The notes beneath the pieces were generated by a model that searched no databases, had not been told where the DNA came from, and saw nothing but the letters and a program-made list of their open reading frames with translations. A program made the position numbers and the translations under genes. Shown here one piece after another: positions 1 through 40,711 of a stretch of DNA of 40,711 bases. Numbering within the stretch: the stretch's first letter is position 1; every line of letters starts with the position of its first letter. This DNA is from an uncultured Bacteroidales bacterium (lineage in GTDB: Bacteria > Bacteroidota > Bacteroidia > Bacteroidales > UBA10428), in contig CAZWGG010000002.1 of assembly GCA_964633305.1 (NCBI GenBank), positions 1 to 40,711 on the forward strand, written 5' to 3'.

Positions 1-55
1 TTTTTTAACTTATATAATAAACTTTCTTTATTCAAATAATTTAATAACTTTTGTC
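1..55. repeat. 55-bp terminal direct repeat, identical to 40657..40711 (circular-assembly overlap)
   Basis: Bases 1-55 (ttttttaacttatataataaactttc...aataacttttgtc) recur exactly as the last 55 bases. A minus-strand ORF reads through the junction in frame. Confidence 0.95.
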
Positions 56-374
56 TAGTCTTAAACTTTTTTTTAATGATTTTATCAACAATTTCATTAT
101 CTGGTATATCTTCACCCCTACAAAAATTACAAGTTTTTAATTCTCCATTTTCACAATCACAAGATTTATCACAGTTAGAACAAATTTGTTCCCATTGTTC
201 ATCAGATGGTGGATATTCATCAAACTTTTCACAGTCTATGACTTTATATCCGTCTTTTTCTGCACATTTATCACTACACCAATGAGCCTGACAATTACAG
301 CTTATATAATCACCACAATCTGCAAAGGTATTACCACAGTTTTTTGTTGAACATGTATAATAATCAATACTCAT
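1..374 (-). CDS. Cys-rich zinc-finger-like protein, N-terminal part of a junction-spanning ORF (continues 40656..40398; 210 aa after removing the overlap)
   Basis: ATG at 374-372 sits 9 nt after AAAGAGGA. Hand translation gives MSIDYYTCSTKNCGNTFADCGDYISCNCQAHWCSDKC... with 14 Cys in about 90 aa and no stop down to base 1. The frame matches ORF 40398..40691. Confidence 0.6.
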   Translation of the reverse strand, partial: MSIDYYTCSTKNCGNTFADCGDYISCNCQAHWCSDKCAEKDGYKVIDCEKFDEYPPSDEQWEQICSNCDKSCDCENGELKTCNFCRGEDIPDNEIVDKIIKKKFKTRQKLLNYLNKESLLYKLK

Positions 375-379
375 TTAAT

Positions 380-877
380 TTAATCCTCTTTCAATATAGT
401 TTTATAAAAGATATTTACAGGTTTAGAGTGTGGAACTGTATATTCATACATTAAATCAAATTCAAATTTATCTTTCATAGTATAAAACACAATAACTTTA
501 AAATTTAAATGTGTTGTTGCTCTGCTCAATACTTTGTTATCAAAATCTAATATAGGAGTCATATTTTCAATTTCTAATAAATGATAAGTAAAGTCACTTA
601 TATGTTTTTCAAAATTATCATCTTTTAAAAATTCATTCATGGACTCTTTAATTTCATTGTAGTTATATTCAGATACTTCTAAAAAGCAACCAATATAATC
701 TGGTTTATTTGAATAAGTAATTTTACCTAATAATTTATATTTAAGCTCATTAGTTAATGTATTTTTATTTTTTGAGAAATCAATTAAATTACATTGGTCT
801 AGTTTTTCACACTCTAAACAATTTTTTGGTTGATAACTTAATTCTTCTGCTGGATTTATACAAATATCTTTATTCAT
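380..877 (-). CDS. hypothetical early protein (165 aa)
   Basis: ORF track. ATG preceded by GAAAGG. Tightly packed in the early minus-strand operon. No recognisable motif. Confidence 0.6.
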   Translation of the reverse strand: MNKDICINPAEELSYQPKNCLECEKLDQCNLIDFSKNKNTLTNELKYKLLGKITYSNKPDYIGCFLEVSEYNYNEIKESMNEFLKDDNFEKHISDFTYHLLEIENMTPILDFDNKVLSRATTHLNFKVIVFYTMKDKFEFDLMYEYTVPHSKPVNIFYKTILKED

Positions 878-917
878 AATTTAAAACCTTTCTGGACCCA
901 TTTAAGGGTCCTATTAT

Positions 918-1385
918 TTATAATTTTATTTCTAGTTGTCCACCTATTTTTGTTTGTACTTCAACACTTTTTAATATTTCACCTGTATCCTTATTAACAA
1001 CATCATCACCGTTTATTATTAATGTCTTTTTGAACTCAGCCCATTTTACAGTCACATTTGTTTGTAAATATTTATCTGGTATTTCTCCTGAATTATATTC
1101 GGGTTTTAATTTCATTACTTTAGATTCTTTTTTAATTGAAATCTTTGCAGATGGTAATCTATATGATTGTTCAGTTTTATTATTTTTCATTTTATCAACT
1201 TCAATTAAAGAGTATATAACATCCTTTGTATATTGTTCCTTTTTTAATATTTCGTCCTGATACATATTAATTTTATCTTGATATTCGTCACGCATTTTAG
1301 AAGCAATCAACATTAATCTTTCTTTTTCCTCAGTAAATTCCTTAAGTTCAACAATTAATTTTTCCATTTGATAATCATTATTCAT
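918..1385 (-). CDS. Gam-like / Gp157-like coiled-coil protein (candidate host-nuclease inhibitor)
   Basis: Trimmed to MNNDYQ (ATG 1385) behind GAAAGGATGTTTAATT. N-terminal coiled coil followed by SYRLPSAKISIKKESKV...VKWAEFKK, which resembles the Mu Gam-like architecture. It lies two genes downstream of the ERF annealase. Confidence 0.45.
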   Translation of the reverse strand: MNNDYQMEKLIVELKEFTEEKERLMLIASKMRDEYQDKINMYQDEILKKEQYTKDVIYSLIEVDKMKNNKTEQSYRLPSAKISIKKESKVMKLKPEYNSGEIPDKYLQTNVTVKWAEFKKTLIINGDDVVNKDTGEILKSVEVQTKIGGQLEIKL

Positions 1386-1414
1386 AATTAAACATCCTTT
1401 CAAAATGTAATATT

Positions 1415-1433
1415 GGGCCGGATATACCGACCC
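1415..1433. other. GC-rich hairpin (gggccgg-atata-ccgaccc) between early genes
   Basis: A 7-bp stem (one G-U on the minus strand) stands out in AT-rich DNA. The T-rich tract follows it only on the plus strand. Confidence 0.3.
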
Positions 1434-1440
1434 TTTAAAT

Positions 1441-2001
1441 TTATTTATAGATTGGTTTTTTATAAACATTAAATGTAATATTAGTACATTGTAATCTTGA
1501 TTGTATTCTGTAATTATTAATATCAAAATCGTAATTATAGATAACGCCAATTCTATGAGGTAAATTTTCATCTGGTGAAATAACTTCACCTTCAATTAAA
1601 TTCATTTTAAACAAGTCTTTATATTTTGTGGCTGCTGCATTATAAATTCTATCTTTAATTTCTTGACTTAATTCTTCTGGTATTCCACAATATGAAAAAT
1701 TCATTTCTATATTTTTAAGATTAGTTTTTCCAAATTCAATATTATGTGTGTAAATTTTATCGTATGCATCATGGTTATAATTTGTACGTGTTTCTAATTT
1801 TGTATTTTCTTTCAATGTTACAGCTTCTAGTAAATTTATTATAATAGGAATATTTCTATTCATTGTTTCAAAAGTAATTTCTGTTTCAGTCTTTTTAAAA
1901 GTATCTATATCGATTTCTTTTCCTTCTCCTGTTATAAACATACCTTGTATTTTAGTAATAGCCTCTTTATTTCCCTTTATTCTCATAATATCTTTATTCA
2001 T
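1441..2001 (-). CDS. hypothetical early protein (186 aa)
   Basis: Trimmed to MNKDIMRIK (ATG 2001) behind GAAAGGGTGTTTAATT. No recognisable motif. Confidence 0.6.
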   Translation of the reverse strand: MNKDIMRIKGNKEAITKIQGMFITGEGKEIDIDTFKKTETEITFETMNRNIPIIINLLEAVTLKENTKLETRTNYNHDAYDKIYTHNIEFGKTNLKNIEMNFSYCGIPEELSQEIKDRIYNAAATKYKDLFKMNLIEGEVISPDENLPHRIGVIYNYDFDINNYRIQSRLQCTNITFNVYKKPIYK

Positions 2002-2025
2002 AATTAAACACCCTTTCAAATTTTA

Positions 2026-2895
2026 TTATTTTTTAACCTTGTTCTTTTTAGCCTTATTTTCTAAAACTTTTTCATACTCTTTTGGATATGTTTTTTGTAA
2101 TTTACCATATGTCACTGTTAACCGTTTGCCAATAAGTTTATTATAGTCTGATACACCTGGGACTTTCTTTTTGTCTTTTCCTATAAAACTTGTATGTTCA
2201 GCTAATAAAGCAAGCATTTTATCTGGGTCTTTTTCTGCTACAAGATAAAGTATATTCTTTATTCCACTTATAGCTTCTGCTTCTTCTGGTGTTCTTTCTG
2301 GTTCTTCTGTACTATTATTTGTTGTATTTCCTTTATTATTTCCTCGGTTTTTATCAGTTTGGGCATCTCCATTGCTGGTATTTCCTTGATTAGTTGGTGC
2401 AGTACCGCCACGAAAATTATCACCATGTAAGCCTGTGTTATCGTGACTATCAGGGTCAACGTCCTCACTAATTAGTAATAAATCCTCTAATAATGATTTT
2501 TTTAAGAATGTCTTTGCTGATAAAACTTTTTGTGATAAATCCATTTTTGATTTTGTTCTATCAATGTAAATTTCTCCATTTTCCCCCATTTGATTAGTTG
2601 GGTTATTTATATCAGTTACAATTATATCTAGTATGTATTTTTCACCGTCTAATTTTCCAGATCCAAAACGTATTATTAACCCTAATTCTTTTAATAGTGG
2701 TTTAAGTTCTGCTAAAATATTTTGTATAGTTCTATACTTAAAATCTGCAAAATCGTTTCTATTATCTTTATTAACTTTTACTTTGTCCTGCAGTATCGCC
2801 AATTTTTGATAAATATTTAAGCCTTTAACAAGTTCTGTATCTGTCTTAACTTCTGTTTTTGATTCTACTACCTCATTATTTTTTGTATCAGTCAT
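2026..2895 (-). CDS. erf: ERF-family single-strand annealing protein
   Basis: N-terminal region LNIYQKLAILQDKV...FKYRTIQNILAELKPLLKELGLII is the typical ERF (PF04404-type) pattern. The C-terminal tail is low-complexity and G/N/T-rich. Confidence 0.8.
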   Translation of the reverse strand: MTDTKNNEVVESKTEVKTDTELVKGLNIYQKLAILQDKVKVNKDNRNDFADFKYRTIQNILAELKPLLKELGLIIRFGSGKLDGEKYILDIIVTDINNPTNQMGENGEIYIDRTKSKMDLSQKVLSAKTFLKKSLLEDLLLISEDVDPDSHDNTGLHGDNFRGGTAPTNQGNTSNGDAQTDKNRGNNKGNTTNNSTEEPERTPEEAEAISGIKNILYLVAEKDPDKMLALLAEHTSFIGKDKKKVPGVSDYNKLIGKRLTVTYGKLQKTYPKEYEKVLENKAKKNKVKK

Positions 2896-2897
2896 AA

Positions 2898-3206
2898 TTA
2901 AACACCCTTTCTCATTCTTCTATTTAAACCCTCTAGCAATTTCTTTTTTCTAGTTCTTAAATTCTTTAAATCACTCAATAATTTATTTCTTTTAATTTTA
3001 TCTAACTTAGTTGTCAATTGTGAATTTAAGTTATTAATATCCGCCTGTAACTTCATAGTATCTTTATTTTCAAAATAACAATGATATTCTTTTTTACAGT
3101 TAGGACAAATAAAATATACTTCAACTGCCTTTTCTGGATCTAATATTTCTTTAGTAAGTATTGTTACTAAAAACTTTGTTTTACATTCATTACAAGTCGT
3201 TTCCAC
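2898..3206 (-). CDS. zinc-ribbon plus coiled-coil protein
   Basis: CNEC...CPNC pairs followed by a basic coiled coil. GTG at 3206 lies 9 nt after AGGAGG. The TTG at 3212 used by the ORF track is too close to the RBS. Confidence 0.55.
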   Translation of the reverse strand: METTCNECKTKFLVTILTKEILDPEKAVEVYFICPNCKKEYHCYFENKDTMKLQADINNLNSQLTTKLDKIKRNKLLSDLKNLRTRKKKLLEGLNRRMRKGV

Positions 3207-3408
3207 TTTCAACTTCCTCCTTTGGTTTGAATACTTCTGGAAATTCCATGCCTAACATATCAAGAATTTTAAATATATCAGTTATGAAAAATGTGTTATG
3301 TCTGATCTTATAATTTAAACCCGATGCTGTTAATCCCAAATATTTAGCTAATTCTACAATTGATATATTTCTTTCTTTTAAGATATATCTAAAATATTTG
3401 TCGTTCAT
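3190..3408 (-). CDS. XRE-like helix-turn-helix transcriptional regulator (72 aa)
   Basis: Trimmed to MNDKYFRYILKERNISIVELAKYLGLTASGLNYKI (ATG 3408) behind GGAGGTGAGG. It is the first gene after early promoter 3428-3456. Confidence 0.6.
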   Translation of the reverse strand: MNDKYFRYILKERNISIVELAKYLGLTASGLNYKIRHNTFFITDIFKILDMLGMEFPEVFKPKEEVESGNDL

Positions 3409-3427
3409 GTCCTCACCTCCTAATACT

Positions 3428-3456
3428 ATTTTATAACAAGTCTTATTGTTTGTCAA
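3428..3456 (-). promoter_or_regulatory. sigma-70-type early promoter (TTGACA-N17-TAAAAT)
   Basis: Minus strand reads tttaaaatacttgTTGACAaacaataagacttgttaTAAAATag. It shares about 20 nt of upstream sequence and an ACTTGTT motif with promoter 4015-4043. Confidence 0.7.
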
Positions 3457-3487
3457 CAAGTATTTTAAATCACCTTTTAATTATTTA

Positions 3488-3507
3488 GGAAGGTTCTGAA
3501 CCCTTCC
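3488..3507 (-). terminator. hairpin (ggaagg-N8-ccttcc) after the Lys-rich small ORF
   Basis: 6-bp GC-rich stem just downstream of the stop at 3514. The U-tract on the minus strand is weak. Confidence 0.35.
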
Positions 3508-3513
3508 AGCTTT

Positions 3514-3642
3514 TTATGTGTATTTAGCTCCTTTGATTTTTCTTAAATCATTTTCGTGTCTATCAGATTGTTTTGGTATTTTTGATTTTGTCCATACTTT
3601 TGTTGATTTCTTTTTTGTTTTTTTCTTATCCTCTTCTTTCAA
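3514..3642 (-). CDS. Lys-rich 42-aa peptide (TTG start)
   Basis: AAGGAGG, then 6 nt, then TTG at 3642-3640. Translation (M)KEEDKKKTKKKSTKVWTKSKIPKQSDRHENDLRKIKGAKYT, stop 3516-3514. Too short for the ORF track. Confidence 0.35.
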   Translation of the reverse strand: MKEEDKKKTKKKSTKVWTKSKIPKQSDRHENDLRKIKGAKYT

Positions 3643-3657
3643 AGTAAAACCTCCTTT

Positions 3658-3960
3658 CTAAAAAATATCGTCCTCATACATTAAGTTATCTAAGTAATCA
3701 AAATACTCTTCACTTTTAATATCTTGTTGCTGATCCCATTCGTCCATATTCATATTAACAGGACAACTAATAACTTTTTCATAATCTTCTTGATCCTCGA
3801 TATTTGGTTGTGGTGTATGATCCATTAATATAATACTATTATCTTGATATTCTGCTTTATTTAATAGTATTTCTTCAATAAAATCTTCACATTCTTTATA
3901 TGTTCCAAATTTACACCCCAAAAAATCACCTTTCCAAAATGATACACAATAATTTGCCAT
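3658..3960 (-). CDS. strongly acidic early protein (100 aa; 25 D/E against 6 K)
   Basis: First gene behind consensus promoter 4015-4043. Acidic tail ...DEWDQQQDIKSEEYFDYLDNLMYEDDIF. Confidence 0.7.
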   Translation of the reverse strand: MANYCVSFWKGDFLGCKFGTYKECEDFIEEILLNKAEYQDNSIILMDHTPQPNIEDQEDYEKVISCPVNMNMDEWDQQQDIKSEEYFDYLDNLMYEDDIF

Positions 3961-4014
3961 TATTCAGACCCCCAAATAATTAGTAAGTTGTTGTTGTTCT
4001 CAACTTCTAATATC

Positions 4015-4043
4015 ATTATATAACAAGTGAAACGAATTGTCAA
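4015..4043 (-). promoter_or_regulatory. sigma-70-type early promoter (TTGACA-N17-TATAAT)
   Basis: Minus strand reads tttaaaatacttgTTGACAattcgtttcacttgttaTATAATga. Full consensus hexamers with a 17-nt spacer. Confidence 0.7.
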
Positions 4044-4090
4044 CAAGTATTTTAAACTTTTATTATTTATTTGAATATATTAAGAAACGA

Positions 4091-4126
4091 AAAATCCGGG
4101 TAACCCACAACCCGGATTCTTTTTAT
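4091..4126. terminator. bidirectional rho-independent terminator
   Basis: aaatccggg-N10-cccggatt, flanked by an A-run upstream and a T-run downstream, so either strand sees a hairpin plus U-tract. It separates the lysis genes from the early promoter. Confidence 0.65.
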
Positions 4127-4219
4127 AGTAAAGACCAAAACAAAGTTAAACTAATACCAAGACACAATTTATAAGAATGTATAATTATTAACTAAAAATA
4201 TTATATCATATTAATGCAA

Positions 4220-4254
4220 ATTAGGAAACCCTTTTATTATATAGGTTTCCTAAT
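4220..4254. terminator. 11-bp-stem hairpin downstream of the endolysin
   Basis: attaggaaacc-N13-ggtttcctaat. The T-rich tract is strong on the plus side and weak on the minus side. Confidence 0.4.
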
Positions 4255-4292
4255 ATTTTTATTTTAATTCTTTGCAAAAAATCAAATTAAAT

Positions 4293-5009
4293 TTAATCTA
4301 AGTTTCTAATTTTCTGAATAAGACCAGGCCAATTATAACCAGTTTCTTTTATATTCTTTTTGATTTCAACAATCCATAAATCAGACCATTTTGAAACTTT
4401 TTTAATTGTTTGTTCCCAATTCTCCAAACTTTCAGATTCTTCTGGTGTTATAAATTTATAACCATATAAAGTATATATTGCCTTTGCTGTTCCTATTGCA
4501 AAAAGATCAACGTTAGCTTTATAAAAATTTACGTCTGCACTATTGGAGTGAAAGAAATGTTCACATAAAGCTGCTGGTGCTATGGTTTCTCTAAGTTCAT
4601 AAAGACCATTGGAATATAACACATTGTCTTTCATACAACCCCTATCATTAGTCGGTGTAACTTTTGATATTTCTTTATACCATAACTCAGCGAACTTTTT
4701 ACCTGTAGTTGTATTTTTATAATAATGATATACTTCGCACCCTCTAGCTTTAAGACTTCCAGCATTAGAATGAAAAGCTGCATGTAAATCAACTTTATGT
4801 GTATTAGAATCTGTAATTATTTTTGATAATGTCCATGTTTTATTAATATTTTTATAAATAATAAAATCTGAACCATGCCCACCATTTTTAATAAAATATT
4901 CTGCTCTATCTCTTAAAATAAACATGTTATCCTCTTCTGTACCATAACCAGCAACACCTTTATTATTTTCCTGAGTACTAGCAGATAAGTATATTTTCTT
5001 TTTACTCAT
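4293..5009 (-). CDS. endolysin, N-acetylmuramoyl-L-alanine amidase (Amidase_3 type)
   Basis: Motifs DLHAAFHSNAG, GCEVYHY and LRETIAPAALCEHFFHSN match Amidase_3 hallmarks. The gene is adjacent to a holin-like gene. Confidence 0.9.
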   Translation of the reverse strand: MSKKKIYLSASTQENNKGVAGYGTEEDNMFILRDRAEYFIKNGGHGSDFIIYKNINKTWTLSKIITDSNTHKVDLHAAFHSNAGSLKARGCEVYHYYKNTTTGKKFAELWYKEISKVTPTNDRGCMKDNVLYSNGLYELRETIAPAALCEHFFHSNSADVNFYKANVDLFAIGTAKAIYTLYGYKFITPEESESLENWEQTIKKVSKWSDLWIVEIKKNIKETGYNWPGLIQKIRNLD

Positions 5010-5031
5010 AATAAGTTAATTCTCCTTTCTT

Positions 5032-5328
5032 TTATATTGGTATTGAAAAAATACCTTTTACTATTAAAGTACCCAAACCAACAACAGCTAAACACATACC
5101 AGATATTAAGCCCCATTTTTTATAATCAAATTCTAGTTTTTTGACTTCCATTTCATTTTTTTTTAAAGATATCTGTTGGAAACAATATTCTTGATTTTGT
5201 TTACAATCTTCTTTATTAACTAGTGTACTTAGTTTAGATTCTATTTTATCAAATCTGTTGTTAACTTCTTGCTTAAAATCTTTAACTAAATCATATAACA
5301 TATCAACTTTCTCATTTGGTTCTGACAT
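5032..5328 (-). CDS. XhlA-like / holin-like membrane protein
   Basis: N-terminal coiled coil plus a single C-terminal TM segment (WGLISGMCLAVVGLGTLIVKGIF). Lies immediately upstream of the endolysin. Confidence 0.6.
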   Translation of the reverse strand: MSEPNEKVDMLYDLVKDFKQEVNNRFDKIESKLSTLVNKEDCKQNQEYCFQQISLKKNEMEVKKLEFDYKKWGLISGMCLAVVGLGTLIVKGIFSIPI

Positions 5329-5423
5329 TGTTTTCTCCTTTCTTTATTAAAGATATCTAGCATTTTCTTTAATAAGTTTTTTTATAAATAAGATTATACT
5401 AATAAATTTATTTAAGGTTTTAA

Positions 5424-5606
5424 AAGTTTACCGAGGATTTGAACCCCGGACCCCACCACAATTATATATTATACTGATCCTCTACAAATCACCTAGGTTT
5501 ATATAATTGGTTTTGTTGGTGTGTGCTAGCCATTACACTATAATCTATATATTAAAATTTAACCGGCTACAGTCCCCTTTTTAATAGGAAGTTCACCGGT
5601 TAAACT
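5424..5606 (-). ncRNA. tRNA-like element 1 (T-arm and acceptor pairing, about 180 nt, not a canonical cloverleaf)
   Basis: Minus strand has T-arm CGGGG-TTCAAAT-CCTCG (5431-5449), followed by GTAAACT. That pairs with AGTTTAA at 5606-5600. An anticodon-arm-like TTCCT-ATTAAAA-AGGGG sits at 5574-5590. The intervening roughly 100 nt do not fit a tRNA. Confidence 0.35.
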
Positions 5607-5625
5607 GTATATAAAACTAGAAACA

Positions 5626-5856
5626 TTATAATTTTTTATTATTCCTTTCAGTCTCTAAAACTGCGAATTTTTCATTAAATTCTGCTTCTAGTGGTATAAT
5701 TTCTAACTCTATATTTCTAATATTTTCTTTTAATTTAGTTATATTATTTCCTGAATCAACAAAATCTAAAATTATTTCCATAATTATTTTCTTATCTTTT
5801 AAACTTTCAACTTTTGAACTAATAGCTGCTATTTCTTTAAATAATGTATTGTCCAT
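5626..5856 (-). CDS. hypothetical coiled-coil protein (76 aa)
   Basis: Trimmed to MDNTLFKEI (ATG 5856), 8 nt after AAGGAG. Confidence 0.55.
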   Translation of the reverse strand: MDNTLFKEIAAISSKVESLKDKKIIMEIILDFVDSGNNITKLKENIRNIELEIIPLEAEFNEKFAVLETERNNKKL

Positions 5857-5882
5857 GTTTAACACTCCTTTGTTTTAATATA

Positions 5883-5938
5883 GTCTTAAGCTCGGAATCG
5901 AACCGAGTATTACCGGAATAGTAAGCCATACCTTAAGA
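5883..5938 (-). ncRNA. tRNA-like element 2 (56 nt; perfect 7-bp acceptor plus T-arm; D arm absent, anticodon arm not convincing)
   Basis: Minus strand reads TCTTAAG-N24-CTCGG-TTCGATT-CCGAG-CTTAAGA-C. The acceptor halves at 5932-5938 and 5884-5890 are fully complementary. Confidence 0.35.
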
Positions 5939-6062
5939 TCCTTAACTAGTTTACCAGGCTTTAATTTAAAGTGTAAAGCATGATAACAAACACTGATATT
6001 ATTTATTCTACTTTTCAATTGGGTATATTGAAGGCGTTTCAAATATCAACTTTGCCCCCCAT

Positions 6063-6133
6063 AGCAGATAACAGATTTGAACTGTTGACTTCTAGGTTAT
6101 GAGCCTAGCACCCTGACCACTGGGTTAATCTGC
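6063..6133 (-). tRNA. tRNA-Met (anticodon CAT)
   Basis: Hand-folded cloverleaf: acceptor GCAGAT/ATCTGC, D arm ACCC-AGTGGTCA-GGGT, anticodon arm CTAGG-CTCATAA-CCTAG, variable AAGTC, T arm AACAG-TTCAAAT-CTGTT. 71 nt, no encoded CCA. Confidence 0.8.
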
Positions 6134-6142
6134 AATGCCATA

Positions 6143-6376
6143 TTACTTATTAGAAGTATTAATTGTTATATTATATTTATTACCTACAATATAATCAATA
6201 TTCTTTTCTACATCAGGAATCACAAGTACAGGCCTAATATCTCCTGATTTTCTGAATGTCAACATATTATGACCACCTATAATAGGTGAACGACTCTTTA
6301 TATCTCCAGGAATATTTTCAATAAATTCTTTATTGACTAAAGTCATTTCATAAGTTACTGGTTTAAATTCTCCCAT
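6143..6376 (-). CDS. hypothetical protein (77 aa)
   Basis: ORF track. ATG lies 8 nt after AAGGAG. Confidence 0.6.
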   Translation of the reverse strand: MGEFKPVTYEMTLVNKEFIENIPGDIKSRSPIIGGHNMLTFRKSGDIRPVLVIPDVEKNIDYIVGNKYNITINTSNK

Positions 6377-6482
6377 ATTTTATAATCTCCTTTTAAATAA
6401 TTTGTATATCCTTACCCTAAACCCCTTAAGATATACTGGTTACCGCTACGCCCTTTTGTAACCTCCCACATTTTTATATAAT

Positions 6483-6561
6483 GGCCACATACAGATTTGA
6501 ACTGTAACACCCAGACAGCCCCGGATATGTCCCACACTATGACCCCAATATTAAGAGTGGC
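6483..6561 (-). ncRNA. tRNA-like element 3 (79 nt; T-arm almost identical to that of tRNA-Met; 5-bp acceptor; no anticodon arm found)
   Basis: Minus strand reads GCCAC...TACAG-TTCAAAT-CTGTA-T-GTGGC-C. The interior is G-rich and I could not find a 5-bp/7-nt anticodon arm. Confidence 0.35.
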
Positions 6562-6567
6562 AAGCCC

Positions 6568-6741
6568 TTAATATTTACTAATTATTTTCTTAAGATCTAT
6601 TTCAAATTCCTGCTTAATTTCAACAGGTAACCTTATATCGTCATAAAACTTCTTCATGAGCTGACAGATATCAGTAAATAATGTTGTATCTTTTAATGCT
6701 ACTTCAACAGTAATTTTATCTAAATCTATTTTATCACTCAT
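6568..6741 (-). CDS. hypothetical protein (57 aa)
   Basis: AAGGGGG, then 7 nt, then ATG 6741. Hand translation MSDKIDLDKITVEVALKDTTLFTDICQLMKKFYDDIRLPVEIKQEFEIDLKKIISKY. Below the ORF-track size cutoff. Confidence 0.5.
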   Translation of the reverse strand: MSDKIDLDKITVEVALKDTTLFTDICQLMKKFYDDIRLPVEIKQEFEIDLKKIISKY

Positions 6742-6761
6742 TATCTGACCCCCTTATATCT

Positions 6762-6790
6762 ATTATACTACTTTCATTTATGTATGTAAA
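6762..6790 (-). promoter_or_regulatory. sigma-70-type promoter (TTTACA-N17-TATAAT) for the small-ORF/tRNA/lysis unit
   Basis: Minus strand reads actTTTACAtacataaatgaaagtagTATAATag, about 20 nt upstream of the ORF starting at 6741. Confidence 0.6.
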
Positions 6791-6806
6791 GTACTTTCTT
6801 TAAAAA

Positions 6807-7028
6807 AGGCAATTAAATATTCGGCCTGTCCGTTCTATTAGCAAAAAGAAATAGCAACAATAAAAAGGTATTTATATAATCGATAATGATCAACCCAATT
6901 AGTCACTTAGCCGGATTGAAAAAATAATTGCCTAAATAAAATTGGAAATTGAATATAAAAAAGAGGCAATTATAAATTCGTATAGGGGTTGTTTCAATGA
7001 AAGATACGGAACGAATATATAACTGCCT
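6807..7028. repeat. 17-bp iterons AGGCA(A/G)TTA(A/T)A(A/T)ATTCG: 6807-6823 (+), 6964-6980 (+), 7012-7028 (-), plus a degenerate copy at 6917-6933 (-)
   Basis: Read directly: aggcaattaaatattcg, aggcaattataaattcg, and the reverse complement of cgaatatataactgcct, which is aggcagttatatattcg. All lie in a non-coding AT-rich stretch. Confidence 0.6.
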
Positions 7029-7118
7029 ATGTTTTGTTTTTGTTTATATTTTATATATACTTATGTTCTTATTTATTGGATATTCTTTATTTCGTTTTAT
7101 GATTATTTTTTCATTACT

Positions 7119-7148
7119 TAAAATAGTGACAGCGGTGTCACTATTTTA
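7119..7148. terminator. bidirectional terminator hairpin (atagtgaca-gcgg-tgtcactat)
   Basis: Perfect 9-bp stem with a 4-nt loop. An A-run precedes it and a T-run follows, so it works on both strands. It is a probable end of the replication operon. Confidence 0.6.
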
Positions 7149-7190
7149 TCAAGAGAAACTAAGCACAGAACAGGGAAAAAGAAGTGATTT

Positions 7191-7217
7191 AACTTGTGGT
7201 CAACTTGACCACAAGTT
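7191..7217. repeat. 27-bp near-perfect palindrome aacttgtggtcaa-c-ttgaccacaagtt
   Basis: Read directly. The flanks are the wrong polarity for a terminator (T-run before, A-run after), so a protein-binding or cruciform site is more likely. Confidence 0.8.
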
Positions 7218-7275
7218 AAAAACAGCTGAAAAATTAGGCGATACATTGTATTTTTTTGACAATACATCTGATGTT

Positions 7276-7308
7276 TTGTTGCAATGGTCATTTTGGCTAT
7301 TGCAACAA
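7276..7308. other. 10-bp-stem hairpin (ttgttgcaat-N13-attgcaacaa)
   Basis: Read directly. The T-rich tract follows only on the plus strand. Confidence 0.4.
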
Positions 7309-7338
7309 TTGTTATTATCTTTTACTAAATTTTTACTT

Positions 7339-7467
7339 TTATCGGCTTTGCTTAAAATCTTCATGCATTAATTGTCTTGCTTGTGTTCTTGTACCTATTT
7401 TTGGTATTTTTTTAGCACCATCATAACAATCTAAAAGATATACTAAATCAATTTTATACTTCGCCAT
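7339..7467 (-). CDS. possible 42-aa ORF overlapping the end of the HIRAN gene
   Basis: AAAGGAG, then 7 nt, then ATG 7467. Translation MAKYKIDLVYLLDCYDGAKKIPKIGTRTQARQLMHEDFKQSR. Overlaps the upstream gene by 14 nt. Confidence 0.3.
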   Translation of the reverse strand: MAKYKIDLVYLLDCYDGAKKIPKIGTRTQARQLMHEDFKQSR

Positions 7468-7720
7468 AGCTGGACTCCTTTATAATCAAACATGTATTAC
7501 CTTTCCATTCTAAAAAATATTGACTATTCATATTAATTAATTGTGTGCAATCTCTTTTAATATGACCAATTTGATTATCTTTCCAATACACACTAATAGC
7601 ATTTTTATCATATTTATTATGAGGTTCTTTTTTAAGTATTATATGGTCACCTTTTTGTATTTTGTCTTTAACCTCAGCGTATTTATGATATGGTAAACCA
7701 ACTACATAAATTTTATCCAT
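7454..7720 (-). CDS. stand-alone HIRAN-domain protein (88 aa)
   Basis: MDKIYVVGLPYHKY...KGDHIILKKEPHNKYDKNAISVYWKDNQIGHIKRD matches the HIRAN (PF08797) pattern. ATG 7720 lies 9 nt after AGGAGG. Confidence 0.75.
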   Translation of the reverse strand: MDKIYVVGLPYHKYAEVKDKIQKGDHIILKKEPHNKYDKNAISVYWKDNQIGHIKRDCTQLINMNSQYFLEWKGNTCLIIKESSYGEV

Positions 7721-7742
7721 TTTCAAAATCCTCCTAAATAAT

Positions 7743-7792
7743 AATGGTTTGTATTTGTCCAGTTTTCAGCCCTCGAACAAATACAAACCATT
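7743..7792 (-). other. 16-bp-stem hairpin between the polymerase and HIRAN genes
   Basis: aatggtttgtatttgt-N18-acaaatacaaaccatt. The loop segment tcagccc (7766-7772) is complementary to gggctga (7818-7824). Confidence 0.6.
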
Positions 7793-7876
7793 TAAATTAT
7801 TTAGTAACTTATATCAGGGGCTGAATCTAATATAAATTACTAATACAATAATTATATATTAGATACCCCTAATACG

Positions 7877-10800
7877 TCAATCTTTATATTTTTGTTTAAT
7901 AGATCTAAACTGTCTATCTTTTATTTTAAACTTTTCAATTATCTCTGGAAGTAATTCTTTATCTTTTGGCTTTTTACCATTTTCTTTGTAGAATTTTTCT
8001 ACCAATTCAATATAATAATTATAGACTTCCTGACCTTCAACTTTTGTATTTCTTTTATTACAAACATTTTCCTTTCTTAAGTCCACATTAAAGAACGGTA
8101 CTTCTCTAACCTCTCTTTTTATAGCGTGTCCTTCATTATCTACTATAGTATTTAATTCAGCAAATTTTGATCCAAAGTATTCTATAATATCCGCCATTGC
8201 TTTTCTTACTAACACATGCCTATCAATAGTTTTATTATAAGTTACTGTATTAAATTTAATAGTATACTTTTCACCATATTCTTTAAATATTTCTTTTATA
8301 AATACTTCTTCACCTAGTATTAAAATAGCTTTATAAACTACGTCACCTCTAAATATACGACCAAATGCCTGTTTTAATCTTTCTTTTGCTGCCTGTTCAA
8401 TGGATTTAATAATAATATCACCATTACAATCAATTGATAATCTACCCTTAACATTAATATCAACTACACCATTGATAATTAATAATTCAGCTTTTTTATA
8501 ATTTCGTCCCTGTGATTCTGTACCATTAATATACGCCATTGTTCCAGTTTTTACAATATAGTCGTTTATATCCTCATTATTACTTGTATCACAATTTACT
8601 GTTTTTTCGCCCTGGTTTACTACACTTTTTAATACTAAATGATCTGTTTTAATAGGGTTTTTATGATTTATTATATCTTTCATGCTCTTACTTAGTCCTA
8701 AAAAGGTTAATGTTTTAAAATCTTGACCATCTATTAAATCCATATTTTCAATTATCAAACTATCATTATTACTTTCCCTATTTAAAATTGCTACGTCTAT
8801 ATTTTTAATACTAGGGCTTGATTGATAAGCTAATTCAGTGCAAACATTCAAATCATTGTCTTGTATTTCATTAGCTGTTAAATAATACTTAGGACATTCA
8901 AAGGACCCTAAAATTGATTTAACACTAATTGATAAGTAATTAATAAATAATTCCTTTGCTTCTTGTGAAAGAATATCTTTAAATGTTGCAAACTGTTGAG
9001 CATTTAAACCTTCACCATCTGAACCTAAACCAAAATAAATTAATTCTTCAATGGTCCCAATTTCTTCACCCCAAATATTAACATCAAAATCCTCAACATA
9101 AGCAGTCGATACTTTTAAAACTTGTGTTACTACAGCGATATGTTCATTTTTATAAAGTAAATCTTTAAAATTATTTTTTAATCCATCTTCCTGTATATTA
9201 TCTTTTAATTTATATTGCTGGATTTTATCACAAATCACATAACACAATTTAGAATTTTTATGTATTTTTTTAGGTTTCCTTCTTCCACAATCATATTTTA
9301 TTGGCCCATATGGTTCACAAAATCTATGTAGATCTTTATATAAATTTTTAGTACCATCATATTTTAATTTATATTCATGTATGCCTTCATTTTCTTCTAT
9401 GTCTTGTTTTAAATTTTCTCTTGCATGTTCATAAGTTTCATTTTCAGTTATAAGTTTTTTAATACAAGGATAAAAAGCAGTTTTTGCTGGAATATATATA
9501 TTTTCCTGTGTATCTAAGTCTTTTTTATAATAGTAATAATCATTTAGTTGAATTACTATCAATCCTCTTTCTTTAAATGATTCATATTCATCAACTATTA
9601 TTTCCATTGGTTCCTTTTTCTTTGCTTCTCTAATTGCTATCATATTTTTATTATATTCTGCTTTATGTCCCACATTATAAAAATACTTATGATTTGTAAC
9701 TACTGCCTTTATATCTGGTAATTTATTAGCTGCAATTGGTGATTGACTTTTTAATTTATGAATATTTAATTGTTTAAAACCGCCAACCTCAGAATCTAAC
9801 CAATTATCAATTCTTCTAGTAGTTTTTTTAAGGCTATAACTAACAACCCATTTAAAAGTTTTTTCAAAATCGTCTATATTAGAATTTTCTTTTGTTGTAA
9901 ATATTGTAAACACTCCATTATGAAATACGTTATATGCTAATTTTGCAGCTGATTGAACTGTTTTACCTCCACCAGTACCAACAATTTTTATAGTATCTTT
10001 TATAAAGAAATTCTTTAAATATTTTATATCAACGCATTCTTGTAATTCTTGAAATAATTTTATATTTTCAAGTTCTTCCTTTGAAGGTATAATTGATTTA
10101 AATTTATTATTTAAATTTTTAAAATGATCCAAATGTTTCTGCTCATCGCTACAATAAGAAGATAGTGTATGTATATTTAATTTAAAACCTCTTTCTGTTT
10201 CGTTAATATTAACATAGGCATCTACAGTCCCATAATTATTATTATAATGTGTATTTTTAAGTATGCTACAATATGGACAACTAGTGTGTATATGTACCCC
10301 TTTGTTATCTTCTACTACCTGGAATATATCAACACCATCTTCTTTTAATAAATTTAAAGCTGCATTTATAATAATATCATTTGATTTAGCATCGATTATT
10401 GTTGATTGTTGTTCCTTTTCCTCTTTTTTTTTCAAATGGTCAGCTGCATCTTCATGCTTTACAATTAATAATTTTTCAAATAAATCTGAAAATTGACTAA
10501 TTGGTAATATTTCAGAATCATTATCAAAATAAATTCTATCCAAATTATCTAAAGACCAAACAACAGCCCTATCTAATGTTTCAATATATTTAGAATAATT
10601 TGGGTTTATATCCAGTATTTTATTGATATCATTTTTAAAAATTAATTTAAAGTTTTTAAAATCTTTTGTTTTGTTATTCCAACTTTTATAAGTTTTAATT
10701 TTAGATAGTTGGTCAACTAATTCTTGGGGATAACCATGTTTAAAACTACCTGTTTCTTTGTCAAAGATATCAACATCAATAATAATTAAATTGTCAGCTG

Positions 10801-13117
10801 CATCTATTACAATACCTTTTGATTCTACACTATCTCTAATAACTGTTTTAGTATAATTTATCAATGGGTTTATTGGGTTTCCATTATAATATGTATAACT
10901 TTTTAAATCAGCTCTAAATCCAGAATACCCAATTTGTTTAATATCACAATCTAATAGTTTTTTTATTCTATTTATATTATGTTTGAATATTTTATTATTT
11001 TCATTTGTGTCTGCAGTTAATTCATGTTCAAAATATTTAACTGTTGAGACTTTATTATTAAAATTTTCTAATCTTATTTTTACTAATTCAGCAAACTTTT
11101 TATATTCTTCAATATCTGCCTGATCTATATTATCAGTTACAAAGATATCATTATTATCTATAGATGATTTTACAGGATGCTTTAAATTATTTACTGGGTT
11201 TATTCCTTTATCTGGTGTTGTTAAATAGTATTTATTTTCACTGTTAAGATTTTTCATGCCTTTAAATAGTAATGGTTCTATAATAATTTCCTCATTGTTA
11301 AATAATTTAATAGCATTATTTAGGTTTACATCAAGATTAGAATTTTTATTAAATTTTTGTTTGATACCAAGATTAAAAGCACCGCCTTTAGTTCTTAACT
11401 CAGAATCATTTTTTAACTTAGCTATGTAATTATTAACATCATTTTGTATTGTCCACTCAACCATGTCAACATCCAGTTCAAAATAACCTTTTCCATTTGC
11501 TTCAAAGTCAGCATCTACTATTTTTTGAATTAATTCCTTATCTTCAATTTCAAAGTAAACACCATCAGTATTAATATTTGGAGCAAATAGATCTTTATTT
11601 CTAGTACAAAGATTATAAAGTAATGACTGACATTTCAATATAACAAATCTTCCTAGTGTTTTATTAGCTATTGGTATATCATACTCACTATTAATCAAAC
11701 CATATGTTGAATTTAGTATTAATTTTAAACCTTTTTGTATGTTTTTATATTCTGTTCTTTCTTCCTCAGTCAAACTCATATCTTTAGATAATTTTTTATA
11801 TTTTTGTCTTAAGTTATAAACAGCCTCATATAATTCTACATTCATGATTTTACTAAAATATTCTTTATATTCTAATATAGTACTAGGATATTGTGATTTA
11901 TAATCAAAATCATATAAATTACCACTTTTATTTTTATAATTTGATTTAGCACCATGCGCACCACCAAAACCACCTTTAACATGAACACCATTTAATTCAA
12001 ATTCTGCTGTTTCAACTCCTGTACGTTCTTTGTATATTGTTTTCAATGCATTATCATTTTTAGTACCTTTATTATTATTTACAAAGGACACAAAATCATT
12101 AAATTCTGGAATATCTGTTTGTATATAATCGGTATAATCAATTGTAAAATCTTGTTGTCCACCTTCTAACTTTAGTAATTCAACAATTAATTCTGTATGA
12201 GGTTTTTTGTTTGTAAATAATAATTTTGAATCATAACTAATATCTTTTAAGTTTTCCAATTTAATAGCTTTAATTGCATAAAATCTATCTTTTACTAAAC
12301 CTTCCATGTATTCATAATACATAAATTCAAGGCTAACAACGTCATTTTCTGAGTAACTTATAAAAGTTTCATACATATTATCATTTATAACTGCCTGTAT
12401 ATTGTCATATTTATTAAAATCAAATTTTTGACTCATACCCAAATGTAATAATTGTAATTGTTTTAATGACATTGAAGTTCCTTCACCACTTTTATTTTGT
12501 AGTGGGCTAAAACCTGCAATTGCTTGTATATCTAATATATTACCTTTGTTAATACTTTTTCCTTCTTCTTCACTCCATATTCTAGTACAGCGGTTTCTAA
12601 TACAATTTTTAAAATCATTGTAGAATGTTCTATAAGCAGGTTTTGAATATTTTTCAAATAATTCTTTTTCATCAATATATTTTCTTTGATCTTTGAAAAA
12701 ATTCTGCCAATAATCCCTGGAAAACTCTTTAAATCTAAAACCATATTTAATTATTAAATCATTCATTTTTCTAAGCTTTAAAAGTATGTTAGTTTCTTTA
12801 TTAGCTACTAAATTTAATAATACATTTATCATTGGTTTGTCATAACCATCTGAATTATAAAAATACATTATAGAATCTTTACCTAAAATAAAATCATTAT
12901 AAAATTTTACAAATAAATTACAATCTTCGTCATTCCAGCACTCAAAAATATAAACACCTGTTTCTGGATTGTATTTTATTTGTTTAGGTAATTCTTGCTT
13001 GAATTTTAAAGGTTTGCCTATCCTTTTAAAAATAAAATTCCAGTAATCTGGAAAGCACTCTGTATCACATGAAAGAATCATGTTGATATTATACAAATCT
13101 TTGAAGTTTGTATTCAT
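7877..13117 (-). CDS. 1746-aa fusion: family-B DNA polymerase (exo + pol), primase-like DxD region, zinc finger, SF2 helicase
   Basis: Exo I SCDTE (aa 16-20), Exo II NSDGYD (88-93), Exo III YSEND (255-259). Pol motif A DFDYKSQYPS (403-412), motif B KLILNSTYG (465-473), motif C NTDG (516-519). IIIDVDIFD (778-786). HIHTSCPYC (942-950). Walker A GTGGGKT (1047-1053), Walker B VDEYE (1175-1179), motif VI QAFGRIFRG (about 1583). Confidence 0.9.
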   Translation of the reverse strand: MNTNFKDLYNINMILSCDTECFPDYWNFIFKRIGKPLKFKQELPKQIKYNPETGVYIFECWNDEDCNLFVKFYNDFILGKDSIMYFYNSDGYDKPMINVLLNLVANKETNILLKLRKMNDLIIKYGFRFKEFSRDYWQNFFKDQRKYIDEKELFEKYSKPAYRTFYNDFKNCIRNRCTRIWSEEEGKSINKGNILDIQAIAGFSPLQNKSGEGTSMSLKQLQLLHLGMSQKFDFNKYDNIQAVINDNMYETFISYSENDVVSLEFMYYEYMEGLVKDRFYAIKAIKLENLKDISYDSKLLFTNKKPHTELIVELLKLEGGQQDFTIDYTDYIQTDIPEFNDFVSFVNNNKGTKNDNALKTIYKERTGVETAEFELNGVHVKGGFGGAHGAKSNYKNKSGNLYDFDYKSQYPSTILEYKEYFSKIMNVELYEAVYNLRQKYKKLSKDMSLTEEERTEYKNIQKGLKLILNSTYGLINSEYDIPIANKTLGRFVILKCQSLLYNLCTRNKDLFAPNINTDGVYFEIEDKELIQKIVDADFEANGKGYFELDVDMVEWTIQNDVNNYIAKLKNDSELRTKGGAFNLGIKQKFNKNSNLDVNLNNAIKLFNNEEIIIEPLLFKGMKNLNSENKYYLTTPDKGINPVNNLKHPVKSSIDNNDIFVTDNIDQADIEEYKKFAELVKIRLENFNNKVSTVKYFEHELTADTNENNKIFKHNINRIKKLLDCDIKQIGYSGFRADLKSYTYYNGNPINPLINYTKTVIRDSVESKGIVIDAADNLIIIDVDIFDKETGSFKHGYPQELVDQLSKIKTYKSWNNKTKDFKNFKLIFKNDINKILDINPNYSKYIETLDRAVVWSLDNLDRIYFDNDSEILPISQFSDLFEKLLIVKHEDAADHLKKKEEKEQQSTIIDAKSNDIIINAALNLLKEDGVDIFQVVEDNKGVHIHTSCPYCSILKNTHYNNNYGTVDAYVNINETERGFKLNIHTLSSYCSDEQKHLDHFKNLNNKFKSIIPSKEELENIKLFQELQECVDIKYLKNFFIKDTIKIVGTGGGKTVQSAAKLAYNVFHNGVFTIFTTKENSNIDDFEKTFKWVVSYSLKKTTRRIDNWLDSEVGGFKQLNIHKLKSQSPIAANKLPDIKAVVTNHKYFYNVGHKAEYNKNMIAIREAKKKEPMEIIVDEYESFKERGLIVIQLNDYYYYKKDLDTQENIYIPAKTAFYPCIKKLITENETYEHARENLKQDIEENEGIHEYKLKYDGTKNLYKDLHRFCEPYGPIKYDCGRRKPKKIHKNSKLCYVICDKIQQYKLKDNIQEDGLKNNFKDLLYKNEHIAVVTQVLKVSTAYVEDFDVNIWGEEIGTIEELIYFGLGSDGEGLNAQQFATFKDILSQEAKELFINYLSISVKSILGSFECPKYYLTANEIQDNDLNVCTELAYQSSPSIKNIDVAILNRESNNDSLIIENMDLIDGQDFKTLTFLGLSKSMKDIINHKNPIKTDHLVLKSVVNQGEKTVNCDTSNNEDINDYIVKTGTMAYINGTESQGRNYKKAELLIINGVVDINVKGRLSIDCNGDIIIKSIEQAAKERLKQAFGRIFRGDVVYKAILILGEEVFIKEIFKEYGEKYTIKFNTVTYNKTIDRHVLVRKAMADIIEYFGSKFAELNTIVDNEGHAIKREVREVPFFNVDLRKENVCNKRNTKVEGQEVYNYYIELVEKFYKENGKKPKDKELLPEIIEKFKIKDRQFRSIKQKYKD

Positions 13118-13162
13118 TTTTGCCTCACTCCTTAAGAAAATAAATAGGGTATATAATACCCA

Positions 13163-13191
13163 TTGACACTATTATATACATATTATATAAT
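13163..13191 (+). promoter_or_regulatory. consensus sigma-70 promoter (TTGACA-N17-TATAAT) for the plus-strand AbrB operon
   Basis: Read directly: cATTGACActattatatacatattaTATAATat. The inverted repeat gggtat-ata-ataccc (13147-13161) abuts the -35 box. Confidence 0.7.
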
Positions 13192-13199
13192 ATAGTCAA
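13171..13199 (-). promoter_or_regulatory. sigma-70 promoter (TTGACT-N17-TATAAT) for the polymerase operon, interleaved with the plus-strand promoter
   Basis: Minus strand reads ttaTTGACTatattatataatatgtaTATAATag. Its -10 box (13171-13176) lies between the -35 and -10 boxes of the opposing promoter. Confidence 0.65.
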
Positions 13200-13239
13200 T
13201 AAGAAATTTATTATATTTTGTAGAAAGAAGGTTTATATA

Positions 13240-13404
13240 ATGAAATTAGTAATAAGAAAAATTCAATCAAAAAGGACTAGTTTAATGGTTTCTTTACCTG
13301 TTGAATTACTTGAGAAATTAAATGTTTCAGGTGGTGATTATTTAGTATTTGATTATAAAAATGATTCAATAATTTTAAAAAAATTAAATCTTGAAAGGAA
13401 ATAA
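13240..13404 (+). CDS. AbrB/MazE/SpoVT-type DNA-binding protein (54 aa)
   Basis: MKLVIRKIQSKRTSLMVSLPVELLEKLNVSGGDYLVFDYKNDSIILKKLNLERK shows the looped-hinge-helix pattern (SLPVELLEKLNV..GD). RBS GAAAGAAGG. Below the ORF-track cutoff. Confidence 0.7.
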   Translation: MKLVIRKIQSKRTSLMVSLPVELLEKLNVSGGDYLVFDYKNDSIILKKLNLERK

Positions 13405-13409
13405 TAATT

Positions 13410-13946
13410 ATGATTAATAAATTTGGACCAGGTAAATTATATTTAAATTATGGAACAAAAGAAGAAAAATTAATTGGTAAAGTTAAAGGACCTGATAAAT
13501 ATTATTTTTTATTAGATTATAGAAGTGTTTTACCTAATAATGAATTATATGATAATGATCCAGAACTTACGTTAACAGATAAAGATTTTATGTTATTTAA
13601 AACAGAAACTTCATATCTTTTTGAAGTAGGATTTAAAATAATTGAATGCATAGATAATTATGGTTGGTGTATAATTGAAGATTCTATTGATACACCAGAA
13701 ATTAAAGGTATTCCGTTTTTAACATACAATCCTGATATAATGGCATGTAGTAATACTGGTTATCCTTGCGACTTGTGCGGTCCTAATTGTAATCAATGGA
13801 AAGATTGTAAACATATTATCAATACAGAATACAAAGAAAATTCAAAGTTAAAAGAGATAGCAGTTAAAAAGTTTTTTGGTAATATATTTAAAGATTTATT
13901 GATAAAAGAGGATACTTTACCATCAGACATAAAAAAGGACCATTAA
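13410..13946 (+). CDS. hypothetical 178-aa protein with a Cys cluster, partner of the AbrB-like gene
   Basis: Starts 5 nt after the AbrB-like stop. Contains C-x8-C-x2-C-x3-C-x5-C (MACSNTGYPCDLCGPNCNQWKDC). Its N-terminus GKLYLNYG resembles the tail-tube N-termini. Confidence 0.65.
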   Translation: MINKFGPGKLYLNYGTKEEKLIGKVKGPDKYYFLLDYRSVLPNNELYDNDPELTLTDKDFMLFKTETSYLFEVGFKIIECIDNYGWCIIEDSIDTPEIKGIPFLTYNPDIMACSNTGYPCDLCGPNCNQWKDCKHIINTEYKENSKLKEIAVKKFFGNIFKDLLIKEDTLPSDIKKDH

Positions 13947-13960
13947 ACTGGTCCTTTTAT
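13931..13960. terminator. bidirectional terminator between convergent genes
   Basis: aaaaggacc-attaaact-ggtcctttt. Both convergent stop codons lie inside or next to the hairpin. Confidence 0.7.
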
Positions 13961-14502
13961 AAATAATATACAATTTCAAGAATTGGTTTATTATAGCCTT
14001 CTTTTGAGCTAAATTGACACCATCTGTAATCTATTATTTCATTTCCAACAAATAACCAAATACCTTGATATGTTGCCCCGTCCGCAATTGCTTGTATTAA
14101 TGTTTTAATATCAAATGTTTTCCATTCATTAGAACCAATTAAAACTGATTCTTCATAGTAAACAGTTTCGTTAATATCTGGTTTAGTATTCCATGTAACA
14201 GTACTTTCTGACCAATTTGAAGTAATTCTTTGCATACCTATTATAGTTGTATCTTGTAAATCATCAGCATATAATTTTAAATTTGCTGTTTTTATTTTCT
14301 TACCAATTATACTTGATAAATCAAAATATAATAAAGTATATAAAGAGTCTAATTCTCCACCATTATAAACTTGTAGATTAGTAGAATTATAAACAGTATC
14401 AGGCACCCAAATATTTATAAACGCATCCTTTGTAGGATTTAAAGATAAATCTTTACTAATAAATGATTTAAAAATATCTGTACCTAATTTTAAACCTAAC
14501 AT
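13957..14502 (-). CDS. DNRLRE-like (carbohydrate-binding-type) domain protein (181 aa)
   Basis: LKLYADDL...RITSNWSESTVTWNTKPD matches the DNRLRE-domain signature. A paralogous segment occurs in the 948-aa tail protein. Confidence 0.6.
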   Translation of the reverse strand: MLGLKLGTDIFKSFISKDLSLNPTKDAFINIWVPDTVYNSTNLQVYNGGELDSLYTLLYFDLSSIIGKKIKTANLKLYADDLQDTTIIGMQRITSNWSESTVTWNTKPDINETVYYEESVLIGSNEWKTFDIKTLIQAIADGATYQGIWLFVGNEIIDYRWCQFSSKEGYNKPILEIVYYL

Positions 14503-14768
14503 TAAGATTCACCGCCTTGATATGCAAAAACTGATCCACTAGCTAATGTAATACTAGTGTATTCACCATAGAACACAAAACCAGCTGGAATTGTAATTGC
14601 AGTAACACCTGTTATATTTCCAACAGCTGTGACAACTGAATCTGTTAACGCTTGTATAGCTACAAATACATAACCTGTTTCTGGTGTATGTTCGTTTGTG
14701 TCTGATATATAAGCACCACCAAAACCACCTAATGAAGCTTGTAAACAGCCTTTTTCTGTTTTTGGCAT
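14502..14768 (-). CDS. hypothetical protein (88 aa, G/T/V-rich)
   Basis: ORF track. RBS AAAGGGGTG. TAATG overlap with the next gene. Confidence 0.6.
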   Translation of the reverse strand: MPKTEKGCLQASLGGFGGAYISDTNEHTPETGYVFVAIQALTDSVVTAVGNITGVTAITIPAGFVFYGEYTSITLASGSVFAYQGGES

Positions 14769-14780
14769 ATTATCACCCCT

Positions 14781-15479
14781 TTATTTTTTATTATACCATT
14801 TATTACGTGCTATTGTTATTATAGAACCTGTTAAAGTTAATAATAAACCTGCAGATATAAATAAAATATTGTTCGGCTCTCCTGTTTTTGGTAACTCTTC
14901 AATATCTTTTGGTTTGTTATTTGTTGGTGTTGGACTTGGTGTTATAGAATCACTTGGTGATATTGAAGTTGTAGTTGGTGTTGTACTTGGTGTTATACTT
15001 GTACTTGGTGTTATACTTGTACTTGGTGTTATACTTGTACTTGGTGTAATAGAATTACTTGGTGTTGGACTTATTATAATTTCTGTTACCAAAATTTTTA
15101 TGGTCCAGTAATACCATTCTTTACCAGGTGACCAAATATTTGGATTAGTATTTACTTTAAAAACTTTAAATTTCAATACATTTAATCCATGTGTTAATAT
15201 ACCCTCAAATTTACCCTCATAAATTAAATTATGCTTATTGTTTTCACCTGTTACTGTAATTATACTATCTAAATTTGAAGTCGTTATATGACCATTTAAA
15301 GCTATATTTTGACCACCTACTTCTACATTGTTAATCCATTTAATATAAGTTAAATCTCCAACGTTTCCTGGTGTGTATTCTTTAAAGTTAACATCGTATT
15401 CTGGATTATCTGCAAAAACCATATTACACATAATTATTAATAATATAATTATCATTATAAAACTTAATATTTTTTTCAT
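14781..15479 (-). CDS. secreted LPXTG-motif cell-wall-anchored surface protein
   Basis: Signal peptide MKKILSFIMIIILLIIMCNMVFA. (S/T)ITPST stalk repeats. LPKTG at 14880-14894, followed by a hydrophobic segment and an RNKWYNKK tail. Confidence 0.8.
   Translation of the reverse strand: MKKILSFIMIIILLIIMCNMVFADNPEYDVNFKEYTPGNVGDLTYIKWINNVEVGGQNIALNGHITTSNLDSIITVTGENNKHNLIYEGKFEGILTHGLNVLKFKVFKVNTNPNIWSPGKEWYYWTIKILVTEIIISPTPSNSITPSTSITPSTSITPSTSITPSTTPTTTSISPSDSITPSPTPTNNKPKDIEELPKTGEPNNILFISAGLLLTLTGSIITIARNKWYNKK
14983..15054 (-). repeat. 18-bp tandem repeat, about 3.6 copies, encoding (STSITP)n
   Basis: gtacttggtgttatactt occurs at 14983, 15001 and 15019, with a partial fourth copy. Confidence 0.9.
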
Positions 15480-15619
15480 TTTAAAAAATCCTCCTGTTTA
15501 ATTTCTATTTTTAGTTTAAAATTATTACAACCCTGTTGCTCTGGATCTCCTTCAATTGTATCATTCTTTATAATGCATTTACCATCTTGATAATTATCAC
15601 AATCTTTACAACTACCCAT
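15476..15619 (-). CDS. Cys-rich 47-aa protein
   Basis: AGGAGGATTTTTTAAA-ATG context, identical to that of the next gene. Translation MGSCKDCDNYQDGKCIIKNDTIEGDPEQQGCNNFKLKIEIKQEDFLK. ATGA overlap with the LPXTG gene. Confidence 0.45.
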   Translation of the reverse strand: MGSCKDCDNYQDGKCIIKNDTIEGDPEQQGCNNFKLKIEIKQEDFLK

Positions 15620-15636
15620 TTTAAAAAATCCTCCTC

Positions 15637-16053
15637 TTAATTTGATTTCCATTCATAAGATATACAAATATTATTTTCAGTATAAAGAACTAATATACTA
15701 TTGTCCTTACTTTTAAAAGAAATAATATTATAATCAAAAAAATCACTTTTAACTGTTTCTTTTTTAATTTCTTTTAAATTATCGTCAAATGTTTTGTTGA
15801 TATAATTAATGACTTCTTTTGCTTGCAAATTTTTAAAGTCTATTAAATTATTTCCCATTAACATAGTGTATCTTTCAGCATTTAAATATTTTAGTCTTTT
15901 ATCACTTTGCTCTTGTGGTTCTTCATTAACTTCATGGGTAATATTTTCTTTTGATAAATTGACAGCATTGCCAATTGACCAAAGAACTATGTTAGCTATA
16001 ACAGCTACTATAAAAAATATCACAATCATTATTATACATTTTCTTAATTTCAT
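15637..16053 (-). CDS. N-terminally membrane-anchored protein (138 aa)
   Basis: TM segment CIIMIVIFFIVAVIANIVLW followed by a soluble domain. ATGA overlap with the upstream HTH gene. Confidence 0.65.
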   Translation of the reverse strand: MKLRKCIIMIVIFFIVAVIANIVLWSIGNAVNLSKENITHEVNEEPQEQSDKRLKYLNAERYTMLMGNNLIDFKNLQAKEVINYINKTFDDNLKEIKKETVKSDFFDYNIISFKSKDNSILVLYTENNICISYEWKSN

Positions 16054-16253
16054 ACTATTAAACCGTCCTTTTCTTTATTATACAATACATGCTTTTTAGT
16101 TATAAATTCATTTAATGCTTTTTCTGAAACTCTCCAATCTTTACCTAATTTAAAGCCTGGAATATGACCATTTCTTAATTTTTTTCTTACTGTTTCAGGA
16201 TTTACTTTTAAAATTTCGGCAACTTCTTTTATTGTTAAAAATTTTGTTTCCAT
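16050..16253 (-). CDS. excisionase/MerR-type HTH DNA-binding protein (67 aa)
   Basis: FLTIKEVAEILKVNPETVRKKLRNGHIPGFKLGKDWRV matches the HTH_17 (PF12728) pattern. Confidence 0.75.
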   Translation of the reverse strand: METKFLTIKEVAEILKVNPETVRKKLRNGHIPGFKLGKDWRVSEKALNEFITKKHVLYNKEKDGLIV

Positions 16254-16281
16254 TGTTTACACCTCTATTATATTTTATACC

Positions 16282-16310
16282 ATTTTATACCCTTTTTTAC
16301 ATGTTGTCAA
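16282..16310 (-). promoter_or_regulatory. sigma-70 promoter (TTGACA-N17-TAAAAT) for the accessory cassette
   Basis: Minus strand reads attTTGACAacatgtaaaaaagggtaTAAAATgg, directly after hairpin 16317-16347. Confidence 0.65.
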
Positions 16311-16316
16311 AATAAT

Positions 16317-16347
16317 AAAAAGGACCTGTGAAATTTAGGCCCTTTTT
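16317..16347. terminator. terminator-like hairpin after the tail genes
   Basis: aaaaaggacc-N11-ggccctttttt with one mismatch. A/T tracts on both sides. Confidence 0.5.
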
Positions 16348-16403
16348 ATAACTTGAAAGAATTACCGACGAAATAATTATAAATATATTATATCATAAAT
16401 TTG

Positions 16404-17111
16404 TTATGCTATTTTCATTACTTTTAAATAACTTCCTGAGCTTATAGCTGTATCTGAACCAGTATCAACTTCTTTTGAAGCCCTTAAAGTTAATTCACCA
16501 GCTGTTGTAGTTGTTAAAAAACCCTCTTCTTTTATAAAATTAACATTGCTTTCTATACCATAGGCAACATCTGTTGTTAAATAACTTTGTCCAGTTCTCA
16601 TAGTTGAAGCATTTCTACTTGTTTCACCAAAAGCCATACCCATATATTTCCTAGTTTGATTTGCTGGTATAGAACCACTTGTAACTTCCCAATCTAATTG
16701 AATACCTGCGGTACTGTCGCCGGATGTTCCTAAAGCCAATTCAAAAATATAACTGCTACTAGCTTCAAAACTGAATTTTAAATTTGTATTAGTCATAGTA
16801 TTATTAGAAAAATATTCAGCACTAGAAATTGTTACAACTTGTATATTATTTTGTTTATCTGCTTCAATTGTACTTATATCACCTATCACACCAATTATAA
16901 TAAATTTACTTTGCCATCTAATCATTAACACATTACTTCCAACAATAGCACCTAATAAACTTGTAATACTTTTTACTGGGATAGCATTATCACCAGGATA
17001 TAATTTAACTTGTAAAGGGTCTAAACTGCTTATAATTGCAGGAATTACTAACATTTCTTTTACTTTATCATTTAAAATAGCATTTATAATATTATTATTT
17101 CTAGTAGACAT
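16404..17111 (-). CDS. tail-tip / receptor-binding candidate (235 aa)
   Basis: Last gene of the tail block, overlapping the upstream gene by 11 nt. Assignment is from position only. Confidence 0.4.
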   Translation of the reverse strand: MSTRNNNIINAILNDKVKEMLVIPAIISSLDPLQVKLYPGDNAIPVKSITSLLGAIVGSNVLMIRWQSKFIIIGVIGDISTIEADKQNNIQVVTISSAEYFSNNTMTNTNLKFSFEASSSYIFELALGTSGDSTAGIQLDWEVTSGSIPANQTRKYMGMAFGETSRNASTMRTGQSYLTTDVAYGIESNVNFIKEEGFLTTTTAGELTLRASKEVDTGSDTAISSGSYLKVMKIA

Positions 17112-18201
17112 CTTTAACCCTCCTTATCGAACTATTTACAGTAACACCAGGGGCTAAATAAATTTGTTGTTTTTCTATTTTATATACACTATCAACATCT
17201 AATTTTTCACTTTTAAATCTAAAAGAATCACCTTGCCATGGTATACCATCATTAACCCTAGAACTTACAAAAGCATGTGGATAATCAACAGCTTCTTCTA
17301 CCTGTAACATTTTTAATAATTCTCTTTTTGCTCTAAGATCAACATAATCTTGACTTACTGCTTCACTTTGAAATATTTTAGTTACATATCTTCCAATGCT
17401 TGTATAACTAAATGGATGATCTTCTAACCCTTCATCCTCAAAAGTTAAAACCTTATATAGTGGTGCTGTATCTTGTGCTAATTGATTTGTTATAATTACA
17501 ACTCTATTATACATATCTGCATAATCTGTTGTTAAATTAACATTTGGTTCATATAATGAAACTTCATTATCTATAAATTCATGTATAATATTAGGTGTTG
17601 CTGTCCAGGGTTTACCCATAAAAACCCCGGACCCATTAACCCATAAAGGGTAATAATTAATCATGTTTAATAAAGAATTAATAATAAATAATTTACTTTT
17701 ACCTAATTCATAACTTACATCTTCGGCTAATACTTCATCGCTAGCTTGTATTTGATAATTTACCCATGTTCCGACCTCTTGAAGTAGATCTTCTATTTTT
17801 TCAACTACATTTTCACCCACTTCAAAACTACGTGAAGTTATTTCTTTATCCTGTTCTAAAGCATATAGTAAATCATATCCTGTTATATACCTAGTTACAA
17901 CTTTACCATCTAAGTCTTTTCTAGGTGCTAACAACATATAATGACCAAGTGGAAATTCATAAGTAGTATTATTTGTTTCTAAACAATACCAAGGTTTTAT
18001 TAAATCAGTTAAATAATTAATATCTTCAATATCTTTTATTTTAAAAGTAGCTCCTGTTATAACATTTCTAGTAAAATCTAAAGTTATACGACCATCAATA
18101 ACATAATTTGTTATATATTGGTTGTGGCTATAAGCTCCATTTTGTAATGTTAAAAGCTCATATTTAAAAGATTCTTTACCACCATAATCAAAAATACTCA
18201 T
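17101..18201 (-). CDS. Tal-like / baseplate-hub-like tail protein (366 aa)
   Basis: Sits after the tape measure and Dit-like protein. Assignment is from position and size. Confidence 0.5.
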   Translation of the reverse strand: MSIFDYGGKESFKYELLTLQNGAYSHNQYITNYVIDGRITLDFTRNVITGATFKIKDIEDINYLTDLIKPWYCLETNNTTYEFPLGHYMLLAPRKDLDGKVVTRYITGYDLLYALEQDKEITSRSFEVGENVVEKIEDLLQEVGTWVNYQIQASDEVLAEDVSYELGKSKLFIINSLLNMINYYPLWVNGSGVFMGKPWTATPNIIHEFIDNEVSLYEPNVNLTTDYADMYNRVVIITNQLAQDTAPLYKVLTFEDEGLEDHPFSYTSIGRYVTKIFQSEAVSQDYVDLRAKRELLKMLQVEEAVDYPHAFVSSRVNDGIPWQGDSFRFKSEKLDVDSVYKIEKQQIYLAPGVTVNSSIRRVKDVY

Positions 18202-18216
18202 ATTAACACCCCTTTC

Positions 18217-21063
18217 TTAATTAGTTTCATGTTCAACACGCTCTATAGTACAGCTAAATTGATATGCGTTATTGTCTATTCTTGTAACTTTAGGGGATTG
18301 TATAGAACAATAAAACCAACGCCCTCTAAAATCCCTAAAAAAGATAGCTCCAACATATTCTATAATATCAAATAACGTATCATAAAATTCAAATGGTAAA
18401 TCACAACTAAAATTTAATATCTGTCTTTTATATGATCCTTGATATTTTACCGGGTATGTTCTACCCTCAAATTGTTTTAATGTTTCTGCTCTTTCTCTTT
18501 GTTCTGATATTTGAACATTTCCAATTATTTTTACAAATTCAGAAAAACCATCTCCACCATTAATAAAATAATTACCTGTCAACAAAACATCTAATTCAGA
18601 TACTTCTGATGCATTAATTGAAGGAACAGCTGAAACTGCTTCAACAAAATATTTATTATTTCCACCTATTGTTGGTATATAATCAGTAACAATAGTATTT
18701 AAAGGAACATCTGTTAAAATTGTTTCATAATCTCCATCATCAACAGATCTATAAACAGTGTTTGAAACTGCTTCGGCGTTTTCTGGTGTAATAGTAATTA
18801 TAAGTTTTGGCTCATAATCTGCTATACTTTTATCATAAAATTCATCTGTTGGGTATCCTGTACCACCTGTTAATATATATAAGCCTTCATAATCTGTAAT
18901 TGTACCTTCTGCAATATCTTGTATTAATGTTGTTATGTCCCATGTTTCAGAATCACCTGCTGCATGTGAATGGCTTCCATAATCACCAGCATCAACTTTT
19001 GATATTAAATTATTATATGTTGCTGTTGTTTCATCCCATGTATCATTTATATAATGAACTTCGCTTTGCATATCCCCGCTAAACGCTGATTTTCTATATA
19101 ATAATAATTGAGCATCTAAAACATCTTTACCAAGAATACTGGTTAAATTAAAATCTAAACAAATACCTTGATAATCGTCACTAGCACCATAATATAAATT
19201 TAATTCACCTTCACCATCATAATTAGTATCATCATACCCAGTGTAATTATATACATAACTATCTTGTATTGCTGTTAATTCATATTCTGATATTACATCA
19301 GGGTTTATAATTTCAATATTTATTGCTCCATCATCTTCTTGTAAATCTAATGTAATAGTTGGTTGCATTGGTTGTAAAAATAAAGTTTCAAATTCAACTT
19401 CTGTTTCCTCACTCCAAAGACCATTTTCTTCTTTAACTTGTAAAGTTACTTTGTAACTTGTTTCATTTTCTAAAGTATAATTAAATGTACAACTTCCAGA
19501 ACTTCCACTTGCTACTTCTGCGCTTACAAGTTTTGATTCAAGTAATAAATCGTCTGAATTATATAATTTACAAAGATATTGTATTTGGTTATTAGTTTCT
19601 GCTTGTGTATATTCCCATTCAACAGTTAATTCTGAATAACCATATTCAGATAATGCAGTTGGATCTGTTATTGTTGCATCTGGTGTTGTGGTACAAATAA
19701 ATTCAGCTTCATCTGACCAATCAGAACCTGTTGCATAATCGCCCCATGTTTTAACCTGCCATAAATAAGTATTTCCATTTGTAAATGTACTACCAGCAAT
19801 ATCAACGCTTTCTGTTCCACTTGCTTCTTCATCATATTGCGGTGAACCAGGATAAGCCCCACCTGATACTTTATATTGTAAACTATATTTTGTTTGTGCT
19901 GTTCCATCTGTTGGATTATGATTCCAACTAAAATTTTGTAAATCTGCAGCATCAAAAACTAAAGCATCCGGACTTAAACCGGTTGGTTCATCTGGTGTAG
20001 ATAATGTTTGAACTGTGTTACTTTCTACCTGTGTACTTTCCAAGCTTGGAGGTGTACAAGTAGCAGACACTTTATATTTATTATAATTAGCAGGGCTGTT
20101 ATCTGTATAACTTTCAGAATTTGCTGCTAATGCACTTGTTAAAGTACTATACCCAGCCCATGTAATACCATCTGTTGAAGTATTTCTTTGAACTTTGTAA
20201 TTTGTTTCATGTGTTGCATTATCGTCCCAAGTAACTTCTACAGTTCCACCAATTCTTGTTGCTACAACGCTTGTAGGTGCTGCTGGTGTAGTATTAATAT
20301 AATCAGTATATGCATAACTTGAATAACCTGCATTATTCCAGGCCCTTATTCTATATCTATAATATCTATTAGCAATTGTTGTTGTATCTGTATAACTATT
20401 ACTTCCTGTACTTGTATAATCTGTTGTAATAGTTTTTATAGCATACCAAGAACCTGTTACATTATCATATCTTTCTATATACTGATTATAATAAGGATCG
20501 TCCGCACTTGCTGTTCTAGTCCATTCAATAGTATGACTAGTATCACTATTACGACTTACTGTTTGACCAGTAACAGCACTTGGAGCAGTAATATAAAAAG
20601 CACCAACAGTTGGTTCATCATTTGTATCTGTATTATAACCAGACATTGAAGTAATAGAAGGCCATCCAGCGGTATTTGATTTTCTATAACCATTTCCAGA
20701 ACCTGAGGTTGTACCCATGATATGACTTTCCCCAGGATTTCTATAAATACCAACCCAATAATCATTAGCTCCAACAACTTCTGGTGTTGCTAATGTTTCA
20801 GTATATGTATATTGTGTTGACTCATTACCGTCTGCCATTGTAAAAGTACCGGATTGAGCTAAAGCCGACCCTCCAACACTCCACAAAGCAATTCGGGCTG
20901 CAACTGTGCCTGTATTATAACCAGCGGCTTTTATTCTTAATTGTGTAATGGCACAACTAGTTGGAATTGTTACTTTTGCCGCATGTTGATTATAAGTGTT
21001 GAGTCCTGACCAAGCATATCCAGAACCCCCTGCGTTACTAACTACCCAAGGCGTAACAATCAA
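18217..21063 (-). CDS. Dit-like distal tail protein with a roughly 790-aa N-terminal extension (beta-rich domain, FN3-like repeats, DNRLRE-like domain)
   Basis: FN3-like segments (TIEWTRT...YRYRIRAWNNAGYSSY and others). YINDTWDETTATYNNL as a DNRLRE-like segment. C-terminal FEGRTYPVKYQGSYKRQILNFSCDL...FRDFRGRWFY is Dit-like. The start is uncertain because TTG 21063 abuts GAAAGGGG. Confidence 0.7.
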   Translation of the reverse strand: MIVTPWVVSNAGGSGYAWSGLNTYNQHAAKVTIPTSCAITQLRIKAAGYNTGTVAARIALWSVGGSALAQSGTFTMADGNESTQYTYTETLATPEVVGANDYWVGIYRNPGESHIMGTTSGSGNGYRKSNTAGWPSITSMSGYNTDTNDEPTVGAFYITAPSAVTGQTVSRNSDTSHTIEWTRTASADDPYYNQYIERYDNVTGSWYAIKTITTDYTSTGSNSYTDTTTIANRYYRYRIRAWNNAGYSSYAYTDYINTTPAAPTSVVATRIGGTVEVTWDDNATHETNYKVQRNTSTDGITWAGYSTLTSALAANSESYTDNSPANYNKYKVSATCTPPSLESTQVESNTVQTLSTPDEPTGLSPDALVFDAADLQNFSWNHNPTDGTAQTKYSLQYKVSGGAYPGSPQYDEEASGTESVDIAGSTFTNGNTYLWQVKTWGDYATGSDWSDEAEFICTTTPDATITDPTALSEYGYSELTVEWEYTQAETNNQIQYLCKLYNSDDLLLESKLVSAEVASGSSGSCTFNYTLENETSYKVTLQVKEENGLWSEETEVEFETLFLQPMQPTITLDLQEDDGAINIEIINPDVISEYELTAIQDSYVYNYTGYDDTNYDGEGELNLYYGASDDYQGICLDFNLTSILGKDVLDAQLLLYRKSAFSGDMQSEVHYINDTWDETTATYNNLISKVDAGDYGSHSHAAGDSETWDITTLIQDIAEGTITDYEGLYILTGGTGYPTDEFYDKSIADYEPKLIITITPENAEAVSNTVYRSVDDGDYETILTDVPLNTIVTDYIPTIGGNNKYFVEAVSAVPSINASEVSELDVLLTGNYFINGGDGFSEFVKIIGNVQISEQRERAETLKQFEGRTYPVKYQGSYKRQILNFSCDLPFEFYDTLFDIIEYVGAIFFRDFRGRWFYCSIQSPKVTRIDNNAYQFSCTIERVEHETN

Positions 21064-21098
21064 CCCCTTTCTTTGTTTGTTTATACACTTTTATATAA

Positions 21099-24000
21099 TT
21101 ATCTCATATTTTGTTCTATTTTTAAAGTTCTAAATATATCAATAACATCTTCAACATCTTTTATAGAATTAGGATCAATTAAAACATTACCATTAAAATT
21201 AAATATTTCTTGTTTTGAATTATTGTAATTATTATAATTGCCTGATCCTATACCTGATTTTGTATTATTTAACATTCCTTTAGTTTCATTAGCTGTATAA
21301 ATATCGGCACCTTTAGGAACATACATTAATTCGGGACCTTCTTCACCTACTATTGCATAATGTCCATAAGGTGAATTTGTAAGACCTTTTGCATGTCCTT
21401 TTTGAGGATATGCTTTTTGTCCTCCTATATTTACAGAACCAACTAAACCACCTGACAATATTGAAGCTGCTGCCGATAATATATCACCAGCATGATTTTT
21501 TATATAATTAATAGCTGCATTAACTAAACCTGTCGCTAACTCAACGCCAACGCTAACTGCTGCACTAACTATTGCATCTGAATTTTCTGAAATTTTATTT
21601 TTAACATATATCATAGCTTCTTTCATTTTTTGAGGCAAACTCTTTTTTATATCATCCCATACTTTATCCAATGCTTTTTTTAATATGTCAGCTTGTGTTG
21701 TAACTTCTCTTTGTTCAAGTTCTGCAGCTGTTAAAACACCATCATATTTTAACATCGCATTTGCAATAGTTTCGTCTTTAGTGTTCTTAGATTTTTTAAC
21801 TGATTCTGTATACTGTCTATCAGCTTCTTTAATTATTCCACTAGCTTCTTCACTAGAGATTATTTTTAAAGAATCCCTAGCAATTATTGCTTCTTTTATT
21901 TTATCGTCCTTCTTTTTCTTAGCATTTTCAACTTCTTTATCATAGGCTTTATTTGATTCAACAATAATTGCCATAGTTTCATCTTTATTCAATTGTACAG
22001 TCAAGTTTTTAGATTCTTCTAAAATTCTTAATTGTTCTGCTTTACTATCTGTTATTACTTGAACTTCTTTTTGTGCTGCTTGCTCTTTTAAATATTGTAT
22101 TTGTAAAGTTTCTTCCTCTGTTAATCTTCTATGTTCATTTGCAGCTGTTTGTATTATATTATTTATTTCAGCATAATTAATATTCATTAAATCTTTTTCA
22201 TCAGTATAATTTTGTTGCAATAAAGCAAGTCTTTCAATTTCTTGTTCCCTGGTTAATATTGCACTATTTTCAAATAATTCTTTTAATTTATTTGTTTCTT
22301 GGATTTTTCTTTCATCCAATTTTTGTATAACAAAATTTAATTCATCATCTAATGCTTTTTTAGTATCTTCTATTTTTAAAGCATATGCCTTTTTATTTTC
22401 TGCTGTCATATTTTCTGAAAACATATATTGAGAATTTAAAAGACCATTTAAAGCATTATCTGCAATTGCTTTTAATTCCACATATTTAGCAGCGACTTCA
22501 TCATTTGCAAATTTTAATTTTGTTGGTATTAATCCAAAGGTATCTAAAACAGTATATAAATAATTGACTAATTCACCGCCCCATTTAACAATACTTTGAA
22601 CCATATCAATAAATAAATTCTTACTTACTGATGTACTACCATTTAATTTATCAAAACCACCTGTTATTAAATTAGTTATATTTTCTTTTAAAAGTTCAAA
22701 AGCAGGTCCTATATTATCTCTTATTACTTGAATAACAATTTGTGCCTTATCATACATTTCAACAAAAGCTTTTGCTAATTTTCCAGCTGCTTTATCAGAC
22801 ATACCTAATTTTTCAGTTAATAAATCAAACATTTTTTGAAAGTCACCTGATAATAAAGCTTTAACTGTAGCTATACCATCCGAAAAGATACCTAACTTTG
22901 CTATAATTAAAGCAATTGCACCTGTAAATATTCCAATAGCTGTTGTTACTGCTGCAATATGTATTGGTATTATTAATAAAATTGCAATAATTGCACCAAA
23001 TACAGGTAAACCTACTGTTGATATCAAAGCAACAATTGCTGAAATAGCAAGAACTAAACCACCAAAAGTAGTAATTAAAATACCTATTCCAGAAATAATT
23101 GGACCTATTAAAGTTGTAAGTAAAGCTAATACAATTGATAAATCTTTTACCGGACCAGGCAAATTAAAAAATCCTTCAGCTAATATTTGCAATTTATCAG
23201 CAAAAAATTCTATAATTGGTATTAATCGATCACCAATTTGAATTGCAATGCCTTCTAAAACACTTTTTAATTTAGTTATTTTACCAGCCAAATTATCTTG
23301 CATAGTTTTAGCCATTGCAGATAAAGCACCCTCTGAATTATATAATTTACCTGTTAATTTATCTAATTCTTCACTAGTACCATTTAATAAAGCGTTTAGT
23401 TCTTTGGTCCTTGTTTTTCCACCTATCATTTGTACATAAGCATCTCTTTGTTTATCTGTCATATCTGCAAATTTTTCATTTAGTTCTTTTAATATAACTG
23501 TCATACCTCTGAATTTTCCATGACCATCATACAAATCAATGTTTAATTCTTTCATTGCTTTACCTGCTCTACCTGTTCCAGTTGTCAAGTTATTCATGAT
23601 AGATATTACAGCGTTTCCTGCTTCGGCCCCTTTATAACCTCTATTTGCTAATATACCTAATAATGCACCGGCTTCTTCTAAAGGAACATTAAACATTTTA
23701 AAAGAACCACCAGCTGTAACCATTGCTTCAAGAAATTGTTCCATAGTTTGATTACTATTTATTTGTGCATTTGCTGCAATATCCAAATATTTAGCCATGT
23801 CTTTTGTTCCAATACCTAAAGCAGCCATACTATCAGTAACTAAATCACTAGTTCTTCCTAGATCCATCATACCAGCTTCGGATGCTCTAATCATAGGTTC
23901 TAAACCTTCTTGAATTTGTGTTAAATCCCATCCAGCCAAACCCATATATTCAATAGCTTCTGCAGCTTCTGTTGCTGTTTTTGAAGTACTTGAACCCATA

Positions 24001-24254
24001 TCAATAGCCAAATCACGTAAAGTTGTAAAGTTTTTTCCTGTTGCACTAGTAACAGCGGAAACCCTTGACATTTCTTTGTCAAAACTCATTGTTGTTTTAA
24101 CAATATTTTCCCCTACTTCTAATATTGGTTTTGATAAATTTTCAATTAACATATTACCAACATCAGTAACAGCATCGCCTAAAGCACTAATTTGACTACC
24201 TACTTTGTCAATACCTTCTGCTTTAACACTATAAAATAAATCTGCTATATTCAC
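21099..24254 (-). CDS. tail tape measure protein
   Basis: Over 1000 aa, with a central multi-TM/Gly-Ile-rich block, a long coiled coil and a TP901-type core (EAIEYMGLAGW). GTG 24254 lies 8 nt after AGGAGG and is preferred over the ORF-track start at 24263. Confidence 0.9.
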   Translation of the reverse strand: MNIADLFYSVKAEGIDKVGSQISALGDAVTDVGNMLIENLSKPILEVGENIVKTTMSFDKEMSRVSAVTSATGKNFTTLRDLAIDMGSSTSKTATEAAEAIEYMGLAGWDLTQIQEGLEPMIRASEAGMMDLGRTSDLVTDSMAALGIGTKDMAKYLDIAANAQINSNQTMEQFLEAMVTAGGSFKMFNVPLEEAGALLGILANRGYKGAEAGNAVISIMNNLTTGTGRAGKAMKELNIDLYDGHGKFRGMTVILKELNEKFADMTDKQRDAYVQMIGGKTRTKELNALLNGTSEELDKLTGKLYNSEGALSAMAKTMQDNLAGKITKLKSVLEGIAIQIGDRLIPIIEFFADKLQILAEGFFNLPGPVKDLSIVLALLTTLIGPIISGIGILITTFGGLVLAISAIVALISTVGLPVFGAIIAILLIIPIHIAAVTTAIGIFTGAIALIIAKLGIFSDGIATVKALLSGDFQKMFDLLTEKLGMSDKAAGKLAKAFVEMYDKAQIVIQVIRDNIGPAFELLKENITNLITGGFDKLNGSTSVSKNLFIDMVQSIVKWGGELVNYLYTVLDTFGLIPTKLKFANDEVAAKYVELKAIADNALNGLLNSQYMFSENMTAENKKAYALKIEDTKKALDDELNFVIQKLDERKIQETNKLKELFENSAILTREQEIERLALLQQNYTDEKDLMNINYAEINNIIQTAANEHRRLTEEETLQIQYLKEQAAQKEVQVITDSKAEQLRILEESKNLTVQLNKDETMAIIVESNKAYDKEVENAKKKKDDKIKEAIIARDSLKIISSEEASGIIKEADRQYTESVKKSKNTKDETIANAMLKYDGVLTAAELEQREVTTQADILKKALDKVWDDIKKSLPQKMKEAMIYVKNKISENSDAIVSAAVSVGVELATGLVNAAINYIKNHAGDILSAAASILSGGLVGSVNIGGQKAYPQKGHAKGLTNSPYGHYAIVGEEGPELMYVPKGADIYTANETKGMLNNTKSGIGSGNYNNYNNSKQEIFNFNGNVLIDPNSIKDVEDVIDIFRTLKIEQNMR

Positions 24255-24266
24255 AGTTTCCACCTC

Positions 24267-24593
24267 CTAGCTTTTAATATTTGCTACCTTCTTGCATATA
24301 ACTTTTATATGGTGATTTCTATTAACTGTGTTTTTTGGATCTCCTATAACTTCATAAGTTCCTGAATTATAAACAATCAAATCACCTGCAATTAAATCAA
24401 AATCGTCACATAAAAATTTATACAATGTTTCTGTAGTTTCTTTATCTGCTACTTTTACATTTTGCATTCTATAAGCTGACATATAACCATTTATATTTGT
24501 ATCAGCATATGTTGTTATTGGTCTACCTCTAGTATTTTGTGTTTCTGTCTTTCTTTTTCTAACACATGCTTGATATGCTCTTTTTAAGCTCAT
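24267..24593 (-). CDS. head-closure / head-tail adaptor-like protein (108 aa)
   Basis: Size, ATGA coupling to the gp6-like gene, and a C-terminal ...GTYEVIGDP... pattern. Confidence 0.5.
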   Translation of the reverse strand: MSLKRAYQACVRKRKTETQNTRGRPITTYADTNINGYMSAYRMQNVKVADKETTETLYKFLCDDFDLIAGDLIVYNSGTYEVIGDPKNTVNRNHHIKVICKKVANIKS

Positions 24594-25189
24594 AAAATCA
24601 CCTTCAAGCTACTAAATAAATCTTTCTTAAATAAATGTCTATATCTTTGTAAAGCTACCATATAACTTAAAGGATAACCCTGAATAGTATCCTCTAAAGT
24701 TATAGTATAATCATCAATTTTTTCTGATTTCATACCTGGTGTAAATTCATCTGTATTTGTTGTTAATTGATAATTAATCATTTTAGCAGCCACAAATTTT
24801 AAAGGTATTGGGTATTTAACTTTTGTAATATATACAGTTTCAGATTCATCTTCATCCTGTATTGTATCAATACTATTTATTATAATTTTATTAGTGCTTA
24901 CAGAACTAACTGTAAATACTTGATTATTTCTAAAACTCTTATACACTCTTATAGAATCATTAGCAACTATTTTTTTTGTTGAAATGTTTGTTAAATTTAT
25001 ACTATTATCACTATTAACAAAAGTGATATCATTACTAGAAAAAAAGTCAAATTCTTCATCAATAAAGTCATTCTTACAATAATCAACTATATCCTGTTCT
25101 ACTAATGGAATAAACATATTAATTAATGAATCATTAGTATCAACATCAATTTGTAATATTGTTTTTACTTCATCTAAAGTTATAATCAT
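24590..25189 (-). CDS. gp6-like head-tail connector protein (199 aa)
   Basis: N-terminus MIITLDEVKTILQIDVDTNDSLINMFIPLVEQDIVDYC matches the Phage_connect_1 (PF05135) pattern. Confidence 0.65.
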   Translation of the reverse strand: MIITLDEVKTILQIDVDTNDSLINMFIPLVEQDIVDYCKNDFIDEEFDFFSSNDITFVNSDNSINLTNISTKKIVANDSIRVYKSFRNNQVFTVSSVSTNKIIINSIDTIQDEDESETVYITKVKYPIPLKFVAAKMINYQLTTNTDEFTPGMKSEKIDDYTITLEDTIQGYPLSYMVALQRYRHLFKKDLFSSLKVIL

Positions 25190-25208
25190 TGTTTGACCTC
25201 CCTTTCTT

Positions 25209-25568
25209 TTATAATTTTCTTTCTTTAAATTTTTTATTTTTTATATTATTGGTAATTTTGTTTATAATTCTTGTTTCTTCTTCTTCTTTTTCGTCATGAT
25301 CCATTATATTAGTTTCAGCTATTTTTCTATGTCTTTTATAATATGTTTCAAAATCCTCTTTATTTCCTTTTTGAATTTCTATTAACCATAATTGAAACAT
25401 TCTATCTTTTGATTTTTCTTCCATTTCATCATTTATTTCATTTATGCACTTTTGCCATAAAATAAAAGCCCTATCAAAAGGTAAATCTAAAATATAGTTA
25501 GTATAATTAAAATCCTTATAGTGCCTCATTAATGGTCCTATTATATTTTCTTCTGTGAAAAAATTCAT
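25209..25568 (-). CDS. T segment of tail assembly chaperone G-T (reached by a -1 frameshift from 25616..26008)
   Basis: Lies in the -1 frame relative to the upstream ORF. The -1 frame is open from the slip site through ATG 25568 (checked codon by codon). No RBS precedes its own ATG. Confidence 0.7.
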   Translation of the reverse strand: MNFFTEENIIGPLMRHYKDFNYTNYILDLPFDRAFILWQKCINEINDEMEEKSKDRMFQLWLIEIQKGNKEDFETYYKRHRKIAETNIMDHDEKEEEETRIINKITNNIKNKKFKERKL

Positions 25569-25615
25569 TATGAAGGTGAAGTGATTTACCTCACCTTCTA
25601 ATAATTCTCTTTCGG

Positions 25616-26008
25616 TTACTTCCTCAAAGTTTCTTTTGCGGAATCCATCTTTTTTTTAATGTCAGCCAAATTCACATATTCACCAATTACTTTTGGAATA
25701 CCTGCAGTAAATACATCTTTTAAAGCTACAATATAATTATCAATTTCTAAATCTTCAACCTGTTCTTGACTTAGATTTAAATAAGATCTTAAAAGAATAT
25801 CAATATTATCTTCGGCTTTATGCATATTCTGCATAATAAAGGCGAAAATATCACCCATAACAATTAATATTTTTTCTTTCTTATCCGCTTTACTTTTTAA
25901 GAGTTTTTCAATTCTATTGTTTAGCAGATATTCAGCATATAATTTAAAATTAACGTCCTCTAATATCCTACTAACAGTCATTACTTCTCTTTTTCTCAAC
26001 TTTCTCAT
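25616..26008 (-). CDS. tail assembly chaperone G (130 aa)
   Basis: Lies immediately after the tail-tube genes and ends with the slippery site. Confidence 0.7.
   Translation of the reverse strand: MRKLRKREVMTVSRILEDVNFKLYAEYLLNNRIEKLLKSKADKKEKILIVMGDIFAFIMQNMHKAEDNIDILLRSYLNLSQEQVEDLEIDNYIVALKDVFTAGIPKVIGEYVNLADIKKKMDSAKETLRK
25649..25655 (-). promoter_or_regulatory. -1 programmed frameshift slippery heptamer A-AAA-AAG
   Basis: Minus strand reads GAC ATT AAA AAA AAG ATG..., 12 codons before the G stop codon. Confidence 0.7.
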
Positions 26009-26036
26009 TTCTCACACACTCCTTTTAAAATAATTA

Positions 26037-26597
26037 TTAAGCTACTTCATCCTGTATAACTATAGGTGGTGTTGTTGGTGCTGCTGCTGTATAAAATCCA
26101 GTATAAGTCATTTCTGAAATGATTTCGTCTTTTTCCTTAAATTCTAAAGAAATATTATCTATATTTAAAGCATTTTCAACTTTAATTATGCAATAAGATC
26201 CATCATGTTTTTGTCCTACAAAAGTGATATTTGTTAAAACATCAGCTGCAACTATATCTAAATCAAAAGCAATTTTTTTATATGTTCCATCTGCATCCGT
26301 TCCATCACTTACAGTAATTGGTACACCATAAGCCAAATTTACATAATTTAATTTTAGAAAATTTACTACTAATTTAGCAACAAACCTATCATATCTTCTA
26401 AGCCCTTTAGTTGGACCCATAGCACCATCATAAGCTATTTCTTTTATTACTCTTTCAATTTCTAATTTTGAACCGCCTCTTGTTGCTCCAATTACAGCTT
26501 CACCAGATTCACCATAATTTTTATATAAAACGCCCTCACCTAAAAGTATATCATTGGCTTTTTCTGGTACAGCTGGATCAAATGTATTAGTCGCCAT
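26037..26597 (-). CDS. major tail (tube) protein, short paralog (186 aa)
   Basis: Strong RBS AAGGAGGTG. Sits between the tail-completion and chaperone genes. Paralogous to residues 324-691 of the upstream ORF. Confidence 0.65.
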   Translation of the reverse strand: MATNTFDPAVPEKANDILLGEGVLYKNYGESGEAVIGATRGGSKLEIERVIKEIAYDGAMGPTKGLRRYDRFVAKLVVNFLKLNYVNLAYGVPITVSDGTDADGTYKKIAFDLDIVAADVLTNITFVGQKHDGSYCIIKVENALNIDNISLEFKEKDEIISEMTYTGFYTAAAPTTPPIVIQDEVA

Positions 26598-26623
26598 GGT
26601 TTACACCTCCTTTTTAACAATTT

Positions 26624-28699
26624 TTATGCTACATACTCATATAATTCAATAGGACAAGTTAAACCAGCACCATATTTATAATGGCCTGTGAATTGAGTTT
26701 CATTAACAACCTCATTCTTTTCCTCTAATCCTAAAGAAATATTTCCATCATTCAAACAATTTTTTAATACAATTTTTACTTTCTTGCCATCTATTCTTTG
26801 ACCAACTAGAGTAAAATTCTCTAAATAATCATTTAATGTGATTTCAAGATCTGCAGTAAACTCTCTATAAGTTGTTTCATCAGTATATGTAAAACCATGT
26901 CCATTCATAGGAACAATTGAACTATTTGTCTGATTCTGAATTAAATCAATAGAATCAATATAACAAACAACTTCCGCATCTGGTGCTGCTCCTTCAATTG
27001 TTAATGCAACGCCCTTTACAGCTGACCAATCGGAAGATGCTGAATCTGTGAACGCACTTTTTTTAACTTTAAAATTATTCCATTGATTAGCTGTAAAATC
27101 AGTATAAGCTTTATTGATATGAAAGAAATTAGTTTCTGTCTCTTCCGCATCACAATGAAAAGCCAATCTAATAACAGCGGTTTCACCTAAATCTGTTAAA
27201 TCTTGTGCAGCTAAATAAATACTAAATCCGATATAATCATCATCATCACTTACCTCATCATTATCAAAGGCAGTTAAATCCACATCAGAAGCAAAAACTT
27301 CATGGATACCGTAACCCTCAGTAGTTCCAATTGTTGCCTTTGCTGACTGGTCACCCTCTAATACAATAGTTGTCTCTGCTGCATAAGTTCCTCCATTATT
27401 TGCCCAATCGCCACTTTCCCAAGTTCCATCACTTTCACATGTTGAAATTCTTTTTCTATTAAAGTATTTTAGATATAAATTGTTAATAGTGCATCTTCCA
27501 ATCAATTTTTCATATCGAACCAAAGGTATTCCATCAGTATCTAATGTTGGACCCATAGCACCATCAAAACCTATTTCTTTTATTACTCTTTCGATATCAA
27601 TTTTACAGCCATCCCTTGTTGCTCCCAATAATACCTGGGTATTTAATCCATAGTTTGCATAGGCTTTAAATTCACCCATTATAATATCATTTGCAACCGG
27701 TACGGTAGTTTCAACTAAACCAACAGCCATGTTATTCCCTCCTATCAATTTATTATGCATCACACTTAATAACTCGAAATTATAATCAATTTCATATCTC
27801 CAATACATGATGCCTGATAACGCATTATTTTTAATATAATTACATTTATTTGTTATACTTTCAACATCTTCATAATATATATTATATTCCCCATCTTTTG
27901 TTAAGTATGGATTATAAGCAGTGTTATCAAAATTCCTAACCCATCCATTTTTGTTTATATAATCAGCTTTTAATTCGTTATATCCTTTATCGTTTAATGT
28001 CCAACTTCCACCAATATCATACTGTTTACCATAGGCAGGAACGCCTAAAATAAGTTTATTTGATGGAATTCCTTTAGTGGTATTAAATCTAGTGATAACA
28101 TCATGACAACTATTATCATTTTCAAATATTTCTGAATTATATAAATTGCTATGATGTACTGTTATACTAAAATCATAACACATTATGTTTATATGATCTA
28201 AATATTCACTTATGGCAAGACAATCAACATCTTCTGTATATTGCCAATAATTTGAGGCTGCAATGCTTAACTCATAAGCAGGTGAAGCCATAGCTGCCCT
28301 CATTTCTTGCATTAATAAAACAAAATTTACACCATCTTCTGGTCTACTTGTTACGCCTTCAACTTCCCTAACTGGATATTCCCAATCAATATCAACACCA
28401 TCACATCCGTAAGTATCAACTAATGATTTTATACTATTTATAAATGTAGCCCTTGAACCACTAGTTAAACATGCATCTGAAAAACCATCACAACCCCATC
28501 CGCCTACTCCTAAAATTACTTTTTTTGTAGGGTCTTGTGTTTTTACTGTTGTTACTAAACTAGTTAAATTTGTTCCACCATCTAGTAAATAAGCCTCCCC
28601 TAACTCGTTAATTTCTGCAAAGGAATATATTAAATGTGTTAATTTATCCACTTCATAACTACTAGGGAAATTATTTCTAATATAAGCTATAATATTCAT
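26624..28699 (-). CDS. GH18 glycoside hydrolase domain fused in frame to a tail-tube paralog that carries a roughly 190-aa inserted domain (691 aa)
   Basis: GH18 hallmarks: LTHLIYSFA, KVILGVGGWG, CDGVDIDWEYP (about 28373-28402), IMCYDFS, LGVPAYGKQY, GIMYWRYEID. From M324 onward: GATRDGCKIDIERVIKEIGFDGAMGPT, then NFTLVGQ and NISLGL, which parallel the 186-aa protein. Confidence 0.85.
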   Translation of the reverse strand: MNIIAYIRNNFPSSYEVDKLTHLIYSFAEINELGEAYLLDGGTNLTSLVTTVKTQDPTKKVILGVGGWGCDGFSDACLTSGSRATFINSIKSLVDTYGCDGVDIDWEYPVREVEGVTSRPEDGVNFVLLMQEMRAAMASPAYELSIAASNYWQYTEDVDCLAISEYLDHINIMCYDFSITVHHSNLYNSEIFENDNSCHDVITRFNTTKGIPSNKLILGVPAYGKQYDIGGSWTLNDKGYNELKADYINKNGWVRNFDNTAYNPYLTKDGEYNIYYEDVESITNKCNYIKNNALSGIMYWRYEIDYNFELLSVMHNKLIGGNNMAVGLVETTVPVANDIIMGEFKAYANYGLNTQVLLGATRDGCKIDIERVIKEIGFDGAMGPTLDTDGIPLVRYEKLIGRCTINNLYLKYFNRKRISTCESDGTWESGDWANNGGTYAAETTIVLEGDQSAKATIGTTEGYGIHEVFASDVDLTAFDNDEVSDDDDYIGFSIYLAAQDLTDLGETAVIRLAFHCDAEETETNFFHINKAYTDFTANQWNNFKVKKSAFTDSASSDWSAVKGVALTIEGAAPDAEVVCYIDSIDLIQNQTNSSIVPMNGHGFTYTDETTYREFTADLEITLNDYLENFTLVGQRIDGKKVKIVLKNCLNDGNISLGLEEKNEVVNETQFTGHYKYGAGLTCPIELYEYVA
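27728..27742 (-). promoter_or_regulatory. internal RBS (GGAGGG) plus in-frame ATG inside the GH18-tube ORF
   Basis: Minus strand reads ataGGAGGGaataacATGgct. ATG 27730 is codon 324, exactly at the GH18/tube boundary. Confidence 0.5.
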
Positions 28700-28711
28700 A
28701 AGTCAACACCT

Positions 28712-29116
28712 TTAATCTATTTTAAAAACATATCTCTGCTGTATTCTTGATATATCAGTTTCTGTATCTGGTATTTCGCCCTCAAATTCCCACCAACAAC
28801 TATAAAAACCCTCTGTTTCGTCTTGTGTTGAAAAGTCAAGCCCTACAACAGATAATATATCATCAACATACTTACCATTTTTTACTATATCAGCACCATC
28901 TAAAATATTAGAATCATCTGCTGAATTATCCCAAAAATCTATTTCCATTCGTCTATGCACTTGTTTTCTTGCTGGGTTAGAAGCATTTGGAAATTTAAAA
29001 ACTAAATAAGGGAATGTCGCATTAGTTCCAGCTTTTCCATCATATACTTCCATAAAGTCACCAACTAAATTATCTAGTCTAACTTTTACCCTAGTCTTTA
29101 ATTGTTTCAAAGTCAT
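28712..29116 (-). CDS. tail-completion / tail-terminator-like protein (134 aa)
   Basis: Lies between the gp10-like and tube genes. ATFPYLVFKF resembles DUF3168-type proteins. Confidence 0.45.
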   Translation of the reverse strand: MTLKQLKTRVKVRLDNLVGDFMEVYDGKAGTNATFPYLVFKFPNASNPARKQVHRRMEIDFWDNSADDSNILDGADIVKNGKYVDDILSVVGLDFSTQDETEGFYSCWWEFEGEIPDTETDISRIQQRYVFKID

Positions 29117-29131
29117 ACTAACACCCCCTAA

Positions 29132-29452
29132 TTACATTCCTTTTCCCATATGCATAGCTGCTATTTCTTTGTATTGTGCTGTATAATTCATTGCTGCTGG
29201 TGTCATAAATGGATGCGCCTTCATTTTATACGTTCCAAACTCCTGGAAAATTGCATATAAACAATCATTCATTAAAAACAATTCATTTCTATTGATAATA
29301 TATTTACATCTTGATAATAAATAACCAGTATCAACAGCAACATGTTTTTCCATCATTTTAACACCAAATTTACCCATTGCCTCAAGTGCTTCAAGTTCAT
29401 TTTCTTTTAATTGCTTTTTAAATTTTCCGGATCTGTTAACTATTTTTAACAA
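29132..29452 (-). CDS. HK97 gp10-family head-tail joining protein
   Basis: IFQEFGTYKMKAHPFMTPAA matches the gp10-family (PF04883) signature. TTG start after AAAGGTGGTG. Confidence 0.7.
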   Translation of the reverse strand: MLKIVNRSGKFKKQLKENELEALEAMGKFGVKMMEKHVAVDTGYLLSRCKYIINRNELFLMNDCLYAIFQEFGTYKMKAHPFMTPAAMNYTAQYKEIAAMHMGKGM

Positions 29453-29470
29453 AGTAACACCACCTTTACT

Positions 29471-30523
29471 TTACATTACACTTTTATATAATTCATTCAT
29501 TTTTTCAGAAAAATATTTTATATTAAATACTTTAGATCTCTCTATTATTTTATTAGCATCTATTTTCATACTATAAAAATCATTCTTAAATAAAGTAAAT
29601 GCTTCAACTACATCAGCTGTATCTGGTATATTACAGAAATAATCACCTAAACCATTTCCACCAATTTCTTGGATTACTGGTTTCCCACATGATAAAGACT
29701 CTGCAACTACTCTATTATTAATTCTATTTGGACTAAATACACAATCTACTGCCCTGTAAACCTGTTCCATATTTGTAAATCTACCCTTTACGTCACCAAG
29801 ACCGCCAACACGTTTTAATTCTGCTAATACATTTTGCCAACATTTAATTTTATCATGTTCAAAACCGTAAAAATGAAATTTAAACTCATTAGGGTATTTT
29901 TTGGCAACTTCTATACAACCTATTACCATTTCAAATAAATCTATGTCTGCTCTTACTGAATCACATATTAAAATATTATATTTACCTGAATTTTCTAATG
30001 TGTGTTTTTTACCTTCATTATTAAATCTTTGTTCATCAATAACTGGATAATCAAAACATACATGTTTTTCACTAGGAAATACAGGACTCCAAAAAGGTAT
30101 ATATTCAGGCCAAAAATGCAACATTTTTTTAACTCTTTTCCATTTTGAAAGATCACCATATAAACTATAACTAGACCTTTTACCGTCCTGTTCTGGTCTA
30201 AAGCAATCTAATGGTTTACCATGAACTACCCATATTATTGGAGCCTGATTTTTTACTAGTTTTAAATCTTCAATTCCTGTATGCATTACTATAATATCAG
30301 CATCATCAATTAAATCTGGATGTGCTGTGGTTAATTTAAAACCTGACCTATCATCAACCGCACCAATTTGACTTGGTTCTCTTGTCCCGTCTATTTTGGA
30401 TACACCTGAATCAATAAAGTATACAGTATGCCCAGATAATACATCTGCCTTTGCCATATCTCTACTAGCTTCATACAATCCACATCGATTAGGACCAAAC
30501 ATTGATATATGCGCTATTTTCAT
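29471..30523 (-). CDS. GT-B-fold glycosyltransferase (GT4-like) inside the structural module
   Basis: MKIAHISMFGPN..., and C-terminal NRVVAESLSCGKPVI (E-x7-like motif). ATG 30523 lies 8 nt after GAGAGGGG, so the TTG at 30541 in the ORF track was rejected. Confidence 0.7.
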   Translation of the reverse strand: MKIAHISMFGPNRCGLYEASRDMAKADVLSGHTVYFIDSGVSKIDGTREPSQIGAVDDRSGFKLTTAHPDLIDDADIIVMHTGIEDLKLVKNQAPIIWVVHGKPLDCFRPEQDGKRSSYSLYGDLSKWKRVKKMLHFWPEYIPFWSPVFPSEKHVCFDYPVIDEQRFNNEGKKHTLENSGKYNILICDSVRADIDLFEMVIGCIEVAKKYPNEFKFHFYGFEHDKIKCWQNVLAELKRVGGLGDVKGRFTNMEQVYRAVDCVFSPNRINNRVVAESLSCGKPVIQEIGGNGLGDYFCNIPDTADVVEAFTLFKNDFYSMKIDANKIIERSKVFNIKYFSEKMNELYKSVM

Positions 30524-30554
30524 TTTTTTAACCCCTCTCAAATATTTATATATT

Positions 30555-31847
30555 TTATTCTAAAGTTCCTTCTATTCTTGCACCATTAACCCAACAAAAA
30601 TAACCACTTGATACTTGTCCTGCTCCTGCTGCACTTAATGCTTCGGTAGTATCAACAATATTTGCTGCTCCTGATACTCCTAGTATTGTTGCACCTGATG
30701 CTATTTTACTAGTTACTAAGTTTTCTTCTGTGTATTGAACTAAATCATCAACACCGTCATAATAACCAACAGGTGGTATAATACCGATGGTAGTTGTTCC
30801 TGTCGCACTTATAGCTTGACTTGTTGCTGCTGGCACTGAATTATTTGGCATAGTACCAGTTAATTTTGAAGTATATGTTGAATTATAAAATGTTTTATCA
30901 AGTAATACATTTGCAACTGCTGCATCTCCATCTATACCTAAAGCAGTACTTATTGCTGTTGAAACTTCTGTTATTTTAGAATCAGTTACTACATGTGCGC
31001 TAACAACCTTTGAATCTGTTACTACTAATTTAGAATCTGCAGCTGCTACTGCTGTTGATACAACAACAACCTTTGAATCAACAACACCTAAATCAACAGC
31101 AACACTGTCAACTTTAGAATCTGTAACAACATGAGCAGAATCAATTTTACTGTCTGCTGTTGATAAATCTACTGCTACTGAATCAACTTTACTATCAGTT
31201 ACTACATGTGCGGAATCAATCTTTGAATCTGCTGTTGATACGTCGACAGCTAAAGAATCAACCTTACTATCTGTAACTACATGAGCTGATACGATTTTTG
31301 AATCACTAACAACATGAGCTGATATTACCTTACTATCTGTAACTACATGAGCTGAATCAACTTTACTATCAGCTGTTCCAACTAATACTGCTGCTGAATC
31401 TACTTTACTATCAAGTATAATAGCTCTTGAGTTAACAACACTTACTGCTGTTGAAACAACAACAACTTTACTATCAGCTACGCCCAAACCTGTAGCAACA
31501 CTATCAATTTTTGAATCTGATACAACATGAGCTGATACAACTTTTGAACCAACTACTGAATTGGCTGTTGATAATACTACAACTTTACTATCGGCTGTTG
31601 AAACCTGAGTTCCAACACTGTCTACTGCTAGATCAACACCTTCAATTGTTGATGCTGCGCTCTCAACTACACTTGCGCTTGACTCAATTGCTGCTTGTGC
31701 TGCTGACTGTGTACCAATTGCTGTTGACAAATCACTAATATTACTTGTTAAAGTACTATTAGCAACAACCACAGCCGATGCGACTGAATCTATACCAGAT
31801 AAACCAGCTGCTATACTATCTAACTTTCCTTTTAAAGTATGTGCCAT
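30555..31847 (-). CDS. repeat-rich fibrous virion protein (430 aa, about twenty 11-residue DSKxxSAHVVT-type repeats)
   Basis: Repeats read directly from the translation. The non-repeat C-terminal domain contains LLDKTFY...LTGTMPNN. Confidence 0.75.
   Translation of the reverse strand: MAHTLKGKLDSIAAGLSGIDSVASAVVVANSTLTSNISDLSTAIGTQSAAQAAIESSASVVESAASTIEGVDLAVDSVGTQVSTADSKVVVLSTANSVVGSKVVSAHVVSDSKIDSVATGLGVADSKVVVVSTAVSVVNSRAIILDSKVDSAAVLVGTADSKVDSAHVVTDSKVISAHVVSDSKIVSAHVVTDSKVDSLAVDVSTADSKIDSAHVVTDSKVDSVAVDLSTADSKIDSAHVVTDSKVDSVAVDLGVVDSKVVVVSTAVAAADSKLVVTDSKVVSAHVVTDSKITEVSTAISTALGIDGDAAVANVLLDKTFYNSTYTSKLTGTMPNNSVPAATSQAISATGTTTIGIIPPVGYYDGVDDLVQYTEENLVTSKIASGATILGVSGAANIVDTTEALSAAGAGQVSSGYFCWVNGARIEGTLE
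30975..31580 (-). repeat. imperfect 33-bp coding tandem repeats (approximate bounds)
   Basis: Recurrent ...actacatgagctga... and ...tttactatc... units, corresponding to the DSK(V/I)xSAHVV(T/S) periodicity. Confidence 0.8.
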
Positions 31848-31887
31848 TTTCTTTATTCCTCCTTAAGTTATGTTATAACTATTTTCG

Positions 31888-32037
31888 TCAATTACTATAT
31901 TGTCTAATTTTAAATTTACATTTTTCTATTTCACCAGGTAATATTGCAACCAATAAACGACGTTTCCACTTTCTTAAAAGTGTTTCCGTTTCTTTATTAT
32001 CCCAAATCATATTTTCTAATTCTTGTTTTGTCCTCAT
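31888..32037 (-). CDS. possible 49-aa ORF
   Basis: TAGGTGA, then 5 nt, then ATG 32037. Translation MRTKQELENMIWDNKETETLLRKWKRRLLVAILPGEIEKCKFKIRQYSN. Confidence 0.35.
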   Translation of the reverse strand: MRTKQELENMIWDNKETETLLRKWKRRLLVAILPGEIEKCKFKIRQYSN

Positions 32038-32047
32038 AAATAATCAC

Positions 32048-32629
32048 CTATACTTTTATTACAAAATGCTTACAGCGTACATGGAATAAACCAGCCGCTT
32101 TTGCTTCTTCTAATTCTTCCAAAGTCAAAATTTCATTTTCCCATGGTATACATAAAGGGCATGGGTTTGATGATTCTGTTACTTGAACTTTTTCACCTGG
32201 TCCAACAGTCTCTAAAACTGATAACCTCACAAGTTCATTATTAAAATGTGTTGTATACATATTAGAATGAGTTTCTATACTCCATACAGCTCCATTTTTA
32301 GCAACAAACCCACTAATACCTTTATCAGCATAATCTGATAATAATTTCTGCTTTAACATTGGGTCATTAGTTGATTTTATTTGTTTCAAAACCATGTTAT
32401 AATCTAAAGACGCAACTTTTGCCATATTATTCATAGCATTCATGTACTCTTTAATTTTCTTTTTTGCTTCTGGTGAATTTGTTATTTTTTCATAATGACT
32501 TTCAACAACTTTTAAAAGGGAATGATTAGTTAACATTTTTCTAAACTGAAATGTTTTTTCAGCTTTTAAATTTGTTAAAGCCATGTTTGTTACTTTTTCG
32601 TAATAACTTATTAAATTATCTTGTAACAT
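32048..32629 (-). CDS. Mu F / SPP1 gp7-like minor head protein (C-terminal-type domain)
   Basis: C-terminal NPCPLCIPW...GLFHVRCKH resembles the HxxCxC end of Phage_Mu_F proteins. Confidence 0.45.
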   Translation of the reverse strand: MLQDNLISYYEKVTNMALTNLKAEKTFQFRKMLTNHSLLKVVESHYEKITNSPEAKKKIKEYMNAMNNMAKVASLDYNMVLKQIKSTNDPMLKQKLLSDYADKGISGFVAKNGAVWSIETHSNMYTTHFNNELVRLSVLETVGPGEKVQVTESSNPCPLCIPWENEILTLEELEEAKAAGLFHVRCKHFVIKV

Positions 32630-32692
32630 TTCATTCCCTTCTTTCGGTTATAATTTTAATTAAGCTTTAAAACGGTGTGTAAATTCAATTTA

Positions 32693-33577
32693 TCACGCTG
32701 CTCTTTTGTTGATATAAACACCTGCAACTTTATTTTCAAATACATTACAACCATGATAATTCCTAGCAGTCATTAAGAAACCATCAGAATCTAAATTTTG
32801 TTCTGGTGTAAATATTCTAAGTACTGACCTTTTTATAATAGCCATTATTGCAGGAATATGACAAATCATAAAGTTTATAGCTGTTCCTGTAGTACTATTT
32901 GAACCACTTCCAAATGTTGCTGCTGTATTAAATCTACTTGAAGGCACTCTTACTAAAAAATGACCGTCTAACGACTCAATTTCTCTATTCAAAGTTTTTG
33001 ACATTTCAGTAGCTATTCTAGTTTTGAAAAACTCACCAGAATTTTTTAACATTCTATATGAATTTTCAGAAATAAATATAACTCTGTTTGCTTTTGGTAC
33101 TTCTGCATCATCTAATAATTCAATACCTGCGTCAATATCATCAACAACACTATCAGCTGTTGGTGTACCCTCAACAATATTTGTTCCAGTAACAGCGGAT
33201 GCATAAATAGTCGCATAAATAGCAGTAAATCTATATAAGTCTAGTTCAGGGAAAAACTTTTCTCTAAGATATGTATCCATTATTTTAGCTGCTGTAACTC
33301 TTGCTTCATCAGCATCTACAGCATCCAATGGTATTTTTACACCTCTATCCATTTCTAAAGTATAAGCATCCCATTCATTAGAAACTGTTCCAGCTGAATA
33401 ACCACTTGCTTTTGAATAATCATAGTTACCCGATACTGTAAGTTTATTAACTAATACCTGGTTAGCTCCTTTAAATTCATAAACTGCTGGATTTGTTTCT
33501 AAAAATCTTGTAACTGATTCTCTTTTATATACTTCATCAAAATAAGTTAAATATTGACTAGCATAATTCATTGACAT
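32693..33577 (-). CDS. major capsid protein (294 aa)
   Basis: Follows the scaffold gene directly. Strong RBS AAGGAGTGG. Size is typical. Fold not verified. Confidence 0.65.
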   Translation of the reverse strand: MSMNYASQYLTYFDEVYKRESVTRFLETNPAVYEFKGANQVLVNKLTVSGNYDYSKASGYSAGTVSNEWDAYTLEMDRGVKIPLDAVDADEARVTAAKIMDTYLREKFFPELDLYRFTAIYATIYASAVTGTNIVEGTPTADSVVDDIDAGIELLDDAEVPKANRVIFISENSYRMLKNSGEFFKTRIATEMSKTLNREIESLDGHFLVRVPSSRFNTAATFGSGSNSTTGTAINFMICHIPAIMAIIKRSVLRIFTPEQNLDSDGFLMTARNYHGCNVFENKVAGVYINKRAA

Positions 33578-33596
33578 GTGTTACCACTCCTTTTTA

Positions 33597-34208
33597 TTAT
33601 AGTTGACTTCCATTTAGTAAACTAGTAAATATATTACCAGTACTATCTGAACCACCATCAGAACCACCTGTATTTGTATTAGTATTTTTTGGTGGTTTTC
33701 CATTTGTTTCTTTTTCAATAAATAATTCTTTATATTCTGTTTTTAAATCTTTTACTATATCATTAACACCAATTAATTTATCACCATCTACAGTAATTTT
33801 GTCTAAATCTATAGACCCCATTAATAATTTAGTGTGTTTTGCTCCTTGAGTAAGAAGGTGTTCTTTGACCATACTTGTTTTTCTAATATTTGATATTTCT
33901 TTGTCTTTAGCAGCTAAATCATCTGAATGTTTGGTATTTAAAGACTCATACTTAGTCAATAATTCCTGCACGTTTTCAGCATTAGCACCCTTTAATAACT
34001 TTTGAATATCATTATTAGTAGCTTCGTATGTTCCAACCTTTCCTTTAGTTGTTTTCAATTCATCATTTACTTCATCAAACCTATTTTTTGTTACAAAATT
34101 ATTTGCTATGATATCAATATCTTTAACTTTTACATTCTGAGCTTTTGCAGCTTCTTCAATCTTTCCATATAATTCATCACCAACAAGTTTTTTTAATCTT
34201 TCTGACAT
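33597..34208 (-). CDS. scaffolding protein (GP20-like)
   Basis: MSERLKKLVGDELYGKIEEA... is helical and charged. Lies between the portal and capsid genes. Confidence 0.6.
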   Translation of the reverse strand: MSERLKKLVGDELYGKIEEAAKAQNVKVKDIDIIANNFVTKNRFDEVNDELKTTKGKVGTYEATNNDIQKLLKGANAENVQELLTKYESLNTKHSDDLAAKDKEISNIRKTSMVKEHLLTQGAKHTKLLMGSIDLDKITVDGDKLIGVNDIVKDLKTEYKELFIEKETNGKPPKNTNTNTGGSDGGSDSTGNIFTSLLNGSQL

Positions 34209-34311
34209 GTTACTTCCTCCTATTTTACGTCCTAAGACGATTAATTTATTTTACGTCGGCCTAAATCCGACGACTTTATAACTTAAATATCTTATAAATA
34301 AATTGTAACAT

Positions 34312-34344
34312 AAAAAAAAGAGCGTGTATATGAAACCACACGCT
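34312..34344 (-). terminator. rho-independent terminator at the portal stop codon
   Basis: Minus strand reads agcgtgt-ggtttcatat-acacgct-c-TTTTTTTT. Confidence 0.75.
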
Positions 34345-35704
34345 AATTTGAATCACTATTTTTATCTTTTGGGTTATTATCACCATTATCATTTATAGTA
34401 TTCCCAAAGGGATCAAGACCCATTTTTTTCATATCATCTATTTTTTGTTTTTTCTCTTCTTCTAATCTTTTTAATTCTTCTTCTACGCCATGTTTTACAA
34501 GCGGATGCGCCTCTAGTATAGTCTTTAAAGAAAGCATGTTTAAGGATTTTAAACAATCGTCAATTCTTTCAGATTCATTTATTAGCATACTCTTATTAAA
34601 TTCTAAATCTTTTTTGTAATTACCTCTAAAGAAATCATTAATAAAATCAACAAATTTATTGTAAAATTCTATAATTCTTTTTTCACAGTCTGAACTTTTT
34701 AAATCTAATTGTATATACCTTGATTTAATTACTGTATTAGTTATTTGTGTACCTTCTGCTAATTTTGAAGGGTCAACACCTCTACCAATTAGGAAAATAA
34801 CATCCCTTAATATATTCAATAATAAATTTCTTGCTTCTACTGGAATATCAATGGTCATATAACCAGCATCGCCATCTTTATCAACAGATACACCTTTGGC
34901 ATCTCTTATTTTGTCCATAGCTGCTTTTATATCTGCATTTTCCCCAACATAACCACGTAGCACTAGTAAAGCTTCTTGAAATTTTTCAACATTATCAACA
35001 AAACCTGTGCATATTCCATTATAAGCTATAATTAAATTTTCTATATCCTCTATATCACTTGTAATATCCTTATTATTTTCTAAGCAAATAAAAGGCACAA
35101 TATTAAAATTACTATCAACAGTTTTTTCTACAATATCACCAACAAAATATTTTGTTGTATAATGACTTTCAATTCTATCTTCTAAGATAACATTTTCTTT
35201 ATTATAAACTAAATATCTAACACCTTGATTTGTCCAGATCTCAACAATTAAATTATCATCCTCTTTGTAGTATCTAATAATTTGTTTTATTTGCTTATTA
35301 TCTGGTGTATACTCTGGTATAATCTCAGAATCTTTTATTATAATGAAATCTAGTTTATTTTTATTAGTATATAAATGTAACCAGGCTTTACTATCTAAAG
35401 AAGCATTAAAAACTAACTTATCTAACATGGTAAAAACATTTATACCAATATCATTAATTTTTTTATCATAAGTTGGATTTTTAGCAAGTAAATAATCAAT
35501 TTTTTGAGTTACTAACATTTTAAAATAATTAATATATATCTCATTATTTTTTGTTGTAACTGAATATTCAACACCATTTTTAATATAATGCTCTGTATCT
35601 TTACCAGATTTATTTGGTTTATAGTTATAAAATTTTCTTCCTGAATATTTGCCATGCTTTCTTTTTATATCAGCATTTATAATTTCTAATATTACATCTG
35701 CCAT
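34343..35704 (-). CDS. portal protein (SPP1 gp6-like)
   Basis: 453 aa, downstream of TerL, with an acidic C-terminus. Confidence 0.8.
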   Translation of the reverse strand: MADVILEIINADIKRKHGKYSGRKFYNYKPNKSGKDTEHYIKNGVEYSVTTKNNEIYINYFKMLVTQKIDYLLAKNPTYDKKINDIGINVFTMLDKLVFNASLDSKAWLHLYTNKNKLDFIIIKDSEIIPEYTPDNKQIKQIIRYYKEDDNLIVEIWTNQGVRYLVYNKENVILEDRIESHYTTKYFVGDIVEKTVDSNFNIVPFICLENNKDITSDIEDIENLIIAYNGICTGFVDNVEKFQEALLVLRGYVGENADIKAAMDKIRDAKGVSVDKDGDAGYMTIDIPVEARNLLLNILRDVIFLIGRGVDPSKLAEGTQITNTVIKSRYIQLDLKSSDCEKRIIEFYNKFVDFINDFFRGNYKKDLEFNKSMLINESERIDDCLKSLNMLSLKTILEAHPLVKHGVEEELKRLEEEKKQKIDDMKKMGLDPFGNTINDNGDNNPKDKNSDSN

Positions 35705-35707
35705 AAT

Positions 35708-35944
35708 TTACACAACCTTTCCAGATTGTCCATATTTAATTGGACATGGTTTAAATTTTTCTTTAACCTTATTAATTTTTATTTTATCATCTGTTCCATA
35801 TCCTAAGATACATCTATCTAACATATCATTAATAGAAAAATCATTTTTATCGGCCAACTGTTTTAAATAATCAATTGTTTCAGGTGGTAATAAAAAAGTT
35901 CTTTTTGTTTTTGGTACTTTGTCGCCTTTAATTTTATTAGCCAT
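35708..35944 (-). CDS. possible ribbon-helix-helix protein (78 aa) between TerL and portal
   Basis: KRTFLLPPETIDYLKQLADKNDFSINDMLDRCI shows a beta-strand followed by two helices. Confidence 0.4.
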   Translation of the reverse strand: MANKIKGDKVPKTKRTFLLPPETIDYLKQLADKNDFSINDMLDRCILGYGTDDKIKINKVKEKFKPCPIKYGQSGKVV

Positions 35945-35962
35945 TTATAACACCTTCCTTTT

Positions 35963-37291
35963 TTAAAAGAATTTCCAATTACTATTTTTGATTATTGGTT
36001 CTAATGCATATCTTACAGCTGCTGAACCGTCTGGTTCGTCTGGATATTCATAAATTATGACGCCTGTTTTTACATCTTTTTTAAATTCATATGTTTCAAA
36101 GTCATTAGCTATGTTAGGGCATCTTTTTTTATCAATTACTATTGTTGCTCTATCTGATACCCACTTGATACCATGATCTTTTGAATCTTTGCCTTTCTCA
36201 ACTCCAATTATATAAAGTCCCATTTGATTTAATTCGTTTATTGTCCGTGGATCTTCTGAGTCACCACGTATTAATAAAGAACCTGCTTTTGGTTTTATTT
36301 CTCTTACCAATGTTTTATTATTAGCTTTATAAAGATATACTTCATCAAATATATATATTGTTTCTGTAGCAGCATCATAAAAACATTCAACATAACAAGT
36401 AGCATGTGAATAACCAAAATCTAAACCCCTTTTAACCTGAGTGAATTTTTTAATTTCTTCGTCTGTTATTGTTCTTAAAACAAGACAACCTTCACCTGTT
36501 TTTGGATTTTTTTCTGGGTATATTTCCAAACCTTCTCCAACTTCTTCCCCTAAGTACATATGTCTATACTTTTTAGGGTTTATTGCTTTGATTTGTTTAG
36601 CTTTATTTATAAAAGCTTTTCCTAACCATTCTTTTGGGGCTTGTAAATATGTGCTATGGTGTATATATACATCTGTGTCAATACCCTGTTTTTCTAATTG
36701 TTCTAATTCTCTGCAATGGTCATTAACCCAATTCTTTTTGCTAGCTGGTGGATTATACATCATAAAAGCTTTTGCAATGTCTCCACCTCTAAATAATGAT
36801 TGTAATATTGAATCTACTTCATCCATACCAGCAAATTCTGTTAATTCTTCAAAGATAGCAATTTTACAATAACCTTCTTCAAATTTTAATGACTTAATCT
36901 TTTCAAAGTCTCTTTGATTTGCACAACCTCTAAAAAGAATAGTATTTCCTGTTTTAACATGCCATATTTTCATCGGACTAACTGTAAAATCCCAAATACC
37001 TTGTAAACCTAACATATTAATAGCCCAGATTAAATTGGTAAAAATTGAATCTCTTATAGTATCTTTTACTTTTCTTAAACCAACTGCATGTGTTTTAACA
37101 CCAGCTTCTGCATCTCTTGTTAAATCTAATATTGTATATAAATAAGCAAAGGAACCCTTTAAACTACCACGTCCACCTTTTAGCCAATATGTCATTTTTT
37201 CCTCTGCTTCTATACTGTGAAACATTTCATAATATACTGGACCTATTAAATCAGCAAATTTAATTGTTTTTACTTCTTCAATCATTATCAT
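35963..37291 (-). CDS. terL: terminase large subunit (PBSX-type)
   Basis: Walker A-like WLKGGRGSLKGSFAY with a C-terminal nuclease-size domain. The start is ambiguous (GTG 37294, ATG 37291 or ATG 37285) and overlaps the TerS stop. Confidence 0.85.
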   Translation of the reverse strand: MIMIEEVKTIKFADLIGPVYYEMFHSIEAEEKMTYWLKGGRGSLKGSFAYLYTILDLTRDAEAGVKTHAVGLRKVKDTIRDSIFTNLIWAINMLGLQGIWDFTVSPMKIWHVKTGNTILFRGCANQRDFEKIKSLKFEEGYCKIAIFEELTEFAGMDEVDSILQSLFRGGDIAKAFMMYNPPASKKNWVNDHCRELEQLEKQGIDTDVYIHHSTYLQAPKEWLGKAFINKAKQIKAINPKKYRHMYLGEEVGEGLEIYPEKNPKTGEGCLVLRTITDEEIKKFTQVKRGLDFGYSHATCYVECFYDAATETIYIFDEVYLYKANNKTLVREIKPKAGSLLIRGDSEDPRTINELNQMGLYIIGVEKGKDSKDHGIKWVSDRATIVIDKKRCPNIANDFETYEFKKDVKTGVIIYEYPDEPDGSAAVRYALEPIIKNSNWKFF

Positions 37292-37760
37292 CACTACTTA
37301 TATCTATATTTTTAGTTGGGACCGTTGAATCAAAAACAATTTTTACACGATCCTGATTTGTATTACTATCCATTAATTTTAGTATTTTTGCCATTAATTC
37401 AGCCGCTTTTATTTTATCCCTAGCTTTGAGTGAACATTGTCTCTCTATTATTTCATCATTAAATGTTCCAGCTTTTTCTGATGTTCTTATGACAAAATGG
37501 TGTGTTTCTGTCTCGATTCCTCGTATACAATTAGAAAGAAACTTTTGTAATTCATCAGCTTTTATAATATCCTGATCTTCTTTTTCTTTTAATCTTTCTT
37601 TTATATATTCAGCAACATCTTTATCTTTTAATAACATAAATGCTTTTTTTCTCAAACCACCAATTGTAGTTGAATGATAACCAGCTTTTTTTGCTGCTTC
37701 TGTTGCATTGAAACACACTAAATAATTATCTGCAAATTGTTTTTTCCTTTCTGTAAACAT
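37278..37760 (-). CDS. terS: terminase small subunit (Terminase_2 type)
   Basis: MFTERKKQFADNYLVCFNATEAAKKAGYHSTT matches the Terminase_2 N-terminal HTH pattern. Confidence 0.8.
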   Translation of the reverse strand: MFTERKKQFADNYLVCFNATEAAKKAGYHSTTIGGLRKKAFMLLKDKDVAEYIKERLKEKEDQDIIKADELQKFLSNCIRGIETETHHFVIRTSEKAGTFNDEIIERQCSLKARDKIKAAELMAKILKLMDSNTNQDRVKIVFDSTVPTKNIDISSDDND

Positions 37761-37784
37761 ACCCTTTCACCTCTTTCTAATTAT

Positions 37785-37793
37785 ATTATATCA
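37785..37793 (-). promoter_or_regulatory. possible extended -10 promoter (TGATATAAT) upstream of terS
   Basis: Read on the minus strand. No recognisable -35 box. Confidence 0.3.
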
Positions 37794-38282
37794 TAATTCC
37801 TCAAACACCGCTATAATACAGTGTTTCAATTCTTTTATTGGTATTGCTCGATTCTCTGTAACATATCCAGGGTTATATGAATATAATGGTTTATAAGATA
37901 ACCATTTTTCCTCATTCATATAATATAATTCTTGCAAGCTTAATGTATTAATTAAAAACACTCTCTTTGTATCTTCCATACCATAAGCAATAAAATCTGC
38001 TTCTGTATAATAAAGCCAACCTTTTCTTTTTAGTCCTTTATTTTTATAAATTTCAATTAATATATCGTTATAATCTTTCCTACGTTTTTTCTCGTCAATA
38101 GTTATAATATGACCATTATTAAAAGTAATTATCTTATCAATACCTTTTTTTTGTGTGTCTAAGTCTTCAACAAATTTTATAGTTTTTATTCCTGTAAAAA
38201 AATTAGAATAAAAATTAGTAAATAAAGAATCTTTTGCTGCATATTCTAAATCAGTGTTAAATTCATTTATTTTTAAATTCAT
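37791..38282 (-). CDS. PD-(D/E)xK-like nuclease-fold candidate (163 aa)
   Basis: Trimmed to MNLKINEF (ATG 38282, a 20-nt overlap with the methyltransferase gene). Contains GIDKII...ITIDEKKRR, a D...D-E-K arrangement. Confidence 0.4.
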   Translation of the reverse strand: MNLKINEFNTDLEYAAKDSLFTNFYSNFFTGIKTIKFVEDLDTQKKGIDKIITFNNGHIITIDEKKRRKDYNDILIEIYKNKGLKRKGWLYYTEADFIAYGMEDTKRVFLINTLSLQELYYMNEEKWLSYKPLYSYNPGYVTENRAIPIKELKHCIIAVFEEL

Positions 38283-39399
38283 TTTCAACAATCCCTTCTG
38301 CTTGATTACCCCACACATTCCAATTATTATTGATTTTTTGTCTTGCAAACATTTCTAATAAAGTCTTGCCTAGAAACATTTTTTCAATCATATTATAATA
38401 TTTGTTTGGTTTTTTACTATGTTTTGTTTTTTTCTCTCTAAATACTGAACTAAAACGGTTTTCTGGTTCTGGTGGTTTTGCTTCTCCTTTAGTACCAATT
38501 AAAAGAATTTCGTGTTGTCCTCTACACCAATAACCCATGCCAATAGTTTCTTTATCCCATACCATATTAGTCTTATAATTGAAACCCCAATATTTTAATA
38601 ATTCTATAGCTTCAATTAATTTTGGTGCTGTTGCCCACATTAACATAACAGAATTTTTTGCAGCTGGTATATTAATTTCCTTTAGTTCTTCTAAAGACAT
38701 AGTTGGATAATTATTTTCAATTTCTCTATTACTAGATTGTGAAAAATCATATTTCCATGGTGGATCAATATAAATAACATCATATAATCCAGTTATTATT
38801 GGTGTTTTAATAGTTTTTAACTTTTCTATTTCTTTTCGTTTCTCAGCTTGCTTTATATCGTTATACACTTTATTAACTGTTGTAGTACCTGTTTTTAGCT
38901 CCTTCTTTTGTTCAACTGTTCCTTTTTCCTCAACTTGTTTTACTTTATTCAAAGTACCTTTTGAAACATTAAAAGTTTCTGCTGCTGTTTTTTCACTATC
39001 AACCTTCCCCAATATTGGGGAACCTTCCCCGGCCTTTGACATGTTTTCTTTACCTTTAATTTTTAAAAGTTCTTGGAGCTTTAAAGCTAATAGACCTTTA
39101 TCATAATTATTTAAATTCCTTCTACCAGCTTGATTTAATAATATCCATGTTAATACGTCGTGTCTATCCTGGAACCTCTCAGTATAATCGATTGTATCAA
39201 AATCTAACCAACCATTATCTTTAGATATCTTAAATCTGTTATGACCATCAATAATTAAATCATTCCATATACAAATTGGTTCTCTTATACCATCATTACA
39301 ACAATTTTCTTGTAATTGTTCAAATTCCTCTTTTGTCAAAGGTGGTATCCAGCTTTCAAACTCTTTATCAATCTTTAAATCTTTATTGGCATAACTCAT
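38263..39399 (-). CDS. ParB-like N-terminal domain fused to an MT-A70-family N6-adenine DNA methyltransferase
   Basis: IIDGHNRFKI (ParB-like motif) and IYIDPPWKY (DPPW catalytic motif). Confidence 0.85.
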   Translation of the reverse strand: MSYANKDLKIDKEFESWIPPLTKEEFEQLQENCCNDGIREPICIWNDLIIDGHNRFKISKDNGWLDFDTIDYTERFQDRHDVLTWILLNQAGRRNLNNYDKGLLALKLQELLKIKGKENMSKAGEGSPILGKVDSEKTAAETFNVSKGTLNKVKQVEEKGTVEQKKELKTGTTTVNKVYNDIKQAEKRKEIEKLKTIKTPIITGLYDVIYIDPPWKYDFSQSSNREIENNYPTMSLEELKEINIPAAKNSVMLMWATAPKLIEAIELLKYWGFNYKTNMVWDKETIGMGYWCRGQHEILLIGTKGEAKPPEPENRFSSVFREKKTKHSKKPNKYYNMIEKMFLGKTLLEMFARQKINNNWNVWGNQAEGIVENEFKNK

Positions 39400-39623
39400 T
39401 ATCTTTTACACATCCTTTTAAGTCTAAAATAAAATAGTTTAAAGGCTAACCAATTAAATTTAATTTTCCAGGCTAAAATTTCTACCTTTTCTAGAAAAGT
39501 ATCTTTTCTTCTAATTACAAAATTAACTTCTTGTACTGTAGCAAGTACTTTTTGATTTTCTTTACCATAATTAATATATAGTGTACCAGCATCTAATTTT
39601 AAATCATTATTTCCTTGGCCCAT
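39399..39623 (-). CDS. hypothetical 74-aa protein with a tail-tube-like N-terminal motif
   Basis: Trimmed to MGQGNNDLKLDAGTLYINYGKENQKVLA (ATG 39623, 9 nt after AAGGAG). Confidence 0.5.
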   Translation of the reverse strand: MGQGNNDLKLDAGTLYINYGKENQKVLATVQEVNFVIRRKDTFLEKVEILAWKIKFNWLAFKLFYFRLKRMCKR

Positions 39624-39637
39624 TACTATCATCTCCT

Positions 39638-39721
39638 TTAATAATTTATTATATTTAAAAATTTCCAGACTAACAGCCCTACACATACAGCTATTATTAA
39701 ACCTATTATCATTATTAACAT
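39638..39721 (-). CDS. possible 27-aa hydrophobic peptide
   Basis: AAGGAGG, then 6 nt, then ATG 39721. Translation MLIMIIGLIIAVCVGLLVWKFLNIINY. Confidence 0.3.
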   Translation of the reverse strand: MLIMIIGLIIAVCVGLLVWKFLNIINY

Positions 39722-39772
39722 GTCTTAGCCTCCTTTATACCCTTTATATTTATTATACCATAATCAACTTGT

Positions 39773-40267
39773 TTATACCACTTTCTTAGCTAATTCGTAA
39801 TAATGATAGTAGAATATTTTTAAAATTAACACGCTCATATTATGACGATTTACAAAGTATATATTTATGCCCTGTCTTTTTTGTAATAATAAAAAATTTG
39901 CTATGAATGAATTTTTATTAAAGTCTGATCCATAACACCCACTTAATAAATTATCTATTGAATCATTTTCTATTAAAAGATACTTTTCACATTTTGAAAC
40001 TTTGTCAAATTCTTTATAAAATCGTGTTCTTTTAGTTTCTGTTGATAAGTTACCAGATAATTCTGTCAGGCTGTTTTTTCTTTCTATAATTATTAATTGT
40101 GGTTTATCATTAAATTTATATCCATAATCCCCCGCTTTCATATGCTCAATTTTAAAAGGGATTTTCATTTTCTTAAAATAATTAGTTATCCAATAATTAA
40201 CTTTTTCTTGTTGGTCAACAACAACTTCAATTTCTTTTAACCATTCGTCGTATTTTAATATTTTCAT
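39773..40267 (-). CDS. ERCC4 (XPF/Mus81)-type nuclease
   Basis: VVVDQQE...KAGDYGY...LIIIERKNSLTEL matches the ERCC4-domain core (GDY and ERK motifs). Confidence 0.7.
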   Translation of the reverse strand: MKILKYDEWLKEIEVVVDQQEKVNYWITNYFKKMKIPFKIEHMKAGDYGYKFNDKPQLIIIERKNSLTELSGNLSTETKRTRFYKEFDKVSKCEKYLLIENDSIDNLLSGCYGSDFNKNSFIANFLLLQKRQGINIYFVNRHNMSVLILKIFYYHYYELAKKVV

Positions 40268-40313
40268 TTCAACACCTCATAAATTTTATATAATATATGT
40301 CTTTTTAATATAA

Positions 40314-40334
40314 GAACCCTATTAAATAGGGTTC
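40314..40334. terminator. palindromic hairpin gaaccctat-taa-atagggttc after the Cys-rich gene
   Basis: 9-bp stem followed by TTATATT on the minus strand. Confidence 0.45.
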
Positions 40335-40397
40335 CCTTATCCGATAGTATTATTTTAAATTCTAGTAATATTAAATAGTTTTCAAATTGTTTAATCA

Positions 40398-40711
40398 TTA
40401 TAAATTTATCTTTCCTTCCTCTTCACCTTTTAATAAATCTGTTAATCGTTTTTTACATTCAGGACAAAGTAATATAATTCTTTGTCCATGACTAAAAAAT
40501 AATTCTGTAGGTTTGTTTGTCGTTTCATTGAAAGCCTTACCACATGATACACAATTGCACTCATTGAACTCTTTAACTGTCATACCATTAACATTTTTTA
40601 AATAACTATCAATAATTATCATTATTAAAATTTCCTCCTTAAGATTAATAAACTCTTTTTTTAACTTATATAATAAACTTTCTTTATTCAAATAATTTAA
40701 TAACTTTTGTC
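40398..40711 (-). CDS. C-terminal part of the junction-spanning Cys-rich ORF (alternatively an independent 74-aa zinc-ribbon protein from ATG 40622)
   Basis: CNCVSCGK...LLCPECKK zinc ribbon. An internal AAGGAGG plus ATG 40622 could start a separate product. The upstream reading frame is open through the repeat into 374..1. Confidence 0.6.
   Translation of the reverse strand, partial: QKLLNYLNKESLLYKLKKEFINLKEEILIMIIIDSYLKNVNGMTVKEFNECNCVSCGKAFNETTNKPTELFFSHGQRIILLCPECKKRLTDLLKGEEEGKINL
40657..40711. repeat. Second copy of the 55-bp terminal direct repeat
   Basis: Exact copy of bases 1-55. Confidence 0.95.

Follow-up and report, generated by a model that had tools for sequence, protein, structure and literature searches.

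A fused family-B polymerase, AEP/Prim-Pol-like domain, zinc finger and SF2 helicase as a candidate single-chain replication enzyme of a tailed phage

The gene described here occupies positions 7877-13117 on the minus strand of the window, i.e., the whole 40,711-nucleotide stretch of DNA that was analysed, and all domain and motif coordinates given for it below refer to that strand. It is a single ORF of 1746 codons plus stop whose ATG start at 13117 is preceded, at a distance of a few bases, by the Shine-Dalgarno sequence AAGGAG. The product is composed of a family-B polymerase (PolB), an AEP-like domain, a zinc finger, an SF2 helicase and a C-terminal helical domain. At a genomic GC content of ~27%, chance cannot account for an open frame of 5.2 kb. 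Motif positions were set by exact string search of the 1746-aa protein, and their coordinates agree to a few bases with those of the initial annotation, which had reported one ORF carrying all motifs in this order; every motif was located where it had been placed, and each of the four domain assignments (polymerase, primase-like region, zinc finger and helicase) held up under test. Across 12 homologues, the residues central to the motifs show little or no variation. Pfam gave no match on the 1746-aa protein, either whole or cut into domains, and phmmer with the whole protein against PDB returned nothing. No internal Shine-Dalgarno sequence with an in-frame start was found within the ORF, by which a T7 gp4-like internal start yielding a separate helicase was ruled out.

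The genome is that of a 40.7-kb tailed phage, whose hosts are probably low-GC Gram-positive bacteria. The assembly is circular and complete, closing via a 55-nt direct terminal overlap; no inverted terminal repeats were found in its 40.7 kb, and the packaging genes TerS and TerL are present. Also encoded are a Gam-like protein (918-1595), Erf (2026-2895), a HIRAN protein (7454-7726), an ERCC4 nuclease (39773-40267) and a ParB-methyltransferase. At PHROG and Pfam sensitivity, no further gene for a polymerase, primase or helicase was detected in the genome, as had been claimed from the sequence earlier. The HIRAN protein had been proposed as a possible companion in the replisome. The gene itself is real, but in the three relatives whose gene neighbourhood was examined (those with P0007, P0011 and P0012) the annotation shows no HIRAN next to the fused gene; it is therefore not a core partner, and its candidacy as a conserved one was rejected. 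About ten small ORFs without annotation could encode an SSB or a loader, and the recombination proteins of the phage could support primer-independent, recombination-dependent replication; both points count against the fused protein as the core replication enzyme. A pattern-based scan of GTDB species genomes found no prophage copies, so that the host assignment is indirect.

The N-terminal half (aa 1-700) is assigned, from its motifs and profile matches, to the Listeria-P35-like clade of family-B polymerases and is predicted to be exonuclease-proficient. The 3'-5' exonuclease domain (aa 1-300; 12218..13117), covered by a phrog_1252 match, contains ExoI SCDTE (aa 16-20), ExoII NSDGYD (aa 88-93) and ExoIII YSEND (aa 255-259), in which conservation among the 12 homologues is 90% or higher at D18, E20, N88, D93, Y255 and D259. 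The palm and fingers (aa 301-600; 11318..12217) contain motif A DFDYKSQYPS (aa 403-412; nt 11882-11911) and motif B KLILNSTYG (aa 465-473; nt 11699-11725), both of which align to the Pol alpha motifs, and the variant motif C NINTDG (aa 514-519; nt 11561-11578); D405, S408, Y410, P411, K465, N469, S470, G473, N516, T517, D518 and G519 are invariant or nearly so in the same homologues. All of these motifs had been named in the initial annotation and were recovered with their key residues conserved. The first Asp of the canonical motif C YGDTDS is replaced by Asn516, and its second Asp, the metal ligand D518, does not vary; active PolBs without the first Asp of motif C exist (Kazlauskas et al., 2020; PMC7544198). 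NINTDG is also found in gp33 of the cultured phage P35, a polymerase encoded beside a primase-helicase gene, and is therefore a trait of the clade and not a sign of decay. The thumb and C-terminal extension (aa 601-700; 11018..11317), modelled with a pLDDT of 80-90, lie on the polymerase side in all split relatives. The assignment as a family-B polymerase with an intact exonuclease is supported by the phrog_1252 match (aa 7-601, E 5.5e-41), by a profile match in PDB (E ~9e-5) to the palm of the catalytic subunit of Pol alpha, where all three polymerase motifs align, and by hhalign against Listeria P35 gp33 (98.8% probability, E 4e-17).

The following segment (aa 701-890; 10448..11017) had been the least certain part of the initial annotation, and its reading as a divergent AEP/Prim-Pol-type domain is now supported by five independent, individually modest lines, fold, profile, hhalign and motif register among them. 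Motif I (IIIDVDIFD, aa 778-786; nt 10760-10786) places its IIIDVD on a beta-strand of the AF2 model, which has a pLDDT of 90.6 over the domain, and aligns to FIDLDH of the NrS-1 prim-pol. The motif II His is absent, the aligned position being occupied by an invariant Lys824 in N-F-K-L-I-F, and because of this replacement motifs II and III had been missed earlier. Motif III is represented by Glu846 in Y-I-E-T/I-L, aligned to 'LEVY' of NrS-1 and 'IEIK' of phage 1706 gp55, and the register of all three motifs agrees with the PrimPol domain of gp55. D781, D783 and D786 are invariant or nearly so in the 12 homologues, and D781, D783, K824 and E846 are invariant in 21 of 21 DxD-type sequences, down to ~30% identity; the mean pairwise identity of the domain is 0.56-0.60, compared with 0.54-0.58 for the polymerase and helicase cores.

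The top PDB match of this domain in Foldseek is the pRN1 ORF904 prim-pol (1ro0), a weak match with E 0.069 and TM 0.39, and Prim-Pol or primase(-helicase) proteins of phages make up most of ranks 1-23 against BFVD, with E values from 2e-3 to 8e-2 and probabilities reaching 1.00. The sole matches of the domain profile in PDB are to the NrS-1 prim-pol, aligned on the DxD (E ~2). Against an alignment of 93 members of the NrS-1 Prim-Pol family, hhalign gave E 8e-4 across 135 columns with a score of 30.4; 40 shuffles scored 13.9 +/- 2.1 (at most 18.1; z ~8), and the alignment in reverse scored 15.7. Pfam PF09250 and PF22763 did not match the fused protein, whole or by domain. The links to AEP converge, but each taken singly falls below conventional significance (Foldseek E at least 0.002; PDB HMM E ~2). 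A Toprim/DnaG or HAD-phosphatase reading of IIIDVDIFD was dropped, since all fold and profile signals favour AEP, and it is also disfavoured by the DxD itself, which lies on strand one of the core and precedes positions resembling motifs II and III of AEPs. AEPs can be active without the motif II His, as documented for PolpTN2, and the layout AEP-ZnBD/PriCT-helicase-WH is canonical for mobile genetic elements (Kazlauskas et al., 2018; PMC5862659).

A helical linker (aa 891-925; 10343..10447), the point at which the protein is split into two genes in relatives and one of its least conserved segments (mean pairwise identity 0.42), leads to the CCCH zinc-finger module (aa 926-1005; 10103..10342; C947-P-x-C950 ... 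C989-x5-H995). An HxHxxCxxC zinc finger had been proposed from the HIHTSCPYC string (aa 942-950; nt 10268-10294). The zinc finger is real, but the ligands are CCCH and neither His of HxHxxCxxC is conserved. Ligands C947, C950, C989 and H995 are present in all module-bearing sequences, including the stand-alone and D5-like helicases: the same module is N-terminal in the stand-alone helicases P0014, P0016 and P0019 and in the D5-like SF3 helicase of L004/L012 (hhalign E 0.0036). The AEP-like domain and this zinc finger would together provide a primase activity.

By fold and motifs, aa 1030-1610 (8288..10030) are an SF2 helicase with two RecA-like domains. Walker A GTGGGKT (aa 1047-1053; nt 9959-9979), Walker B VDEYE (aa 1175-1179; nt 9581-9595) and motif VI QAFGRIFRG (aa 1583-1591; nt 8345-8371) are accompanied within the domain by VVTNH, the motif III-like YYLTAN and the motif V-like NGTESQGRNY, and T1048, G1049, K1052, T1053, D1176, E1177, Q1583, G1586, R1587 and R1590 are invariant or nearly so in the 12 homologues. 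The helicase assignment was borne out by Foldseek matches to DinG, XPD, SecA and UvrB (E 1.5e-7 to 1e-4) and by Pfam matches of the homologue P0012 to DEAD (7.4e-7) and ResIII (1.4e-6); the profile against PDB sequences gave marginal SF2 matches (E 0.02). DinG/XPD entries head the Foldseek ranking (9ii8, 9kqh, 6fws, 2vsf and 5h8w; E 1.5e-7 to 3.5e-5), the motifs are collinear with those of Escherichia coli DinG (VVTNH aligned to VVVANH; QxxGRxxR), and motif II is followed by a large insertion, possibly comparable to the Arch-type insertion of DinG/XPD, which is here a poorly conserved stretch of ~200 aa (aa 1201-1400; nt 8918-9517), partly of low confidence in the model. Sequence statistics fail to separate DinG from UvrB or RhlE, all three being weak matches when the helicase profile is aligned by hhalign to single E. 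coli sequences (E 0.05, 0.012 and 0.021, respectively). The DinG/XPD label therefore derives from Foldseek ranking and motif collinearity. DinG/XPD also carry a 4-Cys Fe-S cluster in helicase domain 1, whereas no conserved Cys was found among the homologues between Walker A and motif II; some Gram-positive DinG proteins likewise have no Fe-S cluster. The 5'-3' polarity of DinG/XPD may apply to the present helicase as a prediction.

The C-terminal helical domain (aa 1611-1746; 7880..8287) ends in a three-helix bundle, with helices modelled at aa 1695-1745. It possibly represents a DNA-binding HTH; weak HTH_28 matches were obtained in two homologues (E 0.21), and it is the only part matched by the small stand-alone homologues P0055, P0068 and P0075.

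The same collinear protein was found in 11 clusters from ENA, Logan and JGI assemblies at 37-99% identity, nine of them with 1730-1768 aa, one with 1575 aa and one truncated. The fused family is rare: matches to aa 600-1746 comprise only 66 representatives among 1.84 billion proteins, the full-length fusion was not encountered in the searches of deposited phage genomes, of IMG/VR contigs and of GTDB species genomes (the IMG/VR scan gave a single PolB+AEP contig of the split type and zero full fusions), and tblastn of aa 700-1746 against the 50,697 phage records of INPHARED found nothing significant. Some relatives have the protein divided at the junction of primase and zinc finger into PolB+AEP and zinc finger+helicase, the helicase being either of the same SF2 type or of the D5-like SF3 type. 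Three forms were encountered: PolB+AEP (~878 aa) with an overlapping gene for zinc finger+D5-like SF3 helicase; zinc finger+SF2 helicase alone; and AEP+zinc finger+SF2 helicase without polymerase. By a Rosetta-stone argument drawn from sequence, these forms would support a functional linkage of the parts. Stand-alone homologues of the helicase have 700-950 aa, and zinc finger+SF2 homologues also occur in non-phage contexts, e.g., with RepA_N and FtsK genes. In the polymerase-attached P0057, P0058, P0059 and P0062, the stretch immediately before the DxD core is preserved. Alignment of three of them (P0057, P0058 and P0059) shows that they have kept the domain and lost the DxD, so that the domain can persist without motif I; two of these three have an SG(I)H-type motif II.

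The fused protein would be a polymerase-primase-helicase, and its order and composition are new. The concept is not, because single-chain combinations of the three have already been described in phages as HelPrimPolB, i.e., Lactococcus phage 1706 gp55 and its Rhodococcus phage homologues, and as phiAsp2 Pas55 (Kazlauskas et al., 2016, PMC4889955; Kazlauskas et al., 2020, PMC7544198). HelPrimPolB likewise unites a helicase, an AEP/PrimPol and a family-B polymerase in one chain of a tailed phage, but it and Pas55 have another domain order and SF3 helicases. The order is helicase-PrimPol-PolB in gp55 and PolB-AEP-zinc finger-helicase here, the helicase is SF3 and SF2, respectively, and the motif II His is kept in gp55 (GGGIHLH) but replaced by Lys here. 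Only the PrimPol of gp55 (aa 472-593) aligns with the fused protein, weakly (E 0.25), and its PolB has no detectable specific relationship to the present one, which is nearest to the P35-like clade. Given these differences, the two fusions look independent.

Among cultured phages the closest polymerase clade is that of Listeria P35 gp33 (28-32% identity over aa 312-584), which as PHROG 1252 also includes Klebsiella JD001-like, Enterococcus and Vibrio phage polymerases. The polymerase gene of P35 is directly followed by gp34, a primase-helicase with PriCT-1 and DUF5906/D5-like SF3, the two being separate genes there and fused here. Since hhalign of aa 600-1746 against gp34 detected no relationship, the C-terminal half did not arise by divergence from the gene next to the polymerase in P35-like phages. 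The C-terminal 1050 aa are laid out like primase-helicases of mobile elements, with an AEP core, a zinc module, a helicase and a small C-terminal helical domain; these AEP-(PriCT/ZnBD)-helicase-WH proteins include families with a relaxed motif II, the PrimPol-PV1 supergroup and PolpTN2 (Kazlauskas et al., 2018; PMC5862659). As in PolpTN2, motifs I and III retain their acidic residues and the motif II His is replaced (Gln in the active PolpTN2, Lys here), and the best fold and profile matches of the AEP-like domain are the prim-pols pRN1 ORF904 and NrS-1 gp28. The mobile-element enzymes differ in having SF3, SF4 or SF6 helicases, whereas an SF2 helicase with a large insertion is found here; neither they nor gp28 and ORF904 have an N-terminal PolB, and NrS-1 lacks the zinc finger. 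A primase N-terminal to an SF2 helicase, as here, is found in RepA of phages N15 and PY54 (DnaG-primase-SF2), where the helicase is experimentally replicative (PMC4889955), and in PAU gp68 (AEP+SF2). The N15/PY54 primase is of the Toprim/DnaG type, and the N15, PY54 and PAU proteins have no fused polymerase; the INPHARED tblastn searches detected no sequence similarity to deposited phage genomes.

Our preferred reading, which is probable and no stronger, is that PolB, AEP/zinc-finger primase and SF2 helicase, joined in one chain by this ORF, constitute a core replication enzyme belonging to the phage itself. The helicase (aa 1030-1610), of a monomeric DinG/XPD-like type, would unwind the parental duplex while translocating along one template strand; the adjacent AEP (aa 700-890) and CCCH zinc finger, forming a primase together, would prime the exposed single strand; and the covalently attached, proofreading PolB (aa 1-700) would take over the primer and extend it. 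Leading-strand synthesis might be coupled to unwinding by a second copy or by the same chain. The intramolecular hand-off and the role at the replication fork are predicted steps. A more far-reaching proposal, offered tentatively, is a self-sufficient single-chain replisome for unwinding, priming and proofread copying, with coupling by a split primase, the AEP core residing in relatives on the polymerase and the zinc finger on an SF2 or SF3 helicase. A functional primase would then arise only where polymerase meets helicase, the two halves being welded together here, and a DinG/XPD-like monomeric SF2 motor would serve as the replicative fork helicase.

The AEP-like domain could instead be a catalytically dead relic acting as a bridge or DNA-binding adaptor, primers being supplied by the host primase or by recombination intermediates that arise with Erf, the Gam-like protein and the ERCC4 nuclease. 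We consider this conceivable though rather doubtful. Lys824 in place of the motif II His, the missing Pfam Prim-Pol match, the retention of a DxD-less domain on the polymerase in P0057, P0058 and P0059, and the presence of Erf, Gam-like, ERCC4 and HIRAN genes speak for it. Against it stand the invariance of D781, D783, K824 and E846 in all 21 DxD-type sequences, conservation as high as that of the catalytic cores, the constant company of a conserved zinc finger, encoded in the same or a neighbouring gene, as in real primases, and the documented activity of AEPs without this His (PMC5862659). The polymerase could also be a protein-primed PolB of the phi29 or tectivirus type, for which no primase would be needed, as a weak, sub-threshold match of the relative P35 gp33 to PF03175 (DNA_pol_B_2) might suggest; circularity via a direct overlap with no inverted terminal repeats, TerS and TerL, the profile's best match to the RNA-primed Pol alpha and the primase-helicase genes adjoining its relatives make this very unlikely.

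SF2 helicases are seldom replicative, and DinG, XPD and UvrB, the best fold matches here, are repair enzymes. The SF2 module might accordingly be a translocase for repair, restart or origin remodelling, the fork being unwound by a host DnaB-type helicase or by strand displacement of the polymerase. In its favour, viral replicative helicases belong to SF2 less often than to any other superfamily (PMC4889955), the stand-alone zinc finger+SF2 homologues occur outside phages, e.g., with RepA_N and FtsK genes, and PolB+AEP is paired with a D5-like SF3 helicase in other lineages. This reading is nevertheless unlikely, as the module is the sole helicase detected in the genome and is covalently preceded by AEP+zinc finger, the hallmark of replicative primase-helicases; the primase is N-terminal to the helicase in 94% of cases, and replicative primase-SF2 helicases were shown in N15 and PY54 (PMC4889955). 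Least probable of all, with a negligible chance, is an assembly or frameshift artefact joining separate polymerase, primase and helicase genes. Related lineages do hold the parts as separate genes, but the full-length architecture recurs in about eleven independent metagenome clusters from three data sources at 37-99% identity, the linker is alignable and in frame throughout these collinear relatives, and no internal Shine-Dalgarno sequence with a start exists; the fusion is therefore not an assembly error.

If the protein has all four activities, it would be among the smallest complete DNA-replication machines known, the first combination of PolB with an SF2 helicase, and a minimal model for the coupling of priming, unwinding and synthesis. 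It might then allow isothermal DNA amplification with one enzyme and no added primers, a use for which the NrS-1 polymerase, and TthPrimPol with phi29, are precedents. The split and fused relatives constitute a natural experiment on cooperation between the zinc finger and the catalytic core of a primase in cis and in trans. With this family, one more SF2 enzyme joins the few that have been put forward as replicative helicases, and the AEPs gain a lineage that carries Lys where the signature His of motif II would stand. As read from the sequence, the divergent intergenic region 5' of the fused gene (13118..13239) contains the palindrome GGGTATATAATACCC (13147-13161) together with TTGACA and TATAAT-like hexamers.

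The fused gene occupies a single unbroken open reading frame of 1746 aa on the minus strand (7877-13117), in which all the motifs listed in the initial annotation were located at the same residues and nucleotides. A good Shine-Dalgarno match (AAGGAG) lies a few bases 5' of its ATG, and no internal pair of Shine-Dalgarno sequence and start codon, as expected for a separately translated C-terminal product, was found within the frame. An open frame of 5.2 kb in a window of about 27% G+C rules out chance. When 5.8 billion proteins were searched with the fused protein, 12 entries were retrieved, comprising one 99%-identical copy and 11 clusters of 37-65% identity (nine of 1730-1768 aa, one of 1575 aa and one truncated). 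These homologues originate from ENA, Logan and JGI assemblies and can be aligned from end to end, and their catalytic-looking residues are invariant or almost so. The fused gene is therefore genuine and selected, not a product of misassembly, and its four parts are conserved as a single chain.

The N-terminal third is a family-B DNA polymerase (PolB) whose polymerase and exonuclease residues are intact, as was originally proposed: aa 7-601 match PHROG 1252 'DNA polymerase' (E 5.5e-41), the family profile matches the Pol alpha catalytic subunit (E about 9e-5) along a stretch that includes motifs A, B and C, and all three exonuclease motifs are conserved. Deposited phages contain relatives for aa 312-584 only (28-32% identity), namely the polymerases of Klebsiella JD001-like, Listeria P35-like, Enterococcus and Vibrio phages. 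The P35 polymerase, gp33, matches the polymerase of the fused protein with 98.8% probability (E 4e-17) and has the same NINTDG motif C, so the missing first aspartate of this motif is a trait of a clade with viable cultured phages. The primer-independent PolBs likewise lack this residue, yet polymerize efficiently (Kazlauskas et al., PMC7544198). Protein priming of the fused polymerase is disfavoured by the terminase genes, by the circularity of the map and by the presence of primase-helicase genes beside related polymerases.

The assignment of the C-terminal motor to superfamily 2 (SF2) was borne out by fold comparison and by homologues. The structure model of aa 600-1746 (pLDDT 71) matches SF2 enzymes having large insertions in the motor domains (E 1.5e-7 to 1e-4), including DinG (9ii8, 9kqh, 6fws), XPD (2vsf, 5h8w), SecA, UvrB and Hna, and the most divergent full-length homologue, P0012, matches the Pfam families DEAD (7.4e-7) and ResIII (1.4e-6). 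Walker A, VVTNH (to VVVANH), the DExx box, the motif-V-like NGTESQG and QxxGRxxR are collinear with E. coli DinG, a comparison that statistically does not set DinG apart from UvrB or RhlE. Among the aligned homologues, the helicase part lacks conserved cysteines for an Fe-S cluster. On this evidence, we call the motor a predicted SF2 helicase with DinG/XPD-like topology. The last 136 residues are helical, end in a three-helix bundle and are also found elsewhere as tiny stand-alone proteins; by analogy with the winged-helix domain of AEP primase-helicases, a role in DNA binding might be guessed at.

The middle region had been described as primase-like. HMMER recognized no known family in it, the Pfam Prim-Pol model gave no match to the fused protein, and a HMMER scan of aa 600-1746 against 1.84 billion representative proteins gave only 66 matches, all inside the family. 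Aligning 24 sequences gave a confident AlphaFold model of aa 700-1010 (pLDDT 90.6), whose best PDB match was the prim-pol domain of pRN1 ORF904 (1ro0; E 0.069, probability 0.69), and phage Prim-Pol, primase and primase-helicase proteins dominated ranks 1-23 of the BFVD fold search (E between 2e-3 and 8e-2, probabilities reaching 1.00). The AEP-like profile retrieved from the PDB sequences only four NrS-1 prim-pol entries (nine PDB structures), with the DxD strand aligned at E about 2. An hhalign comparison with 93 aligned members of the NrS-1 prim-pol family (PF22763 and PF09250 in Pfam) covered 135 columns at E 8e-4 and scored 30.4; 40 block-shuffled controls scored 13.9 +/- 2.1 (at most 18.1), and the alignment in reverse scored 15.7. 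The sole stretch of Lactococcus phage 1706 gp55 that aligned with the whole-protein profile was its PrimPol domain, in the same register as NrS-1. Taken singly, each of these five lines is non-significant, yet they converge on an AEP/Prim-Pol domain, an identification in which we place high confidence. In this register, a lysine (Lys824) takes the place of the motif II histidine; motif I corresponds to D781 and D783, and motif III to E846. The metal ligands of the AEP-like domain are conserved.

Whether this domain acts as a primase was weighed against the main rival reading, in which primers come from the host or from recombination and the AEP-like domain has become a structural relic. Retention of the domain in the aligned DxD-less relatives P0057, P0058 and P0059 speaks for a relic, whereas the invariance of D781, D783, K824 and E846 in all 21 DxD-bearing sequences speaks against it, as does PolpTN2, where glutamine instead of the motif II histidine sets a precedent for activity without histidine (PMC5862659). 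A 'relaxed' motif II has also been described in the PrimPol-PV1 supergroup (PMC5862659). We consider the relic rather unlikely and give putative catalytic competence of aa ~700-890 somewhat better than an even chance.

Motif I is what these three DxD-less proteins have lost, and two of them keep the classical SG(I)H type of motif II that the DxD-bearing group does not have; judged from the alignments, the losses in the two groups are complementary. Four polymerase-attached proteins (P0057, P0058, P0059 and P0062; C-terminal 85-215 aa) keep the stretch that immediately precedes the DxD core. Since the domain persists in P0057-P0059 without the DxD, a non-catalytic role in some lineages is possible.

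The HxHxxCxxC-like zinc-finger element of the initial annotation is present, its conserved ligands being C947, C950, C989 and H995, which are invariant in a small beta-rich module located after the helical linker that follows the AEP-like domain. Primase-helicases of mobile elements canonically run from an AEP core through a zinc-binding domain to the helicase (PMC5862659), and the fused protein has the same order.

Local HMM mapping of 75 retrieved proteins, together with look-ups of their contigs, revealed three arrangements among the relatives: the full fusion, proteins of about 870-900 aa made up of PolB, thumb and AEP, and helicase-centred proteins. The last comprise zinc finger+SF2 helicases of 860-915 aa and P0015, which joins AEP, zinc finger and SF2 helicase without a polymerase. 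On two contigs (L004, 2873-7352; L012, 1056-5538), a gene for a 620-621-aa zinc finger+D5-like SF3 helicase overlaps the start of the downstream PolB+AEP-like gene (878 aa), so that the primase core and its zinc finger lie on separate polypeptides; this finger has the CPxC...CxxDxxH pattern of the fused protein (hhalign E 0.0036). The break point in the split relatives is exactly between AEP core and zinc finger, the finger going with whichever helicase is used and the core with the polymerase, which makes a Rosetta-stone case for cooperation of the four parts. By the same argument, the primase of the split systems may be assembled in trans where polymerase and helicase meet. The L004/L012 lineage also carries a RecD2-like SF1 helicase downstream of the PolB+AEP-like gene. 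Stand-alone zinc finger+SF2 helicase homologues occur on two further contigs (L007, L009) outside obvious phage structural contexts: one has RepA_N and FtsK/SpoIIIE genes as neighbours, which points to a plasmid or an integrative conjugative element, and the other adjoins a protein with a weak DnaG zinc-ribbon match.

Polymerase, primase and helicase are also joined in one chain in the apicoplast PREX protein. In phages, such single chains were already described by Kazlauskas, Krupovic and Venclovas (PMC4889955), including phage 1706 gp55, an SF3 helicase-AEP-PolB protein (PMC4889955) later named the HelPrimPolB group (PMC7544198), and phiAsp2 Pas55, an SF3-DnaG-PolA protein (PMC4889955). The single-chain concept itself is therefore known. 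Unlike gp55 and Pas55, the fused protein has PolB first and the helicase last, and its helicase belongs not to SF3 but to SF2, the rarest superfamily among viral replicative helicases (PMC4889955); its polymerase falls in the P35-like clade, in contrast to the HelPrimPolB group, and its AEP is set apart by the motif II lysine. The PolB-AEP-zinc finger-SF2 architecture was not found in 50,697 deposited phage genomes, IMG/VR or GTDB genomes. The protein should interest replication specialists and is potentially useful.

An identical 55-nt direct repeat at 1-55 and 40657-40711, the usual sign of circular closure, indicates that the window represents an entire phage genome, ~40,656 bp (~40.66 kb) in length; its ends carry no terminal inverted repeats. 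Nearly all genes are on the minus strand. PHROG scans identified structural genes of siphovirus type (TerS and TerL, the portal, scaffold and major capsid protein, tail proteins, the tape measure protein and an endolysin) and, as earlier claimed, no second polymerase, primase or helicase, leaving the fused protein as the sole replicase detected. The small recombination set consists of Erf-like (annealing) and Gam-like proteins, a nuclease of ERCC4 type and a ParB-methyltransferase fusion (38263-39399, minus strand; 378 aa), the last with a ParB-like nuclease N-terminal region and a DNA methyltransferase (phrog_359, E 7e-53; phrog_12047, E 1e-7). At the fork, the SF2 part would open the duplex, the AEP and zinc finger adjoining it would prime the displaced strand, and the tethered PolB would elongate the primers and perform helicase-coupled leading-strand synthesis, probably with at least two copies of the protein present; initiation or restart could be helped by the recombination proteins.

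TerL relatives are found in phages of Bacillota (Clostridium, Listeria, Streptococcus, Staphylococcus; identity <=36-38%), so a low-GC Gram-positive bacterium is the likely host. No prophage copy was found in 185,579 GTDB species genomes.

At stalled forks, HIRAN domains bind DNA ends that bear a 3'-OH. The HIRAN protein put forward as a possible partner is real, a stand-alone 90-aa product encoded directly downstream of the fused gene (7454-7726, minus strand; PF08797, E 2e-13); it is not a core partner, since none of the three relatives examined has an annotated HIRAN gene next to the fused one. Divergent from the fused gene is that of a 54-aa AbrB/MazE-type DNA-binding protein (13240-13404, plus strand; PF04014, E 1e-7), and the intergenic region they share contains a possible operator, the perfect palindrome GGGTATATAATACCC (13147-13161). 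In the phage carrying the homologue P0007, the same position is taken by a MazE-type gene.

Other features include a single tRNA-Met (CAT) detected by ARAGORN and Rfam (6061-6135, minus strand). Two adjacent minus-strand genes match the major tail protein PHROG 885 (26037-26597 and 26624-28699) and have in common an 85-nt repeat of 84% identity (26410-26494, 27546-27630); the second is 691 aa long and possibly represents a tail-tube protein that was duplicated or extended. Two minus-strand frames without functional annotation contain repeats, one of 430 aa (30555-31847) with 44-102-nt units present three to seven times (families D2-D4) and one of 232 aa (14781-15479) with an 18-nt tandem array at 14912-15070. 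Repeats beginning ATAATTAAACACCCTTTC occur at the starts or upstream of three consecutive early genes (1374-1414, 1990-2030, 2884-2924), and a 70-nt pair (3400-3469, 3987-4056) ends in TTGTCAACAAGTATTTTAAA; these may be repeated promoters or operators.

Follow-up and report, generated by a model that had tools for sequence, protein, structure and literature searches.

Nested in-frame genes with internal starts are known in phages, including T7 gene 4A/4B, phiX174 A/A*, and lambda S107/S105 and C/Nu3. To our knowledge, the decorations known on tail tubes are small, non-catalytic and C-terminal. In SPP1 (gp17.1/gp17.1*) and in the lactococcal 936 group (MTP/TpeX), a single gene yields two forms by programmed frameshifting, the major one plain and the minor one decorated (PMC6669499). 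The major tail protein of YSD1 and Chi (6xgr and 8vhx) has a beta-sandwich called "domain2" set into its tube fold (PMC8718954). Virion glycosidases and depolymerases include Tal, tail-spike depolymerases and tape-measure hydrolase domains (PMC10194240); GH18 was not among the lysin types in that source, and no enzyme on a tube-fold subunit was found in the literature searched. Searches for a tail tube or major tail protein fused to a GH18, a chitinase or a glycoside hydrolase found nothing relevant, and no description was found of internal-start nesting for a tail-tube protein or for the dosing of an enzyme decoration.

The stretch of DNA analysed here (the window, 40,711 nt) is part of a siphovirus genome of about 40 kb and 28% GC from an uncultured phage. 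The ORF at 26624..28699 on the minus strand is one unbroken 691-aa frame. A preliminary description had read it as a GH18 glycosidase fused in frame to a paralog of the neighbouring tail-tube protein, with a ribosome-binding site and an ATG at the domain boundary, and all its sequence-level claims on this ORF were confirmed. The features of the locus are as follows.

26037..26597 (-), plain 186-aa major tail protein (phrog_885, E 1.3e-29), with the strongest Shine-Dalgarno (SD) sequence in the window (-12.9 kcal/mol)
26624..28699 (-), fusion ORF, 691 aa, the long form: GH18 followed by the insert-bearing tail-tube paralog (from ORF, Pfam, phrog and self-alignment)
26624..27730 (-), insert-bearing tube paralog, 368 aa, the putative short form (99% identity to standalone P0121)
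26627..26872 (-), C-terminal tube-fold segment, residues 610-691 (43% identity to residues 105-186 of the 186-aa protein)
26873..27403 (-), acidic beta-sandwich insert, residues 433-609, 177 aa (fold likeness to CBM11/22/30)
27404..27730 (-), N-terminal tube-fold segment, residues 324-432 (43% identity to residues 1-106 of the 186-aa protein)
27728..27730 (-), in-frame ATG, M324, the native start of the 368-aa gene in relatives, where homology resumes
27731..28699 (-), inserted GH18 cassette with its own ATG, 323 codons and no stop (absent from relatives with 99%-identical flanks)
27737..27743 (-), internal SD sequence AGGAGGG in codons Ile320-Gly321-Gly322, 6 nt upstream of ATG 27730
28379..28402 (-), catalytic motif DGVDIDWE (D100, D103, D105 and E107), from sequence and alignments
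28700..28711 (-), 12-nt spacer AGGTGTTGACTT that separates the 134-aa gene's stop from the GH18 ATG (weak SD AAGGTG, which includes the stop codon, -3.9 kcal/mol)
28712..29116 (-), upstream 134-aa gene, tail completion/terminator-like (weak matches only)

Domain structure of the 691-aa protein

Residues 3-302 matched Pfam Glyco_hydro_18 (PF00704) with an E value of 1.3e-54 and 186.5 bits (cutoff 29.6), over profile positions 2-314 of 317. The active-site residues D100, D103, D105, E107, Y175/D176 and W300 were all there, with conservation across alignments A3 and A4, and make up the DxxDxDxE motif with its acid/base Glu, the conserved Tyr (MxYD) and the Trp (xWxxxxD). Sequence matches were obtained to ChiW (5gzu, E 1e-94), whose alignment also covered the region of the alpha+beta insertion domain, and to the CotE chitinase domain (6tsb, E 3e-58). 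The AF2 model of the GH18 (pLDDT about 90) matched 6t9m (CotE) with a TM of 0.83 and an rmsd of 1.9 A, and 6inx with a TM of 0.85. With the Pfam match, the intact catalytic motif and the fit to solved structures, the domain is complete, as had been claimed. Sequence and model predict a chitinase-type enzyme like those of CotE and ChiW, and by analogy its substrate would be beta-1,4-GlcNAc glycans; we know of no established bacterial-surface substrate of chitinase-type GH18 enzymes.

The nearest cellular relatives were chitinases, including CotE-type peroxiredoxin-chitinase fusions of Peptostreptococcaceae. A tblastn search of GenBank phages gave distant GH18 matches only, with no relative. Scans with the alignment of the phage-clade GH18s gave only GH18s of at most 40% identity, baculovirus chitinases among them, and none of these adjoins tube-like or terminator-like genes. 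The fusion protein has no signal peptide, and its N-terminus leads directly into barrel strand 1 in both sequence and model. A separate Amidase_3 endolysin gene lies at 4293..5009 of the window, and a role of the GH18 as endolysin or lysis enzyme was therefore rejected.

From residue 324 on, the protein is a paralog of the adjacent 186-aa tail protein. Residues 324-432 and 610-691 aligned to it at 43% identity (E 3e-23 and 5e-17, respectively), the peptide pairs quoted in the preliminary description were found in this alignment, and the fusion matched phrog_885 with an E value of 1e-17. An 80-nt stretch was 85% identical between the 368-aa and 186-aa genes. The insert between the two segments was beta-rich and acidic as reported, with 31 D+E, 7 K+R and a pI of 4.05. 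Foldseek with the AF2 model of residues 324-691 (pLDDT 85, with the insert as the best-predicted part at 90-97) matched YSD1 6xgr, 8xkn, Chi 8vhx, JBD30 8rk3 and Mystique 9n71 with E values of 3e-5 to 5e-4; the TM values to these tube proteins were low (0.3-0.4) because the insert dominates the model. A BFVD search with the same model gave tail-protein matches as well. The structural check that had been proposed for this region thus returned a siphovirus tube-protein fold with a CBM-like insert. The full-length model came from alignment A4, and its tube half was poor because the depth of A4 lies only in the GH18. A combined alignment of the GH18 and the 368-aa homologues (A2) was discarded, as it placed GH18 sequences onto the tube region.

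The insert model has the beta-jelly-roll fold of carbohydrate-binding modules and matched CBM11 1v0a in Foldseek (E 7e-6, TM 0.68), with CBM30, CBM22 and CBM28 next. The Pfam search of the fusion protein gave no CBM family match, and the insert therefore falls outside the curated CBM families by sequence. Homologues of the insert occurred alongside CBM96 or CBM_4_9, carried elsewhere in the same proteins. By its predicted fold the insert resembles CBM11/22/30 and is a putative CBM.

Insertion of the GH18 cassette and related fusions

On eight contigs of GH18-less relatives, identity to the window was 99% as far as the stop codon at 28712 and once more from ATG 27730 onward; only 17 nt separate the two points there. 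Homology stops exactly at the stop codon of the 134-aa gene and resumes exactly at ATG 27730. In place of the 17-nt intergenic spacer GAAAGAGGTGTTTAATA, the window has a 981-nt segment made up of the 12-nt spacer and the cassette, and AGGTGTT is common to both spacers. Standalone proteins of 360-370 aa that span residues 324-691 in full make up 113 clusters, and more than 110 related protein clusters begin at the Met equivalent to M324. The gene order 134, 368/370 and 186 aa was conserved in lineages down to 46% identity, and a GH18 was present in only 2 lineages among about 115 clusters. These comparisons make the standalone 368-aa gene, with M324 as its native start, the ancestral form; the two paralogs already stood side by side when the GH18 cassette was inserted, which happened recently. 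Ending in ...ATA GGA GGG AAT AAC without a stop, the cassette reads straight into the old ATG. The internal SD came with the cassette and is not the recipient's own.

A diverged GH18-tube fusion, P0001, whose GH18 is interrupted by a CBM96, was found in several samples on 8 contigs in all; its patterns were absent from IMG/VR. Identity to the window was 58% for the GH18 and 43% for the tube part, and the P0001 boundary keeps ATAGGAGGT-N9-ATG. In P0003 and P0005, related GH18s were fused to terminator-like domains directly upstream of the tail-protein gene. All four phage-clade GH18s (the window, P0001, P0003 and P0005) were thus fused to tail ring-fold proteins within tail modules. In P0337 a GH25 is fused to a phrog_885 protein; the domain boundary has AGGAGG-N10-ATG, and a second tail-protein gene is absent downstream. 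The GH25 fusion of L170 is apparently the sole tail-protein gene. Three further phrog_885 proteins (P0336, P0360 and P0367) were N-terminally extended without a Met at the boundary. P0360 (L171) is the product of a baseplate-region gene in which a phrog_885-like domain anchors a large N-terminal domain; that domain gave no PDB sequence match and no Pfam match and reads as a candidate parallel beta-helix.

Two putative start sites and the competing explanations

The minus-strand sequence at the domain boundary is ttgatAGGAGGGaataacATG, with the in-frame ATG at 27730..27728 (M324). The strong ribosome-binding site that had been noted 6 nt before this ATG is real: AGGAGGG-N6-ATG is in frame and properly spaced, and its SD energy of -10.7 kcal/mol ranked 6th of 37 starts, calculated with the canonical anti-SD, which may not be the host's. 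With the same anti-SD, the long-form start (-3.9 kcal/mol) ranked 30th of 37. The M324 boundary was the one site in the window with an in-frame GGAGG plus ATG inside a coding region, and its SD was by far the strongest among the 19 in-frame internal start codons of the fusion gene. A weak long-form SD and a strong internal SD were found in three fusions, that of the window, the diverged P0001 and an unrelated GH25-tail-protein fusion, one of the three being from an unrelated 50%-GC phage (long-form/internal: window -3.9/-10.7, L001 -4.9/-11.5, L170 -8.2/-10.3). The structural reading of the preliminary description and its boundary SD and ATG therefore stood, and its idea of two products from one gene was strengthened by comparative data, because M324 is a native start and the weak/strong SD pair occurs in three fusions. 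Translating ribosomes could suppress internal initiation.

The reading preferred here, which we hold to be somewhat more probable than its negation, is a nested gene that yields a minor enzyme-decorated tube subunit and a major plain one, with the GH18 on the tail exterior; the two products, the incorporation into virions and the substrate are what we infer from sequences and models. The GH18 cassette has replaced the short spacer ahead of the 368-aa gene. The weak upstream SD would give little of the 691-aa GH18-tube fusion, and the strong internal SD and ATG more of the original 368-aa subunit. Both forms are proposed to co-assemble with, or beside, the 186-aa tube protein because they share the tube-fold core. 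A few GH18 domains, each on a flexible linker of about 20 residues, would then face outward from the tail, next to the CBM-like domains. In that position the enzyme might cut beta-1,4-GlcNAc-containing glycans, with polymers of the host wall or capsule, or material like chitin, as candidates, and so help the tail get to the cell surface or virions get clear of debris. Against this reading, M1, P11 and G19 are conserved at the N-terminus of the 368-aa family; ring contacts may require this end to be free, and an N-terminal load of 36 kDa might then prevent assembly.

An unlikely alternative is that only the 691-aa fusion is made, with every copy of the paralog carrying a GH18 and the internal SD and ATG as a passive by-product of a Gly-Gly linker. 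The ORF is continuous, Ile-Gly-Gly would make a plausible linker, L001 commonly uses GGA for Gly, and the three extended phrog_885 proteins lack a boundary Met. This reading does not sit well with an internal SD among the strongest of the genome beside a long-form SD among the weakest, an asymmetry repeated in three fusions; GGA-GGN is moreover disfavoured as a Gly-Gly dicodon in the window genome (5/40), and the SD imported with the cassette is conserved between cassettes only 58% identical. Alternatively the 368-aa paralog, whether it bears a GH18 or not, could form one specialised ring or collar near the terminator or baseplate, or lie on the tube surface, and not spread along the tube, so that the GH18 would occupy one defined position. 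Tube-fold paralogs often build single rings (terminator, Dit and tube initiator), the gene sits between the terminator-like and tail-protein genes, the GH18s of P0003 and P0005 are joined to terminator-like domains, and the phrog_885-like anchor of P0360 lies in a baseplate region. The 43% identity to the tail protein is nevertheless kept over both tube-fold halves, the 80-nt stretch suggests shared contacts and possibly ongoing exchange, and in L170 the fusion seems to have no other tail protein beside it, which leaves the ring reading rather doubtful.

We hold it highly improbable that the fusion is an artefact, made by chimeric assembly or by a sequencing error that erased a stop, or else a dead end left by a recent accident without function. 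The junction 29-mer was absent from IMG/VR and from JGI metagenome contigs, and the sole other contig with the junction, a 32.8-kb Logan contig from SRR9700623 with an identical 691-aa protein, was 100% identical to the window over 8 kb and so may come from the same population; the window's GH18 version is thus known from two assemblies, possibly of one population. Against this, the identical gene stands in two assemblies of different length, and the junctions share only 5-7 nt with the GH18-less relatives, an overlap probably too short for a de Bruijn-graph chimera. The GH18 segment also contains no stop and has a GC of 30%, in line with the neighbouring genes, and P0001 has the same architecture. 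An assembly chimera was rejected on these grounds. Very little credence is likewise given to the GH18 as a soluble accessory or lysis enzyme whose link to the tube has no structural meaning, either cleaved off or acting on chitin to the benefit of the host. Its chitinase relatives and the auxiliary chitinase genes that occur in viruses, with the baculovirus matches in the scans, would suit such a role, but the fusion has neither a signal peptide nor a recognisable cleavage site and no stop between the GH18 and the tube part, its phage-clade relatives are all joined to tail ring-fold proteins, and lysis has its dedicated amidase.

Implications and comparison with known systems

If the nested-gene reading is true, the tube serves as an enzyme scaffold whose dose is set by two start sites instead of frameshifting. 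The two near-isogenic forms, one carrying the GH18 and one lacking it between flanks 99% identical, offer a natural experiment on what such an enzyme does for adsorption, host range or release, and the exact cassette boundaries give a rule for designing siphovirus tails that display cargo while the plain subunit is retained. A wider proposal, which we hold to be less probable than not, is that of a portable enzyme-display cassette (an ATG, a glycosidase, no stop and a strong SD at the 3' end) that drops between the SD and the ATG of a tube-fold gene, the start pair setting a low enzyme dose; with GH18 and GH25 versions in unrelated phages, enzymatically active tubes would then be general and overlooked. 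Were this so, it would be a general way of crossing or escaping glycan layers and a natural blueprint for tail cargo engineering. A sugar-cutting enzyme carried on a phage tail in this way would be an arrangement not found described.

Like the virion-associated depolymerases, the fusion would be a carbohydrate-cleaving enzyme built into the tail with host envelope polymers as its target; the known virion enzymes are placed at tips, spikes, fibres or the tape measure, whereas that of the window is on a tube-fold subunit. ChiW of Paenibacillus FPU-7 (5gzu) and the C. difficile spore-coat protein CotE (6tsb/6t9m) share its fold and motif (31-34% identity, TM 0.83-0.85) and are surface-displayed, not free, enzymes, but they are cellular and anchored to the cell wall or spore coat, and the anchor of the window GH18 is a phage tube-fold domain. 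As in YSD1 and Chi, both among the Foldseek matches of the 368-aa model, a beta-sandwich lies inside the tube fold; unlike theirs, the insert is CBM11/22/30-like, in a second paralog beside a plain tail protein and behind an N-terminal enzyme. As in T7 4A/4B and the other nested genes, one ORF has two SD/start pairs, with a long and an N-terminally truncated product predicted here. SPP1 gp17.1*, 936 TpeX and lambda gpV's C-terminal Ig-like domain likewise give a tube subunit an outward adhesin or carbohydrate-binding domain, for which a role in interaction with host-surface glycans has been proposed. Their extra domain is C-terminal and non-catalytic, whereas that of the window is N-terminal and a full glycoside hydrolase; the SPP1 and 936 forms arise by frameshift, and those of the window would come from two in-frame starts. 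With its continuous frame and its extra domain at the 5' side, the fusion is not a member of the frameshift-decorated family (SPP1 gp17.1* and 936 TpeX), but by analogy it may work like these tube proteins.

Domain architecture and predicted structure

The ORF under study and its catalytic motif were located as follows:
26624..28699, minus strand: fusion ORF of GH18 and a tube paralog, 691 codons in one unbroken frame
28379..28402, minus strand: catalytic motif D100-G-V-D-I-D-W-E107, from sequence and alignment

The frame is uninterrupted, as the preliminary description had claimed, and fusion residues 3-302 covered almost all of the Pfam Glyco_hydro_18 profile (E 1.3e-54; 186.5 bits, cutoff 29.6), in agreement with the complete DGVDIDWE-bearing domain reported there. 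A BLASTP comparison with the neighbouring 186-aa protein (26037..26597) bore out the proposed paralogy from residue 324 onward, with two collinear blocks of 43% identity each, residues 324-432 corresponding to residues 1-106 (E 3e-23) and residues 610-691 to residues 105-186 (E 5e-17); both proteins matched phrog_885 'major tail protein'. The insert between the blocks, described as acidic, CBM-like and of about 190 aa, contained 177 aa and was acidic (31 D+E vs 7 K+R, pI 4.05). The coding strand at the GH18/tube boundary reads ttgatAGGAGGGaataacATG and the ATG at 27730 (M324) is in frame, which is the strong RBS and start noticed at the junction. All sequence-level statements of that description were correct.

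An AlphaFold2 model of residues 324-691, with a 110-sequence alignment as input, had a mean pLDDT of 85.4 and a pTM of 0.79, the insert being its best-predicted part. The Foldseek comparison suggested earlier was run with this model and showed two classes of PDB match, beta-sandwich CBMs (CBM11 1v0a with E 7e-6 and TM 0.68, then CBM30, CBM22, and CBM28) and siphovirus tube proteins (YSD1 6xgr, 8xkn, Chi 8vhx, JBD30 8rk3, and Mystique 9n71), while BFVD returned many 'major tail protein' models. Because no Pfam CBM family matched the fusion sequence, the insert is predicted to be CBM-like by fold only; its domain recurs in BppU_N-, CBM96-, and CBM_4_9-containing proteins. In the full-length model the GH18 barrel was confident (pLDDT around 90 at residues 1-320, last helix 309-318) and confidence was low from residue 321 on. 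The barrel resembled the CotE chitinase domain 6t9m (TM 0.83, rmsd 1.9 A), PbNag18 6inx, and ChiW 5gzu, and sequence search agreed (ChiW E 1e-94, CotE 3e-58). The fusion begins directly in the first barrel strand and is therefore without a signal peptide.

Origin, persistence and relatives of the fusion

With residues 324-691 as the query, 113 clusters were found whose members are standalone and some 360-370 aa long (43-99% identity, full coverage), many on 38-43-kb contigs. ENA and JGI samples supplied 10 contigs with the closest cluster, P0121 (99% identical). Their genes follow the order seen in the window, running 134 aa, 368 aa, 186 aa, 130, 119/106, 199, 108, tape measure and onward, and GH18 was absent from all 10. 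At the nucleotide level, eight contigs matched the window at 99% identity on both sides of the cassette, as far as the stop of the 134-aa gene (28712) on one side and from ATG 27730 onward on the other. The spacer between that stop and the 368-aa ATG is 17 nt in the GH18-less relatives (GAAAGAGGTGTTTAATA), whereas the window has 12 nt (AGGTGTTGACTT) and then 969 nt encoding GH18; thus a stop-less cassette (27731..28699, ATG plus 323 codons) immediately precedes the original start codon. The AGGAGGG at the internal start lies in the last Ile-Gly-Gly codons of the cassette and is not the SD of the recipient. The 134, 370, 186 arrangement also occurs in a lineage just 46% identical, and the two-paralog layout is therefore old and GH18 new. 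These comparisons indicate that the ancestral gene encoded the 368-aa part by itself and that GH18 is a recent, exact, in-frame insertion.

The identical 691-aa protein was present on two contigs of 20-50 kb, one of them 32.8 kb long and taken from the Logan assembly of SRR9700623, with 100% identity to the window in the 8 kb compared, so at least two assemblies carry the fusion, though possibly from one population. An assembler chimera was rejected, since we infer that the 5-7 nt shared at the junctions with GH18-less relatives are too short. P0001 (858 aa, 8 contigs, several samples) is a GH18-tube fusion of the same design; its GH18 contains an inserted CBM96 module, and the next gene encodes a 189-aa phrog_885 tail protein. 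Compared with the window, P0001 is 58% identical in GH18 and 43% in the tube part; this design has therefore been kept despite considerable divergence, and the cassette may have moved between lineages. The GH18-tube fusion is a real feature.

The GH18 of the window and its three closest relatives make up a phage clade (42-58% identity vs at most 41% for cellular GH18s), and all four are fused to tail ring-fold proteins, those of the window and P0001 to the tube paralog. The other fusions were as follows:
L168/L169 583..2409: P0003, GH18 (50% identical) N-terminal to a terminator-like domain of about 130 aa
L167 69..1421: P0005, GH18 (42% identical) N-terminal to a terminator-like domain of about 130 aa
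L170 1135..2733: P0337, GH25 muramidase joined to a complete phrog_885 domain (E 1.8e-50); unrelated phage with 50% GC
L171 1696..3156: P0360, after a 564-aa gene

The C-terminal domains of P0003 and P0005 weakly matched Phage_tail_terminator_6 (E 2-4e-4), so that GH18 has another tail ring protein as its partner there; the gene immediately after P0003 encodes a phrog_1407 major tail protein. The domain boundary of P0337 reads ccAGGAGGcgaagcgccaATG (AGGAGG-N10-ATG, in frame), and its gene lies after a Tail_completion_gp17 gene and before one read as chaperone-like, no second tail-protein gene being visible on the 2.9-kb contig. P0336, P0360, and P0367 (about 490-500 aa) carry an N-terminal domain of about 310 aa before a phrog_885-like domain, with no boundary Met; that of P0360 had no match in PDB or Pfam. 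The domain has NCxF-type repeats and looks beta-helix-like by eye. The nearest cellular GH18s (P0006-P0019, about 35% identity) include peroxiredoxin-GH18 fusions from Romboutsia and Peptostreptococcaceae, a CotE-type spore-coat architecture.

Neighbouring genes and variation in the window

Further features on the minus strand were as follows:
13957..14502: standalone CBM96 protein, 181 aa (E 2.5e-19)
14781..15479: protein with LPXTG cell-wall-anchor motif, 232 aa
24267..25189: head-tail adaptor/connector-like genes, between putative tail chaperone genes and the tape-measure gene
29471..30541: 356-aa ORF, TTG start, no recognisable SD (Glyco_trans_1_4 E 4.7e-4, below cutoff)
30555..31847: 430-aa degenerate-repeat protein (VVSAHVVTDSKV / DSKVDSVAV...)

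The CBM96 and LPXTG genes lie downstream of the tail-fibre region, and in P0001 and P0003, too, CBM96 occurs together with GH18 of the phage clade. Together with the Amidase_3 endolysin encoded in the window, they hint at a Gram-positive-type host. The 199-aa connector-like protein matched Phage_connect_1 and phrog_1236/1161 and the 108-aa protein phrog_763/501, an unusual position before the tape measure for a siphovirus tail module. The glycosyltransferase-group-1-like ORF lies within the structural module, with head genes on one side and neck genes on the other; relatives have it at 99% identity, annotated there with a length of 350 aa, and its product might glycosylate virion proteins. At 30555..31847 relatives carry a 350-aa gene and the DNA alignment breaks at about 30558-30981, so this locus is variable. 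In the large terminase gene (window 36025/36026), relatives have an insertion of about 1 kb with Intein_splicing and HNH_3 (L008 1799..2806, also L009) that the window lacks, an intein presence/absence polymorphism among near-identical phages. Tape-measure length also varies among them (1044, 1051, or 1054 aa; alignment gap 21396..21643, minus strand). Over 80 nt that encode the GATR..IERVIKEI..DGAMGPT region, the 186-aa gene (26410..26489) and its 368-aa paralog (27546..27625, both minus strand) are 85% identical, far above the overall 43% protein identity; gene conversion or a strong constraint on both genes could account for this.

Start sites, proposed role and known systems

Duplex energies were computed for all 37 window starts against the canonical anti-SD, that of the host being assumed.

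SD duplex energies (kcal/mol) at the long-form and internal starts of three fusions
Window fusion: long-form -3.9 (30th of 37); internal -10.7 (6th of 37)
L001 (locus of P0001): long-form -4.9, overlapping the upstream stop (ATGA); internal -11.5 (ATAGGAGGT-N9-ATG)
L170 (locus of P0337): long-form -8.2; internal -10.3

The strongest SD in the window belonged to the 186-aa tail protein gene (-12.9 kcal/mol). The fusion gene has 19 internal start codons in frame, and M324 stands alone among them (runner-up -6.1). The coding strand has 21 copies of GGAGG, mostly in non-coding spacers and several directly 5' of annotated starts; the GH18/tube junction is the only copy in a coding region with an in-frame ATG after it. 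GGA-GGN is used in only 5 of the 40 Gly-Gly dicodons of the window. The weak-upstream, strong-internal layout of three fusions argues for function and against a relic, by inference because it is read from sequence with a canonical anti-SD assumed for the host.

From the established elements, namely the in-frame insertion, the intact chitinase-type GH18, the tube-fold paralog with its CBM-like insert, and the strong internal SD with its native ATG, a mechanism can be proposed. The 691-aa form would be translated at a low level and the 368-aa form at a higher level, and both would co-assemble through their common tube fold. GH18 would point outward next to the CBM-like domain, tethered by a flexible linker, and would cut GlcNAc-containing glycans during adsorption, penetration or release.

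Alternatively, the long form alone may be made. The fusion might also be an artefact or a dead end. The paralog might form a single specialised ring, placing the enzyme at one position: the 564-aa gene before P0360 is read, from its sequence, as Dit/Tal-like, which would give P0360 a baseplate-region context. GH18 could be a soluble enzyme without a structural role, a reading against which the ring-fold partners of all four phage-clade GH18s speak. A lysis enzyme was ruled out, since the Amidase_3 endolysin is encoded separately.

Virion-associated lysins and depolymerases occur at tips, spikes, and tape-measure proteins (PMC10194240); no virion enzyme on a tube-fold subunit was found in the literature searched, which is absence of evidence within that scope. 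In its function the fusion would resemble known decorated tube subunits, namely SPP1 gp17.1*, TpeX of the lactococcal 936 group (PMC6669499), and lambda gpV, and it shares with YSD1 and Chi a domain inserted inside the tube fold (PMC8718954). Unlike in these systems, the extra module here is N-terminal, catalytic, and delivered as a stop-less cassette, and its dose would depend on dual initiation, not on frameshifting.
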